Shown one piece after another: positions 1 to 64,000 of a DNA stretch of 64,000 nt. Position 1 is the stretch's first letter. Each line of letters begins with the position of its first letter. This DNA is from Hormiphora californensis (Eukaryota; Animalia; Ctenophora), in contig CM035350.1 in the NCBI GenBank assembly GCA_020137815.1, positions 7,254,001 through 7,318,000 of the forward strand, in the 5' to 3' direction. A program made the translations under genes and the position numbers. Under the pieces are notes generated by a model. The model had not been told where the DNA came from and made no database searches. It saw nothing but the letters and a program-made list of their open reading frames with translations.

Positions 1-413
1 GAACCCCTGTTGAGTAGCCCACAATACACTCCTCAACATTATTATTTGACGGCCACGCATCGTACCGGAACCAGAACGCTAGAGTGAACTCTTTAAAGCT
101 TCCAGTCCCTGTGTACTCTTGTATTGCATAGCTGACGTTGTCAGCAACAGATGGATACTGAATCTTATTAACACACCTATCTGAAAACAAAGAGATTTAG
201 TGATCGATATTCAGTAGGTTATTAACCGTTAGCCTGTTCTTTTTTTGACAAACAGGTCAACTGGAATTTTACAACCGTCATTCATTCCAAGATGGTTTGG
301 ATAGTGATTTGGTTTAACCAAATTGGTTTACCAAAAACCCCAAAATAGTTGTTACCTGTTGCTCCACATTCTGGTGCCAAGACTAAGAGAATTAACACAA
401 ACACCAACAACAT
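1..413 (-). CDS. Secreted pentraxin-like protein, tandem paralog; exon 413-356 and exon 180-<1 (runs off window)
   Basis: Close copy of 2822-3246 including the intron. Signal peptide MLLVFVLILLVLAPECGAT, then DRCVNKIQYPSVAD..FKEFTLAFWFR. GT-AG splice sites. Confidence 0.75.
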
Positions 414-1139
414 GCCTCTAAGCGGGAAATAGCTATAACATCGAGGCGGAATCAGTATTACACGTTAATAATGTTGGAGATGTTAGAGATGCATGATTCA
501 GGGAATAGTTCAAGTGAGAGTGGACAGAATCAGAATTGGACAAGTTTGTTGGAGGTAGTAGAGATTAGTTCTATGAGCATTTTGCCTTTTTACCGCTCAA
601 AATCGACCCATCCATCACTGAGATATTTTTGTTACTCTCGGGGAATTCCTGCTGGATCAATATTTATCAAACAGGATAGTAAAGTCGGATTTTTTGAGTT
701 GTCACCCGCCTTATAGCAATGGTATGTGACCTGGCATGTACCAGTTGCCATGCATCCTTCTAATTGGGTGTGGTACTGATAGGGCGCAATTATAATCTGG
801 GTGCCTTGCAGTGTGTTTACAGGTGCACGCTGCCAAAAAAAGTACACCTAAAACCACTTAGACCGACTTTTTTCAAACAGCTATAGCCATATGGCCGATT
901 TGAATAAACTAAACGGTATCTGATAGAGAATCATTCACCCGGGCGGGGAAAAATCCGACTTTAACAATCCCTGTGTTTTACTATATATACTACAACGGGT
1001 GATTTTCTCCCATAAATGCGTCTGATTAACGACTATTACACACCATTTAGTGTTGAAGTCAACTCATGTTTTGGTAAAATATTCAACTGCATGATATTTC
1101 TGAATCAGTACTGATGTCCGAAACTCCCTCTCTCTCACC

Positions 1140-1145
<6 letters not shown>

Positions 1146-1228
<83 letters not shown>
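1146..1228. repeat. (CT)n microsatellite
   Basis: Direct reading. Similar tracts at 27017-27182, 27961-28040, 39019-39118, 46714-46845, 51096-51170, 57481-57580, 61735-61880 and 62173-62316. Confidence 0.98.
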
Positions 1229-1235
<7 letters not shown>

Positions 1236-2168
1236 CTCTCGCTTGTATGCTGCATTTAGAAAAAAAGAAAGAAAGACTCTGGACAAGGATCAATATTATG
1301 CACTGGGAAGAAAGCGATATTAGCAGAGACCTCTATGGATTTAGAGAGCTACCAACTCCCATACTAGTCTAAAAATCCGAGCACACGCTAAAACGATCAT
1401 CTGGGCAGGGAAAATATAAAGTTGTTCAAGTTGTATGATATAAATATAATAATGCTCGATCGTTGAGCTTGAGTTGACCCTCTCCCTTTATCTGTATCTC
1501 TCTTTTTTCTCTATAGTCTCTCCATATATCTCACTCCGTGACTAGCCTTTAATAATTCTTTAACTAGCTTTAATAATTCTTTGCCTTGGATTATCTCTCC
1601 ATTCTTTTATGTGTCTCTTACTCAAGCATCGGCGTGCCAAAGCTAATGGCTTTGTTTTTCATAATGGTTATATTGAGTTGAGGCCAAAAAGAGTTAGATG
1701 GATAGAGAGGGAGAGATAGAGAGAGACATCTTTCTAACTATCTGTCTATCTGTCTGTCTGTCATATCTGTCTTTATGTCTGTCTTTATGTCTGCCTGTCT
1801 ATCTGTCCGTCTGACTGCTCGTGGGAATAATTATTAACTCTGTGCCTGCTATTGCCAAAATGATTCAGCTGTTAGTATAAGTAACCCTTTCAACAAACTA
1901 ACTGAGGTTATCGAAAAAGCTGAAAACTTCCATCTTCAAGTTAAAACCCCTGAAAAAATTCCCTTTTGTGTCGGATGATTTCACCAATCACCCTAATCCC
2001 CCTAGCCTCTGATCACTATGATTAACCCAGGCTCCAACAAAGTGCACAAAAAGTGAGATATCTGGGTTTAAGGTCTGCTTTGAGGTCACCTCGCGTCCTC
2101 AGCAAATTATAATTATCCCACCGAGCCCGAGAGATAAGAAGGTAGAAGAAGAGGATGAAGAAACATAC

Positions 2169-3239
2169 CTTTCTCACAAATTGTGTATGAGATGTCAATG
2201 TCACCGTATCCCGTTAGACTATTAATCATGTTCTTCCCGGTTGGAAGGACTCTTGTGATGTACAACGACGCTACCTCGTCCGAATTGAGTGCTTCGCTTG
2301 AGAAGAATGGCTGTTTGACTTGTCCCGTACAGGACTGTCCCGAGTTAAATGTACTTGGATCTCCTGGTTTGTCTTGATCCTAGGGAGGTTTAGAATCAAT
2401 AAATGGTATTTAGTTGACACATTGCAGTTCTAGATTACTCAAGGTAGTTTAATTACCTGACCAAAGATCTGGTATCCCGCTTTAAGATTCCGATAGCTAG
2501 CAAGATCGTCCCTAGACACTGTTTCTACACCTTTCTCGTAGATCTTTAGGCCACCAGAATTGGTATTGAATGTGACTGTGTAGTGGTTCCAGGTTCCCAG
2601 TGAAATCGTAGTTGTTGTCACTAAAAAATAATGTGTTAACTGTATTGGCCTTGTGCATTTGATTTAGTTCTGGTTTTGTTTCTACTCACTAATATATTAA
2701 AATATGTAACTTACAAATTTTATTGTCCTTAGCATAGCGAAAATGCAGTTTTTTGTATGATTTAGCAAACCACGAATCAAGGGATTCATCGTTCAAATCT
2801 TGTGTTGTTAACTGACCGGCGGGAACCCCTGTTGAGTAGCCCATGACGCATTCATAATCATTTAATGGCCACGCATCGTACCGGAACCAGAACGCTAGAG
2901 TGAACTCTTTAAAGCTTCCAGTCCCTGTGTACTCTTGTATTGCATAGCTGACCTTGTCAGCAACAGATGGATACTGAATCTTATCAACACACCTATCTGA
3001 AAACAAAGAGATTCTGTGATCGATATTCAGTAGGTTGTTAACCGTTCGCCCGTTTTTTTGTTGACAAAACAAACAGATCAACTTGCATTTTACAACCGTC
3101 ATTCATTCCAAGATGGTTTGGATAGTGGTTTTGAGCTTACATTACCAAAAAACCCAAAATAGTTGTTACCTGTAGCTGTGGCTGTTGCTCCACTTTCGAG
3201 TGCCAAGGCTAAGAGAATTAGCACAAATACTAACAACAT
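2169..3239 (-). CDS. Secreted pentraxin/LamG-domain protein; exons 3239-3170, 2996-2715, 2620-2457, 2379-2169; last exon not resolved
   Basis: Signal peptide; FTLAFWFR; WNHYTVTF (pentraxin HxCxTW-like); IFGQ|DQD (pentraxin GQEQD-like). Splice phases are consistent. Confidence 0.75.
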
Positions 3240-3552
3240 GCCTCTAATGCTTTGCCCCCTCCATCCATCTCGATCACCGATTATCCTAGAATATCCTTGA
3301 TGGTATTAACCTCTCCCTCTCCCTCTCTAGATACTTATATTATATTAACGTGACTGCTATCAGCTATCTTTGTCCTACTATCACAACACTGATACAGGCA
3401 CCTCACTGAGCGATCTCTCCCCTCTCAGCCCCCCCCCCTCCCCTTAACTGAACCCTCCCTCTCTCCTCTCAGCCCCCCTCCCCTTAACTGAACCCTCCCT
3501 CTCTCCTCACAGCCCCCCCCCCTCTAACTGAACCCTCCCTCTCCCCTCCCAG

Positions 3553-5095
3553 GCCCTGCAGCAGCAGCCCGTGCTCTGCTCAGTAAAAGCAAGCAGGACT
3601 ACTTCTCCAGCTGCCAGACCGCTCAGGAGCACCACATTGACCATGCCCTGTTGGCTCACTACCAGCAAAGTGTGGCGAACAGGAGGAAAGTCCTGGACAG
3701 GGAGCTGGAGGTGCTTCGGGAGCACTTCCCAACTCGCCACGATACCCTCAACCAGACCTTTGAACACGCGGGTACTAACCGGGCACGAGTGGAGGAGTTA
3801 AATACCCTGATAACATATCTGAGCAGCAAGGTATCAAGGTTGGAGGGGGAGTTGGAGAGTCAGCAGACGAGTGAGTTGCAGAAGTTAAGGGATGTTGCAC
3901 AGGCCCAGAAGGAGGAAGATGATAGAGTTATGGAGGAGAGGTTGAAAGCCCAGGCAGAGCAACTCAAGTATCAGCATGAGATTGCGGTTCATACTGAGGT
4001 TGAGAATGCGGTGGCGGCGGCTCGAGAGGAGGCTTCCCGACATTCTGAGCGACAGGCTGAGCTACTTAAACAGGAAATGAAGGTGAATACTGAACGAGAA
4101 ATCAGGAATTTGACATCGTTTTGGAGTGACGAGGCAGCTCTAAGGGAGGCTACTGTGGAGGTCGAGTACCAGGGACGATTGGAGAAAAGTAAAGTCGTCT
4201 TAGAGAAGGTCAGGGAAAATATCGAGGCTCAAAACGGAAGTTATGATAAGATTCTGATAGCGAGAAGACTACTAAACCTAACCACGGACATCTATGAGAC
4301 TGCCAATGCAGGTATGTTGTTTTTGTTGGCTTTTGGGACAATTTTTTTGGGATTTCTAAATTCTACTTGCTCTGGTGATTTTATTTGTCTTCGTTAATCT
4401 TTCTTTGTTACAGCTACAGGACCTGATAATACCAAGCTGAAGGAAACTGTTGATTGCTTGCGGAGTGAGTTTTCTACAGATTCTCTCGTGGACGCTGTGA
4501 CATCATCAATGACGTCATCTCTTTCTGTTCCTCTCGCCTCCTTTGGTGCTCTCTCCGCTCAACTAGATGACCTGGAGCCTCAATGCAGGAGGGTGGCCCT
4601 GGTTACAGGATCAGATTGTGGCTTTGGATCACGTGTCGCATCCCTTGCCTTGGCAACCCTGACCCTTAGGGATGATGAATATGACACCAAACCAGAGTGA
4701 GTCACTATAATTAGTCAATTATTGCTAATTGGGCAAAACTCCCGCCCTCCCCCCCCCACTTTTCCGCTGGAATTTAATGTTAATAGTATTATCACTAGGG
4801 ATGGTGGCTGTGCAACGTTTTACCATCTGACCAAGGCCCAGGCGGAGATGAGTGCCAACAACCTAGACCTAGCTGCACGTCACGTCAACCAAATGGAGGG
4901 GGAACCGAGATCACTAGTAACGGTCAGTAGCAGTTAAAATAGGACAAGACTTGTTGTATTGACTTAGTATATATATTGCATTTTTAACCCTTCCTCAATT
5001 GTTTTCAGGAATGGCTGAGAGACGCTCGAGCACTCCTGGAATTGCAGCAATCTGCTAAAGTCCTCCTAAATTACGCCAAATCACTGAACCACTGA
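3553..5095 (+). CDS. IMMT: Mic60/mitofilin, C-terminal part; exons 3553-4311, 4414-4696, 4799-4922, 5009-5095; 5' exons not found
   Basis: Long coiled coil, then the mitofilin domain: CRRVALV..LASLAL, NLDLAARHVNQMEGEPR..EWLRDARALLELQQ. Confidence 0.85.
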
Positions 5096-5342
5096 ATTTA
5101 CTAATTATACACCAATTGGAGCTTTTTCATTAAGTTATTTTCCGATTGATATTTGTTTGTGAGAGTATGTGTTCTTAGAAAAGTTGAGAGCTGTATATCG
5201 GTAATTCTGGAACTTTTTTTCAGAAAAAGTAATATCTTGTTTTATTCCTTTATATTCACGGAGTTGAACACCTTACTCAACGTCCTATCCTAATTCCTAT
5301 ACCCTATGTAGCCCCTTTATCTAGCACCCTGCGTGAAGTGCC

Positions 5343-6192
5343 ATGCGTCTCACACCGGATATGATCGAGGAGGCGGCACAGTTTGTGAATCCTCTGAAAG
5401 AGAGAGAACTAGATCTCAGGGATAGGAAGATTCCTGTAGTGGAGAATTTAGCTGTAACTCTTGATCAGGTATTGGGTGATTTGGGTAAAAAAGAAGTGTG
5501 ATTTTGTGAAAGAGAATGCCCACATTTTATTTTGAGGGTCATCTTAGTTCATAGAACTGTATTACTTGTTATTCTTAGTTATATTACTTGTGATTTGGGT
5601 TGGGACATTGTAGTCGACGTTTACTTGTCCCATTCTAACCTCTTCTCCTTTCCCCCAGTTTGATTGCATCGATTTCTCGGATAATGAACTCCGAAAGCTA
5701 GATGGATTTCCCCTCCTCTCACGTCTCTCAATGCTCATTTGCAACAACAATAAAATAATTAAAATTGCAGAGGATCTCTATGCGGCCATCCCTAACATTG
5801 AGACACTGGTTCTAACGGGGAACACTCTTGAAGAGCTGGGCGATCTGAAGGGCCTCGCCAAGCTCACCAAACTCAAGTATCTCTCTCTAATGAGGAATCC
5901 AGTAGCTGCCAAGAATCACTACCGCTCATATGTCATCTACACCTGCCCCAGTGTCCGGGTTCTAGACTACAAGAGAGTCAAACATCAGGAGAGAGTGGCT
6001 GCCAGGAAAATGTTTGCTGGAAAGAAGAAGGCAGCGATAGAAGCAGCCAAGACGTTTACCCCTGGTGAACCGGTGAAGCAGACGCCAGCTGATAAGGAGG
6101 CGATCAAGGCAGCCATCGCTAAGGCATCCTCGCTGGATGAGATCCGGAGATTGGAGATGATGCTCAATTCGGGTACTATACCTGGTTTCTGA
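5343..6192 (+). CDS. SNRPA1: U2 snRNP protein A'; exons 5343-5468, 5659-6192
   Basis: MRLTPDMIEEAAQFVNPLKERELDLR..TLDQ|FDCIDFSDNELRKLDGFPLL; C-terminal IKAAIAKASSLDEIRRLE. Confidence 0.95.
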
Positions 6193-6891
6193 TTGTGACA
6201 TGTTACGGGCACAATATCAGAGCGTGTGTGAGATATAAGACTCAATATTTTTATTACGGATAATTATATTTTATTTCCTTCCCCCTTTTATTTGTCGTTT
6301 TGCCCTGGTAAGAACAGATACCAAGAGAGAAGCGATTTAAAAGTTTTAGTCAATGCTGACTTTTAATTGTTTTTGAGACATACCTAATCTCCTCCTATTC
6401 CGCTTTAGCGCATGGAAAGAATCGGAAGGGACAGCTCTATTTAAAAAAAGGGTAAGTTGTATAATCCACCGAATAATCATTTACATAATCTCATTTATTC
6501 CTCACACACACGCCACCCAACTCATTTTGTGGCCAATCTTTCCAGTCACAGTTTGTTGCGTGACTTGCAGGCACGCGCGGGGTCTCCCCTCTGGTGGGAT
6601 ACGGTATACAGGCATTGTATAGATGCGCGTCCCACTTCTGTTTCTTCAATTTGGCCAAAGCTACCAATTCACTGCTTTTTCAGGTAAGTAAGACTGCTTC
6701 ATATGTTTTCTCCTCCAATAATGAAAGCAGTGCAAGGAGAGGTGTTGTGTTTCCTTATCAAGAGAGGGACACCTAAATCCATGGAAAATTTCTAGCGTCA
6801 CATGACCTGAAATTACACTCAGAGGCAGACTAAGACGGAGAGAGAGAGAGAGTACATTGTACATCCTACTCTAGTTGGCAGTCGACTGATT

Positions 6892-7307
6892 ATGTTGTCC
6901 GTTGGTTCTCTCCTTCCTTCTCTCCTTTGTATATACAACTGCCGCCGACCGGCAATGTGGGGTAGGTTACACTTAGTTTGTGTTATTTTTTGTGACAAAC
7001 TGAAACCAGTCAGCTGTTACACAGAATGTAACTTCATTTCCCTTAGAGTTCCTACTGTGATTCCCTAACTCCGGACTGCTGTCACACATACAGCGATGGG
7101 TATTCAATCTACTACTGCTGTGACAAACTCGCTTGGTTGAAGATTGTCGGAGGTGTGATTGGTGTCCTCGCCGCCCTCTGCCTGTTCGTGTGGTTCAAGT
7201 GGCCCTCACAGTTTGAGAGCTTCTGTTCGGGGGTGTGGGACTTCCTAAAGTGTGGTTGGATCAGGAGAAACTTTGTGGACGAAGATGGTGGATATCAGGC
7301 CATTTAG
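6892..7307 (+). CDS. Small Cys-rich single-pass membrane protein (Shisa/WBP1/VOPP1-like); exons ~6892-6961 and 7047-7307; start frame problematic
   Basis: Hand translation: ..PLVLSFLLSFVYTTAADRQCG|SSYCDSLTPDCCHTYSDGYSIYYCCDKLAWLKIVGGVIGVLAALCLFVWF..YQAI*. The ATG at 6892 is 1 nt out of frame with this reading. Confidence 0.6.
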
Positions 7308-7482
7308 AGAGACTCAACTTACTGAGGGAACTAACTTACTGAATAACTGTTGTTTTTTATTGAAGATCAAAGCTAGGAATATATGTTTTGTAAGACATAA
7401 TTTCGACCGTTTTGTATTACCCATTTATATTTCTCGCACCCCCCCCCCCCCCCTAAACTAACCCCCTGATCCCTTTCTAGCT

Positions 7483-8304
7483 ATGAGCTCAGTTAAAGAG
7501 CGGTTGAAAGCCCAGATAGAGGTCGAGTCTTCCGCTTCTTCTGCATCTTCCTCGCAGTCAGCGAAGGAAAAGCAATCAACGCAAGAATCTGAGGAGCAGG
7601 CGAAAATGCAGGTACCCTATTTACAGCGAACCGAGCATCGATGATTAGTTATTCCTTGTCTTGTTCAAATCGGCAGTTGTCTCTCTTTTCCAACTACAGC
7701 TCTCACTCTCACCTCTGCAGATTTTAGTTGCCTCACTGGGAGATGACCAGTTGGATCGGTATGAGGCATTTCGGAGGTCCAAGTTCCCCCAGGCTCAGGT
7801 CAAGAAGATGGTCCAGGGAATGACAGGGGTGGCACCTTCAGCCAACTGTACAATAGCTCTATCAGGTAATCAGAATCTCCCAACTGTTGTTTTCCACCCT
7901 GGATTAAAAATAGTATAGTGTGTAGTAGACAGTAGTAATATTGTGATCACATGGGAGGAGGGAAGTAGATATATGAGAAAAGAGAAACAGTGAATTTAGT
8001 AGCATGGTGTATGTTCTTGTACAGCTGCAGTCAGAAGATTTGAACAGTTGTGTGTGTGTGTATTGAGCTGTGCCTAATTAGAAAACTATGAAGATGCTAA
8101 ACAAATCATCCCATGTTTCTCATGTCAGGTATTGCGAAGGTGTTGGTGGGTCAGATCGTTGAAGAGTCGTTAGACATCCAGGGGACACAGAAAGAGAGTG
8201 GACCAATTCACCCTAAACACATCAGAGAAGCAATCAGGAAAATGAGAAACAAAGGACTTCTGGGGATCAGTAAACACAGGAAATGCAAACTAAAACGACT
8301 GTGA
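7483..8304 (+). CDS. TAF11: TFIID subunit 11; exons 7483-7611, 7721-7865, 8129-8304
   Basis: KMQ|ILVASLGDDQLDRYEAFRRSKFP..IALS|GIAKVLVGQIVEESLD..GPIHPKHIREAIR histone-fold motifs. Confidence 0.92.
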
Positions 8305-8550
8305 AGAGACACAACTGTGATTTCACAGTGTATCAGAAAGCCAAATTCGCCCATGAACTGAAGAAATATATTCCGTTTGGGAAGACAGTTGAGGCTAATA
8401 TATTTGTTATATTGTTGCTTCATGATTTGACCTCCAAATTACAACAGTACCGTATCAACCACACACACACACACACACACACATACAGTACACACACATG
8501 TATGTTCTACTACTCACCCTCCCTCTCTTACCGATATAGCTATGTCATGA

Positions 8551-11500
8551 ATGGTGTCTCTAGAAGAACAGGTCAGTATCAACCAACTTCTGTTGCCTAG
8601 CTAGACCTTGTTTTGTGCAACACTTCTTGTACTATGTTTTAGTATACCCATTGATTACCAATACAAATATACCGCCAATTATCCTCTTAATCCCCCTCTT
8701 CTGTACCCATCTAATCCCCCTCTTCTGTACCCATCTAATCCCCCTCTTCTGTACCCATCTAATCCCCCTCTTCTGTACCCATCTAATCCCCCTCTTCTGT
8801 ACCCATCTAATCCCCCTCTTCTGTACCCATCTAATCCCCCTCTTCTGTACCCATCTAATCCCCCCTCTCCCCAGGATTGGTATTGGGGTAGTGTAGAGAG
8901 GGACGTGGTGTGTGGTGAGTTAGAAGACAGGCTAGATGGTACATTCATTGTAAGGGATGGCACTGCTCCACCTGATAAAACACTCCACGTGGTATACAAG
9001 GGTGTTACAAAGCACCTCAAGATACTGGTCAGGGGAGAGGGCCTAGTGGGACTCTCTCCGGACAAACTGATATTTGGGAGTGTAGTGGAACTCATCAACC
9101 ACTATAGGTACTTTAAATATCTGATATCGGGGGAGGGGAGCCATTAATCTATCGAACCCTCATAGAGCGTGCTCGCTCGTCATTTTATAAAATAGAATGA
9201 CGGTGTGTCGATCTGCGTCGATCTATTACCACAGCTACACACATCTACCCTCCACTGCCACACTTGCCCACAAAACTCTCTCATTGCAGTGAGACGACGC
9301 TGGCAACACACAACATTAATTTAAATGTACGACTGACTAACCCACTGAAAAAGAGGGAGAATGAGGACATTTTGGCACTGTTCGGTAACTCCGAGGATCC
9401 AACGTGGCACTCCTATGTGAATGTGTTTCTGGAATCGGAGATTAGGTACATATTCAATTTCTCTCCCAACCTACGTCCTACAACAACCTCCCCAACCTAA
9501 AACCTCTCCCAACACCCCCCAACCTAAAACCTCTCCCGACATCCCCCAACCTACAACCTCCCCCAACCTAAAACCTCTCCTAACCTCCCCCATGCTAAAA
9601 CCTCTCCCAACACACCCCCCCCCCCCCCCAACCTAAAATCTCTCCCAACCTCCCCCATCCTAAAACATCTCCCAACGTCCCCCAACCTAAAACCTCTCCC
9701 AACGTCCCCCAACCTAAAACCTCCCTTAACCTAACACCTCCCCCATCCCTGCAGGGCCAAGAAAATGGAGCGTGTACTGGAGAGTTTGGAAGCTAAAAAA
9801 GAAGAACTTCAACAGTTATCCTACGAGATAACAGCGGAGAACCTCCTTAAAGAGTTGAGAGAAGAGCAGTTGTTACACGAGAATATGGCACTCAACCACT
9901 TTAGCAAGGAATATCACGAGAAGGTGAGGAAGAACTTTGCTGACCAGAGGAAGAGGATACTGACCTCGGAGGAAAATCTTGAGGTAAGTTGGGGGGTCTA
10001 GAGGGGGTAAAGGGGGTTGTGGAGGTAAATTGGGCTGGGGTCTATTATAGGGGGGTTGTGGAGGTACATTTTGGGGTCTAGAGGGGTTGTTGATGTAAAT
10101 TTTGGGGGCTAGAGGGGAGGTCGTTGTGGCTTCTCATTGCTTATTAATAGGACAGTGGGAATAAGCAGCTTTCGTAGCAAGGGTGATTGGGGTGAAACGT
10201 TTGGTTGGGAATGTTGGAATTTCTCGGTGGAATTTGAGGCGAGTGAAGGGTGGGGTGAAGAAAATTCAAGAAGTTGTGGCTGAGTTCTCTAGAACCGGAA
10301 CTTGCTTTATCTGTTTTACTGATAAGGTGAAATGTCCAATAAACTTATAAGAGGCCTATTTTATTACACAAGTGTCTCCCCGTACTGAATACCACCCCGT
10401 ACTGAATACCACCCTGTACTGAATACCACCCCGTACTGAATACCACCCGTACTGAATACCACCCCGTAAAAAGGTGTTGTTGAGTAACCCCTAATACTCA
10501 ACCCCCCCTCCCCTCACTCAAGCCCTTACTCATCCCGTTACTTACAACCCCTAATACTCAACCCCCCCCCCCCTCACTCAAGCCCTTACTCATCCCATTA
10601 CTTACAACCTCTAATTATACTCAACCCCATCTCTGCCCTTACTCAACAATTAAGAATGCCCCATCGCTGCCCTCAATCAACAATTAAGAAGGCCCTATTT
10701 CTGCCCTAACTCAACAATTAAGAAGGCCCCATCTCTGCCCTTACTCAACAATTAAGGTCCTATTTCTACCCTTACTCAACAATTAAGAATGCCCCATCTC
10801 TGCCCTTACTCAACAATTAAGAAGGTCCCATCTCTGCAGGAGATCCAGGTTCGGATGCAGGGAGCAGGGGGTGAACTGAGGTCCCTGAGTATTGCCCGGG
10901 ATAAAATGAAGTCCGAGAAAGATGTCATATACAGGCACATGGATTGGTTGGAGAGGCTCCTTATGATGGAGGGGTGGGAACCAGCTAACATACAACGGTG
11001 CTTCAGGCCATTCTACCAGGACACAGGTTTATACATCCCCCCAACAAACTGAATATCTCTCATAGTTGGTACCCCCACTCAGTCCCCCCCCCCCCCCCAA
11101 CAAACTGAATATCTCTCATAGTTGGTACCCCCACTCAATCCCCCCCCCAACAAACTGAATATCTCTCATAGTTGGTACCCCCCACTCAATCCCCCCCCCC
11201 CCCCCACAAACTGCACTCAAACCCTCCCTACCCTATTATATTACTCTCTTCTCTCCCCCAACTCTCAATGATTGCCCGCAGGTTCCAGATTGTCTATACA
11301 GGGAATAAAGGAGATGTGGTTTGTGGGGTACATGGAAATGAAAGATGCACGGGAGATCCTAAAGGGACGTGATAATGGGACATTTCTAGTGCGACTTAAC
11401 GAGCGTAACGAATACATTCTCTCCCTTGTCAATCAGGTTAGAGCGGGAGCTTGATTGTGGATTCTGGGCGGGGTGGGGGTGACAATACGTAATAAGATTA

Positions 11501-11821
11501 TTGGGAGATTATTACACTCGCCCAGTTTTCTAGAAACATGTTTATGGGGCAATAGGGTGAGACAAACAATGACAGAATGGCGTTTATATGTCACATTTTA
11601 TTTCAATATCACAAATGTATATTCCCCGCCTGCAGGGTAAAGATAGCCACATAAAGATAAGAGAAGCAAATCATACCTTCTACCTGAAACCCTCGTGTCG
11701 GTTCAACTCGGTCGAAGAGCTAGTTAGCTTCTTTACTGAGCGGTCTTTGGCTCAGCAGCATGAAAAGTTTACTGTCTCCCTGGAGTTTCCTGCTAACGAT
11801 CCATGCTTCTTGGAATGCTAG
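8551..11821 (+). CDS. PIK3R: PI3K class IA regulatory subunit, short SH2-iSH2-SH2 (p55-like); exons 8551-8571, 8875-9107, 9290-9445, 9755-9983, 10840-11026, 11282-11436, 11636-11821
   Basis: MVSLEEQ|DWYWGSVER..DGTFIVRD (nSH2); coiled coil; WFVGYMEMKDAREILKGRDNGTFLVR (cSH2); SLAQQHEKFTVSLEFP. Confidence 0.85.
8687..8870. repeat. Intronic 24-bp minisatellite (~7.5 copies) abutting a splice acceptor
   Basis: (taatccccctcttctgtacccatc)n ending at CCCAG 8874. Confidence 0.95.
9485..9730. repeat. Intronic C-rich degenerate tandem repeat
   Basis: ccccaacctaaaacctctccc-type units. Confidence 0.85.
10377..10835. repeat. Cluster of intronic tandem repeats (20-bp, ~60-bp and ~32-bp units) ending at an acceptor
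   Basis: ccccgtactgaataccac x4; actcaacaattaagaaggcccc-like x7. Confidence 0.85.
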
Positions 11822-11943
11822 GATCTGTCCAGTTAGGGACCTCTTTTTTGCACGTACACGTGGCTATTTCTCTTTCTTTCATCGAGAAATCTCCCTTGTT
11901 ACTTGGATTATAATCTAAATTCAGAATTGCTTACACACATATT

Positions 11944-14758
11944 CAGGGGCTGTCTCTGAGACCGCAAAATTCATTGTGTGGTCCGCACAAAAGACTAGCA
12001 AATTTGGGTGGGTTGTACAAATAAGCACACTGAGCGCGCAAATGATGGAGTTTCGCCAATTTTTTTGTACTGTGGGATTCACAAGGCTTTCACCTACTGC
12101 TTAGTGAAAACCCTGTGGAAAACGGTTGATCACAAGCTTTGCAGTGATCTAAACCGCTGGGAACTTCATTTCATAGTATATTTCATATTTGGTGGGGTAC
12201 GGCTCTTTATCCGCCTATCACTAAAAATTGAGATAGAAACTCGAAAAAAATCGTCTCATGAGTCATCCAAAATCGTCCATTCTACCGATTCCCGGGTCGT
12301 TTGGGGTTCCAGGCCCAACCGTCTGGGAGCCTATTGCCACATAAGTAAAAAAAGCCGGTTGATTTTTCGACCGGGTCATTTTGCGGTCTCACCAAGTATC
12401 ACGTGATCTGATCACATGATCTGAGGTGTTGAAAATTGGACTTTTACAAGTAAACATATGAATCTCTCTCCCTCCCACTATTCTACACTATAATCTCACT
12501 TGTGTGTGCACAGTTACACAGAAAAGGGGGGGGACCTTCCACCCTTCTGCTTCACAGGACTGTGGACCAAGGGCAGTGCTGATCAAACTGTAAACATTTG
12601 CAACTAATTGATATCAAAGCAAAAATCACTCTACCCGACTAATTTCAATAGGCTGAATCACATGAGCAACTTTTTAAAGATCTCAGAGGTCGATAAAGTG
12701 ATCTAATTGGTTATAATAGGGTCTAATTGATCGAAATTACAACTTCTCCCCTGAAAACGCTATGAAGTCGTATGAGGGCACTATACCCACTGACTTGGAT
12801 ACCCTGATTCACATGAGCATCTTTTCTAAGCTCTTAGAGATCGAGAAAGTGCTCTAATTGGGTCCAATTGACCAAAATGATTACCACTTTTCCCTGTAAT
12901 CTTTAAAGTTCATTTGGAGACACTTAGACTACCCACTAGTACTCGAAAATTAGTCTAAAATGCCGAAAAATGAGTAAGTTGGCATACTTTGATCGCAAAT
13001 ATCCACAGAACGGTTAGAGATAGACCATAAATTTCTTCACAACTCTTAGATTAACTTTTTCTTCTGAACAAAATGGCACCAGTGAAAAGTCTCTAAACCA
13101 CTCCAGAGTGGCTATAGCCGTATAGCCAAAAAACGGTTATGTGCATCTCCTGCTCATCTAATTATCCAATTATCTAATTAACCAGATGAGACTTAATTTC
13201 CGCACCTACCCCCACTAATGCGAGAACGCTACACATTTTAGTGTCCTTAGATTTGCCTCTACTCCTTTCCTAAGCCCTGTTTTGGTTTTCGCCAGAAGGC
13301 TAAAAACATGGGTAAAAGGGCGTGGCCGAAAAACCCAACTTTTTCATTGATAAAACCGCGGCCAATTTTTTTGGTGCTTCCAGGGACCTATTAGAGCCTA
13401 CTAGAAGTGGAATTAGCTTGATAACAATTATGTCCTTTTTCAGCATTTTTTGGCATCATATGCCCTGACTAAAATGAACTTATGAACTTATGAAAAGTGG
13501 TAATTATTTTGGTCAATTGGACCCAATTACGCTCAATTAGAGCACTTTATCCACCATTGAGAACTTGGAACAGTTGTTCATTCGAATCAGGGTATGCAAA
13601 ATAGTGGGTAAAGTGCCCTCACACCTATTTATAGCGTTTCTTGAGAGGAATCGTAATTTCGATCAATTAGATACAATTGTGCTCAATTAGAGCACTCTTT
13701 CCACATGACAAATAAGAGCTTATAAAAGATACTCATGCCCTGTTCATGTGAATCAGGGTATCAAAATCAGTGGGTAAGTGTCTCCAAATGAACTTATAGG
13801 GATTACAGGGAAAAGTGGTAATTATTTTGGTCAATTACCCTCAATTAGAGCACTTTCTCGATCTCTGAGAGCTTAGAAAAGATGCTCATGTGAATCAGGG
13901 TATCCAAGTCAGTGGGTATAGTGCCCTCATACGACTTCATAGCGTTTTCAGGGGAGAAGTTGTAATTTCGATCAATTAGACCCTATTATAACCAATTAGA
14001 TCACTTTATCGACCTCTGAGATCTTTAAAAAGTTGCTCATGTGATTCAGCCTATTGAAATTAGTCGGGTAGAGTGATTTTTGCTTTGATATCAATTAGTT
14101 GCAAATGTTTACAGTTTGATCAGCACTGCCCTTGGTCCACAGTCCTGTGAAGCAGAAGGGTGGAAGGTCCCCCCCCTTTTCTGTGTAACTGTGCACACAC
14201 AAGTGAGATTATAGTGTAGAATAGTGGGAGGGAGAGAGATTCATATGTTTACTTGGAAAAGTCCAATTTTCAACACCTCAGATCATGTGATCAGATCACG
14301 TGATACTTGGTGAGACCGCAAAATGACCCGGTCGAAAAATCAACCGGCTTTTTTTACTTATGTGGCAATAGGCTCCCAGACGGTTGGGCCTGGAACCCCA
14401 AACGACCCGGGAATCGGTAGAATGGACGATTTTGGATGACTCATGAGACGATTTTTTTCGAGTTTCTATCTCAATTTTTAGTGATAGGCGGATAAAGAGC
14501 CGTACCCCACCAAATATGAAATATACTATGAAATGAAGTTCCCAGCGGTTTAGATCACTGCAAAGCTTGTGATCAACCGTTTTCCACAGGGTTTTCACTA
14601 AGCAGTAGGTGAAAGCCTTGTGAATCCCACAGTACAAAAAAATTGGCGAAACTCCATCATTTGCGCGCTCAGTGTGCTTATTTGTACAACCCACCCAAAT
14701 TTGCTAGTCTTTTGTGCGGACCACACAATGAATTTTGCGGTCTCAGAGACAGCCCCTG
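11944..14758. mobile_element. 2.8-kb non-autonomous foldback DNA transposon; ~0.92-0.98 kb TIRs, 5-bp TSD ATATT
   Basis: CAGGGGCTGTCTCTGAGACC...GGTCTCAGAGACAGCCCCTG; ATATT at 11939-11943 and 14759-14763; no transposase ORF. Confidence 0.9.
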
Positions 14759-15237
14759 ATATTATGTACCGCATACCATCCGATGTGTTTAGTACCCGTT
14801 TAGTAACTAAAGTGAAAGCATTAAATCCTTTTTGTAGAGGAGTGTTATCTTGTAATTTGGGAGAGGTATTTTTACTTATTATGACAATTCTTCATCAGTT
14901 TCTTTGTTATGTTCTAACCCTCCCTTTACATTTGTAAAGGCAGTCTACCTTGGCAACAGTTTCTCTGAACGCACAAAAAACTTTTTCATGTTCAGTTTAG
15001 TATGTTCAGTTTTACACAGTTAAGATTAGCGTTTTGTATGTTTGTGTGTGTTTATGTTTATGATTTCTTTTAGCTTGTATTTTTTCAGTGAGACTTTTCT
15101 GCTATTACCGATTTGTACACATTTTCTCAGTTTTAGCTTTAAAATATGTTTTCTTCCCCCCCCCCCCCCTAACAACTTATCCCTTCCTGTATAATTCCTG
15201 GAGTGTATAAAGTTCTCTTCCTATATAATTAGTAGTG

Positions 15238-16685
15238 ATGGCAGAGCAGACTGTGGTGATAGACGCCCTGCCATACTCGGACCAGGGGTACGAGGATGAC
15301 AGAGTTAGGGAAGCAGCTGCAAAACTCATCGAGGAGGAGGTCAGTATATTCTAACATATTAGTTCCAATCAGGAACCGACCGAAACAAGTAAACAACCAA
15401 TCAGAACTCGTTATTTAGGTCACGTGACTGGTTATCATCCAATCAGGGACTAGTATTTCCTGATTCGGTCGGTTCCTGGTTCCAATATACTCCCTTATGT
15501 AATGTTCGGATGGAACAAGTCAATTACCCCCCCCCACCCCCCTGTGACAGGTAAAACGATACCACAGTAGTAAGAACTATCTGGAGCACATACCGGGGGA
15601 CCTGCACGAGAGATGGGAGACACCCGCTATGAAGGCTGCCTTTGAGAGGCTGGATAATCGACAACCCATGGAGATGCTTTCTATGAAGCGATGTGAACTA
15701 CCCCAACCCCCACCAGGTATTATTATAGGTCACTACCCCAACCCCCCCCCCCCCACCAGGTATTATTATAGGTCACTACCCCAACCCCCACCAGGTATTA
15801 TTATAGGTCACTACCCCAACCCCCACCAGGTATTATTATAGGTCACTACCCCAACCCCCACCAGGTATTATTATAGGTCACTACCCCAACCCCCACCAGG
15901 TAGTATTATATGTCACTACCCAACCCCCACCGGGTATTATTATAGGTCACTACCCCAACCCCCACCAGGTATTATTATAGGTCACTACCCCAACCCCCAC
16001 CAAGTATTATTATAGGTCACTACCCCCCCCCCCCCCACTCACACGCTCACACACTGGTCACTGCCCCCTTACCTGAGGTTTATCGGATGATGTAGTGCCC
16101 ATATTATTATAACATTCTCTAACTGGTCAGGCCAGAAACACGATGTGACGGCGTGGTTGTCAGCGGTGAGTAACTCCCGGTCCCAGCTAGAGCACCAGGC
16201 TATCCGGCTGTCCAATCTGGAACTTCTCAAAGAGCACGGGGTGAACTCTTGGACAGTCCACCTGCAGCAACTTCAGAAACTCTCTGAAGGGCAACAGAAA
16301 CATCTTCAGTCACTCCGGCAGGAAATACAGGTTAGAGGGCACGGAGAGAGAGAGTGATATGTATGGGGAATTGAAAGTGAGGGTTGGGAACTAAATGATT
16401 TCCGGGTGTTATTATTGAGAGTTTTAACCACTTCCCGCTCAGGACACCAATTGGGCCCGTAAAAAGGAACACACAGAAGCAGGCCAACTCCTCCAGACCC
16501 TTGAGGGACAATGGCTCGAGCTCGTCGGTAAAAACTACTCTGTAGAACGGGCGTGTGGGGAGTTAGAGATAGATGTTGAGAGACTAGAAAAGATGAAGGA
16601 AGAGAGACTTTGCGCCGTTCTGCCCGATAGTTCTACTACAGAGGGGCATCTCACAGCTGCAGCACCGGGGGTACCAGGAGAGTGA
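15238..16685 (+). CDS. BCAS2: Pre-mRNA splicing factor SPF27; exons 15238-15339, 15551-15716, 16131-16330, 16443-16685
   Basis: [18 protein letters not shown]|VKRY..KNYL; [22 protein letters not shown]; [23 protein letters not shown]. Confidence 0.93.
15370..15478. mobile_element. 109-bp hAT-type MITE in BCAS2 intron 1
   Basis: TIR CAGGAACCGACCGAA; perfect 8-bp TSD GTTCCAAT. Confidence 0.9.
15697..16023. repeat. 35-bp tandem repeat (~9 copies) containing exon end plus donor
   Basis: (actaccccaacccccaccag|gtattattataggtc)n. Confidence 0.95.
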
Positions 16686-17153
16686 GGTTATCTAACAGTC
16701 CTCTCTTATCAGATATATCAGGTTTCAGTCCAGGTGTCTCTTTCTCTCTCCCTGACTCTGTGTCGTGTACTGCACCGTTATACGTGTGTTATTATATGGG
16801 ATATATATTTGGTTGCCTTGTTGTCATCATCTAATCATTCTTTTGGACTGATCCCTCCCATTATACTACAATAATATACCCTTCTATTTTTGTTTTCTCT
16901 TCCGGAAAGTGATCTGTTTTATATTTATTATTATTGACACCCATTTGAATCTTATCCAACATACAACTGATTACTGAGTGGTATTTCCCAATGTGTGAGG
17001 TGTCTCCCCTCCTAATCAGCTGGTATCTTCTGTATTATAGGGCTCTATCACGGGTACTCGGAGAAAAAGCAGCGACAAAGACGGCGATACCTACCTCCTC
17101 CTCTCTGTAACTACCTCAGCTTCTAACAGCCGCCCCGAGGAGACAATTTCAAC

Positions 17154-19348
17154 ATGTGAGTCGGACATTTCCAATTAGTAACGAAATTACCCCTACCTTA
17201 CGGGCACGCTAAAACGTGCCTTACTAAAACTATACGATGTGATGCCTCTACGAGGGGTAATTTCCACGTCATGTACAGTGTACAATGTACAGTGTACATT
17301 GTACATTGTACACTAATCCAAAGGTTCCTTTGATCTAATCCCCCAAACATCTAGAACTGACTATCACGTGTTTCAGGCGATATTACACCCACCCCTGTAT
17401 GCTCAGCAAAGGCGTGCGAGCCCCGTGATCAATGCACCACCACGGGGTGTGATATAACAACTGACCAGCTACATGTTGCTACAACTGACCCATCTCAGCT
17501 CCATGTAGCTACAACTGACCCATCTTCAATCCAGCTCCATGTGGCTACAACTGACATCGATCCCTCACCCGCCCTGACCACACTTACTAAGGTAACGGGC
17601 TATTCATGTTACATTATAGTTTTACGTTGTAGTTGATGAACGTTCACTAGAGTATACATATTTTTTAATAAGAGGTATTGTTTGAAATCATGTGGTTCAA
17701 TGTGCAGGTGCTGTCAGGCGGTGAACTGCTCCGTTTCTCTCTCTCCGACTACCACTCTGGGGTACTGGGAAAGTGTCATGTGGTTCGCCATCGGGATGCC
17801 CTCTTTGTTCCCTTCCCCACCAACACCCTCTCTAGAGACTGGTTAGTGTTCCCTTCCCCACCAACACCCTCTCTAGAGACTGGTTAGTGTTCCCTTCCCC
17901 ACCAACACCCTCTCTAGAGACTGGTTAGTGTTCCCTTCCCCACCAACACCCTCTCTAGAGACTGGTTAGTGTTCCCTTCTCCGCCAACACCCTCTCTAGA
18001 GATTGGTTAGTGTTCCCTTCCCCACCAACACCCTCTCTAGAGACTGGTTAGTGTTCCCTTCTCCACCAACACCCTCTCTAGAGACTGGTTAGTGTTCCCT
18101 TCCCCACCAACACCCTCTCTAGAGATTGGTTAGTGTTCCCTTCCCCACCAACACCCTCTCTAGAGACTGGTTAGTGTCCCCTTCCCCGCCAACACCCTCT
18201 CTAGAGACTGGTTAGTGTTCCCTTCCCCACCAACACCCTCTCTAGAGACTGGTTAGTGTTCCCTTCCCCACCAACACCCTCTCTAGAGACTGGTTAGTGT
18301 TCCCTTCCCCACCAACACCCTCTCTAGAGACTGGTTAGTGTTCCCTTCCCCACCAACACCCTCTCTAGAGACTGGTTAGTGTTCCCTTCCCCACCAACAC
18401 CCTCTCTAGAGACTGGTTAGTGTTCCCTTCCCCACCAACACCCTCTCTAGAGACTGGTTAGTGTTCCCTTCCCCACCAACACCCTCTCTAGAGACTGGTT
18501 AGTGTTCCCTTCCCCACCAACACCCTCTCTAGAGACTGGTTAGTGTTCCCTTCCCCACCAACACCCTCTCTAGAGACTGGTTAGTGTTCCCTTCCCCACC
18601 AACACCCTCTCTAGAGACTGGTTAGTGTTCCCTTCCCCACCAACACCCTCTCTAGAGACTGGTTAGTGTTCCCTTCCCCACCAACACCCTCTCTAGAGAC
18701 TGGTTAGTGTTCCCTTCCCCACCAACACCCTCTCTAGAGACTGGTTAGTGTTCCCTTCCCCACCAACACCCTCTCTAGAGACTGGTTAGTGTTCCCTTCC
18801 CCACCAACACCCTCTCTAGAGACTGGTTAGTGTTCCCTTCCCCACCAACACCCTCTCTAGAGACTGGTTAGTGCTCCCTTCCCCACCAACACCCTTGGCC
18901 GCTTGAGATACATCCCTCGACTATCTCAGGCCCTTACGGGGCTGAGACAGTCTTGAAGAAGAAGAATGAGCTTATTGATATAATATTTCTATTTCCATCA
19001 CGTCCTACATATTTTGTGTTATGTTTTAAGATGTCACTAATCAACTCTCACCCATCCATCTCTCCCGTCTGACGTCTCTCTCTCACTCTCTCTCTCTCCC
19101 CCAGTTTTTTGGCCATGGTCCAGTATTGTGAACGAACGAAAACAGCCACGAAACTGGTAAGCTGTCTGGAGAGGTCGGATAAGGGCAAGGGACAGCTGAC
19201 GAAGACTCTTCTCTTCATGGGGTTCAAGCCCAGGACTCACACCAAGGACCCCGCCCTCATTCCACCATGCAATACAATGATTTTCATGGTGTACGAGATT
19301 AGTAAACCGGAAATAAACTCTAACAAGAACTTGATGGAAATTGATTGA
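17154..19348 (+). CDS. OAZ: Ornithine decarboxylase antizyme (+1 frameshift); coding exons 17154-17155, 17377-17591, 17708-17841, 19105-19348
   Basis: C-terminal ALFVPFP..SRDCFLAMVQYCE..LVSCLERS..LTKTLLFMGF..FMVYEI fits the antizyme domain. A 17-codon ORF1 ends CCG-TGA-T, and ORF2 lies in the +1 frame. Confidence 0.85.
17423..17450 (+). other. Putative +1 ribosomal frameshift site CCG-TGA-T with a downstream stem
   Basis: CCG 17423-25, TGA 17426-28, +1 frame GAT CAA TGC. Possible GCACC/GGTGT stem at 17434-17450. Confidence 0.75.
17807..18895. repeat. 41-bp tandem repeat (~26 copies) containing the OAZ exon end plus donor
   Basis: (gttcccttccccaccaacaccctctctagagactg|gttagt)n. Confidence 0.97.
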
Positions 19349-19853
19349 TCGTTGCACGTTTTAAATATTCACCTATTTTTTAATTGAATAGCACTTGCTG
19401 ATTCATTGATTAACTTTAATTTTAGTGTAAATAATAATCATGTTATGTATAACTCTTAAATTCATGTTTGAATACAATTAAAAGGCGTGTTTTGTTTCTG
19501 AATGCTGCAAGTGCAGCAGCAGTTTGTGAGAATATTACATTTTCACCCACTTTTGGGACGCGCAAGAATATATACAAATACGCGGCTTTTGAGTGGCGCG
19601 CACATAATGTTTTATTTGTGCGCGCGCCAAACACAAGCCTGAGCTGGGCCCGGTTGCGACCGTGATGTGACCCGGACCGGACCGGACGTCACGTCATCTT
19701 TAACGTTACGAGATCGTATTTCGTAACTGATCACGTCACATGGGTTGTGTAGTTTGTATCACGTGAAAATGACACGTTAATCAATTTTTGATAATTACTA
19801 TTTTTTTGGATAATTTGATAACATGATCTCCCCTCAGAAATCGGTCTTCGAAT

Positions 19854-21528
19854 ATGGCTTCGTCCTCATCTAGCTATAAGAACGGCGCAGGGGCAAGCAC
19901 GAGCAGCATGAAGGAGCCGGCCCGGAAGCTGCGACGAAAATCCTCCTCGGGTTCGGACGATTCCTACGGTTCACATGCGTATCGGTGCTGAATACCAAGC
20001 AGCGATACCTGCTCTCCAAACTGAGAAGAAACAGATGAGCAGAGGCCCTCCTCTGGTGATCTGGAAACCATATAAAATAGCCGAGGACAAACTGGTCAGG
20101 TTTATCGACTTCTCTCGAAACAAGTACGGATACCGTGAGGAACAATCACTTGGACTACTCTGGTGTCACAAGTACAACGTCGATGAAGCAAACAGAGACC
20201 TGGTGAATTTCGTGCCCTATCCCGATGACTGGACGACCCTCGAGAAACAAACTTTTGAGGTTGGCTTTCAGGAGCACGGGAAAGACTTCCACAAGATTAA
20301 AATGATGTTGCCGGATAAATCTGTGAACCATATTGTGAAGTACTACTACATTTGGAAGAAGAGCCGTGGAAAATACCAGAGTCTGAAGAACAAGGCGAGA
20401 TCTCGGAAGAACGTTGACAGTGACGATGATTCTAATGATGATTATACCTCACACAAAAACAAACGCATCCGTATGGGTTCATCATCCCTGATGACGTCTA
20501 ACTTTACTCAAAGTCAAATACCAATCATCCAGGCGCTGTACAGCAACAACGGGATGGGATCTTACGAGGCATGCACCAACTGTCACCGTGCTAAAGCGGT
20601 AACCCTGGTCACCCTGAAACGCGAAAACTTCCTCTGTGCTGTTTGCTCCGAGTACTATCAGAAGTACTCAGCGATGAGGCCTCTCTTTGAGAACGCCGTA
20701 GTTGGAACTGGGGTGACCAATGAGAAAGTCCTGAGCCCACCTGAGGGAGTTGATCTCACCATCGCCTCGTTGCGAGTTGTTGCGAGTCCGAAGGAAGCAC
20801 ACAATTTCTTTGCGAGTCTGACTAACCAAATCATGACGTATAAAACGAAGAGTCTCCAGTTGAAAGCCAAGTATGACAAGATGCAGAAGGAGTTTGCGGC
20901 GCTCAATATTGAGCAGTACCGTGAAAAGGCGCCTACTAGCTCCTCCAAGACATGGAGCAACTACGAGATGGAAATGATGAAGTTGAGTGTGAAGAACTAC
21001 GGAAAGGACTTCGATGCAGCTGCTATGATTGTACGTACTAAGACTGCAAACCAGTGCAGGAACATATTCTATTACAAGAAGAACAAGGATGATTTTGATA
21101 AATGTCTCGCTGATTATGATGCCAAGATCCTGGAGGAGGAAGAGAGGGCCAAGGAGAAGGCGAAGAAGTTGCTAGAGGAACAGGAAGACGAGATTCAGAT
21201 CATTGATGTCACCAAGAACCGCACCTCTACCCCGGACAACATTGTTTTCAATGTCCAGTTCAATGGTATGAAACAGCCCGTCCGCCTGCAGCGTGTACCC
21301 ATTCAGCAGTCCCCAGTTTCAAATGGCAGCAGTTCCGGGGATTCAACCCCAATGATCATCGATCTTACTGATGATGATGATGATTTCCGACCTGCCATTT
21401 CCCTCGGTGATGTACAGGTGTACAGTGCAGAGAAGAAAACCAACGGGCACCACGTCACCATGGTTACAGACGTTGTTCATGTTGTCGATGATGATATTCA
21501 GATTTTGGATTCTAATGGTGTCAAATGA
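19854..21528 (+). CDS. RCOR: CoREST/RCOR-like corepressor (ELM2-SANT, GATA-like Zn finger, SANT), intronless; main ORF 19975-21528; probable N-terminus from 19854 is 1 nt out of frame
   Basis: MRIGAEYQAAIP (ELM2); DDWTTLEKQTFEVGFQEHGKDFHKI (SANT1); CTNC..CAVC; WSNYEM..YGKDF..TKTANQC (SANT2). Confidence 0.85.
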
Positions 21529-21768
21529 GAAAGACAGTGATTCAACTTGTAAAAACGAACTTGATACATCAGGGATTGTTTAGTCTTGTTACTACTACAT
21601 GTGTTATTTTATGTGCGACTCTCAAGTTAGGACTATCGAAATGGGTGTTCAGGGGATTGGAGAAAGAGATGTTTTAGAGTCCTTTGTTACAATAAACATT
21701 GTTTTATTTAAGTTCGCGTTGTGTTTTCTTGATTTCAACCTCAAATCCTCTCTGTATCTTAGGACGGA

Positions 21769-24187
21769 ATGACCTCAGATTGGGAAATTCAGATACAAAC
21801 TCTTGTTGAAAGGCTTACTGAGGAATACTGTTGGACGCATAACTACGAGCATGCCAAAACTGTTGCAAGCAGATCCCGGGGTATTTACAATACCCTTCTA
21901 AAAGAAACGGAAAATTTAGGAGGTCAGTAAATTAATTGCTTCCAAGTTTTTATTATTTATTACATACTTAGTTAAACTAAATATATATATGGTTTGCTGT
22001 TGAAAATCTCTAATAAAACAATCAATTATTGGTCAATTCTGAAGTAAAATTTGTTTTTCAGTTCGGTCAGAAGAAGTAGTGGTTTCAGCTGCTTGGTTGC
22101 ACGATGTACTTGATAAGAAAATGATAAAAAGTGACAGAGAATACAAAGAGAAGGATTCTGAGATACGGTCTCTGTTGGCGAAACTCTTTACTGCGGAGGA
22201 GGCACAGCTAATTATGGAAATAACTGAAAATGTATCCTACTCAAATGAGGTATAAAAAAGCAACGAAGTTTCAGCATATATACTTAGCTGAGAGGCCTAT
22301 AATCCATTGAATTCTTGTCAAAATACGGCTTGACCTCATATTTTTGGGGGGCAAGCTAATTCCTTCACTAAATGTTAGCCAGGGACCTCCTAAGCCACCA
22401 TAAAAAAGTCCTAAGCTCTACCCGTTGGGGGGAGGTCATTTCCGGGCCACGCCCTTTTTCTTAGCCTGAATTCAAAAGCGTAACTACCCTTAGGAAAGGA
22501 GTAGAGACAAAATTAAGGGCATCAGCGTGTTCAGCGTCCTCGAATTAGTGGGGGTAGGTGCCGGAATTAAGTCTCTATCTCATCTGGTTAATTAGATAAT
22601 TGGATAATTAGATATGCGCATAGCCGTTTGCTGGCCATGTGGCTATAGCCATCTTACCAAAAGAGTAGAGACAAAATCAAGGGCTCTAAAGTGTGTAGCG
22701 TCCTCGCATTAGTGGGGGTAGGTGCTGAAATCAAGTCTCTATCTCAACTTGTTAATGAGATAATTGGATAATTAGCTTTGCGCATAACCGATTTTGGCTA
22801 TATGGCTATAGCCACTTAGGAATGGTTTAGAGACTTTTCGCTGGTGCCATTTTGTTCAGAAATAAATTTTAATCTAAGAGTTGTGGAAAAATTTAGGCCC
22901 TATCTCTTACCGTTTTGACGTTACTTGCGGTCAAAGAAGGCCAAATCAGCCGAATGTGCCAAAAAATGAATAAAAAATTGGCGTTTTCGGCTGATTTGGC
23001 CATCTTTGACCGCAAGTAACGCCAAAACGGTAAGAGATAGGGCCTAAACTTTTCCACAACTCTTAGATTAAAATTTTTTTCTGAACAAAATGGCACCAGT
23101 GAAAAATCTCTAAACCATTCCTAAGTGGCTATAGCCATATAGCCAAAATCGGTTATGCGCAAAGCTAATTATCCAATTATCTCATTAACAAGTTGAGATA
23201 GAGACTTGATTTCAGCACCTACCCCCACTAATGCGAGGACGCTACACACTTTAGAGCCCTTGATTTTGTCTCTACTCCTTTGCTAAGATGGCTATAGCCA
23301 CATGGCCAGCAAACGGCTATGCGCATATCTAATTATCCAATTATCTAATTAACCAGATGAGATAGAGACTTAATTCCGGCACCTACCCCCACTAATTCGA
23401 GGACGCTGAACACGCTGATGCCCTTAATTTTGTCTCTACTCCTTTCCTAAGGGTAGTTACGCTTTTGAATTCAGGCTAAGAAAAAGGGCGTGGCCCGGAA
23501 ATGACCTCCCCCCAACGGGTAGAGCTTAGGACTTTTTTATGGTGGCTTAGGAGGTCCCTGGCTAACATTTAGTGAAGGAATTAGCTTGCCCCCCAAAAAT
23601 ATGAGGTCACGGCAAGAATTCAATGTATTACTAGCTGTACATGATGATAGACAATGTCATAGTAGAGACTAGGTAAGGGCGTGTTTCTACTGATTTACCA
23701 ATTTCTTGCAGGTCAAAGGGAAAAAGAAGGATTTAGGAAAGTTCGAGATTCTTCGGAACATTGTTTCTGACGCTGATAAATTGGAAGCAATTGGTATGGA
23801 GGGACTGTTCCGGTGTTACATGTATAACTTCGGGACACACGGATGTCATGATCAGGTAATTAATTATTCTCGGAAACCATTCAACTAATTTAGTTGTGAG
23901 AGTTGTACATGCGATTTAGATTCGTAAGCTATAATCCCCCGTATAATAATCCCATCTAACATTTTGTTTTTCTTTAGGCTGCTAAAAGCCTTGTTCAGCA
24001 TTGTGATGATAAACTCATTCGCCTTCAACCGCTGTTCATCAAAACTCCTGAAGGAAAACGACTCGGAGAACCACTGCATCAAGCCATTGTTGATTTTCGA
24101 GACGGAAAATTTTCCTTTGAAGAAGTTAAGAAATATGTTCATGACAAGAATGTTGCATCTGGCTTAATTAAAAACAGTGGGTGTTAG
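21769..24187 (+). CDS. HD-domain phosphohydrolase (YpgQ/YedJ-like); exons 21769-21922, 22062-22249, 23712-23855, 23978-24187
   Basis: THNYEHAKTV; AAWLHDVLDKK; NVSYSNE; VSDADKLEAIGMEGLFRC; HCDDKLIRL..IKTPEGK. Confidence 0.85.
22300..23630. mobile_element. Palindromic non-autonomous DNA transposon (Academ-like) in HD gene intron; TSD CTA
   Basis: Termini TAATCCATTGAATTCTTG / CAAGAATTCAATGTATTA; ~620-bp arms within 22331-23609; CTA on both flanks. Confidence 0.88.
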
Positions 24188-24387
24188 AGACTTGTTTTGC
24201 TTATTGGACACACTGATTACACACTGATTATTTTTAATCGTTTTTAGATTATTTTATTCCCATTTATACCATTTCTAATTATTGCACAACTTTTCCCACA
24301 GTTAAACAGTCCTAATTATCTAATTTTGATTTCGTTTAAATCACAGAGATGTTTGCCAGTGTTTAATCCTCTGCCTTCGTTTTAGAA

Positions 24388-26502
24388 ATGCAGATTCTCA
24401 AACGGCTAACTCTACGAATCCTGATATGTATTGCAGTGTTCCTTTACTGTCTTCAGGTCTTGCTCTCTAACTGGAACTCCTTCCTTCTTACTTGCATCGT
24501 CACCCCACTCTTCATGTACGGTCTAAATGTGCTCCTGAGAAAAGACTCCCTTTCCGCCTCAGTATCAATCGATGCTCTATTCGGCACCTTGACCTACCCT
24601 CAACATTCACTTCGAGAATTTTTCTGGATTCGGAGACATCGGCCCTTCCCGAGAGACTTCAATGATTCCATCATATCGAAGCCAATTTACCAAGTCATGG
24701 ACAATGTGTTGGATAAGTTTGTGCTAAGTTGGCACTCGGACATAACCCAGAGCAAGAAATTCCCTGCTGCCGTTAGGAGAGAGCTGACGTATGTGGTACA
24801 TCAGGCGTACGGTCGAATGAAATTAATCGATAAGTTTGAACTCATCCAGTTCGTGCTAGACATAATTTTAGTTCGAATTCAGGAAGTTGCTCGGAATACC
24901 TCTCCAGATTTGACTCAAATCAGTCACGCGGCGACTGTTAAAAGACCCAAAGAACAATACATTCGGGCTATTTGTGACCTCCTACTGAATGTGCTGATGA
25001 GACCACTTAGTTTTCAGTGCGAGGCCATTAGGCCGGTTCTACGGGAGATTCTCTCCACGGTCGTCTTAACTCCAATTGTAGAGGACATGACAGAGCCCTC
25101 CTTCATCTACAAGATCCTTCTTGATCTCATCGAAGATGATGAGGAGCTGGTTATCTCCGAGGAAGACCTGGAATTCATGCAGTCCAAACGGGAGAATCAG
25201 GGGAGGGGCTTTGATGTTCTGGCGGAGAAACCACAAGAGGAACCGGAGGAACGGCAAGCCTTCATTCGGCCTGGTCATTTTGATCAGGACCAAAGAGGCA
25301 ATCGTTTTCGAATTCCAAAAGTTCGGTTATTCGGGGAGGGTCTCAAGAGGTTTGCAGTTTACGTGATCGAGTATTCCACCAAACTTTGGGAAGATGACAA
25401 CACACAGAGCCGCGAAGATATTCAACTGCACCTTGTGGGAAGAAGATTCAAAGAGTTCTCAGCCCTTCATGACAGGCTCTTGAAATTTGCAGAAACAAAA
25501 ATCATTGTCAAGAATATAACTTTCCCCAGCAAGGAGGCATTTTCTTCCTTCCCTTTCAATCGTCTCGACAAAGACTTCCTATCCGGCCGAAGAGATTTAC
25601 TAACTCAGTACATGAATGAACTTTCCAAGTACACCGCTGTTGTTGAGTCTCCCGACTTTAGGGAGTTTCTCGGGTTTGAGAAGGACAAACTAACTGAGTT
25701 TGGGGCACGGAGAAACAGTTTTGCAGAAACCAAGATCGGTGGAAAACTATCCAAAGTGTTTCAGAAAATTTCAAGCACTTTCGAGAGGGCTACATCCAGT
25801 TTTGATAAGCAAGACTTTCCGGACATTGAGGGGGAAAAGTATGCCTCGTACAAGGAGACATCTAAAAAGCAGAAGAAGCTCCATACTCTTTCTCGTGAGC
25901 ACTACAATTACCTGAATGCCCCCTGTAGTTCAGATATTAATAAGTTATTGGATGCACATCTCAAAAAGAAGCAAGCAGAAATACCGGTTATAACTGATCC
26001 AATTTACTGCGTCGAACCTAGTTATCAACCAATGTCTGTTACTGAGTGTCGATTTACCCCAACCATCCTTAGTATAGTTCAAAAACTCTTCTGGAGAACG
26101 GGGAACTTATTGGGTAAATCTGGGCTAGCTCGCATGATCTCCGCTATTTTTCGTCTCCCGTTTAACCGGTTTATCATGAACAAGGTGAATCAGCTAACAT
26201 CTGAGTTGTACTGGTTTATTTATATCTCAAAGCTGAATAAGATAGTGTTTGAGGATGATGAAGAGGGTGAGGAGGAAGAGAAAATATCTAAAGATCAGTT
26301 TATAGATAGAGTTTTAGCCAAGTATAACTATAAATTGCTCAAGAGGTTTGAACTGAGAAATGCTATCGAGGTCTTTGCAGATGCATTGTCCGATAAAGTT
26401 ACAAATCAGTCGATATTGTTTTTTGTCGCCGATCATGTTTTACCAATGTTTGTTCCTGAGCTAGATGGAAGATTGAAAACTCCGTATATTACACCCATAT
26501 GA
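24388..26502 (+). CDS. Sorting nexin of the PXA-PX-PXC (SNX13/14/19/25) group, no obvious RGS domain, intronless
   Basis: Two N-terminal TM helices; LDKFVLSWHSDIT (PXA); RRFKEFSALHDRL..LSGRRDLLTQY (PX); C-terminal PXC-like region. Confidence 0.88.
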   Translation: MQILKRLTLRILICIAVFLYCLQVLLSNWNSFLLTCIVTPLFMYGLNVLLRKDSLSASVSIDALFGTLTYPQHSLREFFWIRRHRPFPRDFNDSIISKPIYQVMDNVLDKFVLSWHSDITQSKKFPAAVRRELTYVVHQAYGRMKLIDKFELIQFVLDIILVRIQEVARNTSPDLTQISHAATVKRPKEQYIRAICDLLLNVLMRPLSFQCEAIRPVLREILSTVVLTPIVEDMTEPSFIYKILLDLIEDDEELVISEEDLEFMQSKRENQGRGFDVLAEKPQEEPEERQAFIRPGHFDQDQRGNRFRIPKVRLFGEGLKRFAVYVIEYSTKLWEDDNTQSREDIQLHLVGRRFKEFSALHDRLLKFAETKIIVKNITFPSKEAFSSFPFNRLDKDFLSGRRDLLTQYMNELSKYTAVVESPDFREFLGFEKDKLTEFGARRNSFAETKIGGKLSKVFQKISSTFERATSSFDKQDFPDIEGEKYASYKETSKKQKKLHTLSREHYNYLNAPCSSDINKLLDAHLKKKQAEIPVITDPIYCVEPSYQPMSVTECRFTPTILSIVQKLFWRTGNLLGKSGLARMISAIFRLPFNRFIMNKVNQLTSELYWFIYISKLNKIVFEDDEEGEEEEKISKDQFIDRVLAKYNYKLLKRFELRNAIEVFADALSDKVTNQSILFFVADHVLPMFVPELDGRLKTPYITPI

Positions 26503-27012
26503 CACACAAGTTTTAATTTTTCATCGTTTATTTTACTGATTAATGTAATTTATTGTTTTGAATGTTTTCCAGTTTTTTAATTTCTTGTTTTTATTGGACA
26601 GTTTGGGAAACTCTTTAGTGTTTAGATTCCGATACAAAATGCTATAACACAACTTTCCGCAATAAAGAGTTTCCTAGGCTTGTAAAATGTAAAATGTAAG
26701 GATTCTGGTTTACTTAAACCTTCAATCGCTTCTGGATGTTTACAGAATATAAATACTTGAACTCAGGATGTCAAATACACATGATGTCATCTGTCACATG
26801 TTTCAGCTGTATTGATTGGAGAATGAAGTTTGTTTGTATTGGAGCCATGTAGTGGAGAGAGAGTGACTGTACATGTTCACCAACTCAAAACATGTAATGA
26901 GGCTTGTGAGATGTATACAATGCGTGTCACGTTTCACCAATTGTTTGTACACTTCCTGAGGAAGAGAGTATACCACTGTATCATACTATACATTCCCTGA
27001 TTACCATACTGC

Positions 27013-27186
<174 letters not shown>

Positions 27187-27959
27187 CTTTCTCATTTCTC
27201 TCTCTTTCCAGTCAAGCCACTGCGCTCCAAAAGACAAGTTATTACACACGGTACGTAAGTTTGTACACTCTAATTGCATGTTACTATTCCTGTACCGGCC
27301 ATTAATATGCTTCGCTAGCACAGTACAGTGACATTTGAGAAGATGAAAAGTGAGACTCTATATAAAGGCTATTCTCTTTTCTCTGTGTACAGTGGTAGAC
27401 ATTGGTACGATTCAAGTGTCAAATCCAAGTGCAAACCCAAGTACAAATTATCTCTAAAGATAATTTAATTTTCAAAATTATATATGTTTACTTTTAGTTA
27501 AAACTTGGTGCGAGTAACCCTGGTCAATTGCAGCTGGTACCTGAGGGTAGATCAGACTCAGCATTGGGTGGCTAAGGTGATTTGAGAACAATTTTACCTT
27601 GCGCGTGCTAACAATAGTGGTTTCTGTACAAAGGATCTGTTATCAGGTCAAGTTACATGTCTTCGAGTTAACAACTTCACTTATATGACGTATCACGTCA
27701 TGCGTTTAGTTACTAACTTCCTTCAGGTAACTTAGTTACCACTGAAATTAGATAATTGATGCCTAATTGGGCTAATTAGACGCGACATCCGCCGGTTCGG
27801 GCATGTCCGTGACAAAGCAGCAACGCTATTGCGCGGCTCAAAAGCAGAGAGAAGTGGCGCATAGACGTAACGCGCGAAGACACAACCGTGGATACTCACT
27901 ATCTCTCATTTTCTGGCTCTATATTTCTCTCTGTGGATGTCGCTCCCCCTCCTTCTCTT

Positions 27960-28033
<74 letters not shown>

Positions 28034-28473
28034 TCTCTCTTCCTCGATTTTACACGCTTTCGAGAGACGCCATGACATAGCTGCTCTCAGATGACCCTAA
28101 ATTAGACAACGTATTACATCCATGAAATGACAGCCACCTTTTGTAATTTGAATCATTGATTAATAATGTAAAGAAACGGGATTTTGTCAAATGAAAACAT
28201 GGGAAAGACAATACGACAGTTTAAATAAAACAAAACGAATAGCTACTGGCAGTGGCACTGCAGTTGTTAATTTCAATAATTGTACTACCACATTCTCACT
28301 ACTATTCTCGTCCACTTTTAAATTCAAATGCTAAATCGAACTAAATTTAAATCTAAGTTTAAAACTCTTCAAATATACATGGGATATACAACTTGATACA
28401 TTTTCTACTAGAGGCGCTCCAGCTTCACTTCATCTAAAACATGTGAAAATACAGGACAGCCCTCTGGCAACAA

Positions 28474-31400
28474 TCAGATGGTGGCCTTGAGACTATTCTT
28501 TCTTATTTCATTAGTTGACCGTGAATGGATATCAGCTGACTTTAAATTGGTCTGGTTACCAAAGTTGCTGTATAGTCTGGCAATCCTATCTAGTTCACTG
28601 TCCATTGACATGTGATCGAAGTGTCGGTCAATACTAGCAGTACCCTTCATTCCTGATACAATGCTGCCCACATGGACTAGGTTGAGGGCCCCAGCGTCAA
28701 TGTGGTCCTTCATTTGGACGATCACGGTGGGCCACAGGAAGAAGCAGATGAAGAAATCTGAAGAAAGGGGGTGGTTAATATGTGGTCATCATTCTCTATC
28801 CACATTTCCAGTCTTTCATTAATACCACTCAAGGATTTATTACGAGTCCCATCTCTCTTTTACATTCCCAATCCCTCAAATGTATATCTCCTTGCTCTGC
28901 CGAAACCTCATGTGCAGAGAAATAACCCGCACAGAGTAAATAAAATGTAAGCTACACAAACGGGACACAAACATCTCCCTCTAATTTATACCTGCGATCA
29001 TGTTTCCGGGTATATGGCACCTAATCCGTAGCAACACCCGGGCTCCAGTCACATAGAAGACATATCCGAAGTAGCATGTCCAGGCGATACTGCTGCTGCC
29101 CGGGATATGTAACTGCCACTCCACTATGTTAAATACCACAACTCCAATCAGTAGCATGGATAGAGATATCTAGGAGGAAATGTATGGGTGATGGAAAGAG
29201 TTTAGGGGAGATGAGTTGACACTGGAGGGCCAGGGTACTGTATCTAGATTGCAATAGACCCTCCCGGAGGGTCCCTCCGGTACTGTTAGAGAAGCTCGAT
29301 CACTCACAAAACCACTAACAAAAGCACTTACAAAACCCTCCCTTCACCAGTAGAGCTAAAGAAGGGCCAGGTAAAAACACCCCCTCTCGTACCTGCCACA
29401 GATATGGATGTTTACTGTTGTTAGTCTTGGCCAGGCAGTTCCCACACGTGTAAGGTCCCAGCACCACGTTCTTTAGAGTCTCCCTCATGAGCCGGGGCTG
29501 CCACGTGGTAATCACATCGAGGAGGCCAATTGTAAACTGGGGTGGGTCGTAGTCTTCCTCTCTGAACTCAGATTCAAGTCCTTGGTAGATGGCAGCACAC
29601 AGGATGAGAAGAAGGATGGTGTAAGGGAAGGCCGCCACTATACTCGCCGTCTGGATTGCCACCAAGGCAGACCGCCCCCCTGCTGCAAGGAGCGACGTGG
29701 CACAGGCACCTTCCACCATCGCCCAGAATATTCGTTGGGTAACAGGCGGCTCCTGAATGGTTGAGAGGGTTATTCAGAGAGGGGGCACATTGGGTACAGT
29801 AACTCTATGAGAAGTTTACCAAAATTTCAGACACTTGTTTATTGCCCCACGGTACAACTCATGCGCTCACAACTACACCTCCTTCCCCACTGTAACACAC
29901 ATCCCCAACTCACACTATCTCCGTTACTAGCGAGAGAGTCAATGATGAGCGATCCAGAATCACTACTGGTCAGCAGGTACAGAACCAGCCCCACTAGTGA
30001 CACAACAGAGAGGAAGTTCCCATAAATATCCCCATAGCTCGCCATCAACATGAACCACATTTTCTCCTTCTCGTGACAGGACAACCGTGTGATCTGTTTT
30101 TTATCCACCATCATCATCGTAGAGCCGTATTCTGTTGTGCTGTTTATCTGTGGACGAGAGGGGGTGTCAGATGGGGGCCGGAATAGGGAACCCATAAGAG
30201 GTCAAATGTGGGCCCTAAATGGTGGTGATGTCAAGTATTATACACACGTCCTGTAATTTGAAACCAGACAATGTCTGAGACATTCTGAGAACAGAGTAGA
30301 GAGAGTCAACTGTCACGCTGTACTGCTCTCACGACAAATATTTCTAAAAACTGAATAGGTATAATTGGGTATAATTAGGTATAATTGGGTATAATTGGCC
30401 CATGACAGCGACTGGTTCACGACTTAAACTAACTTTTTTCATTTCATTTTTGGCATAATTGGTTCGGGTTACCTCTGTGGAAAGGTTGTATATCGTGTTG
30501 TTGAATGATTCGATGATTCCTCTGCTGCACGGATTGCACTCTCCGTCCTTGCAAAGTATCCCCTCCCACCCTGTCTTGTTCGGATAAACTGAGAGAGAGT
30601 GGGATGAAGGAGAGAGAGTGGGGGTAACCATGGTAACACTGAAGAGTTCCTAGCACTATGGTTACCAAGGTAACTAATTACCTGTATCAATAAGAGAGAT
30701 ATCGGTGGGAACACTACTATTCCAATTGGGGCAACACAGCCCCTTTGAGGCAGCCAGCCGTTCCATTTTAATACCTGACCCACCGAACACCGTCAGCCAC
30801 AGGAAGGAGTAGAGGACAGGTGCGGTTAGGGAGCCGTGTATGAACTCCCGGATAGTTCTGCCGCGGGATATTTTAGCGATGAAGGCTCCTACAAAGGGAG
30901 ACCAAGCGATCCACCAGCTCCAATAGAACACTGTCCACTCGTTCATCCAGGCACTATCACCGTCACTATCATCGACAGCCCTGGTGGGGAGATTGGGGTT
31001 CACACACTCCTCTCTTATTTAGTGGTATCAGTGTGGTGGGGAGATTGGGTGGGGTTCTCTCTCAGTCACGTCCAAATACCCCTCTCTTATTTAGGCTCAG
31101 GTTTAATTAGGTTACACTTATCTTACACACATACACAAACACGCTCTTTCTCCTAACCTGGCCCTGTCCTCTGAGCCATAGCTAGGTCCAACTTGTTCAA
31201 ATGCGTCACAGTGGAAACTCAGTTGAACTAAATTCTGTACATAGAATCCTAGTGTCTGAAATGGTGTCAAATTACAGAATAATATTATGTAAGATAGTAC
31301 CACCCACGGAGGGTTCACAGGCAGATCACACATGATTCATCACACCCTCTCTTATCTGAGATCACACATGATTCAAGTATAAAATAGCCCATCACGGGGT

Positions 31401-34400
31401 ACCGACTAGAGATCTGCAATGGGTAGTCTATACGTTAACTAGACAATTTAGATTTTAGAACTTATATTTTACCTGGAGGAACAAGTTGAGTATGTAACTG
31501 GGACTATCCAGAAAGAAGACAACTAGCATAAGGAACATGCCAATTATAAAACACGCCTGACTGATCCTCCTTACTCCCCTTCTTAGACCTGGAGGAGAGA
31601 GAAAGGGTGTCGGGTTAGGAGAGAGGGGTGTTGGGTTAGGAGGAGAGAGAAAGGGTGTCGGGTTAGGAGATAGCGTGTTGAATTGGGTTTGGAGATAGGG
31701 TGTTGGGTTGGGTTCAGGGTAGGGAAGAAAACATGGATGACATTATACATATTTCATAAAGAGAGAGAGAGGGAGGTTCAGCATAGTTACATGATGAACT
31801 ACACACGTAACTATAATTGTATAGGGAAATACAAGTACATGTTGATGTAACTATACATGGAAATACATGGAAATACATGTAACTTTTATTAGACAAGAAA
31901 TATACACAGCTAGTAACGAGAAAATACCCCGTGATTTAAACACCTTGATCTCCGATAGATCCTATTAAAGGGGGCCGTGTTAGTGACACTTAAGTGACAA
32001 ATTTGTCACTTACTAAGTGTTGCTGAATATTACATGCATAAATGTGACAGGATATAATGTATGTACATATATATAATGTATATTGATATACTTGTGTGTA
32101 CTTTATTTAAACTGCTCAGATAGGAAGCACACAAGTTAGAATGCTTAGCTTTGTAGATGGCTCGCTGGACTAAATCAAATTGTTGAACTCACTAACTTAT
32201 TAATTAATTAATTAACACACCACGATTTTAAACTACCCTCAATAAAATATCACTCACCACTGACAACGGAGAGCGTTGCACAAAAAGTGATACTCCAAAT
32301 GATGAATATCTGAACATCTTTAGATTCCGGGATGAATGGAAACAGAAAATGCAGTCCTGCAGGAAAAGGAGATGTGGGTTGGTTTGTGTGTTTGTATGTC
32401 ATGTTTGTATGTCATGGTAGAAGGAGACGCGACTGACTGGAGGGCGCGGCTATCCGAGTCGCGGTAATTCTCGACCAGAAACACAGAGAGAGAGTGCCGC
32501 GCGCACACACAGATAGGCCAGAGAGCTGGCTGCTGACACTCACACTGTGATGTGCTTTATGTCACAGTGATGTGCTTTATGTCACACTCACCTGAGTTCA
32601 CCTGGATGACACCAATACCCAGGCTGGTACACACTCCGAATATTGTCGTGATAATGGAGAGAATGTCTATCAAATCCCCTACCCATCCGAATATCTAAAA
32701 ATAGATGATGTGATCAGAGACCGGGAAAGACCGTTATTCTAGAAGGGGGGGGGTCAGGGGTACCTTTTCTCCGATGAGAGGGTAGAAGCAGCTCTTCATA
32801 GTAAGAGGCAGGTCCCATCTGAAGGACGTGAAGGCTAGCACAATCCCCACAATACAGTAGACTACCCAGGCGTGAAGACCTGAGTGGGTGATTTATTGTC
32901 TTGTCTTTAATTGGGTGCCCTTTGAAAGGACTACAGAAAAATATCAATGTCTGAATTGACGCCCCGCTGCACGGAAATCTTTAGTAAAAGGCGAAAGATT
33001 TATTCGTGATGCAGTGAGACCAGACTACCAAGAGTTGCTCGTCCATGCTATACAAATTTCAGAACAGAAACAAACCTTGTGTTTTACTACATTCTCTTAA
33101 CTCACCCCAATGATAGAATGTGATATTCATAGCCATCTGGGCAAGTGAATTGTCGGGTAGATAGGGATCTTTAATGAATCGATTATCCGGTAAGAAGGTT
33201 GAGGTTGTGTAATGGCGGAGTGGCTCTGAAACACTGAAAATACACGTGGTCACATGACGGGGAGGGGAAGTAATATAGTAGTATAGGTAGGCTCCCCCTG
33301 GTGTTCTGCAGCAGTCTCTCTGCTACTTACTGCAGCAGTCTCTCTGCTACTGCTGCAGCAGCTATTGAGGTACATTCTTCCCCTGGATCAGGGCCCTATT
33401 GAGTGCTGGCAAGGACTTCTGAACAAGTGATGCCCTAGTAACCCCCTGGCCCCTAGTAACCCCCTAGTAACCTCCTAGTAACCCTCTAGTATCCTCCTAG
33501 TAACCCCCTAGTAACCTCTAGTAACCTCCTAGTAATCTCCTAGTAACCTCCGAGTAACCTCCTAGTAACCCTCTAGTAACCTCCTAGTAACCCCCTAATC
33601 CCTATTAACCTCCTAGTAACCTCCTAGTAACCCTCTAGTAACCTCCTAGTAACCCTCCTAGTAACCCCCTAGTAACCCCCTAGTAACCTCCTAGTAAACC
33701 TCTAGTAATCTCCTAATAACCCCCTAGTAACCCTCTAGTAACCTCCTCATAACCTCCTATTAACCCTCTAGTATCCCTGTAGTAACCTCCTAGTAACCCC
33801 CTAGTAACCTCCTAGTAATCCCCTCATAACCTCCTAGTAACCCACTAGTAACCTCCTAGTAATCCCCTCATAACCTCCTAGTAACCCACTAGTAACCTCC
33901 TAGTAACCCTCTAGTAACCCCCTAGTAACCCCCTAGTAACCTCCTAGTAACCCTCTAGTAACCTCCTAGTAACCCCCTAGTAACCTCGTTGAGGTTTACC
34001 TAAAAAAGAAGAGTCCTATTCCGATACCGCAGGCAAACAACATAGAAAACCACTCTGCATCTGAAAACTCTGGCTCGTCTTTATCCTTGCCTGTGTGAAA
34101 ATAGGCAGTCAGCATGACAAAACACAAATAATGACAATGAGTGATAACGAGACATACCGAGTTTGACATTAGCGTATTTGCTGAAGTAGAGCCAAGTGAC
34201 AAAGAGACATACATACTTACCGAGTTTGACATTGGCGTATTTGCTGAAGTAGAGCCAAATGACGAAGAAAGCTCTGAAGTCCTGGCTGCCAATAAACAGC
34301 CATGTAAAGTACTCTGACAAGCGCCGCTTGATATTCAAAAACTGGAACTGAGCATCTGGAATTAGATGTGAATTAGGTGTGAGCAGTAGTACATGTGTAA

Positions 34401-36500
34401 GGTAAGGGAAGTACCCCCAATCTCCCCAGCAGTACCCCAATCTCCCCAGCAGTACCCCAATCTCCCCAGCAGTACCCCACTCTCCCCAGCAGTACCCCAC
34501 TCTCCCCAGCAGTACCCCAATCTCCCCAGCAGTACCCCACTCTCCCCAGTAGTACCCCACTCTCCCCAGCAGTGCCCCCACTCTTCCCAGCAGTACCCCA
34601 ATCTCCCCAGCAGTACCCCACTCTCCCCAGTACCCCACTCTCCCCAGCAGTACCCCACTCTCCCCAGCAGTACCCCACTCTCCCCAGCAGTACCCCCACT
34701 CTCCCCAGCAGTACCACACTCTCCCCAGCAGTACTCCACTCTCCCCAGCAGTACCACACTCTCCCCAGCAGTACCCCACTCTTCCCAGTAGTACTTACTC
34801 TCCCCAGTATCCCCACTCTCCCCAATCAGTACTTACTCTCCTCAGTACCCCACTCTCCCCAGTAGTACCCCCACTCTCCCCAGCAGTACCCCCACTCTCC
34901 CCAGCAGTACCCCCACTCTCCCCAGCAGTACGCCACTCTCCCCAGCAGTACCCCACTCTCCCCAGCAGTACTCCACTCTCCCCAGCAGTGCCCCCACTCT
35001 TCCCATCAGTACCCCACTCTCCCCAGCAGTACCCCACTCTCCCCAGTAGTACCCCACTCTCCCCAGTAGTACCCCACTCTCCCCATTACCCCCACTTTCC
35101 CCAGCAGTACCCCACTCTCCCCAGCAGTACCCCACTCTCCCCAGCAGTACCCCACTCTCCCCAGCAGTACCCCACTCTCCCCAGCAGTACCCCACTCTCC
35201 CCAGCAATACCCCCACTCTCCCCAGCAGTACCCTACTCTCCCCAGCAGTACCCCACTCTCCCAGCAGTACCCCACTCTCCCCAGCAGTACCCCACTCTCC
35301 CAGCAGTACCCCACTCTCCCCAGCAGTACCCCACTCTCCCCAGCAGTACCCCAATCTCCCCAGCAGTACCCCACTCTCCCCAGCAGTACCCCACTCTCCC
35401 CAGCAGTACCCCACTCTCCCCAGCAGTACCCCCACTCTTCCCAGCAGTACCCCAATCTCCCCAGCAGTACCCCACTCTCCCCAGCAGTACCCAACTCTCC
35501 CCAGCAGTACCCCCACTCTTCCCAGTAGTACCCCACTCTCCCCAGCAGTACCCCACTCTCCCCAGCAGTACCCCACTCTCCCCAGCAGTACCCCCACTCT
35601 TCCCAGCAGTACCCCACTCTCCCCAGCAGTACCCCACTCTCCCCAGCAGTACCCCACTCTCCCCAGCAGTACCCCACTCTCCCCAGCAGTACCCCACTCT
35701 CCCCAGCAGTACCCCACTCTCCCCAGCAGTACCCCACTCTCCCAGCAGTACCCCACTCTCCCCAGCAGTACCACACTCTCCCCAGCAGTACCCCACTCTC
35801 CCCAGCAGTACCCCACTCTCCCCAGCAATACCCCCACTCTCCCCAGCAGTACCCCACTCTCCCCAGCAGTACCACACTCTCCCCAGCAGTACCACACTCT
35901 CCCCAGCAGTACCCCACTCTCCCCAGCAGTACCCCACTCTCCCCAGCAGTACCCCACTCTCCCCAGCAGTACCCCACTCTCCCCAGCAGTACTTACTCTC
36001 GGGGTCGCTGATGCACCAAACAATGAAGGTAACTATGACCGTCAGGGATGAGAATGTCGTGAAGGGATTTAGTCGAATCTTCAGGAACTCGTACTTGGGA
36101 TGATTGTACTTAAACCAAAAGTTAGTTATCTCCGTCCTCTCACGTCGGATTATCATACTTGTCTTGTCCGTCTAAGGAGAGCAAAATGAGGTTTAGTGAT
36201 AATCGAACCATTAAGATATTCATAGAACAGATTGAATGTTAGACATCTTTCTGACAAAGGAGATACATACGATAGCTTGGAATTACAATTTATCAGACTG
36301 ACCCATTCTTGTGGCATCTGTCTCGGAACCCGTTCAGGTTTGGGTGTCTTCATGTACTTCATATGGTCCTCCTGTTTAGATTCCTGTTTCTCACCCTGGT
36401 CTACATTGTCCCCGTTACTGAGGCTGGTGTATGTCTTGGCGGTAGCCCCGGCACTATCCGTGATTGTGATGATAGTGTGCTCCCCCGTCGTGCTTACCAT
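28474..36500 (-). CDS. BCCT-family (betaine/choline/carnitine) transporter, multi-exon
   Basis: [23 protein letters not shown]; [32 protein letters not shown]; [18 protein letters not shown]; [14 protein letters not shown] introns. Confidence 0.9.
33432..33986. repeat. Intronic 11-12 bp minisatellite
   Basis: (ctagtaacc[c/t]c)n starting beside the donor near 33999. Confidence 0.95.
34410..35996. repeat. Intronic ~20-bp minisatellite (~75-80 copies)
   Basis: (ctccccagcagtaccccact)n beginning exactly at the donor at 35996. Confidence 0.97.
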
Positions 36501-36571
36501 GGTGCAGGTGGTGCTGCGGACCTACACGGTACTGGCCCGGTACAGCGGGCTACAGGGCTGTATAAGGTTAG

Positions 36572-36680
36572 CAGGAACCGACCGAAACAAGTAAACAACC
36601 AATCAGAACTCGTTATTTAGGTCACGTGACTGGTTATCAGCCAATCAGGGACCAGTATTTCCTGATTCGGTCGGTTCCTA
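36572..36680. mobile_element. Second copy of the 109-bp hAT-type MITE
   Basis: Nearly identical to 15370-15478; TSD AAGGTTAG/AGGGTTAG (7/8 match). Confidence 0.88.
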
Positions 36681-39014
36681 AGGGTTAGTATAGTATACTC
36701 TAGCTCTAGCCAAGTTGGGAGACAAAGACAGATATATGGGAGCTAGCTATTTCAAAAGAGGAACAAAAAACTACTGACTACACTCAAAACTGGACTTTCG
36801 TGAAGGTAGTACCACTTTGCCATTATATAACACATGATCAAGCAACGTCAGAGAAAAAGAGACTGAGATAGAGGAGAGAGACTCATCACACCAACTTTGT
36901 TCATTGTAGGTGTAAATGGTCCCTCTCTCCCATATAACAACTAAATGTTTAGTAGTTCATTAAACCTGTGAAATGGACCAGCTAAATATATCGCCGGATA
37001 GATCAAGTTAAAAGGACACGTCCGTCCTTATACTTGTGTAGGTAGAGGGTTTCGCATAGAATGTTGCCCCTAATTTAGGCCAGAATGGAAAAAAAAACAC
37101 ATTTCCCCCGACAGTCTAGTAAACTAGTAAACTACAAAGTTGAATGAAGTTGAACTAGTAAACTACAAAGTTGAATGAAGTTGAACTAGTAAACTACAAA
37201 GTTGAATGGCAAAAAGGGATGATTAATCAATTACTTAATGATTAATCAATTACTGAGAATGTCAGACAATGGTAAACTGCAGTCTATATGTAGATACTAC
37301 TGCAGGTACCATTCATTTGTTTTGTTCAAACCCACGGGGAAACAGGGCCGAGCAAGGCAACCATTCACTGTAACGGCTTTATAATCGAGCTGTATAACTG
37401 TCGATGTTACCTATTAGAATTAGGACACATTAAAAACTACGGTACGCCCTATTTTGTGTAATTATTATGGCCTATACCAACTGTGGCCAGGAACAACATA
37501 TTAACAAACTGTTTCTCACTCTAGTACAATTGTGGCAATACTTTGCAGTATACTGCAAAGCAGAAGGTGTAGATTTTGCTAATATATTATGTGAATTTGG
37601 TAGTAGTTTCTGTAAGACAACAGAGAGAAACGAGTAATTTACAATAATTACTAGCAACGTGGGAAATAGGGAGAGATAGATAGACAATGATAGATAGAGA
37701 GGGAAAGTTAGTTACGAATAATGTGGCCACTTTATATCAATTCCACCCCTAAATCATGTCATATATATGACTCACGTATCTTGACGGCCGCCACATGATA
37801 AACTACATATTAAACTACTACACCGTAATAACGCCAGGTAGTATCTACTACTGCACGTGTTTCGACGAAACAGCTCCGTGGTTAACTTCACCTTTCAGGA
37901 GAATCAGGTCTACCCTGTGCCAGACTAATACGTCAAATGACTAACTGATTGTTGCCCCTCCTATTAAATCTGTCCGTTTAGGGTGGGCGAAAAGATATAA
38001 AGAGATGCTGAATTAGAGAAAGCGGTAGTCTACAGCCGGAAACAATGATAAAAACGCTTAAATTTACATATGTTGTTAAATGGCCTGAAGACCAGACTGA
38101 AGGACTCCGAACTCGAGCTACTGCAAAACACGTTATTCACTCCAACTTCACTGTTAATTCTAATTCTCTCCCTATGTAGCAGTTAGGTTTAGATTTGGTT
38201 ACGACATAATCCCTCTACAGCGACCTTCGGGCACTGGCAAGGGAGGGGTAACTTCTTTACCAAGGTTTAGATCACATGTCTAATAGGAGAGAGGGAAAAA
38301 GAACACAAGACCTAGTTTATCGACACAAATAGTTAACCACCAATAGCTGTTGTAGTATAGGTATTAGTGAAAAAAAGGAAAATAAGAGAGCAGTCTATTC
38401 ATAATGAATGAAGCGTGAACCGACAGTAATCACTTTCTTTTAGTTTTATTCCATCTTTCTCTCTCATTTCAGTCAACATCGCGAGGATTTTTAACCAAAA
38501 TAAATCCACACAACGATTGATTGGAGTTAGTGCTCGTTTCATTACTGGGACAGATTTCTCTAAATTGTTATTACTACAGCTGTAATTTCATGACGAGAAG
38601 AATGAAACGAGAAAGATGGTTGATGTGACGATGATTTCCTGGAGGTACTGACTGTATAGGTGCGAAATAATGATAGAAAGCGGGGGATGGAGAGATTGAG
38701 TGGAACTGAGAGGGAAGAGAGAGAAGATATTGGGCGATAGAGAGAGAGAGAGAACGAGAGAGGGAGAAGGAGGGGACGAAAGAGAGAAAGAAGGAAGTCG
38801 ACTGACCTATATCAGGAATTAATGATCAAGCCGATCCTCCGATATCATGTGAGACATCCAGGTGCAAGTTGTTCAAAGGTGTGGCATCAGGAGATATTTA
38901 GAAATAGAGATACACACACACACACGCTTTCTCTCTCTCTTTGGTTACGAGTTACTATTACTATCATGATAGACGACACAATGATCCTGTCCGTTTTTTT
39001 GTGATCATATCAAC

Positions 39015-39123
<109 letters not shown>

Positions 39124-39488
39124 AAGAGAGACAGAGAGACAGAAAATCTAACCTGTAGCTCTAGATACAGTAACTGGGCATCATCAGCCCCAAGATTGTT
39201 GCTGACGCAAACAGGTGCTACGTTATACCGAAAATAATAGAAAGAAACGCATCTTATTAATGGTGACATAACATTAAATGACAAGTACAACACAAGAACA
39301 TAACAACAGTCTCTTTACGGTCAGTTTCAAATTGATGAGGGCCAGAGTCCAGAGAGGTCTCACTAATTCTCTGTCACATACAAGCACACTGCACAATGAT
39401 TAAATAGATCAGAGTTCAGAGGTCACTCACTCACTACAGATACAGACGGCTGAAGGGGTCCTAAATACCCGGCACATACCTTGTCAAC

Positions 39489-42400
39489 CTAAGTGGTTGT
39501 AATCTTGGCCCCCTTATCCAGTAGGTAGTCCCGTATCTCAGTGTGGCTCCTCTCTACGGCCTCGTCAAGGGGCGTGTGTCCGTTCCTGCGAGGGGAGCTG
39601 TTGTTTCGTAAGGGGAGGGTAGGGGTAGATACGTGGCAGAGATGTCTCTCTAAACATAGAGTCTAGTAGAATGCTTTTCTAATTGTCTGCTGACAGAAAT
39701 AATGCAGCACTGAAGACATTCCAGGGGTTCCAGGGGTTACATAGTCTGTCGGACATTAAGGGATGGCACAGCTCCCCTCGATATTTATAGATCGATAGAG
39801 TCTAGATGGACATTAAACTCCCCTCACTTACAGATCGATAGGGTCTAGCTGGACATTCAACTCCCCTCACTTACAGATCAATAGGGTCTAGATGGACATT
39901 AAACTCCCCTCACTTACAGATCGATAGGGTCTAGATGGACATTAAACTCCCCTCACTTACAGATCGATAGGGTCTAGATGAACATTAAACTCCCCTCACT
40001 TACAGATCGATAGGGTCTAGATGGACATTAAACTCCCCTCACTTACAGATCGATAGGGTCTAGATGGACATTAAACTCCCCTCACTTACAGATCGATAGG
40101 GTCTAGATGGACATTAAACTCCCCTCACTTACAGATCGATAGGGTCTAGATGGACATTAAACTCCCCTCACTTACAGATCGATAGGGTCTAGATGGACAT
40201 TAAACTCCCCTCACTTACAGATCGATAGGGTCTAGATGGACATTAAACTCCCCTCACTTACAGATCGATAGGGTCTAGATGGACATTAAACTCCCCTCAC
40301 TTACAGATCGATAGGGTCTAGATGGACATTAAACTCCCCTCACTTACAGATCGATAGGGTCTAGATGGACATTAAACTCCCCTCACTTACAGATCGATAG
40401 GGTCTAGATGGACATTAAACTCCCCTCACTTACAGATCGATAGGGTCTAGATGGACATTAAACTCCCCTCACTTACAGATCGATAGGGTCTAGATGGACA
40501 TTAAACTCCCCTCACTTACAGATCGATAGGGTCTAGATGGACATTAAACTCCCCTCACTTACAGATCGATAGGGTCTAGATGGACATTAAACTCCCCTCA
40601 CTTACAGATCAATAGGGTCTAGATGGACATTAAACTCCCCTCACTTACAGATCGATAGGGTCTAGATGGACATTAAACTCCCCTCACTTACAGATCGATA
40701 GGGTCTAGATGGACATTAAACTCCCCTCACTTACAGATCGATAGGGTCTAGATGGACATTAAACTCCCCTCACTTACAGATCGATAGGGTCTAGATGGAC
40801 ATTAAACTCCCCTCACTTACAGATCGATAGGGTCTAGATGGACATTAAACTCCCCTCACTTACAGATCGATAGGGTCTAGATGGACATTAAACTCCCCTC
40901 ACTTACAGATCGATAGGGTCTAGATGGACATTAAACTCCCCTCACTTACAGATCGATAGGGTCTAGATGGACATTAAACTCCCCTCACTTACAGATCGAT
41001 AGGGTCTAGATGGACATTAAACTCCCCTCACTTACAGATCGATAGGGTCTAGATGGACATTAAACTCCCCTCACTTACAGATCGATAGGGTCTAGATGGA
41101 CATTAAACTCCCCTCACTTACAGATCGATAGGGTCTAGATGGACATTAAACTCCCCTCACTTACAGATCGATAGGGTCTAGATGGACATTAAACTCCCCT
41201 CACTTACAGATCGATAGGGTCTAGATGGACATTAAACTCCCCTCACTTACAGATCGATAGGGTCTAGATGGACATTAAACTCCCCTCACTTACAGATCGA
41301 TAGGGTCTAGATGGACATTAAACTCCCCTCACTTACAGATCGATAGGGTCTAGATGGACATTAAACTCCCTTCACTTACAGATCGATAGGGTCTAGATGG
41401 ACATTAAACTCCCCTCACTTACAGATCGATAGGGTCTAGATGAACATTAAACTCCCCTCACTTACAGATCGATAGGGTCTAGATGGACATTAAACTCCCC
41501 TCACTTACAGATCGATATAGGGTCTAGATGGACATTAAACTCCCCTCACTTACAGATCGATAGGGTCTAGATGGACATTAAACTCCCCTCACTTACAGAT
41601 CGATGGGGTCTAGATGGACATTAAACTCCCCTCACTTACAGATCGATAGGGTCTAGATGGACATTAAACTCCCCTCACTTACAGATCGATAGGGTCTAGA
41701 TGGACATTAAACTCCCCTCACTTACAGATCGATAGGGTCTAGATGGACATTAAACTCCCCTCACTTACAGATCGATAGGGTCTAGATGGACATTAAACTC
41801 GTTCACCAGAACGTGAACTGCAGAAAGATGTCCTCCACAACAAGCGAGATGAAGAGCCGTCCTACCGTCGAAATCGCTCAAATCTGGGTTTACACCTCCC
41901 CTCACGTACTTTCTATAAAGGATGATGGGAGGATATTAATTAATTAGGGGGGGGGGTCGTTAATTATTTGATAATGACTGATCCTACTTGAACTTTCCTT
42001 GGGGGTCTACTTCAAGATAGTGTTTATTCACAGTATACCGTATAAGATATGTATCACCCCGTTCAGCTGCAAAGATCAGTTTGAATAGCTGTGTTTCCTC
42101 TGTGTCACTGATCATGAAGCCCCGGGGATTCATCTTGCTTGTCGGCATGTTACTCACTGTGTCGTACTCGTGAAGAGCAAACATTCGGGTTAACTCCTGG
42201 AGAGAGAGTATTATAGTACGTAGTGGGGTGGGACAAGTATTGTAAACTCCTAGTGGGATGGATCTGTACACTTTGAGGCTGGAGTAAAACAAGATTGGAA
42301 GCTGTTGATCTATTCGAGTGGTCAACATTATTCATTGTATCTGAAACGACTCAAAAACAGCCGATTGATTCAGTTACACCTTCAATCAACAAATCAAAAC

Positions 42401-45400
42401 GTGCAGTGTACCTTAGCAAATTGAATGCCTCGTTTGGAGTTTTTACACCCGTCCAACATGGGTCCCCATACACATATCCCCATAATATTTGGTACCACTA
42501 TCAGTATCGCACCGGTAGCACTTGACTTGGCAGGTAAACCGATCTGGGGAGATATAAGGGGTTGTAGATGGTTAGAAAACATCATGAAACCGGGATGAAA
42601 CCAACCACCAGTTTTTAGTGGTTACCCAGTGGTTACCAAGGAGAAACTCAGTGGTTATCCAGTGGTTACCAAGGAGAAACTCAGTGGTTATCCAGTGGTT
42701 ACCAAGGAGAAACTCAGTGGTTATCCAGTGGTTACCAAGGAGAAACTCAGTGGTTATCCAGTGGTTACCAAGGAGAAACTCAGTGGTTATCCAGTGGTTA
42801 CCAAGGAGAAACTCAGTGGTTATCCAGTGGTTACCAAGGAGAAAATCATGGGTTACCCAGTGGTTACCAAGGAGAATATCAGTGGTTGCCCAGTGGTTAC
42901 CAAGGAGAAACTAAGTGGTTACCCAGTGGTTACCAAGGCGAAACTCAGTGGTTACCCAGTGGTTACCAAGGAGAAACTCAGTGGTTACCCAGTGGTTACC
43001 AAGGAGAAACTCATGGGTTACCCAGTGGTTACCAAGGAGAAACTCAGTGGTTACCCAGTGGTTACCAAGGAGAAACTCAGTGGTTACTCAGTGGTTACCA
43101 AGGAGAAACTCAGTGGTTACCAAGTGGTTACTAAGGAGAAACCCAGTGGTTACCCAGTGGTTACCAAGGAGAAACTCAGTGGTTACCCAGTGGTTACCAA
43201 GGAGAAACTCATGGGTTACCAAGGAGGTTACCAACCTCGAAAGCCCATCGTCCACTGTAATCGTAGAGTCCGCAGCAGTGCATGGTGGACAGGGTATCTC
43301 GGACACTACATGGTGAGAGACACACCTTCTGGCTGAGGGGACACACTCCTCCGTTAGCCAGGGTGGCCGCTATTACTGAACCCTGGTCCGTGGTTGTTGA
43401 TAAACTCTGCACCTGGGGAAAACAGAGACGTAACATTCAGAGAGTGCTGCACTCTGGAGTGAGCTAGAGAGATATAACGATCTCGGAATGGTGAGCTGGG
43501 ACTGGACATTGCCCATATATGGGCATATTCATATCAAAAAATGTTTTTTGGGGCGTTATTTCGAAAAAACCACACATATGAATCGCCTCATGAGAACCAG
43601 TACAACCATTATTTCCAGTCTGCACCTTCAGAACTCCATTTTATAATGAAAATTTTATTTTATTTTCATCTTTTTTTCTTGCACATTTTCCTACTTTGCA
43701 GTATTAGTTGAGACGAATTTTAACTTTTTGAGATTTTATTTGTCGGAAACCAAATTCCGGTTGTAACCGACTACTTTTGACCTGCTGAACACGATCCCGT
43801 TCATGAAAAAGCTCTCAAAATTGAAGAAAATGGCCAAAATGAACATTTTTAGTCAAAAATGAACATTTTTGGTCCAAAATGAACATTTTCAGGTCAAAAA
43901 TGACCTTTGGCTAACTTTCATGATACACATCCATTCTGATCGGTATCAAACCGCTGAACACGACCCTGACCATAAAAAGTTGATATCAAGAACATGCCAA
44001 AAACTGGTGTAAAACACACATATTTTCCTTTTTTCGGTAAAAAAGTAAACTTTTTTAATCGCCTGGCCCACGTAATTGACATACACTATCCCAATTCCGT
44101 TTTCAGGATGTAGTAGACAATTGTCCATAGTTTCATATCTACCCTTAACCTTTTGGCCAAGTCGACAAAATTTTCACTTAGCACACCCTACTGGACATAC
44201 ATGATCTGTAGAACTACCTGAAAGTAGAAGTCCAAGACTTCATCCATGGGTGGTGAGATTTCAGGGAAGACACCCTTTTTACGGAGAATATGTCCAATTG
44301 CCTTCTCCTTAAAACTGTGATCTTTCTTCTTTAGAAACCAGGAGAGATCAAAGTCAAGCTGGCCACCACCGAGCATCCCATTGAACTGCTGGACAAGGGT
44401 ATCAAACCTAGGGCGAGGGATGAAGAAATAATGAGGGAGTGCTACCATGGCGCATCTCAATTCCAGTGTTACCATGGTAACCATGGTGCATCCCAAGTCC
44501 AGTGTTACCATGGTAACCATGGTGCATCTCAAGTGTTACCATGGTAACCATGGCGCATCTTCAATCAGGATACCTACTATGTAATTGATGCGGCATCTAC
44601 TACCTGTCCGGTATTGCTAGGTCAGGTCGGAAGAGTGATGCAATAACAATGCATCCCATTGAAACTAGCGGGTTATACGGTTTTCCCTCGTTGTTTAGCT
44701 TGATTTCCTCGGAGTGAATGCCGCTAGGTTCCCTCCCCACATACTGATACACAGTATCACGACCCACCAGGTCTTCTGTTAGCGCAAAGAGGATCGGGTA
44801 GACGCAGCTGCCCAGAGCGAACTTTTCCTTGGTGTGACCCAGAGAGATCCTGTAGGTAAAGGGAGTGTAATATGACATTGATCCTGCAGAGGGCTGGTTG
44901 GAAGAGCTGTCAGGCTACTACGGTTCTATGAGAATAGGGTCAGCCGTCAGGCCAATACTCTGACAGTGGAAGAGGGGGGATTATTGGGGAACCATGCAGT
45001 TATATCTACCTCTGTCCATCCACACTACAAATACTAACTCCCCACGCATCCATTCTTTCTGAATCCACCATTGGTTTTGTACTTGTCTGTGCAGGGAGAT
45101 GCAGGGAAGTTAGAAAATAAAACAGAGAAAGAGCTGTCAGATTCTCAGCCATCATGCAGCTCCCCTGCACTAACCGTGGCAGAAAACATTGGCACAGTGC
45201 CAATGGGATCGATGTAAACACACTTTTCAAAACACTCCTGAGGGGGGAATAATATCACGGATTCGGGATAGACCTACTGAATAAAGCTTTTCACATGACC
45301 CAATACTGCACCCAGTACAATTATATGACGGGTCTTAGAAAACGATTGGTCCAATTTAATAGCTTCAAGAGAAGTAAAACAGAGCCCTAATCCCTATTAT

Positions 45401-46336
45401 AACTGACCTTTATTTGTTTGGTAAATGATACAAAATCTGGAATGATAAGATTTCCACTGAGTGCCTTGTTGATAAGCTCAATCTCATTTTCAATGATTCT
45501 GCAGATCATTAGTATTAAAGATTGTTTACTAAATATGGTATATTCAGTAACTATAATACTGCAGTTTACAACTCACCCACAGAAAGTGCTGAATGGTATC
45601 GTGGTGTCAGCATTCTCTAATGCTCTCTCGCTCACTACATCTTCCAGTTTCCTTGTAGCGCTCTTTAAACGTGGATCCGTCGAGTACCTCAAACCGCTTT
45701 TACCCAAATTCTGTGTGGCAAATAGACCCTCTAGGCTCTAAAATTTCAAAAGAAAAGTCCCTGATAAAACAAACGAATGTAGCAACTATAACTAGAGGAA
45801 CAGACGGCATATATTTCTTACATTGAGAAAGAGGTGAATGTCAATGTATCCATCCTCTTCGAATATCCTCACCAGACGTTTTGGGTCGTCGTCCTCAGCT
45901 TCGGAGGCGTCCATTGTCTGCCTTCTGGGACACGACAACAGCTCCCTCTCCAGGTACACACTGAGGTTAGAGATCAGGGGTTAGAGAGGGGTTAGAGAGG
46001 TGTTAGAGAGGGGTTAGAGATCAGGGGTTAGAGATCAGGGGTTAGAGATCAGGGGTTAGAGAGGGGACGTGAGGGGACGGTGTGGCCTCTGATATAAGCC
46101 AGCAACCAACCGCTACAGTCTTGTATACCCATGCCAACCATGGATGCCCATGATACTAAGTGGTCCAACCACAGTAGTATTATACTGATATTATCCATGA
46201 CAACTACCCATGACAACTGGATACTAAGTGGTCCAACCACAGTAGTATACCTAGGTCTTCTCCGTCGGAGAGAACCGCTTAGTTTAAATGCTGCCTCTGT
46301 TACTAGCCGAGCCTTAGTCCAGTTCTTACTAGCCAT
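39489..46336 (-). CDS. GLS: Glutaminase with C-terminal ankyrin repeats, ~13 exons
   Basis: WGVSICSVDGQR; YVGREPSG; KPYNPLVSMGCI; AATLANGGVCP; CGLYDYSGRWAFE|IGLPAKS; DSKRG-like NSKRGIQF; ankyrin GHTPLDEA. Confidence 0.92.
39787..41799. repeat. 43-bp tandem repeat (~47 copies) containing the GLS exon end plus GTAAGT donor
   Basis: Minus-strand unit tttaatgtccatctagaccctatcgatct|gtaagtgaggggag. Confidence 0.97.
42617..43233. repeat. Intronic 30-bp minisatellite (~20 copies)
   Basis: (cagtggttaccaaggagaaactcagtggttacc)-type units next to the donor at 43235. Confidence 0.95.
43510..44189. mobile_element. 680-bp insertion in a GLS intron; 8-9 bp TSD, no TIR
   Basis: ACTGGACAT at 43501-43509 and 44190-44198. 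Starts with palindrome TGCCCATATATGGGCA. Shares ~90 bp (43752-43840) with 52336-52423. Confidence 0.7.
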
Positions 46337-46709
46337 ATTGGTGCAGGTAACAAAACACACAGATCAGAATTGGTGGAGTTGTTCATGGGGATGGGTAGAG
46401 GGGGGGGGGGGGTTATCAGGTGAGACAGATTGGTGCATGTCTCTTCCCATGAGAAGTCGCTATATTGCCCCCCCCCCCCATCAATACAATGATAGATCGT
46501 GTGACGGATTGATTGTCATGGAATTATCGAAACTGGCGGGGCCACCCCACCCTCCATGTGTGTGCATGCTCGAGAGTTTTGAAATGCGTGAAAAAGGAAA
46601 CACACACACGTCAATTGATAGCCGTGTCACGTGATCCGATCTATATCGGCCAATGTATCGGTCTTCTTTCACATCTCTTTTTCTCTCTTTCTCTCTCTCT
46701 ATCTTTCTC

Positions 46710-46849
<140 letters not shown>

Positions 46850-47253
46850 TCTCACTCTCTCTTTTCAAGCATAATAGCGGTGGTCTGTTTAAACCCGAGC
46901 GTGACGGTGGTGCACTGTGAGCTATACATCCCCTGCTGCCACGAGACAAACATATACACTGTATATTATACAGTGCAGGACGTGGCAATCTGATTCATGA
47001 TCTTCCTTCATCTCTCATCTTGTACGTTCTCTTTTATATTCAATCTGCATGTCAATTTGTACAACTGAGTTTTGGCACTTTCCTTGCTTTTCTTTACAGC
47101 GGTCAGCGTGTAAGACAAAGAGAGAGATTGTATAGAGTGAAGTGCAAGGTGTTATACGTTATTCACGTAGCTAGAACTCTCTGATTGCATTGACCACTTT
47201 TATCAGCTACTACTGCTCATCACTCTCTATGACTAGTAGGATTGCACTGCTGT

Positions 47254-50200
47254 ATGCCTGTTCGGCGAACACGTTCTAAGGTCCACCCCTCCAGGGGTCC
47301 TAGTGCGGCATCTCGCAAGGTGTCCACCGCCTCACACGACAGTGACCAGGTATATATATCGTGTGGTGTGTATATCATGACTAGAGCGTGTTACAGTCGG
47401 TACCTAATCCACCCATCTCCTGCTAAGTCTACAGTCCCTACCTCCTCCCTACAGAGACCAGAGTCATCCCAGGCATGCAAACAGGAGGCGTACACAGAGG
47501 CCCTGAAGAGGTCACTCCTGGAGTCACAGGTAGCCCAATCGATTGTTCTTGATGACCTGCATGTTCCTAAGTTTAGTATCTAACCGATTGTCGATTGATT
47601 TGCTACTTTGTTCAATTCCCTTCTCTGTAGATGGAGAGAGAATATCTGAAGACAGCAGCTATGACGTATTCCAACAACGAGGCCGTGATGATGATGAAAT
47701 ATGACCAGTTCGGTGATCAGTACCATGCTCCTCCGTACTCTGCTGACAGCTCTATTATGACAACAGAGAGAATGCTAACAGCAACCAGTACGTGTTGTTA
47801 ATATAGTGATGTTGCTATGGTAACTAAAAAGTCATCAATGGTTTCCATGGTTACAAACTCACTGCAACTCTCTTACAGCGGGTATATCGTTTCTAACATC
47901 TGGAGACACGCCAGGAAGTATCTTGGAGGATGCTGCTCCAGAGGGAGATCAGCAAATGCCTGAATTTAGGATAGAAACAGCCACTGATAAACTGAGAGTG
48001 AATCTGACTGACAACTACATTGTATCGCTCACACCAAGAGTAAATATAATTAAATAATTAAATAATTAAATAATTAAATAATTAAACTGAAAATTATCTT
48101 AGTAAGGTGATTTAACTAAAATTTTAGCCTCAACCACAAAAAAATTTGTTACAAAGGATTTCCACCTCAAATGTACTCCTAAGGGTCCCCTCTATCGATT
48201 CCAACCAATGCTCATATTTGCTCAGGGGTGCTAAGGCCTCATTTCCGGGTGGGCGTGGTACCTGTATTTTCAGCCTGAGGCCAAAACCATAAGTACCCTT
48301 AAAATAGGAGTAGAGATAAAATCGAGGGCACTAGAGTGATCAGCGTCCTCGCATTAGTGGGGGTAGGTGCCGGAATTAAGTCTCTATCTCATCTGGTTAA
48401 TTAGATAATTGGATAATTAGGTTTGCGCATAACCGTTTTTTGGCTATATGGCTATAGCCACTTAGGAATGGTTTAGAGACTTTTCATTGGTGCCATTTTG
48501 TAGACAAAACGAAGTTGTGGGGGGTCGACGTCGGACTTTTAAGCTCTATCTTCAACCGTTTAGCCGTTATTTGGCTTTAACGGTGTTCAAAATCGGGATT
48601 TTTACCGTATTTTGCTCATTTGGAGAATCTTAAAAGCCAAATAACGGCTAAACGGTTGAAGATAGAGCTTAAAAGTCCGACGTCGACCCCCCACAACTTC
48701 GTTTTGTCTACAAAATGGCACCAATGAAAAGTCTCTAAACCATTCCTAAGTGGCTATAGCCATATAGCCAAAAAACGGTTATGCGCAAACCTAATTATCC
48801 AATTATCTAATTAACCAGATGAGATAGAGACTTAATTCCGGCACCTACCCCCACTAATGCGAGGACGCTGATCACTCTAGTGCCCTCGATTTTATCTCTA
48901 CTCCTATTTTAAGGGTACTTATGGTTTTGGCCTCAGGCTGAAAATACAGGTACCACGCCCACCCGGAAATGAGGCCTTAGCACCCCTGAGCAAATATGAG
49001 CATTGGTTGGAATCGATAGAGGGGACCCTTAGGAGTACATTTGAGGTGGAAATCCTTTGTAACAATTTTTTTTGTGGTGTTCCTGTTTTATCACCTTACT
49101 ATCTCTCTCAGTGTCCGGGTTACGTTTTTCTTAATTCTAACACACACCTCCATCAAGGATGATAATAAAGTTGGTATTGATGCATCATGGAAGGAACTTG
49201 AAGAGATCCGAGTTGATATTTTCGAGTCACGGATACCGGACAAGTGTGCCTGGTTTGATTTGAGTGGAAACTCCCTTAAATACGATAGTTTTGCAAAGGA
49301 GGCACCCGTTCCAGGGACAGTTAACTCTCGACAAGAAACACCCGGACATGTGCCTAACATGTGGGACAACTTTAAGGTAGTATCTTCACCGCTCCTTCAT
49401 ACAATATTTGGTTACTCCTTCATAAAACATTCACTTACTCCTTTATACACACAGGTTTTAGAAGAGTTGGTGTTTGGGAGGGCGTGTAGCGATGAAAGTA
49501 CGTGTAAACGAGGGAACTCCCTGCGTTACATCCCAGACAGTGTGTTCAATTGCCGAACTCTGAGGATCCTGAGTTTCAGCAGTAACAACCTGCAAGATAT
49601 ACCTACCGAGGTACTTGGTAAAAACAACATTTCAATAAATCATGCACGTTACTGATTTATATCCATGTTTCAGATTTCAAAACTGGTGAATTTGGAGGAG
49701 CTTTATCTTGATGATAACCAACTTCTTGACTTTCAACCATCCATTACGAACCTCCCCAAACTACGTCCTCCTTGATATGGACTATAACTCTATTGAACAT
49801 GTCGAAATTACAACCCTACCTCGGTCCCTTACATGCCTCAGACTCAAGGGAAATAATATATCAAGTTTCAGTTTAAAACCGTGCAAAAACAGTCTTCGAC
49901 AACTTGACCTTTCTTCCAATAACATCTCAGAACTCAATAACGTCTCCTTCAAGTGTCTAACCCGGCTAAAACTCCTTGATTTGTCCTCAAACGTGCTGGA
50001 GTCCCTCCCACCAACATTTGGAAAGGTAGAAAACCTGCGGCACCTGTATCTAGACGATAACATGTTTGAACACCTCCCAACCTCAGTGTGTCTCCTCCAG
50101 AAACTTCGTATCTTGAACGTCTCCCAGAACTCGCTAACTGCTCTACCGAGGGAAGCAGGGAACATGGTCATGTTGAGGGAGCTCCATGTGGAGAATAACA

Positions 50201-50955
50201 AACTGGAATCCCTCCCTGATGAGCTGAGGAATGTGTGCAGACTCTTGACCCTCAGTGCCAGCGGAAACAGACTCACCAAGATCCCTCCGGTGGTTGGAAC
50301 TCTCCAGTTCCTAAACGATCTCCTCCTGTTCAACAATAAGATCAGATGTATCGATATGAGTGTACTGGGCGGGTGCCAGAGTTTAATTGTCCTGGGACTC
50401 AGTAATAACCGTATAAAGGAGATCCCCACGGGAATACCTAGTCTCCAGCATATTCGGATAATTCAGCTGGATGGAAACAGTCTATCGGGTCTACCAGAGG
50501 AACTGTTCAGTGTGAACAGTTTGAAGTATCTCAGTCTGAACCACAATCGACTGGAGGTGCTTCCAGAGAGCGTTGCCAAGCTGGGAAACCTCGTGGGTCT
50601 GCTGGTAGACGGGAATTCTATCACTGAGATACCAGAGAGTATTGGAGGACTCCAGAACCTCCGTGTGTTGTCAGTGAAACAGAACTATATAGAAAGTATC
50701 CCTGATACTATCTCTCTGCTGGTTAACATCGAGCTGATGGATGTTTGTGATAACAGGTTAACCAGACTACCTACTACGATCAGCTCCTTCGGGGAGGGAG
50801 TGGAGCTGAAGACGACCAACAATCAGCTCCAACTCCCACCCCAGGAGGTAGCTGATAAAGGGATCATTTCTATTAAGACATTCCTGGAGACCCAGACAGA
50901 TCTAGTCCGGGATAATACCAGCGAGCATTCAGAGTTCGAAACTACAGCCCTGTAG
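47254..50955 (+). CDS. Leucine-rich repeat protein (cytoplasmic type), ~7 exons; apparent 1-nt insertion near 49767
   Basis: Many LxxLxLxxNxL repeats at 49455-50830; C-terminal cap NQLQLPPQEVADKG. Upstream exons have GT-AG sites in phase. Confidence 0.85.
48100..49101. mobile_element. Palindromic Academ-like element (1002 bp) in LRR gene intron; TSD TCT
   Basis: TAGTAAGGTGAT...ATCACCTTACTA; arms within 48133-49078; TCT on both flanks. Confidence 0.9.
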
Positions 50956-51095
50956 ATGTTTCCGGAATATTTGTATATTCATGGACATGGCGTCAATACC
51001 GCATTGGAGCTGTTGAAGTGGGCTCAAGGGAAAAAAAGGATATTCTTATATTTCTAAGACTGGGGTGATAATTGGCCAAGATTCTTGACCGGGAA

Positions 51096-51174
<79 letters not shown>

Positions 51175-52288
51175 GAAAGAGAAAGAAAGAGAAAGAGGGA
51201 GTTCCTGGGGTCTGGTAATATGCTTGTTCTATTTTCTATGCGTCCCCTTTTTAGCAGCGTGTGGTTTTGGAGCTGTTTCGTGGTCACGTCCTATGAGATA
51301 TATTGGCCCATGGTCATGCACAATTTCATGGCTGGTTCGTGCGGGAAAAATACTGAAGAGAGAGATTCAGTGAGATTCGTAGTAAATTCAGCTTGTTTTT
51401 CTATATCACACTAACTCTCTGATTTGACGTACGGCAATTTTTGCCTAATTTACAAGACATTTGCGGTGTTGAAAATGTGTCGAATATAACAGTCCTGCCA
51501 ACTCATATCATGTGCACATATTGTGACACGTCCTAGACCAGTGCTATAATCCCTTCTTCTTAGTTTATCTCACCGCCTATCCAGCCATGAGTGCTGCATT
51601 TCAAGTACACGCCATGCAGCCGTGTGTGTGTTAAAACTTGTTAAACATGTTGATCTGGGAAAGCCTACAGGAGAGATACGCTTGTTTAAAACAGGTCGAA
51701 CAAGCTTGCGTTAACACATTGACCTCGTCTGATCAATTAGTCAAAGTAGAGGGGTCTAGTGCAGATCATGAAATTAGGCTGGTGCTCGAGTTAGCACGGG
51801 GGGGGGTGTATAAAAGGATATGCCGAACATCATAACTACTTCAGTCTCATTCGCTAGAATCTGGACCAACAAATCTCTCTCTTTTCTCAGAATTACGCCT
51901 TTATCAACATCTCCAAGCGTCACGTCTTTTCATATGAATTTCTCATCGCCTTTCCATTTCTCTCTCTCTCTCTCCTGCGACATTCCATGGATTCACTCCA
52001 GCTTTTACCAGCTTGAAGACTGTAACATCTGGAAGCAACTTAGTGCAGCTTCATCTGTCAGAGCACTGATAGAAGAAGATGCACTAACTTGTTTCCTATA
52101 ATTCATTGACTTGACCCTGTTCTCATTTCGTTAAGATCAGCGGTCAGATCGGCATTGGCCTGGCAGAGCTTCTTTCACGATAGATAGAGTAATCGCGGAG
52201 ATATGGCGATCGACTTGACCATTATGATTTCTTTGACTGATCAAATGCCTGAAAAATGAATGTATTGTGACGCACAGGCCACAGGGTA

Positions 52289-53290
52289 TAGTAGGGGCGA
52301 ATCTTAGTTTTTTGACTCACTATTTGGTTCAAAGCAAATTCCGGTTGTAACCCACCTATTTTGACCCGCTGAACACGATCCCGTCCATAGGCAAGCTCGC
52401 AAAAGTGAAGAAAATGCCCAAATCGGCCACGCCCTTTTACCTGTATTTTCAGCCTGTAGCCAAAAACATAAATCCTCTTAGAATAGGAGTAGAGACAAAT
52501 CTGAGGGCACTAAAGTGATCAGCGCCCTCGCATTAGTGGGGGTAGGTGCTGGAATTAAGTCTCTATCTCATCTGGTTAATTAGATAATTGGATAATTAGG
52601 TTTGCGCATAACCGTTTTTTGGCTATATGGCTATAGCCACTTAGGAATGGTTTAGAGACTTTTCACTGGCGCCATTTTGTAGGCAATAGCCAAGTTATGG
52701 GGGGTCGACGTCGGACTTTTAAGCTCTATCTCCAACCGTTTAGCCGTTATTTGGCTTAAACGATGCTCAAAATCAGACTTTTTACCGTTTTTCGCTCATT
52801 TTGAGCATCGATTAAGCCCAATAACGGCTAAACGGTTGGAGATAGAGCTTAAAAGTCCGACGTCGACCCCCCATAACTTGGCTATTGCCTACAAAATGGC
52901 GCCAGTGAAAAGTCTCTAAACCATTCATAAGTGGCTATAGCCATATAGCCAAAAAACGGTTATGCGCAAACCTAATTATCCAATTATCTAATTAACCAGA
53001 TGAGATAGAGACTTAATTCCAGCACCTACCCCCACTAATGCGAGGGCGCTGATCACTTTAGTGCCCAGATTTGTCTCTACTCCTATTCTAAGAGGATTTA
53101 TGTTTTTGGCTACAGGCTGAAAATACAGGTAAAAGGGCGTGGCCGATTTGGGCGTTTTCTTCACTTTTGCGAGCTTGCCTATGGACGGGATCGTGTTCAG
53201 CGGGTCAAAATAGGTGGGTTACAACCGGAATTTGCTTTGAACCAAATAGTGAGTCAACCACTTCTTTTTGTGAGAGATTCGTCCCTACTA
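52289..53290. mobile_element. Palindromic Academ-like element (1002 bp); TSD GTA
   Basis: TAGTAGGGGCGAATC...GATTCGTCCCTACTA; arms within 52312-53257; GTA on both flanks. Confidence 0.9.
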
Positions 53291-54336
53291 GTACTGTACT
53301 GTATCTATAATGACTGCTTTATTCCCCTTCTCCCTCTCTACCTTGTTAAAAAGTCCATTTCTCTCGCTCTCTCTCGGAGATGTGGCCAATCACTACATAA
53401 TGCATTCGTAGTAGTTCCATGTGTTTCGAATTTATGAAATCACTGACCATCCCCTCTTGATGACCTAGGTAACCAACTGAATTGTAGGGAGAGACGTTGC
53501 CGGTTTCTCTCTTTCAATCACTCTCTCTCTCTCTCTCTCCCACCCTGTATGCAGAGAAAGCATAATACGAGGCGGCCTATTACGACAGATACCACTACCA
53601 CCACGAACTATGAGTTTCAGAAATTAATTATCTTCAGGTTGACTTTCCTTACGCTTTTTTAATGTAACTTTCACCCAAAACTTGTCTCTTCCTCGAAAAT
53701 TTCTGTTTGGCTCATGTTTATACCCGCGGGTGGAACTTGGTTAATACCCCCTCGCCACCACATTCGCGCTCTGGCAAGGGAGGGGTAACTTCGTTACCAA
53801 GGGAGGGGTACATAGCGTTTTCGCTTTCCATATAACCACACGCCCATATTATGTACAATAGTATATTTGAAGCAGTATTTCGTAACGTACCTTCCTGCTC
53901 TGATTCCAGCTTCCCATTATCTCTTTGTATCCTTCTGGCGGTCGTCAGTCGCTGAAAATTGGGAGTTAGATTTAACACGCAAGGCACACACACACATAAG
54001 GCACACGTGTATTACTAAATGACACATGGATCATTTATCGCCCCCAGTATGCCCCTGCTGGTGCTATAAGAGAGGTCGTGTTATTTTGGACCCAACACAC
54101 ACACACACACTTTGTCAATTAACACTTTCGTATTTCTCCTCGCCGCCCCTTGCCATCTAGTTTTCACAACTCGACGCGAGAAAACCACAGGGGGGAGGGG
54201 GAGTGTGTGTGTGTGTGTGTGTGTAATGTGTGATTTTGTTCTCGGTTGACAGCTTTTTAAATAGATATACCACACATTAAAGGAAGCTACCAGGGGTTAG
54301 ATCAGATCTAGACCCATCTCATATCGATACCACGTA

Positions 54337-56298
54337 TAATTCATGGAATTCTTGTTAGAACCTAGAAATCATTAGAGGCAAGCTAATTTTTGCACAATCC
54401 GATAGTCAATAGGCCCCTGAACCACCAAAAAAAGTCCCAAGTCCAATTCCTGGGGGAAGTGCCCCTAATTGGCCCTACTTGATTACAGTGTATTTGTAAC
54501 CATCAATTTAATCGTAAATCGTCTTAGGAAAGGAGTAGAGGGAAAACCGAGGGCACCAAAGTGTTCATCGTCCTCGCATTAGTGGGGGTAGGTGCTGGAA
54601 TTAAGTCTCTATCTTACCTGGTTAATTAGATAATTGGATAATTAGGTTTGCGCATAGCCGTTTTTTGGCTATATGGCTATAGCCACTTAGGAAAAGAGTA
54701 GAGACAAAACCGAGGGCACTAAAATGATCAGCGTCCTCGAATTAGTGGGGGTAGGTGCTGAAATTAAGTCTCTATCTCATCTGGTTAATTAGATAATTGG
54801 ATAATTAGATCCACACATAGCCGTTTTTGGCCATATGGCTATAGCCACTTAGGAATGGTTTAGAGACTTTTCACTGGTGCCATTTTCTAGACAATGGCTA
54901 AGTTATGGGGGGTCGTGGTCGGACTTTTAAGCTCTATCTCCAACCGTTTAGCCGTTATTTGGATTCAAAGATCCACAAAGAGGCTCAAAATCGTACTTTT
55001 TACCATTTTTTGCTCATTTTCAGCACCTTTGAATCCAAATAACGGCTAAACGGTTGGAGATAGAGCTTAAAAGTCCGACCACGACCCCCCATAACTTAGC
55101 CATTGCCTACAAAATGGCACCAGTGAAAAGTCTCTAAACCATTCCTAAGTGGCTATAGCCATATGGCAAAAAACGGCTATGCGCGGATCTAATTATCTAA
55201 TTAACCAGATGAGATAGAGACTTAATTTCAGCACCTACCCCCACTAATTCGAGGACGCTGATCATTTTAGTGCCCTCGGTTTTGTCTCTACTCTTTTCCT
55301 AAGTGGCTATAGCCATATAGCCAAAAAACGGCTATGTGCAAACCTAATTATCCAATTATCTAATTAACCAGATAAGATAGAGACTTAATTCCAGCACCTA
55401 CCCCCACTAATGCGAGGACGCTGAACACTTTGGTGCCCTCGGTTTTCCCTCTACTCCTTTCCTAAGACGATTTACGATTTAATTGATGGTTACAAATACA
55501 CTGTAATCAATTAGGGCCAATTAGGGGCACTTCCCCCAGGAGTTGGGCTTGGGACTTTTTTTTGGTGGTTCAGGGGCCTATTGACTATCGGATTGTTTGT
55601 CTCATATGAGACCCTCCTCTTCGCACTGGGCCGAAGGCCCGGTGCGGCTACGTGAGGCCGCGTAGCGGCCTCGCGTAGCGAGGAGGGTCTCACGTCAAAG
55701 GGTCTTCTTGAATCTGCAACGCGCCGCGCACAGCAAGTGCTAACAGCGCCAACTCTTCTCTCTCTATAGTCTGAGCGCGTCTCTCGCTTTTCCCACGGAC
55801 CGTGGGAACGTCGCGAGAGCTCTTTTTTACAAGAATGAATGATTTTGAAGAGTTCAAACCGTGTTTTTAAATACACGTAATTAAAAACGCGCCTCGTTTT
55901 CACATCATTGCACAATTCAATCATCATCTTTCACGTTTCATCATCATTCAAACATTTTCATCACAAATCACTTTTACAACCGTGTTTAACCCGCGCCTCC
56001 CTATAACCTCAGCAGCTTCAAAACAATAACGTCGCAAAAAAATACGGAACGCGCCTTCGTTTCATCAATCTTTGTCTTTTCAACCTCTTTCACCCTCGTT
56101 TTCAATCCACATCTTTTTGCGCGTTGCTAAACCACAATGTTTGGGGGTGAGGAATGACCTGTCTCTTCTGGTTGCACCTCTTTTCGCGGTGCACACTCTA
56201 GTGTACCGTCAGGTAGGACAAAAACGGATTGTGCAAAATTAGCTTGCCCTAATGAATTTCTAGGTTCGGGCTGTTTTTGACAACATTTCCATGACTTA
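54337..56298. mobile_element. Palindromic Academ-like element, TSD GTA, right arm interrupted by a nested insertion
   Basis: TAATTCATGGAA.../...TTCCATGACTTA; GTA on both flanks; the arm resumes at 56225. Confidence 0.85.
55597..56224. mobile_element. Nested 628-bp insertion, 8-bp TSD CGGATTGT, Y-shaped hairpin near one end
   Basis: CGGATTGT at 55589-55596 and 56225-56232. The opposite arm of the host element has a single copy (ACAATCCG), which shows the empty site. Confidence 0.85.
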
Positions 56299-56546
56299 GT
56301 AGCACTCTTGGCTCCATTGCAACATATTCTCGCTCCGCGAAGAATGTATGTGAGATCGATCTCACTCAGGCATCAATGTGGCCAAGTAGCACTCGTCATG
56401 TGATAGGTCTTCACAATTGATGCATCATGGTGTGTGTTCGAACTTGATCGTGTGTATTGGTGAGAAGTCTAATGAGGGTTTGTTGTTTAAACCTGCTTAT
56501 AAGAGAGATAGGTTTGTGTGTGTGTGTGTTGAACGTTACAGATGGT

Positions 56547-56954
56547 TGGTCTCATATATGTGCCGGAAAGGCCCGGGAACGGCAACCGTGGCTAAAAGGA
56601 CCCTCCTTTCCCGGACGGGGGCCGGGTCGGCTCTTATGGCCGGAGGGGGGTGCGTGCGAGGGGTCTCGTTTAAAGTGTGTTTTAAAATTCAAACCGGGAA
56701 CGCGCCCGCAATTTTCAGCGGCAAACCTTTTTTTGGTTGGGAGCGGTCCTCTCGGCGGTTTTACCCCGGACCGTGTGGGAACGTGGCAAGCTTTCCCCTT
56801 TTTTACGTTGGGTGTTTTGATTTTGAAGAGTCTTCTTTAACCCGTTTTCGCGCTGTTTCAACCCCTTTGCCGCGGGGCCAAACCATGTTCTTGGGGTTTG
56901 GACTTGTGCACCTGGTTGGGGTTTTTCAACTCAGTGTACGTCAGTTGAGGACAA
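56547..56954. mobile_element. Divergent or noisy relative of the 55597 insertion
   Basis: Starts TGGTCTCATAT, ends ACTCAGTGTACGTCAGTTGAGGACAA; flanks CAGATGGT/CGGATGGT. Confidence 0.55.
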
Positions 56955-57476
56955 CGGATGGTGTTTAACTTGGCTTAAGATTTAGGTTTTGGTTTGTTTT
57001 GAAACTTTCAGATTGGTTTGGTCCAAATTGAAAATATTTGCCGCAAAGATATGTGATCGATCTATTCATATCACGGGGCCCCATACACTCTCATTGATTT
57101 GGTTCTCCCATCCGAGCCTTCAGGTTGTTTCCTTTGATCTTGTATTGGTGAGGTCTTGATTTTGTTTAACCTGCTTTCTAAGAGGATAAGGTGGTCGTTT
57201 GGTTGAACTTTACCGATGGTTGGTTCTAGCCCTCATTGTTTTCTCTTAATTCAGGCCCCCCTCCTTTTTGGTTCCCCCCAGGGCCTACCCCCTTAATCCT
57301 CTTTCGGCCATACCGCACACCCCCACACAATACCCCGACCCCGGATTGTTGGATTGAGGGGGGACCTCTTATCTGTTCGATTCCTCTCCTTCTAGTTTTA
57401 CCCAAACCCTTCCCATCTTTTTTTTAAAATTGTCTCAAATCTATTAAATGCTATTTTTGGGGTCGTTTTCCCCTTT

Positions 57477-57578
<102 letters not shown>

Positions 57579-57859
57579 GCCCTCTCTCCCACAGTTGTAG
57601 AGGAACAAGATGCTTGGACATTGTATGGGAGACGTTACTGAATTTCATGATATAAGGCAGCTAGAAATGTTCTTCTTTGGTCATTTTCCCACCATATGAT
57701 ATGGGTTCTTTGTTTCTTCTGTACGGCATTGTTATGATTATAACTTATATATATCTTACTCTCATTAGTTACGGTTATTTGGTCTTATCTATTATTGTTT
57801 ACTGACGTGCTAGTTCGCGTGCGTCAACCGTCGTTGACGCACAACTGTCAGAGTATATA

Positions 57860-59412
57860 CATATATTCTCCGGGTCGGTTGGCGAGCTGTCACGCAAAAA
57901 CGGTGATAGTTGTGTGAAAACAAACTGCGGGAGTGTGCTGGATTAATTCCTTCCTAACTGATGGCTTTGTTTTAAAATTGAATTTCAAAAGTTCATTTTT
58001 CATGAATGAACATTGCTGCCGTTCATTCATGAATTCTGAAATATTGTTTACCTTGCGTAAGTAACTTTTCTCTGGCTCGCAATTATCTTTCCAATGAGCA
58101 CCATAAAACTCAAATTGAAGCACCAGGTCACATGACAGTTGAGAAAATGAACATGCATGTTTTTAGCTCTTTTTGCGACTTTCAATCGGCTGTATCACCG
58201 CTACCTTATCTTCAATCTTTTTGAAACTTTGGGTGAACATTGGATAAGCAAAGATCTTTGCTCACAAGAAAAATCAAGGTCATAACGCAAAGTTCATTTT
58301 TCAATTTTGTTAGTTCATTCCACTCATTCAGGAACCAACAACCATAAAGTGATGAAAAGTGTTGGGTTTTGTTTGGCCAATGTCCTGCAATGACAGAGAG
58401 GTGTAGTAACGTGTTTCCGAGCTAGTTAGTGGGTGCCATGTGACCATGACGATATCTGACACCTTCGTTGAGCAATAATAAAGAGTTTTTCTCAAATTCA
58501 AGCATGTGATTCGGGTCTTCTGCGATTAGTATCGTGCAGCAATCTTGAGAGATCTCATAGCACCTCAAAAATGATGATTAGTTCAATAAATTGAGTCAAC
58601 TTATGATCAATAAGATTAAAACCGATGCCACATTGAAATCAAAGACCATTTTCGATCATAAATCAACTCATTTCATTGAACTAATCATCATTTTTGAGGT
58701 GCTATGAGATCTCTCAAGATTGCTGCACGATATTAATCGCAGAAGACCCGAATCACATGCTTGAATTTGAGAAAATCCCTTTATTATTGCTCAACGAAGG
58801 TGTCAGATATCGTCATGATCACATGACACCCACTAACTAGCTCGGAAACACGTTACTACACCTCTCTGTCATTGCAGGACATTGGCCAAACAAAGCCCAA
58901 CACTTTTCATCACTTTATGGTTGTTGGTTCCTGAATGAGTGGAATGAACTAACAAAATTGAAAAATGAACTTTGCGTTATGACCTTGATTTTTCTTGTGA
59001 GCAAAGATCTTTGATTATCCAATGTTCACCCAAAGTTTCAAAAAGATTGAAGATAAGGTAGCGGTGATACAGCCGATTGAAAGTCGCAAAAAGAGCCAAA
59101 ATCATGCATGTTCATTTTCTCAACTGTCATGTGACCTGGTGCTTCAATTTGAGTTTTATGGTGCTCATTGGAAAGATAATTGCGAGCCAAAGAAAAGTTA
59201 CTTACTCAAGGTAAACAATATTTCAGAATTCATGAATGAACGGCAGCAATGTTCATTCATGAAAAATGAACTTTTGAAATTCAATTTTAAAACAAAGCCA
59301 TCAGTTAGGAAGGAATTAATCCAGCACACTCCCGCAGTTTGTTTTCACACAACTATCACCGTTTTTGCGTGACAGCTCGCCAACCGACCCGGAGAATATA
59401 TGGGACACCCTG
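57860..59412. mobile_element. 1.55-kb palindromic element with a Tc1/mariner-type right end; left terminal 10 bp missing
   Basis: ~740-bp arms within 57860-59402; right end GGACACCCTG|TA (reverse TA|CAGGGTGTCC). Confidence 0.8.
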
Positions 59413-61775
59413 TATTTTGGCTTTTGTGATTAGTTTTCCTGTTCTTTCATTGTTCTTTCATTCTTGTATTATTGTTCATTACTATCTATTTATCCTTCCA
59501 CGAACTCGGTAGTTCTGATAGTAGAAACAACGTATTACAACCATTTCAGCATAATCTATGGGTTCCTTTGCCAATAAATGAATAACTATTTTTCTCTCAG
59601 GTTGGCGATCGGTGTACTTTGAAATAGGTCTTTAGTTGAAACTGACATGACAGTTTATTAGTATCTGGTTCTTGGCCTAAGAATCTTATGAGGCTAGTGC
59701 TGTGTTTATTTGCGAATTGCAAGGGGCGGGGAACTGAAAGCAATGATATACATGTTAATGCATTGTTGCGTGTAGTTATTGTTTCTCTCCTTGTGGTTGT
59801 TATTAATATGTAACGTACCAATGTAGGTATCGGCCTGTTCTACTCTCCAAACCATACATGGTTCTCTCTCTCCCTCTTCCTGATCTCTGACTCTCTCTCT
59901 CTCTCTGACTCTCTCTCTCTCCCTCTATCTTTATCCCCTCTCTTTCACTCCCGGGTTCCTCTCTATCTTTCTTATAACTGTCTCTCTGTTTTCATCCAAT
60001 TTTTATTTCTCATCCATGGCGTGGTAATTGATAGGCATTGATTAGCACCGTCGCCACAATTTAAGATAGAGATAGGAAAAAAGGAAAAAGAGGAAAAAAG
60101 AACTGGAGAGAAAGGGAGAAAACAGAAAGGGTGTTATTATTACGAACAATAATAACGCATTTCGAGTTGAAACACGTTTTATTGAGTCATAATCTGCTAA
60201 TTTGTTGAACACCTTGCTAGTTAATTAATAGGTTCTCAATTAACGCAAATAACAATACATTTAATATCATACTACTTACTAAGCAAATTGTGTAACGGAG
60301 GTCACCTAGCAACTACACTTGCACGTGCAATTATTAGAGGGACCTGGAGACCTCTCTCTCCCGGTTGCAATTGAGTACCAGGGGGGAATTCAATTCTGCA
60401 CGTGCATTCTTTTACTTCTGTCCTGATGTCTAGCTCTTCCACCCCAAGCGCTATTCGGCAACGTTTATCTAGGTCAAGGAGAACTGCTGCTGTCAGGGAG
60501 CAGGCTAGAGAATATAATGACAGATTACGCGAACGTGTTCAAGCGAGCCAATCAACGACTACGGATAGCTTTACCCAACGTCGCCCAAGGGTGATTACTC
60601 CAGTCAAATATAGAAATCTCCGAATCGGCTACATAGCGGCCAAGTTTTCATGTGATGAGTTTCTGGAACAGCAATGCACCTCCATGACATTGATCTCTTA
60701 AATTCGCTCCTTGACATTGTCAGGAAGCCCAGAGAGTACAACAACATGGGTAGGGAGAAAGTGAGAGATAGGCTAGGAACGGATGGTGCATGCAATGTGA
60801 TGTCAGCTTATCCAGCTACCATTTTCCCGAAATTAGCCCGTAGGGCGAACGGGCCTACTAGTACTTTATAATTATATATTATACTAACTGATTATAGACG
60901 CCCGCTTGTTGTTCCTTAGTTCCATGTGTTCTCTTTGTTTACTTTCTCCTCCCATGAGGTACATCTATCTTTTTAATTTTATAGCTTTATCTTTTCTCAA
61001 TTCTATCGCATCATCATATCTCCAGCTGTCTGTTGTTTTGAGTCTGAGATCCCGTGAGTTCCCACGTACATAGAATGACTAAATCATATCCGCCTCCTAA
61101 CTATGTAACACTAACATGGAGTTTCCTCGTTTCGAAGTTTGTATCACTACAGTTTTCTACAACTTTCTCTGAGAGAATCTATCCAGAACCCACTTAATTA
61201 ACTTAGTATCTTAGCTGATATGTTTTGTCATGTATTATATGTTTTGTCATGTATTATATGTTTTGTCATGTGTTATAGCACTCGTGATCAGGTACCGTGC
61301 CGATCTATAATTGCTTGATTCACATGACTTCATTTTCGGGGGACTTCCTAGCTCGCGGTAACTGAATTTCCTGCTTTTACTTCTGATGTTTATCTTACAT
61401 TCCTGATGGTGATTATTTATTTCATTTCAGTTCCGATCGCGCCCATGTATATATTGAAAATCCACATTAGTGAACAGAGGGCAGGGTGGTCCCATCTTGT
61501 CTCACAAAAGACTTCCCTCTCCGAACCGAGGGCCGATAGTCATTAGGCTTTCTTTCTGTCCCATGGGGAGGATAGTGGGGAGGATAGACAGAGCAAGATG
61601 ACTGCGTGAGACAAAACATAGTGATGGACCTGATCGTAGCCGTGAGAGATTGAAATTTATCCTAAAGATAGATAGATAGATAGATAGATGACAAGATCGA
61701 GAGAGATCGGGAGTGAAAGAGAGAGATCAGAGAAAGAGAGAGAGAGAGAGATCAGAGAGAGAGAGAGAGAGAGAG

Positions 61776-61882
<107 letters not shown>

Positions 61883-62024
61883 GCTGCATGTTGAGTGTTG
61901 CAGAACGTATGTCCAGAGATTAAAATAATATGAAGACCACGTGTTCTCTAAGGAAATGCCTTAAATTTATTCAGCAACTCAGCAAGATCCGCAATTAGCA
62001 AGTAGCATCAAGCTACTTCTCAAT

Positions 62025-62169
62025 ATCCCTACTAAAATATAGTTCGACGCGACGCGACGCGCGATCGATGAACGATCGATAAACGATCGATAAACGATCG
62101 ATATCGATCGTTTATCGATCGTTCATCGATCGCGCGTCGCGTCGCGTCGAACTATATTTTAGTAGGGAT
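62025..62169. mobile_element. 145-bp palindromic MITE-like element with internal CGATCGAT repeats
   Basis: ATCCCTACTAAAATATAGTTCGACGCG...CGCGTCGAACTATATTTTAGTAGGGAT. Confidence 0.7.
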
Positions 62170-62180
62170 TGTCTCTCTCT

Positions 62181-62221
<41 letters not shown>

Positions 62222-63510
62222 TCTCTCTCTCTGTCTCTCCCTCTTTCACTCTCTCTCTCTCTCTCTTTCTCTCTTTCTCTCTCTCTCACTATCTCTCTCT
62301 CTCTCTCTCTATCTCTATGCCGACTAATATAATATAATAGTGAGATAATAAACGTCAAAGAAAGAGAGAATTGTAATATTGTAGTGACACTGACAGATCG
62401 AAAATATTATACGGAAGTTGGGATATTTTAGTGTGAGCGGACTTCCGCTCGGAGAGAAATTGGGAGAGAGCGTTATTGTTAGAGAGCGTGAAATATTAGT
62501 TGTATTAGCTTCCTGTTTATTGCATTGCCGTCAAAAAATACACTGTGTTTTCTCTTCCGATTCTCTTCCGATTCTCTCCACTTTTTTTCTCTATTTTTGT
62601 TTCCTTCGTTCCTTTCGATCGTGTTTTATTTTCATTGCTTTTTGAATATTTTCTGCATATTTATGTAACTTACATTGTAAGCCGGGAGTTTTATTCTTGT
62701 TAGACCCTCTTCTTTGAAATTGAACAAAACAATTTAATTTAGTGTTTGGTGGCTAAATATTTTGATACCGCTCTGCAGGTCACCTCTCAGTGTATACTTC
62801 CCTACCCCGTGAGGGAAGGGCAGCATATAAGTCGACCTATTACAATATAATTATTATCACTCAAATTTTAATCAGACTCCAGCTTATTCAGCCCCATCTT
62901 TTTCGTAAGATGAGTCTGGGCCACACCACATTGCCATTTAACATGCCAGGCTGCATCTATACGTGCTTAGTAAACAGTAAAGTACCGCTATTGTACAACT
63001 CGAACTCGCACATGATATTCAGAAAAGACTGAGTCATTCAGACGAGTACAGCTGTTAAAACAAGATTCATACAGGATGTATTGGATGTTTTTAACAGACA
63101 ACAGATGATCTCTCTCCTGCCTACATTTTAGATGTTAATTGTGCGACCTTCAGATCAGATAGGAGGTCGACCTCCTATAAAGTTCTCAATACAAGGACCT
63201 ATTATGACTGGCATTGCCCTACCCTTGGAGTTAGCTCTATGCAATATTATGCTTGTAAAATGTCAGTAATAACGCTTATAAATAATAAAATGATGTTTGT
63301 GACCTATAATATTGGCATATTGTGAGGGATAGAACATATATTATTATTTTTACACTGCATGAGCAAAATGAAATATTAGCGGCGCCGACCTCGCCCAGAA
63401 TAGAACAATAGGCCTTCTATTAGCTCTTATCGATGGTCTAAAAGTTCTTTTCGATGATCTATTAGCTCTTAACTTATCGATTTGACGTCATGTTTGACGT
63501 TTTTGTAATA

Positions 63511-63608
63511 CAGTCGGACCCCGATTTAGTGGCCCCTGATTTAGTGGCACCCCGATTTAGTGGCAGGATTTTTTCCCCCGAGGATGCCATTAAATCGGGG
63601 CCCGACTA
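63511..63608. mobile_element. ~100-bp pogo/Tc1-type MITE
   Basis: TA|CAGTCGGACCCCGATTTA...TAAATCGGGGCCCGACT; internal GATTTAGTGGC x3. Confidence 0.7.
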
Positions 63609-64000
63609 TGTAAGTATGTCTAAAACACTCTCGATTACTTGCAATGGCTGGTAAGAAAACAGAGCGTGATTTAACCGAATCACAGCTGGGAATTTGATTC
63701 GAGCTCAAAGAGCATACTTTTCAGCTATATGGGAGCTTAGTCGAGTATACCTCTACCTGCATATATAATACGGTATTCTGCAGTATTCCATTACAATTTT
63801 TTCACAGCTTTTAGTATATACGCGGATGCATAGCACTAGCAGCTTGAGGCGGGGGATGACCTAGCAATTTAATATAGCACTATGGTAATAGAGTGGTTGC
63901 TAAAATTGGTGAACTGCAGTCGACGCGTTTCTCCCACCATGGTCCAGGAGGTATAGGCTGTCTAAATTGCCGGAATTAGGCTATCTATACTATTTCCAGC

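Follow-up and report, generated by a model that had tools for sequence, protein, structure and literature searches.

How a complete antizyme could be made from a gene whose main reading frame has no AUG ahead of the antizyme domain is the question raised by this locus. Antizyme is a brake on polyamine synthesis. The gene lies on the + strand of the window (the whole 64-kb stretch of DNA that was analysed, to which all positions refer). The original prediction held that an intron splits its start codon and that its two reading frames are joined by a +1 frameshift at an atypical CCG-UGA site.

Exon structure and antizyme identity

The gene has four exons on the + strand (17041-17155, 17377-17591, 17708-17841, and 19105-19348 and beyond) and every intron is of the GT..AG type. 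The RNA data are contigs from public marine poly(A) or cDNA metatranscriptomes, of which seven of the eight runs listed were examined. Their similarity to the window is 95-99%, so they are not independent orthologues; their depth across exons 1 and 2 is 4-9. Intron 1 (17156-17376, 221 nt) divides the start codon of the first reading frame, ORF1. It is skipped exactly, joining 17155 to 17377, in contigs of runs X1, X5 and X7 (three of the seven runs, from the two studies P1 and P4), which bears out the prediction that this junction assembles an AUG from AT and G. Intron 2 (17592-17707, 116 nt) is joined in X1, X2 and X4. For intron 3 (17842-19104, 1263 nt, the greater part of it a tandem repeat of 41 bp), loose contig ends beyond 17841 agree with the beginning of exon 4 in X2, X3 and X4, and a related locus, L001, has this intron at the identical position and phase.

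Exon 1 consists of a 113-nt AUG-free leader followed by the AU of the ORF1 start codon. Exon 2 holds the body of ORF1, the inferred shift site, the first 55 codons of the second frame (ORF2) and a repeat with a 30-nt period (17465-17555). Exon 3, placed by RNA contigs and the homologue profile, encodes the N-terminal strands of the antizyme fold, and the coding part of exon 4 encodes the ODC_AZ core and the ORF2 stop. There is an ATTAAA on the + strand at 19477, downstream of this coding part.

The introns carry repeats of their own. Intron 3 starts with a tandem repeat of 41 bp x 26.6 (17806-18895) whose unit takes in the end of the exon as well as the splice donor. There are 26 copies of the donor site within it; the first one is used in the RNA and the next three would break the frame. 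Intron 2 of the upstream gene, BCAS2, likewise starts with a tandem repeat (35 bp x 9.5, 15697-16037) whose unit spans the exon end and the donor. A palindromic 7-nt repeat in intron 1 (17271-17312) is matched by many unrelated RNA contigs and is probably a dispersed repeat. The Rfam scan gave no antizyme element and four weak microRNA matches on this palindrome, all far below the cut-off.

Exon 4 alone scores 29.0 bits against the Pfam ODC_AZ family (PF02100; cut-off 24.2) in the kind of domain search proposed as a check on the original prediction. Five of the six homologues scanned pass the same cut-off. A search of 1.84 billion representative proteins gave seven homologues with 42-72% identity; the profile searches gave 11 proteins each, and a third protein search added P0019 only. 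A search with exon 4 against longer proteins confirmed none of 15 candidates. We infer that the homologous proteins come from ctenophores. A profile built from the seven homologues and exon 4 matches rat and human antizyme 1 chains (E 3e-9 to 4e-8). The fold was assessed on a predicted model of the homologue P0009 (34% identical to ORF2; pLDDT 76.5) rather than on the window protein: antizyme 1 chains fill the first five Foldseek rows, the best being 4zgy_B (E 1e-6, TM 0.73 of the target). The conserved Lys/Arg-to-Tyr core is present, with Arg and Tyr in the aligned columns, which we take to be those of human K153 and Y216. Arg in place of the conserved Lys is known from a minority of antizymes (PMC1874602). 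By its domain, its reading frames, its exon structure and its spliced leader (described below), the gene is a genuine antizyme of known mechanism, and its product is predicted to bind and inhibit ornithine decarboxylase.

Other features of the window lie at some distance from the antizyme. The downstream gene (19854-21528) encodes an ELM2 and two Myb/SANT domains in one 538-codon frame and is presumably CoREST/RCOR-like. A pair of identical stop-free frames of 135 codons, separated by 2.3 kb (11999-12406 and 14296-14703), points to a recent duplication or a repeat element. Long simple tandem arrays at 34081-36171, 42599-43336 and 8605-9147 have open frames on both strands.

Reading frames and the 5' end of the mRNA

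Once intron 1 is removed, the first AUG (17154-17155 plus 17377, with A at -3) opens ORF1, which runs for 17 codons to a UGA (17154-17428); a second in-frame AUG at 17399 has a poorer context. In unspliced DNA positions 17154-17159 read AUG-UGA, and splicing converts this start-stop to ORF1. Retention of intron 1 would yield a start-stop uORF. One X2 contig retains eight intron 1 bases and has an odd joint, 17163 to 17375 (30-nt side, with the letters between unread).

ORF1 ends in CCG-UGA-U, as originally read: the P-site codon CCG at 17423-17425 follows GCC, the UGA is at 17426-17428 and the next base is U. The +1 frame, ORF2 (17427-19348, stop at 19346-19348), is open for 180 codons over exons 2 to 4 and into the antizyme domain. 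Its first AUG is residue 104 (19115), inside the ODC_AZ domain and behind eight AUGs in other frames. The claims that this frame crosses three exons and has no in-frame AUG before the domain were both correct. This is the layout of a frameshift-type mRNA, in which an AUG-started ORF1 overlaps a +1 ORF2 without a usable AUG, and the ORF1 stop is UGA followed by U in the DNA or by C in one X7 contig (depth 3.9).

The gene could instead make only a short product of 77 residues from Met104, or it could be decaying. The closest homologue found, P0001 (72% identical), is indeed called from the same Met, and the ORF1/ORF2 layout explains such a truncated protein from gene callers. However, conservation in frame extends over exon 3 and the last part of exon 2, variants preserve the frame, the eight upstream AUGs would block scanning, and the short protein lacks several strands of the fold. 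A 12-homologue profile made without the window sequence aligns to ORF2 residues 18-168 (147.8 bits). BLASTP alignments of eight long homologues begin at ORF2 residue 48 or earlier, which places at least 55 residues of homology before the first in-frame Met. We regard a short product or a decaying gene as the most improbable of the readings.

The variants among the RNA contigs hint at a coding pattern, with the proviso that several of them come from one contig of depth 4-6. The exon 2 indels, -24 in X1 and +3 in X7, both preserve the frame; they sit in the repeat of 30-nt period, whose unit is a multiple of three. The exon 2 differences listed for ORF2 comprise one synonymous change (the base after the UGA, U to C, still a pyrimidine) and three missense changes, one of which abolishes the AUG directly after the ORF1 stop. 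All three of the listed exon 3 differences are synonymous. No difference is listed within CCG-UGA, which two contigs span, or within the exon 2 part of ORF1. Polymorphism in the leader (5/117) and in ORF1 (0/52) does not differ significantly (p 0.33). Taken together, the in-frame indels of exon 2 and the homology from ORF2 residue 18-48 onwards indicate that the frame is probably coding upstream of AUG 19115.

Three of the four long JGI homologues are called from a non-Met residue (Leu or Val) and P0006 from Met. The Logan copies of two of the long JGI proteins have Met at the same first residue, i.e. these are non-AUG calls. Such calls are expected if ORF2 has no leading AUG.

Two contigs, both from one study, extend upstream of exon 1 with loose 5' ends before 17039 that are non-genomic (26 nt in X1 and 9 nt in X5). 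When compared by eye with the published sequence (PMC8527503), the last 24 nt, including the AG, are identical to the spliced leader of Hormiphora californensis at its 3' end, and the four outermost letters resemble adapter. The source animal is therefore very likely a ctenophore, and position 17041 is a trans-splice acceptor, with its AG at 17039-17040 on the + strand. The leader tail has no AUG in its sequenced part and, read in the ORF2 frame, has a TAA three codons ahead of 17041, so in the RNA seen no upstream exon gives ORF2 an AUG. This contradicts one of the two cases that the original prediction named as its own refutation, an upstream exon with an in-frame ATG. A poly(A) loose end at 16959 in X2 shows that BCAS2, the upstream gene, ends some 80 nt ahead of the acceptor, which leaves little space for another exon. 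The spacing between the BCAS2 poly(A) site and the antizyme acceptor (16959-17041) is operon-like.

An in-frame AUG could still be supplied by an unseen splice form, through a cryptic donor within intron 1, removal of the ORF1 stop in a cryptic intron, or cis-splicing from BCAS2 to 17041. On paper, 69 of the 23 x 23 GT/AG combinations make such an AUG, and the contig depth is low, with rare variants dropped by contigs. The donor of BCAS2 exon 3 (16330) is of phase 0, and the acceptor at 17041 lies in frame with ORF2; cis-splicing between them would make an in-frame BCAS2-antizyme fusion without a frameshift. However, none of the 69 combinations uses the observed donor at 17156. The great majority (66/69) use donors within intron 1 and retain the AUG-UGA upstream, as the odd X2 joint would too, and the other three rely on a weak donor at 17414. 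The seven runs contain no such joint (the BCAS2 exon 3 donor lies outside the stretches compared) and both loose 5' ends are leader. A hidden splice form is thus very improbable.

As the original prediction observed, no stop interrupts the ORF2 frame back to 17041, but these 55 codons are equalled in 12.8% of 20,000 base shuffles, so the openness is within chance. On the + strand at 17050-17052 this frame contains an ACG, flanked by A at -3 and by G at +4, which is a candidate non-AUG start. Starting there would make a frameshift unnecessary: ORF1 would be an inhibitory overlapping uORF, and polyamine-dependent queuing could favour the ACG. There is a precedent for such queuing in the AZIN1 mRNA (PMC7530721), and antizymes without a simple +1 shift are reported from Capsaspora and Tetrahymena (PMC1874602). 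The exon 1 differences listed, when read in the ORF2 frame, make no stop (0/4); two are synonymous but two alter a residue. No homologue aligns to the exon 1 reading, and ORF1 ends in UGA plus a pyrimidine in the right frame relation, like the ORF1 of frameshifting antizymes. A non-AUG start therefore seems quite improbable.

The CCG-UGA site and the direction of the proposed shift

The reading that we consider probable is a leader-capped antizyme gene in which ribosomes slip forward by one base at CCG-UGA (17423-17429) to make a 197-residue product. Ribosomes would start at the spliced AUG. Termination at UGA-U/C would be slow while peptidyl-tRNA-Pro is on CCG in the P site, Asp-tRNA would be accepted at the +1 codon GAU, and a fraction of the ribosomes would continue in the +1 frame. 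By analogy with all studied antizymes, the shift would probably be more frequent at high spermidine or polyamine. The P-site codon after a shift would be CGU for +1 and CCC for -1 and -2. A +1 shift would be of the type without re-pairing, because a CCG tRNA pairs with one base of CGU. This is the type argued for the GCG and CCG sites of yeasts, and not the UCC-to-CCU slip of most animals.

A backward slip of two bases would also reach a long frame. The peptidyl-tRNA-Pro would move from CCG to CCC within a run of four C's, CGU would be read as Arg and the product would have 198 residues. The -2 frame is open (181 codons), and CCC retains two of three bases for any tRNA-Pro whereas CGU retains one. 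Mammalian antizyme cassettes shift mostly by -2 in S. cerevisiae (PMC1874602). In mammalian reporters a C-rich sequence before the stop aids translation past it in all frames, but a C triplet adjoining the stop is the least effective position (PMC13341110). Moreover, the antizyme literature examined, in its available text, reports no natural antizyme that uses -2. We favour +1 because the GCG site of S. cerevisiae, which offers the same choice, shifts +1 despite its potential for -2 re-pairing (PMC5009743). The -2 slip is unlikely, though the likeliest of the alternatives.

Shifts of -1 and +2 were rejected, since they would add only 10 and 9 residues. A-to-I editing and readthrough of the UGA were also rejected: the contigs are unchanged and frame 0 stops seven codons on.

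The site does not have the canonical metazoan cassette of UCC, a Trp codon at -2, a UCCCU element and a 3' pseudoknot (as defined in PMC1874602 and PMC5009743). Neither the UCCCU element nor the Trp codon two before the site is present in the window gene. A pseudoknot 3' of the stop is at chance level, as 141 of 300 shuffles were as good. The z score for folding 3' of the stop varies with length from +0.2 to -2.6, and the exon 2 repeat accounts for the stronger values. What is present is the feature of budding-yeast sites, a CCG in the P site that does not re-pair at +1, where the codon is CGU. Counted over eight further coding stretches of the window, CCG makes up 15 of 82 Pro codons (18%), so this codon is under no strong avoidance. 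There are no tRNA genes within the 64-kb window, and no ctenophore tRNA inventory is among the literature matches listed.

Orthologous shift sites were sought in other DNA. Scanning metagenomes with exon 4 gave nothing in 268 stretches. With the homologue alignment it gave two of 27, of which L001 is a real homologue that begins inside exon 3 and L002 is a bacterial false match. None of 89 viral contigs contained orthologous DNA, and the one match in 14 prokaryote genomes was the same false match, in Polaribacter. Back-translation of homologue N-termini for an ORF1-like tail gave p values of 0.05-0.24 for P0010 and 0.36-0.82 for P0008, below the scores of decoy sites inside the proteins. Residues 8-12 of P0010 and 11-15 of P0008 have the Glu-x-x-Asp spacing of the window's +1 reading; this would put a possible site at residue 12 of P0010 (P-site ACC/GCC) and at residue 15 of P0008 (CCU/UCU), but it is not significant.

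Comparison with known antizymes

The gene itself is expected, because antizyme frameshifting is textbook knowledge. Every animal or fungal antizyme covered by a survey from 2007 needs +1 frameshifting, 97% of them at UGA (PMC1874602). In its available text CCG is given for Ascomycota only, and Ctenophora is not among the nine animal phyla covered; a CCG P-site is therefore atypical for an animal, as originally claimed. In the literature searched, which includes few subscription papers, there is no ctenophore antizyme and no animal CCG site, although curated antizyme lists may include ctenophores. The string 'ctenophor' is absent from the examined text of one antizyme paper (PMC5009743). Relative to the survey, probable antizyme recoding at a CCG P-site without known stimulators, in what is very likely a ctenophore, is new, since the phylum was not surveyed; the mechanism is already known. 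No spermine synthase was found in ctenophores, according to the available part of another study (PMC12803844).

Tentatively, and with more doubt than belief, we suggest that the lineage sister to all other animals may have dropped the UCC-UGA cassette and its stimulators, with polyamine feedback now relying on a minimal Pro-stop site, CCG-UGA, that works by a yeast-like +1 shift without re-pairing or by what would be the first natural antizyme shift of -2. The homologue N-termini may hint at unlisted P-site codons (RCC, YCU) in other ctenophores. A CCG case in an animal would mean that animal ribosomes support +1 decoding without tRNA re-pairing, a question recently reopened (PMC12661321), or a natural -2 route. 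Including Ctenophora among the groups with antizyme recoding is also relevant to whether animals had UCC-UGA ancestrally.

The human and rat OAZ1 genes (UCC-UGA; PDB 4zgy, 5bwa and 1zo0) share with the window gene the ODC_AZ domain and fold, a +1 ORF2 overlap, UGA-U and a similar ORF2 size. In contrast with them, the window gene has CCG instead of UCC, and lacks Trp at -2, UCCCU and a detectable class I or II pseudoknot. Its ORF1 has 17 codons compared with about 60, Arg is at the conserved Lys position and the mRNA is trans-spliced.

The antizyme of Hydra, also a non-bilaterian, has the shortest ORF1 published, which is likewise 17 codons (PMC1874602). The original prediction of a very short ORF1 is thus right as to length, but this shortness is not exceptional. 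Cnidaria are given with UCC only in the available text of the same survey.

The GCG heptamers of Ty3 and OAZ1 in S. cerevisiae resemble the window site in having a P-site codon without +1 re-pairing (PMC12661321). The no-slippage mechanism is demonstrated there for GCG in yeast, and CCG does not occur in the main text of that paper (0 occurrences).

Finally, the antizyme of Kluyveromyces waltii (CCG_UGA_C) and the related GCG/CCG-UGA sites of budding yeasts are like the window site in their CCG P-site and UGA plus pyrimidine (PMC5009743, PMC1874602). Poor +1 re-pairing and the potential for -2 re-pairing are common to both. The CCG P-site of yeasts has been explained by gaps in the tRNA set that are specific to yeasts, and K. 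waltii is a fungus from which the cognate tRNA-Pro (anticodon 3'GGC5') is absent (PMC5009743), whereas the window comes from an animal in which CCG accounts for 18% of the Pro codons counted.
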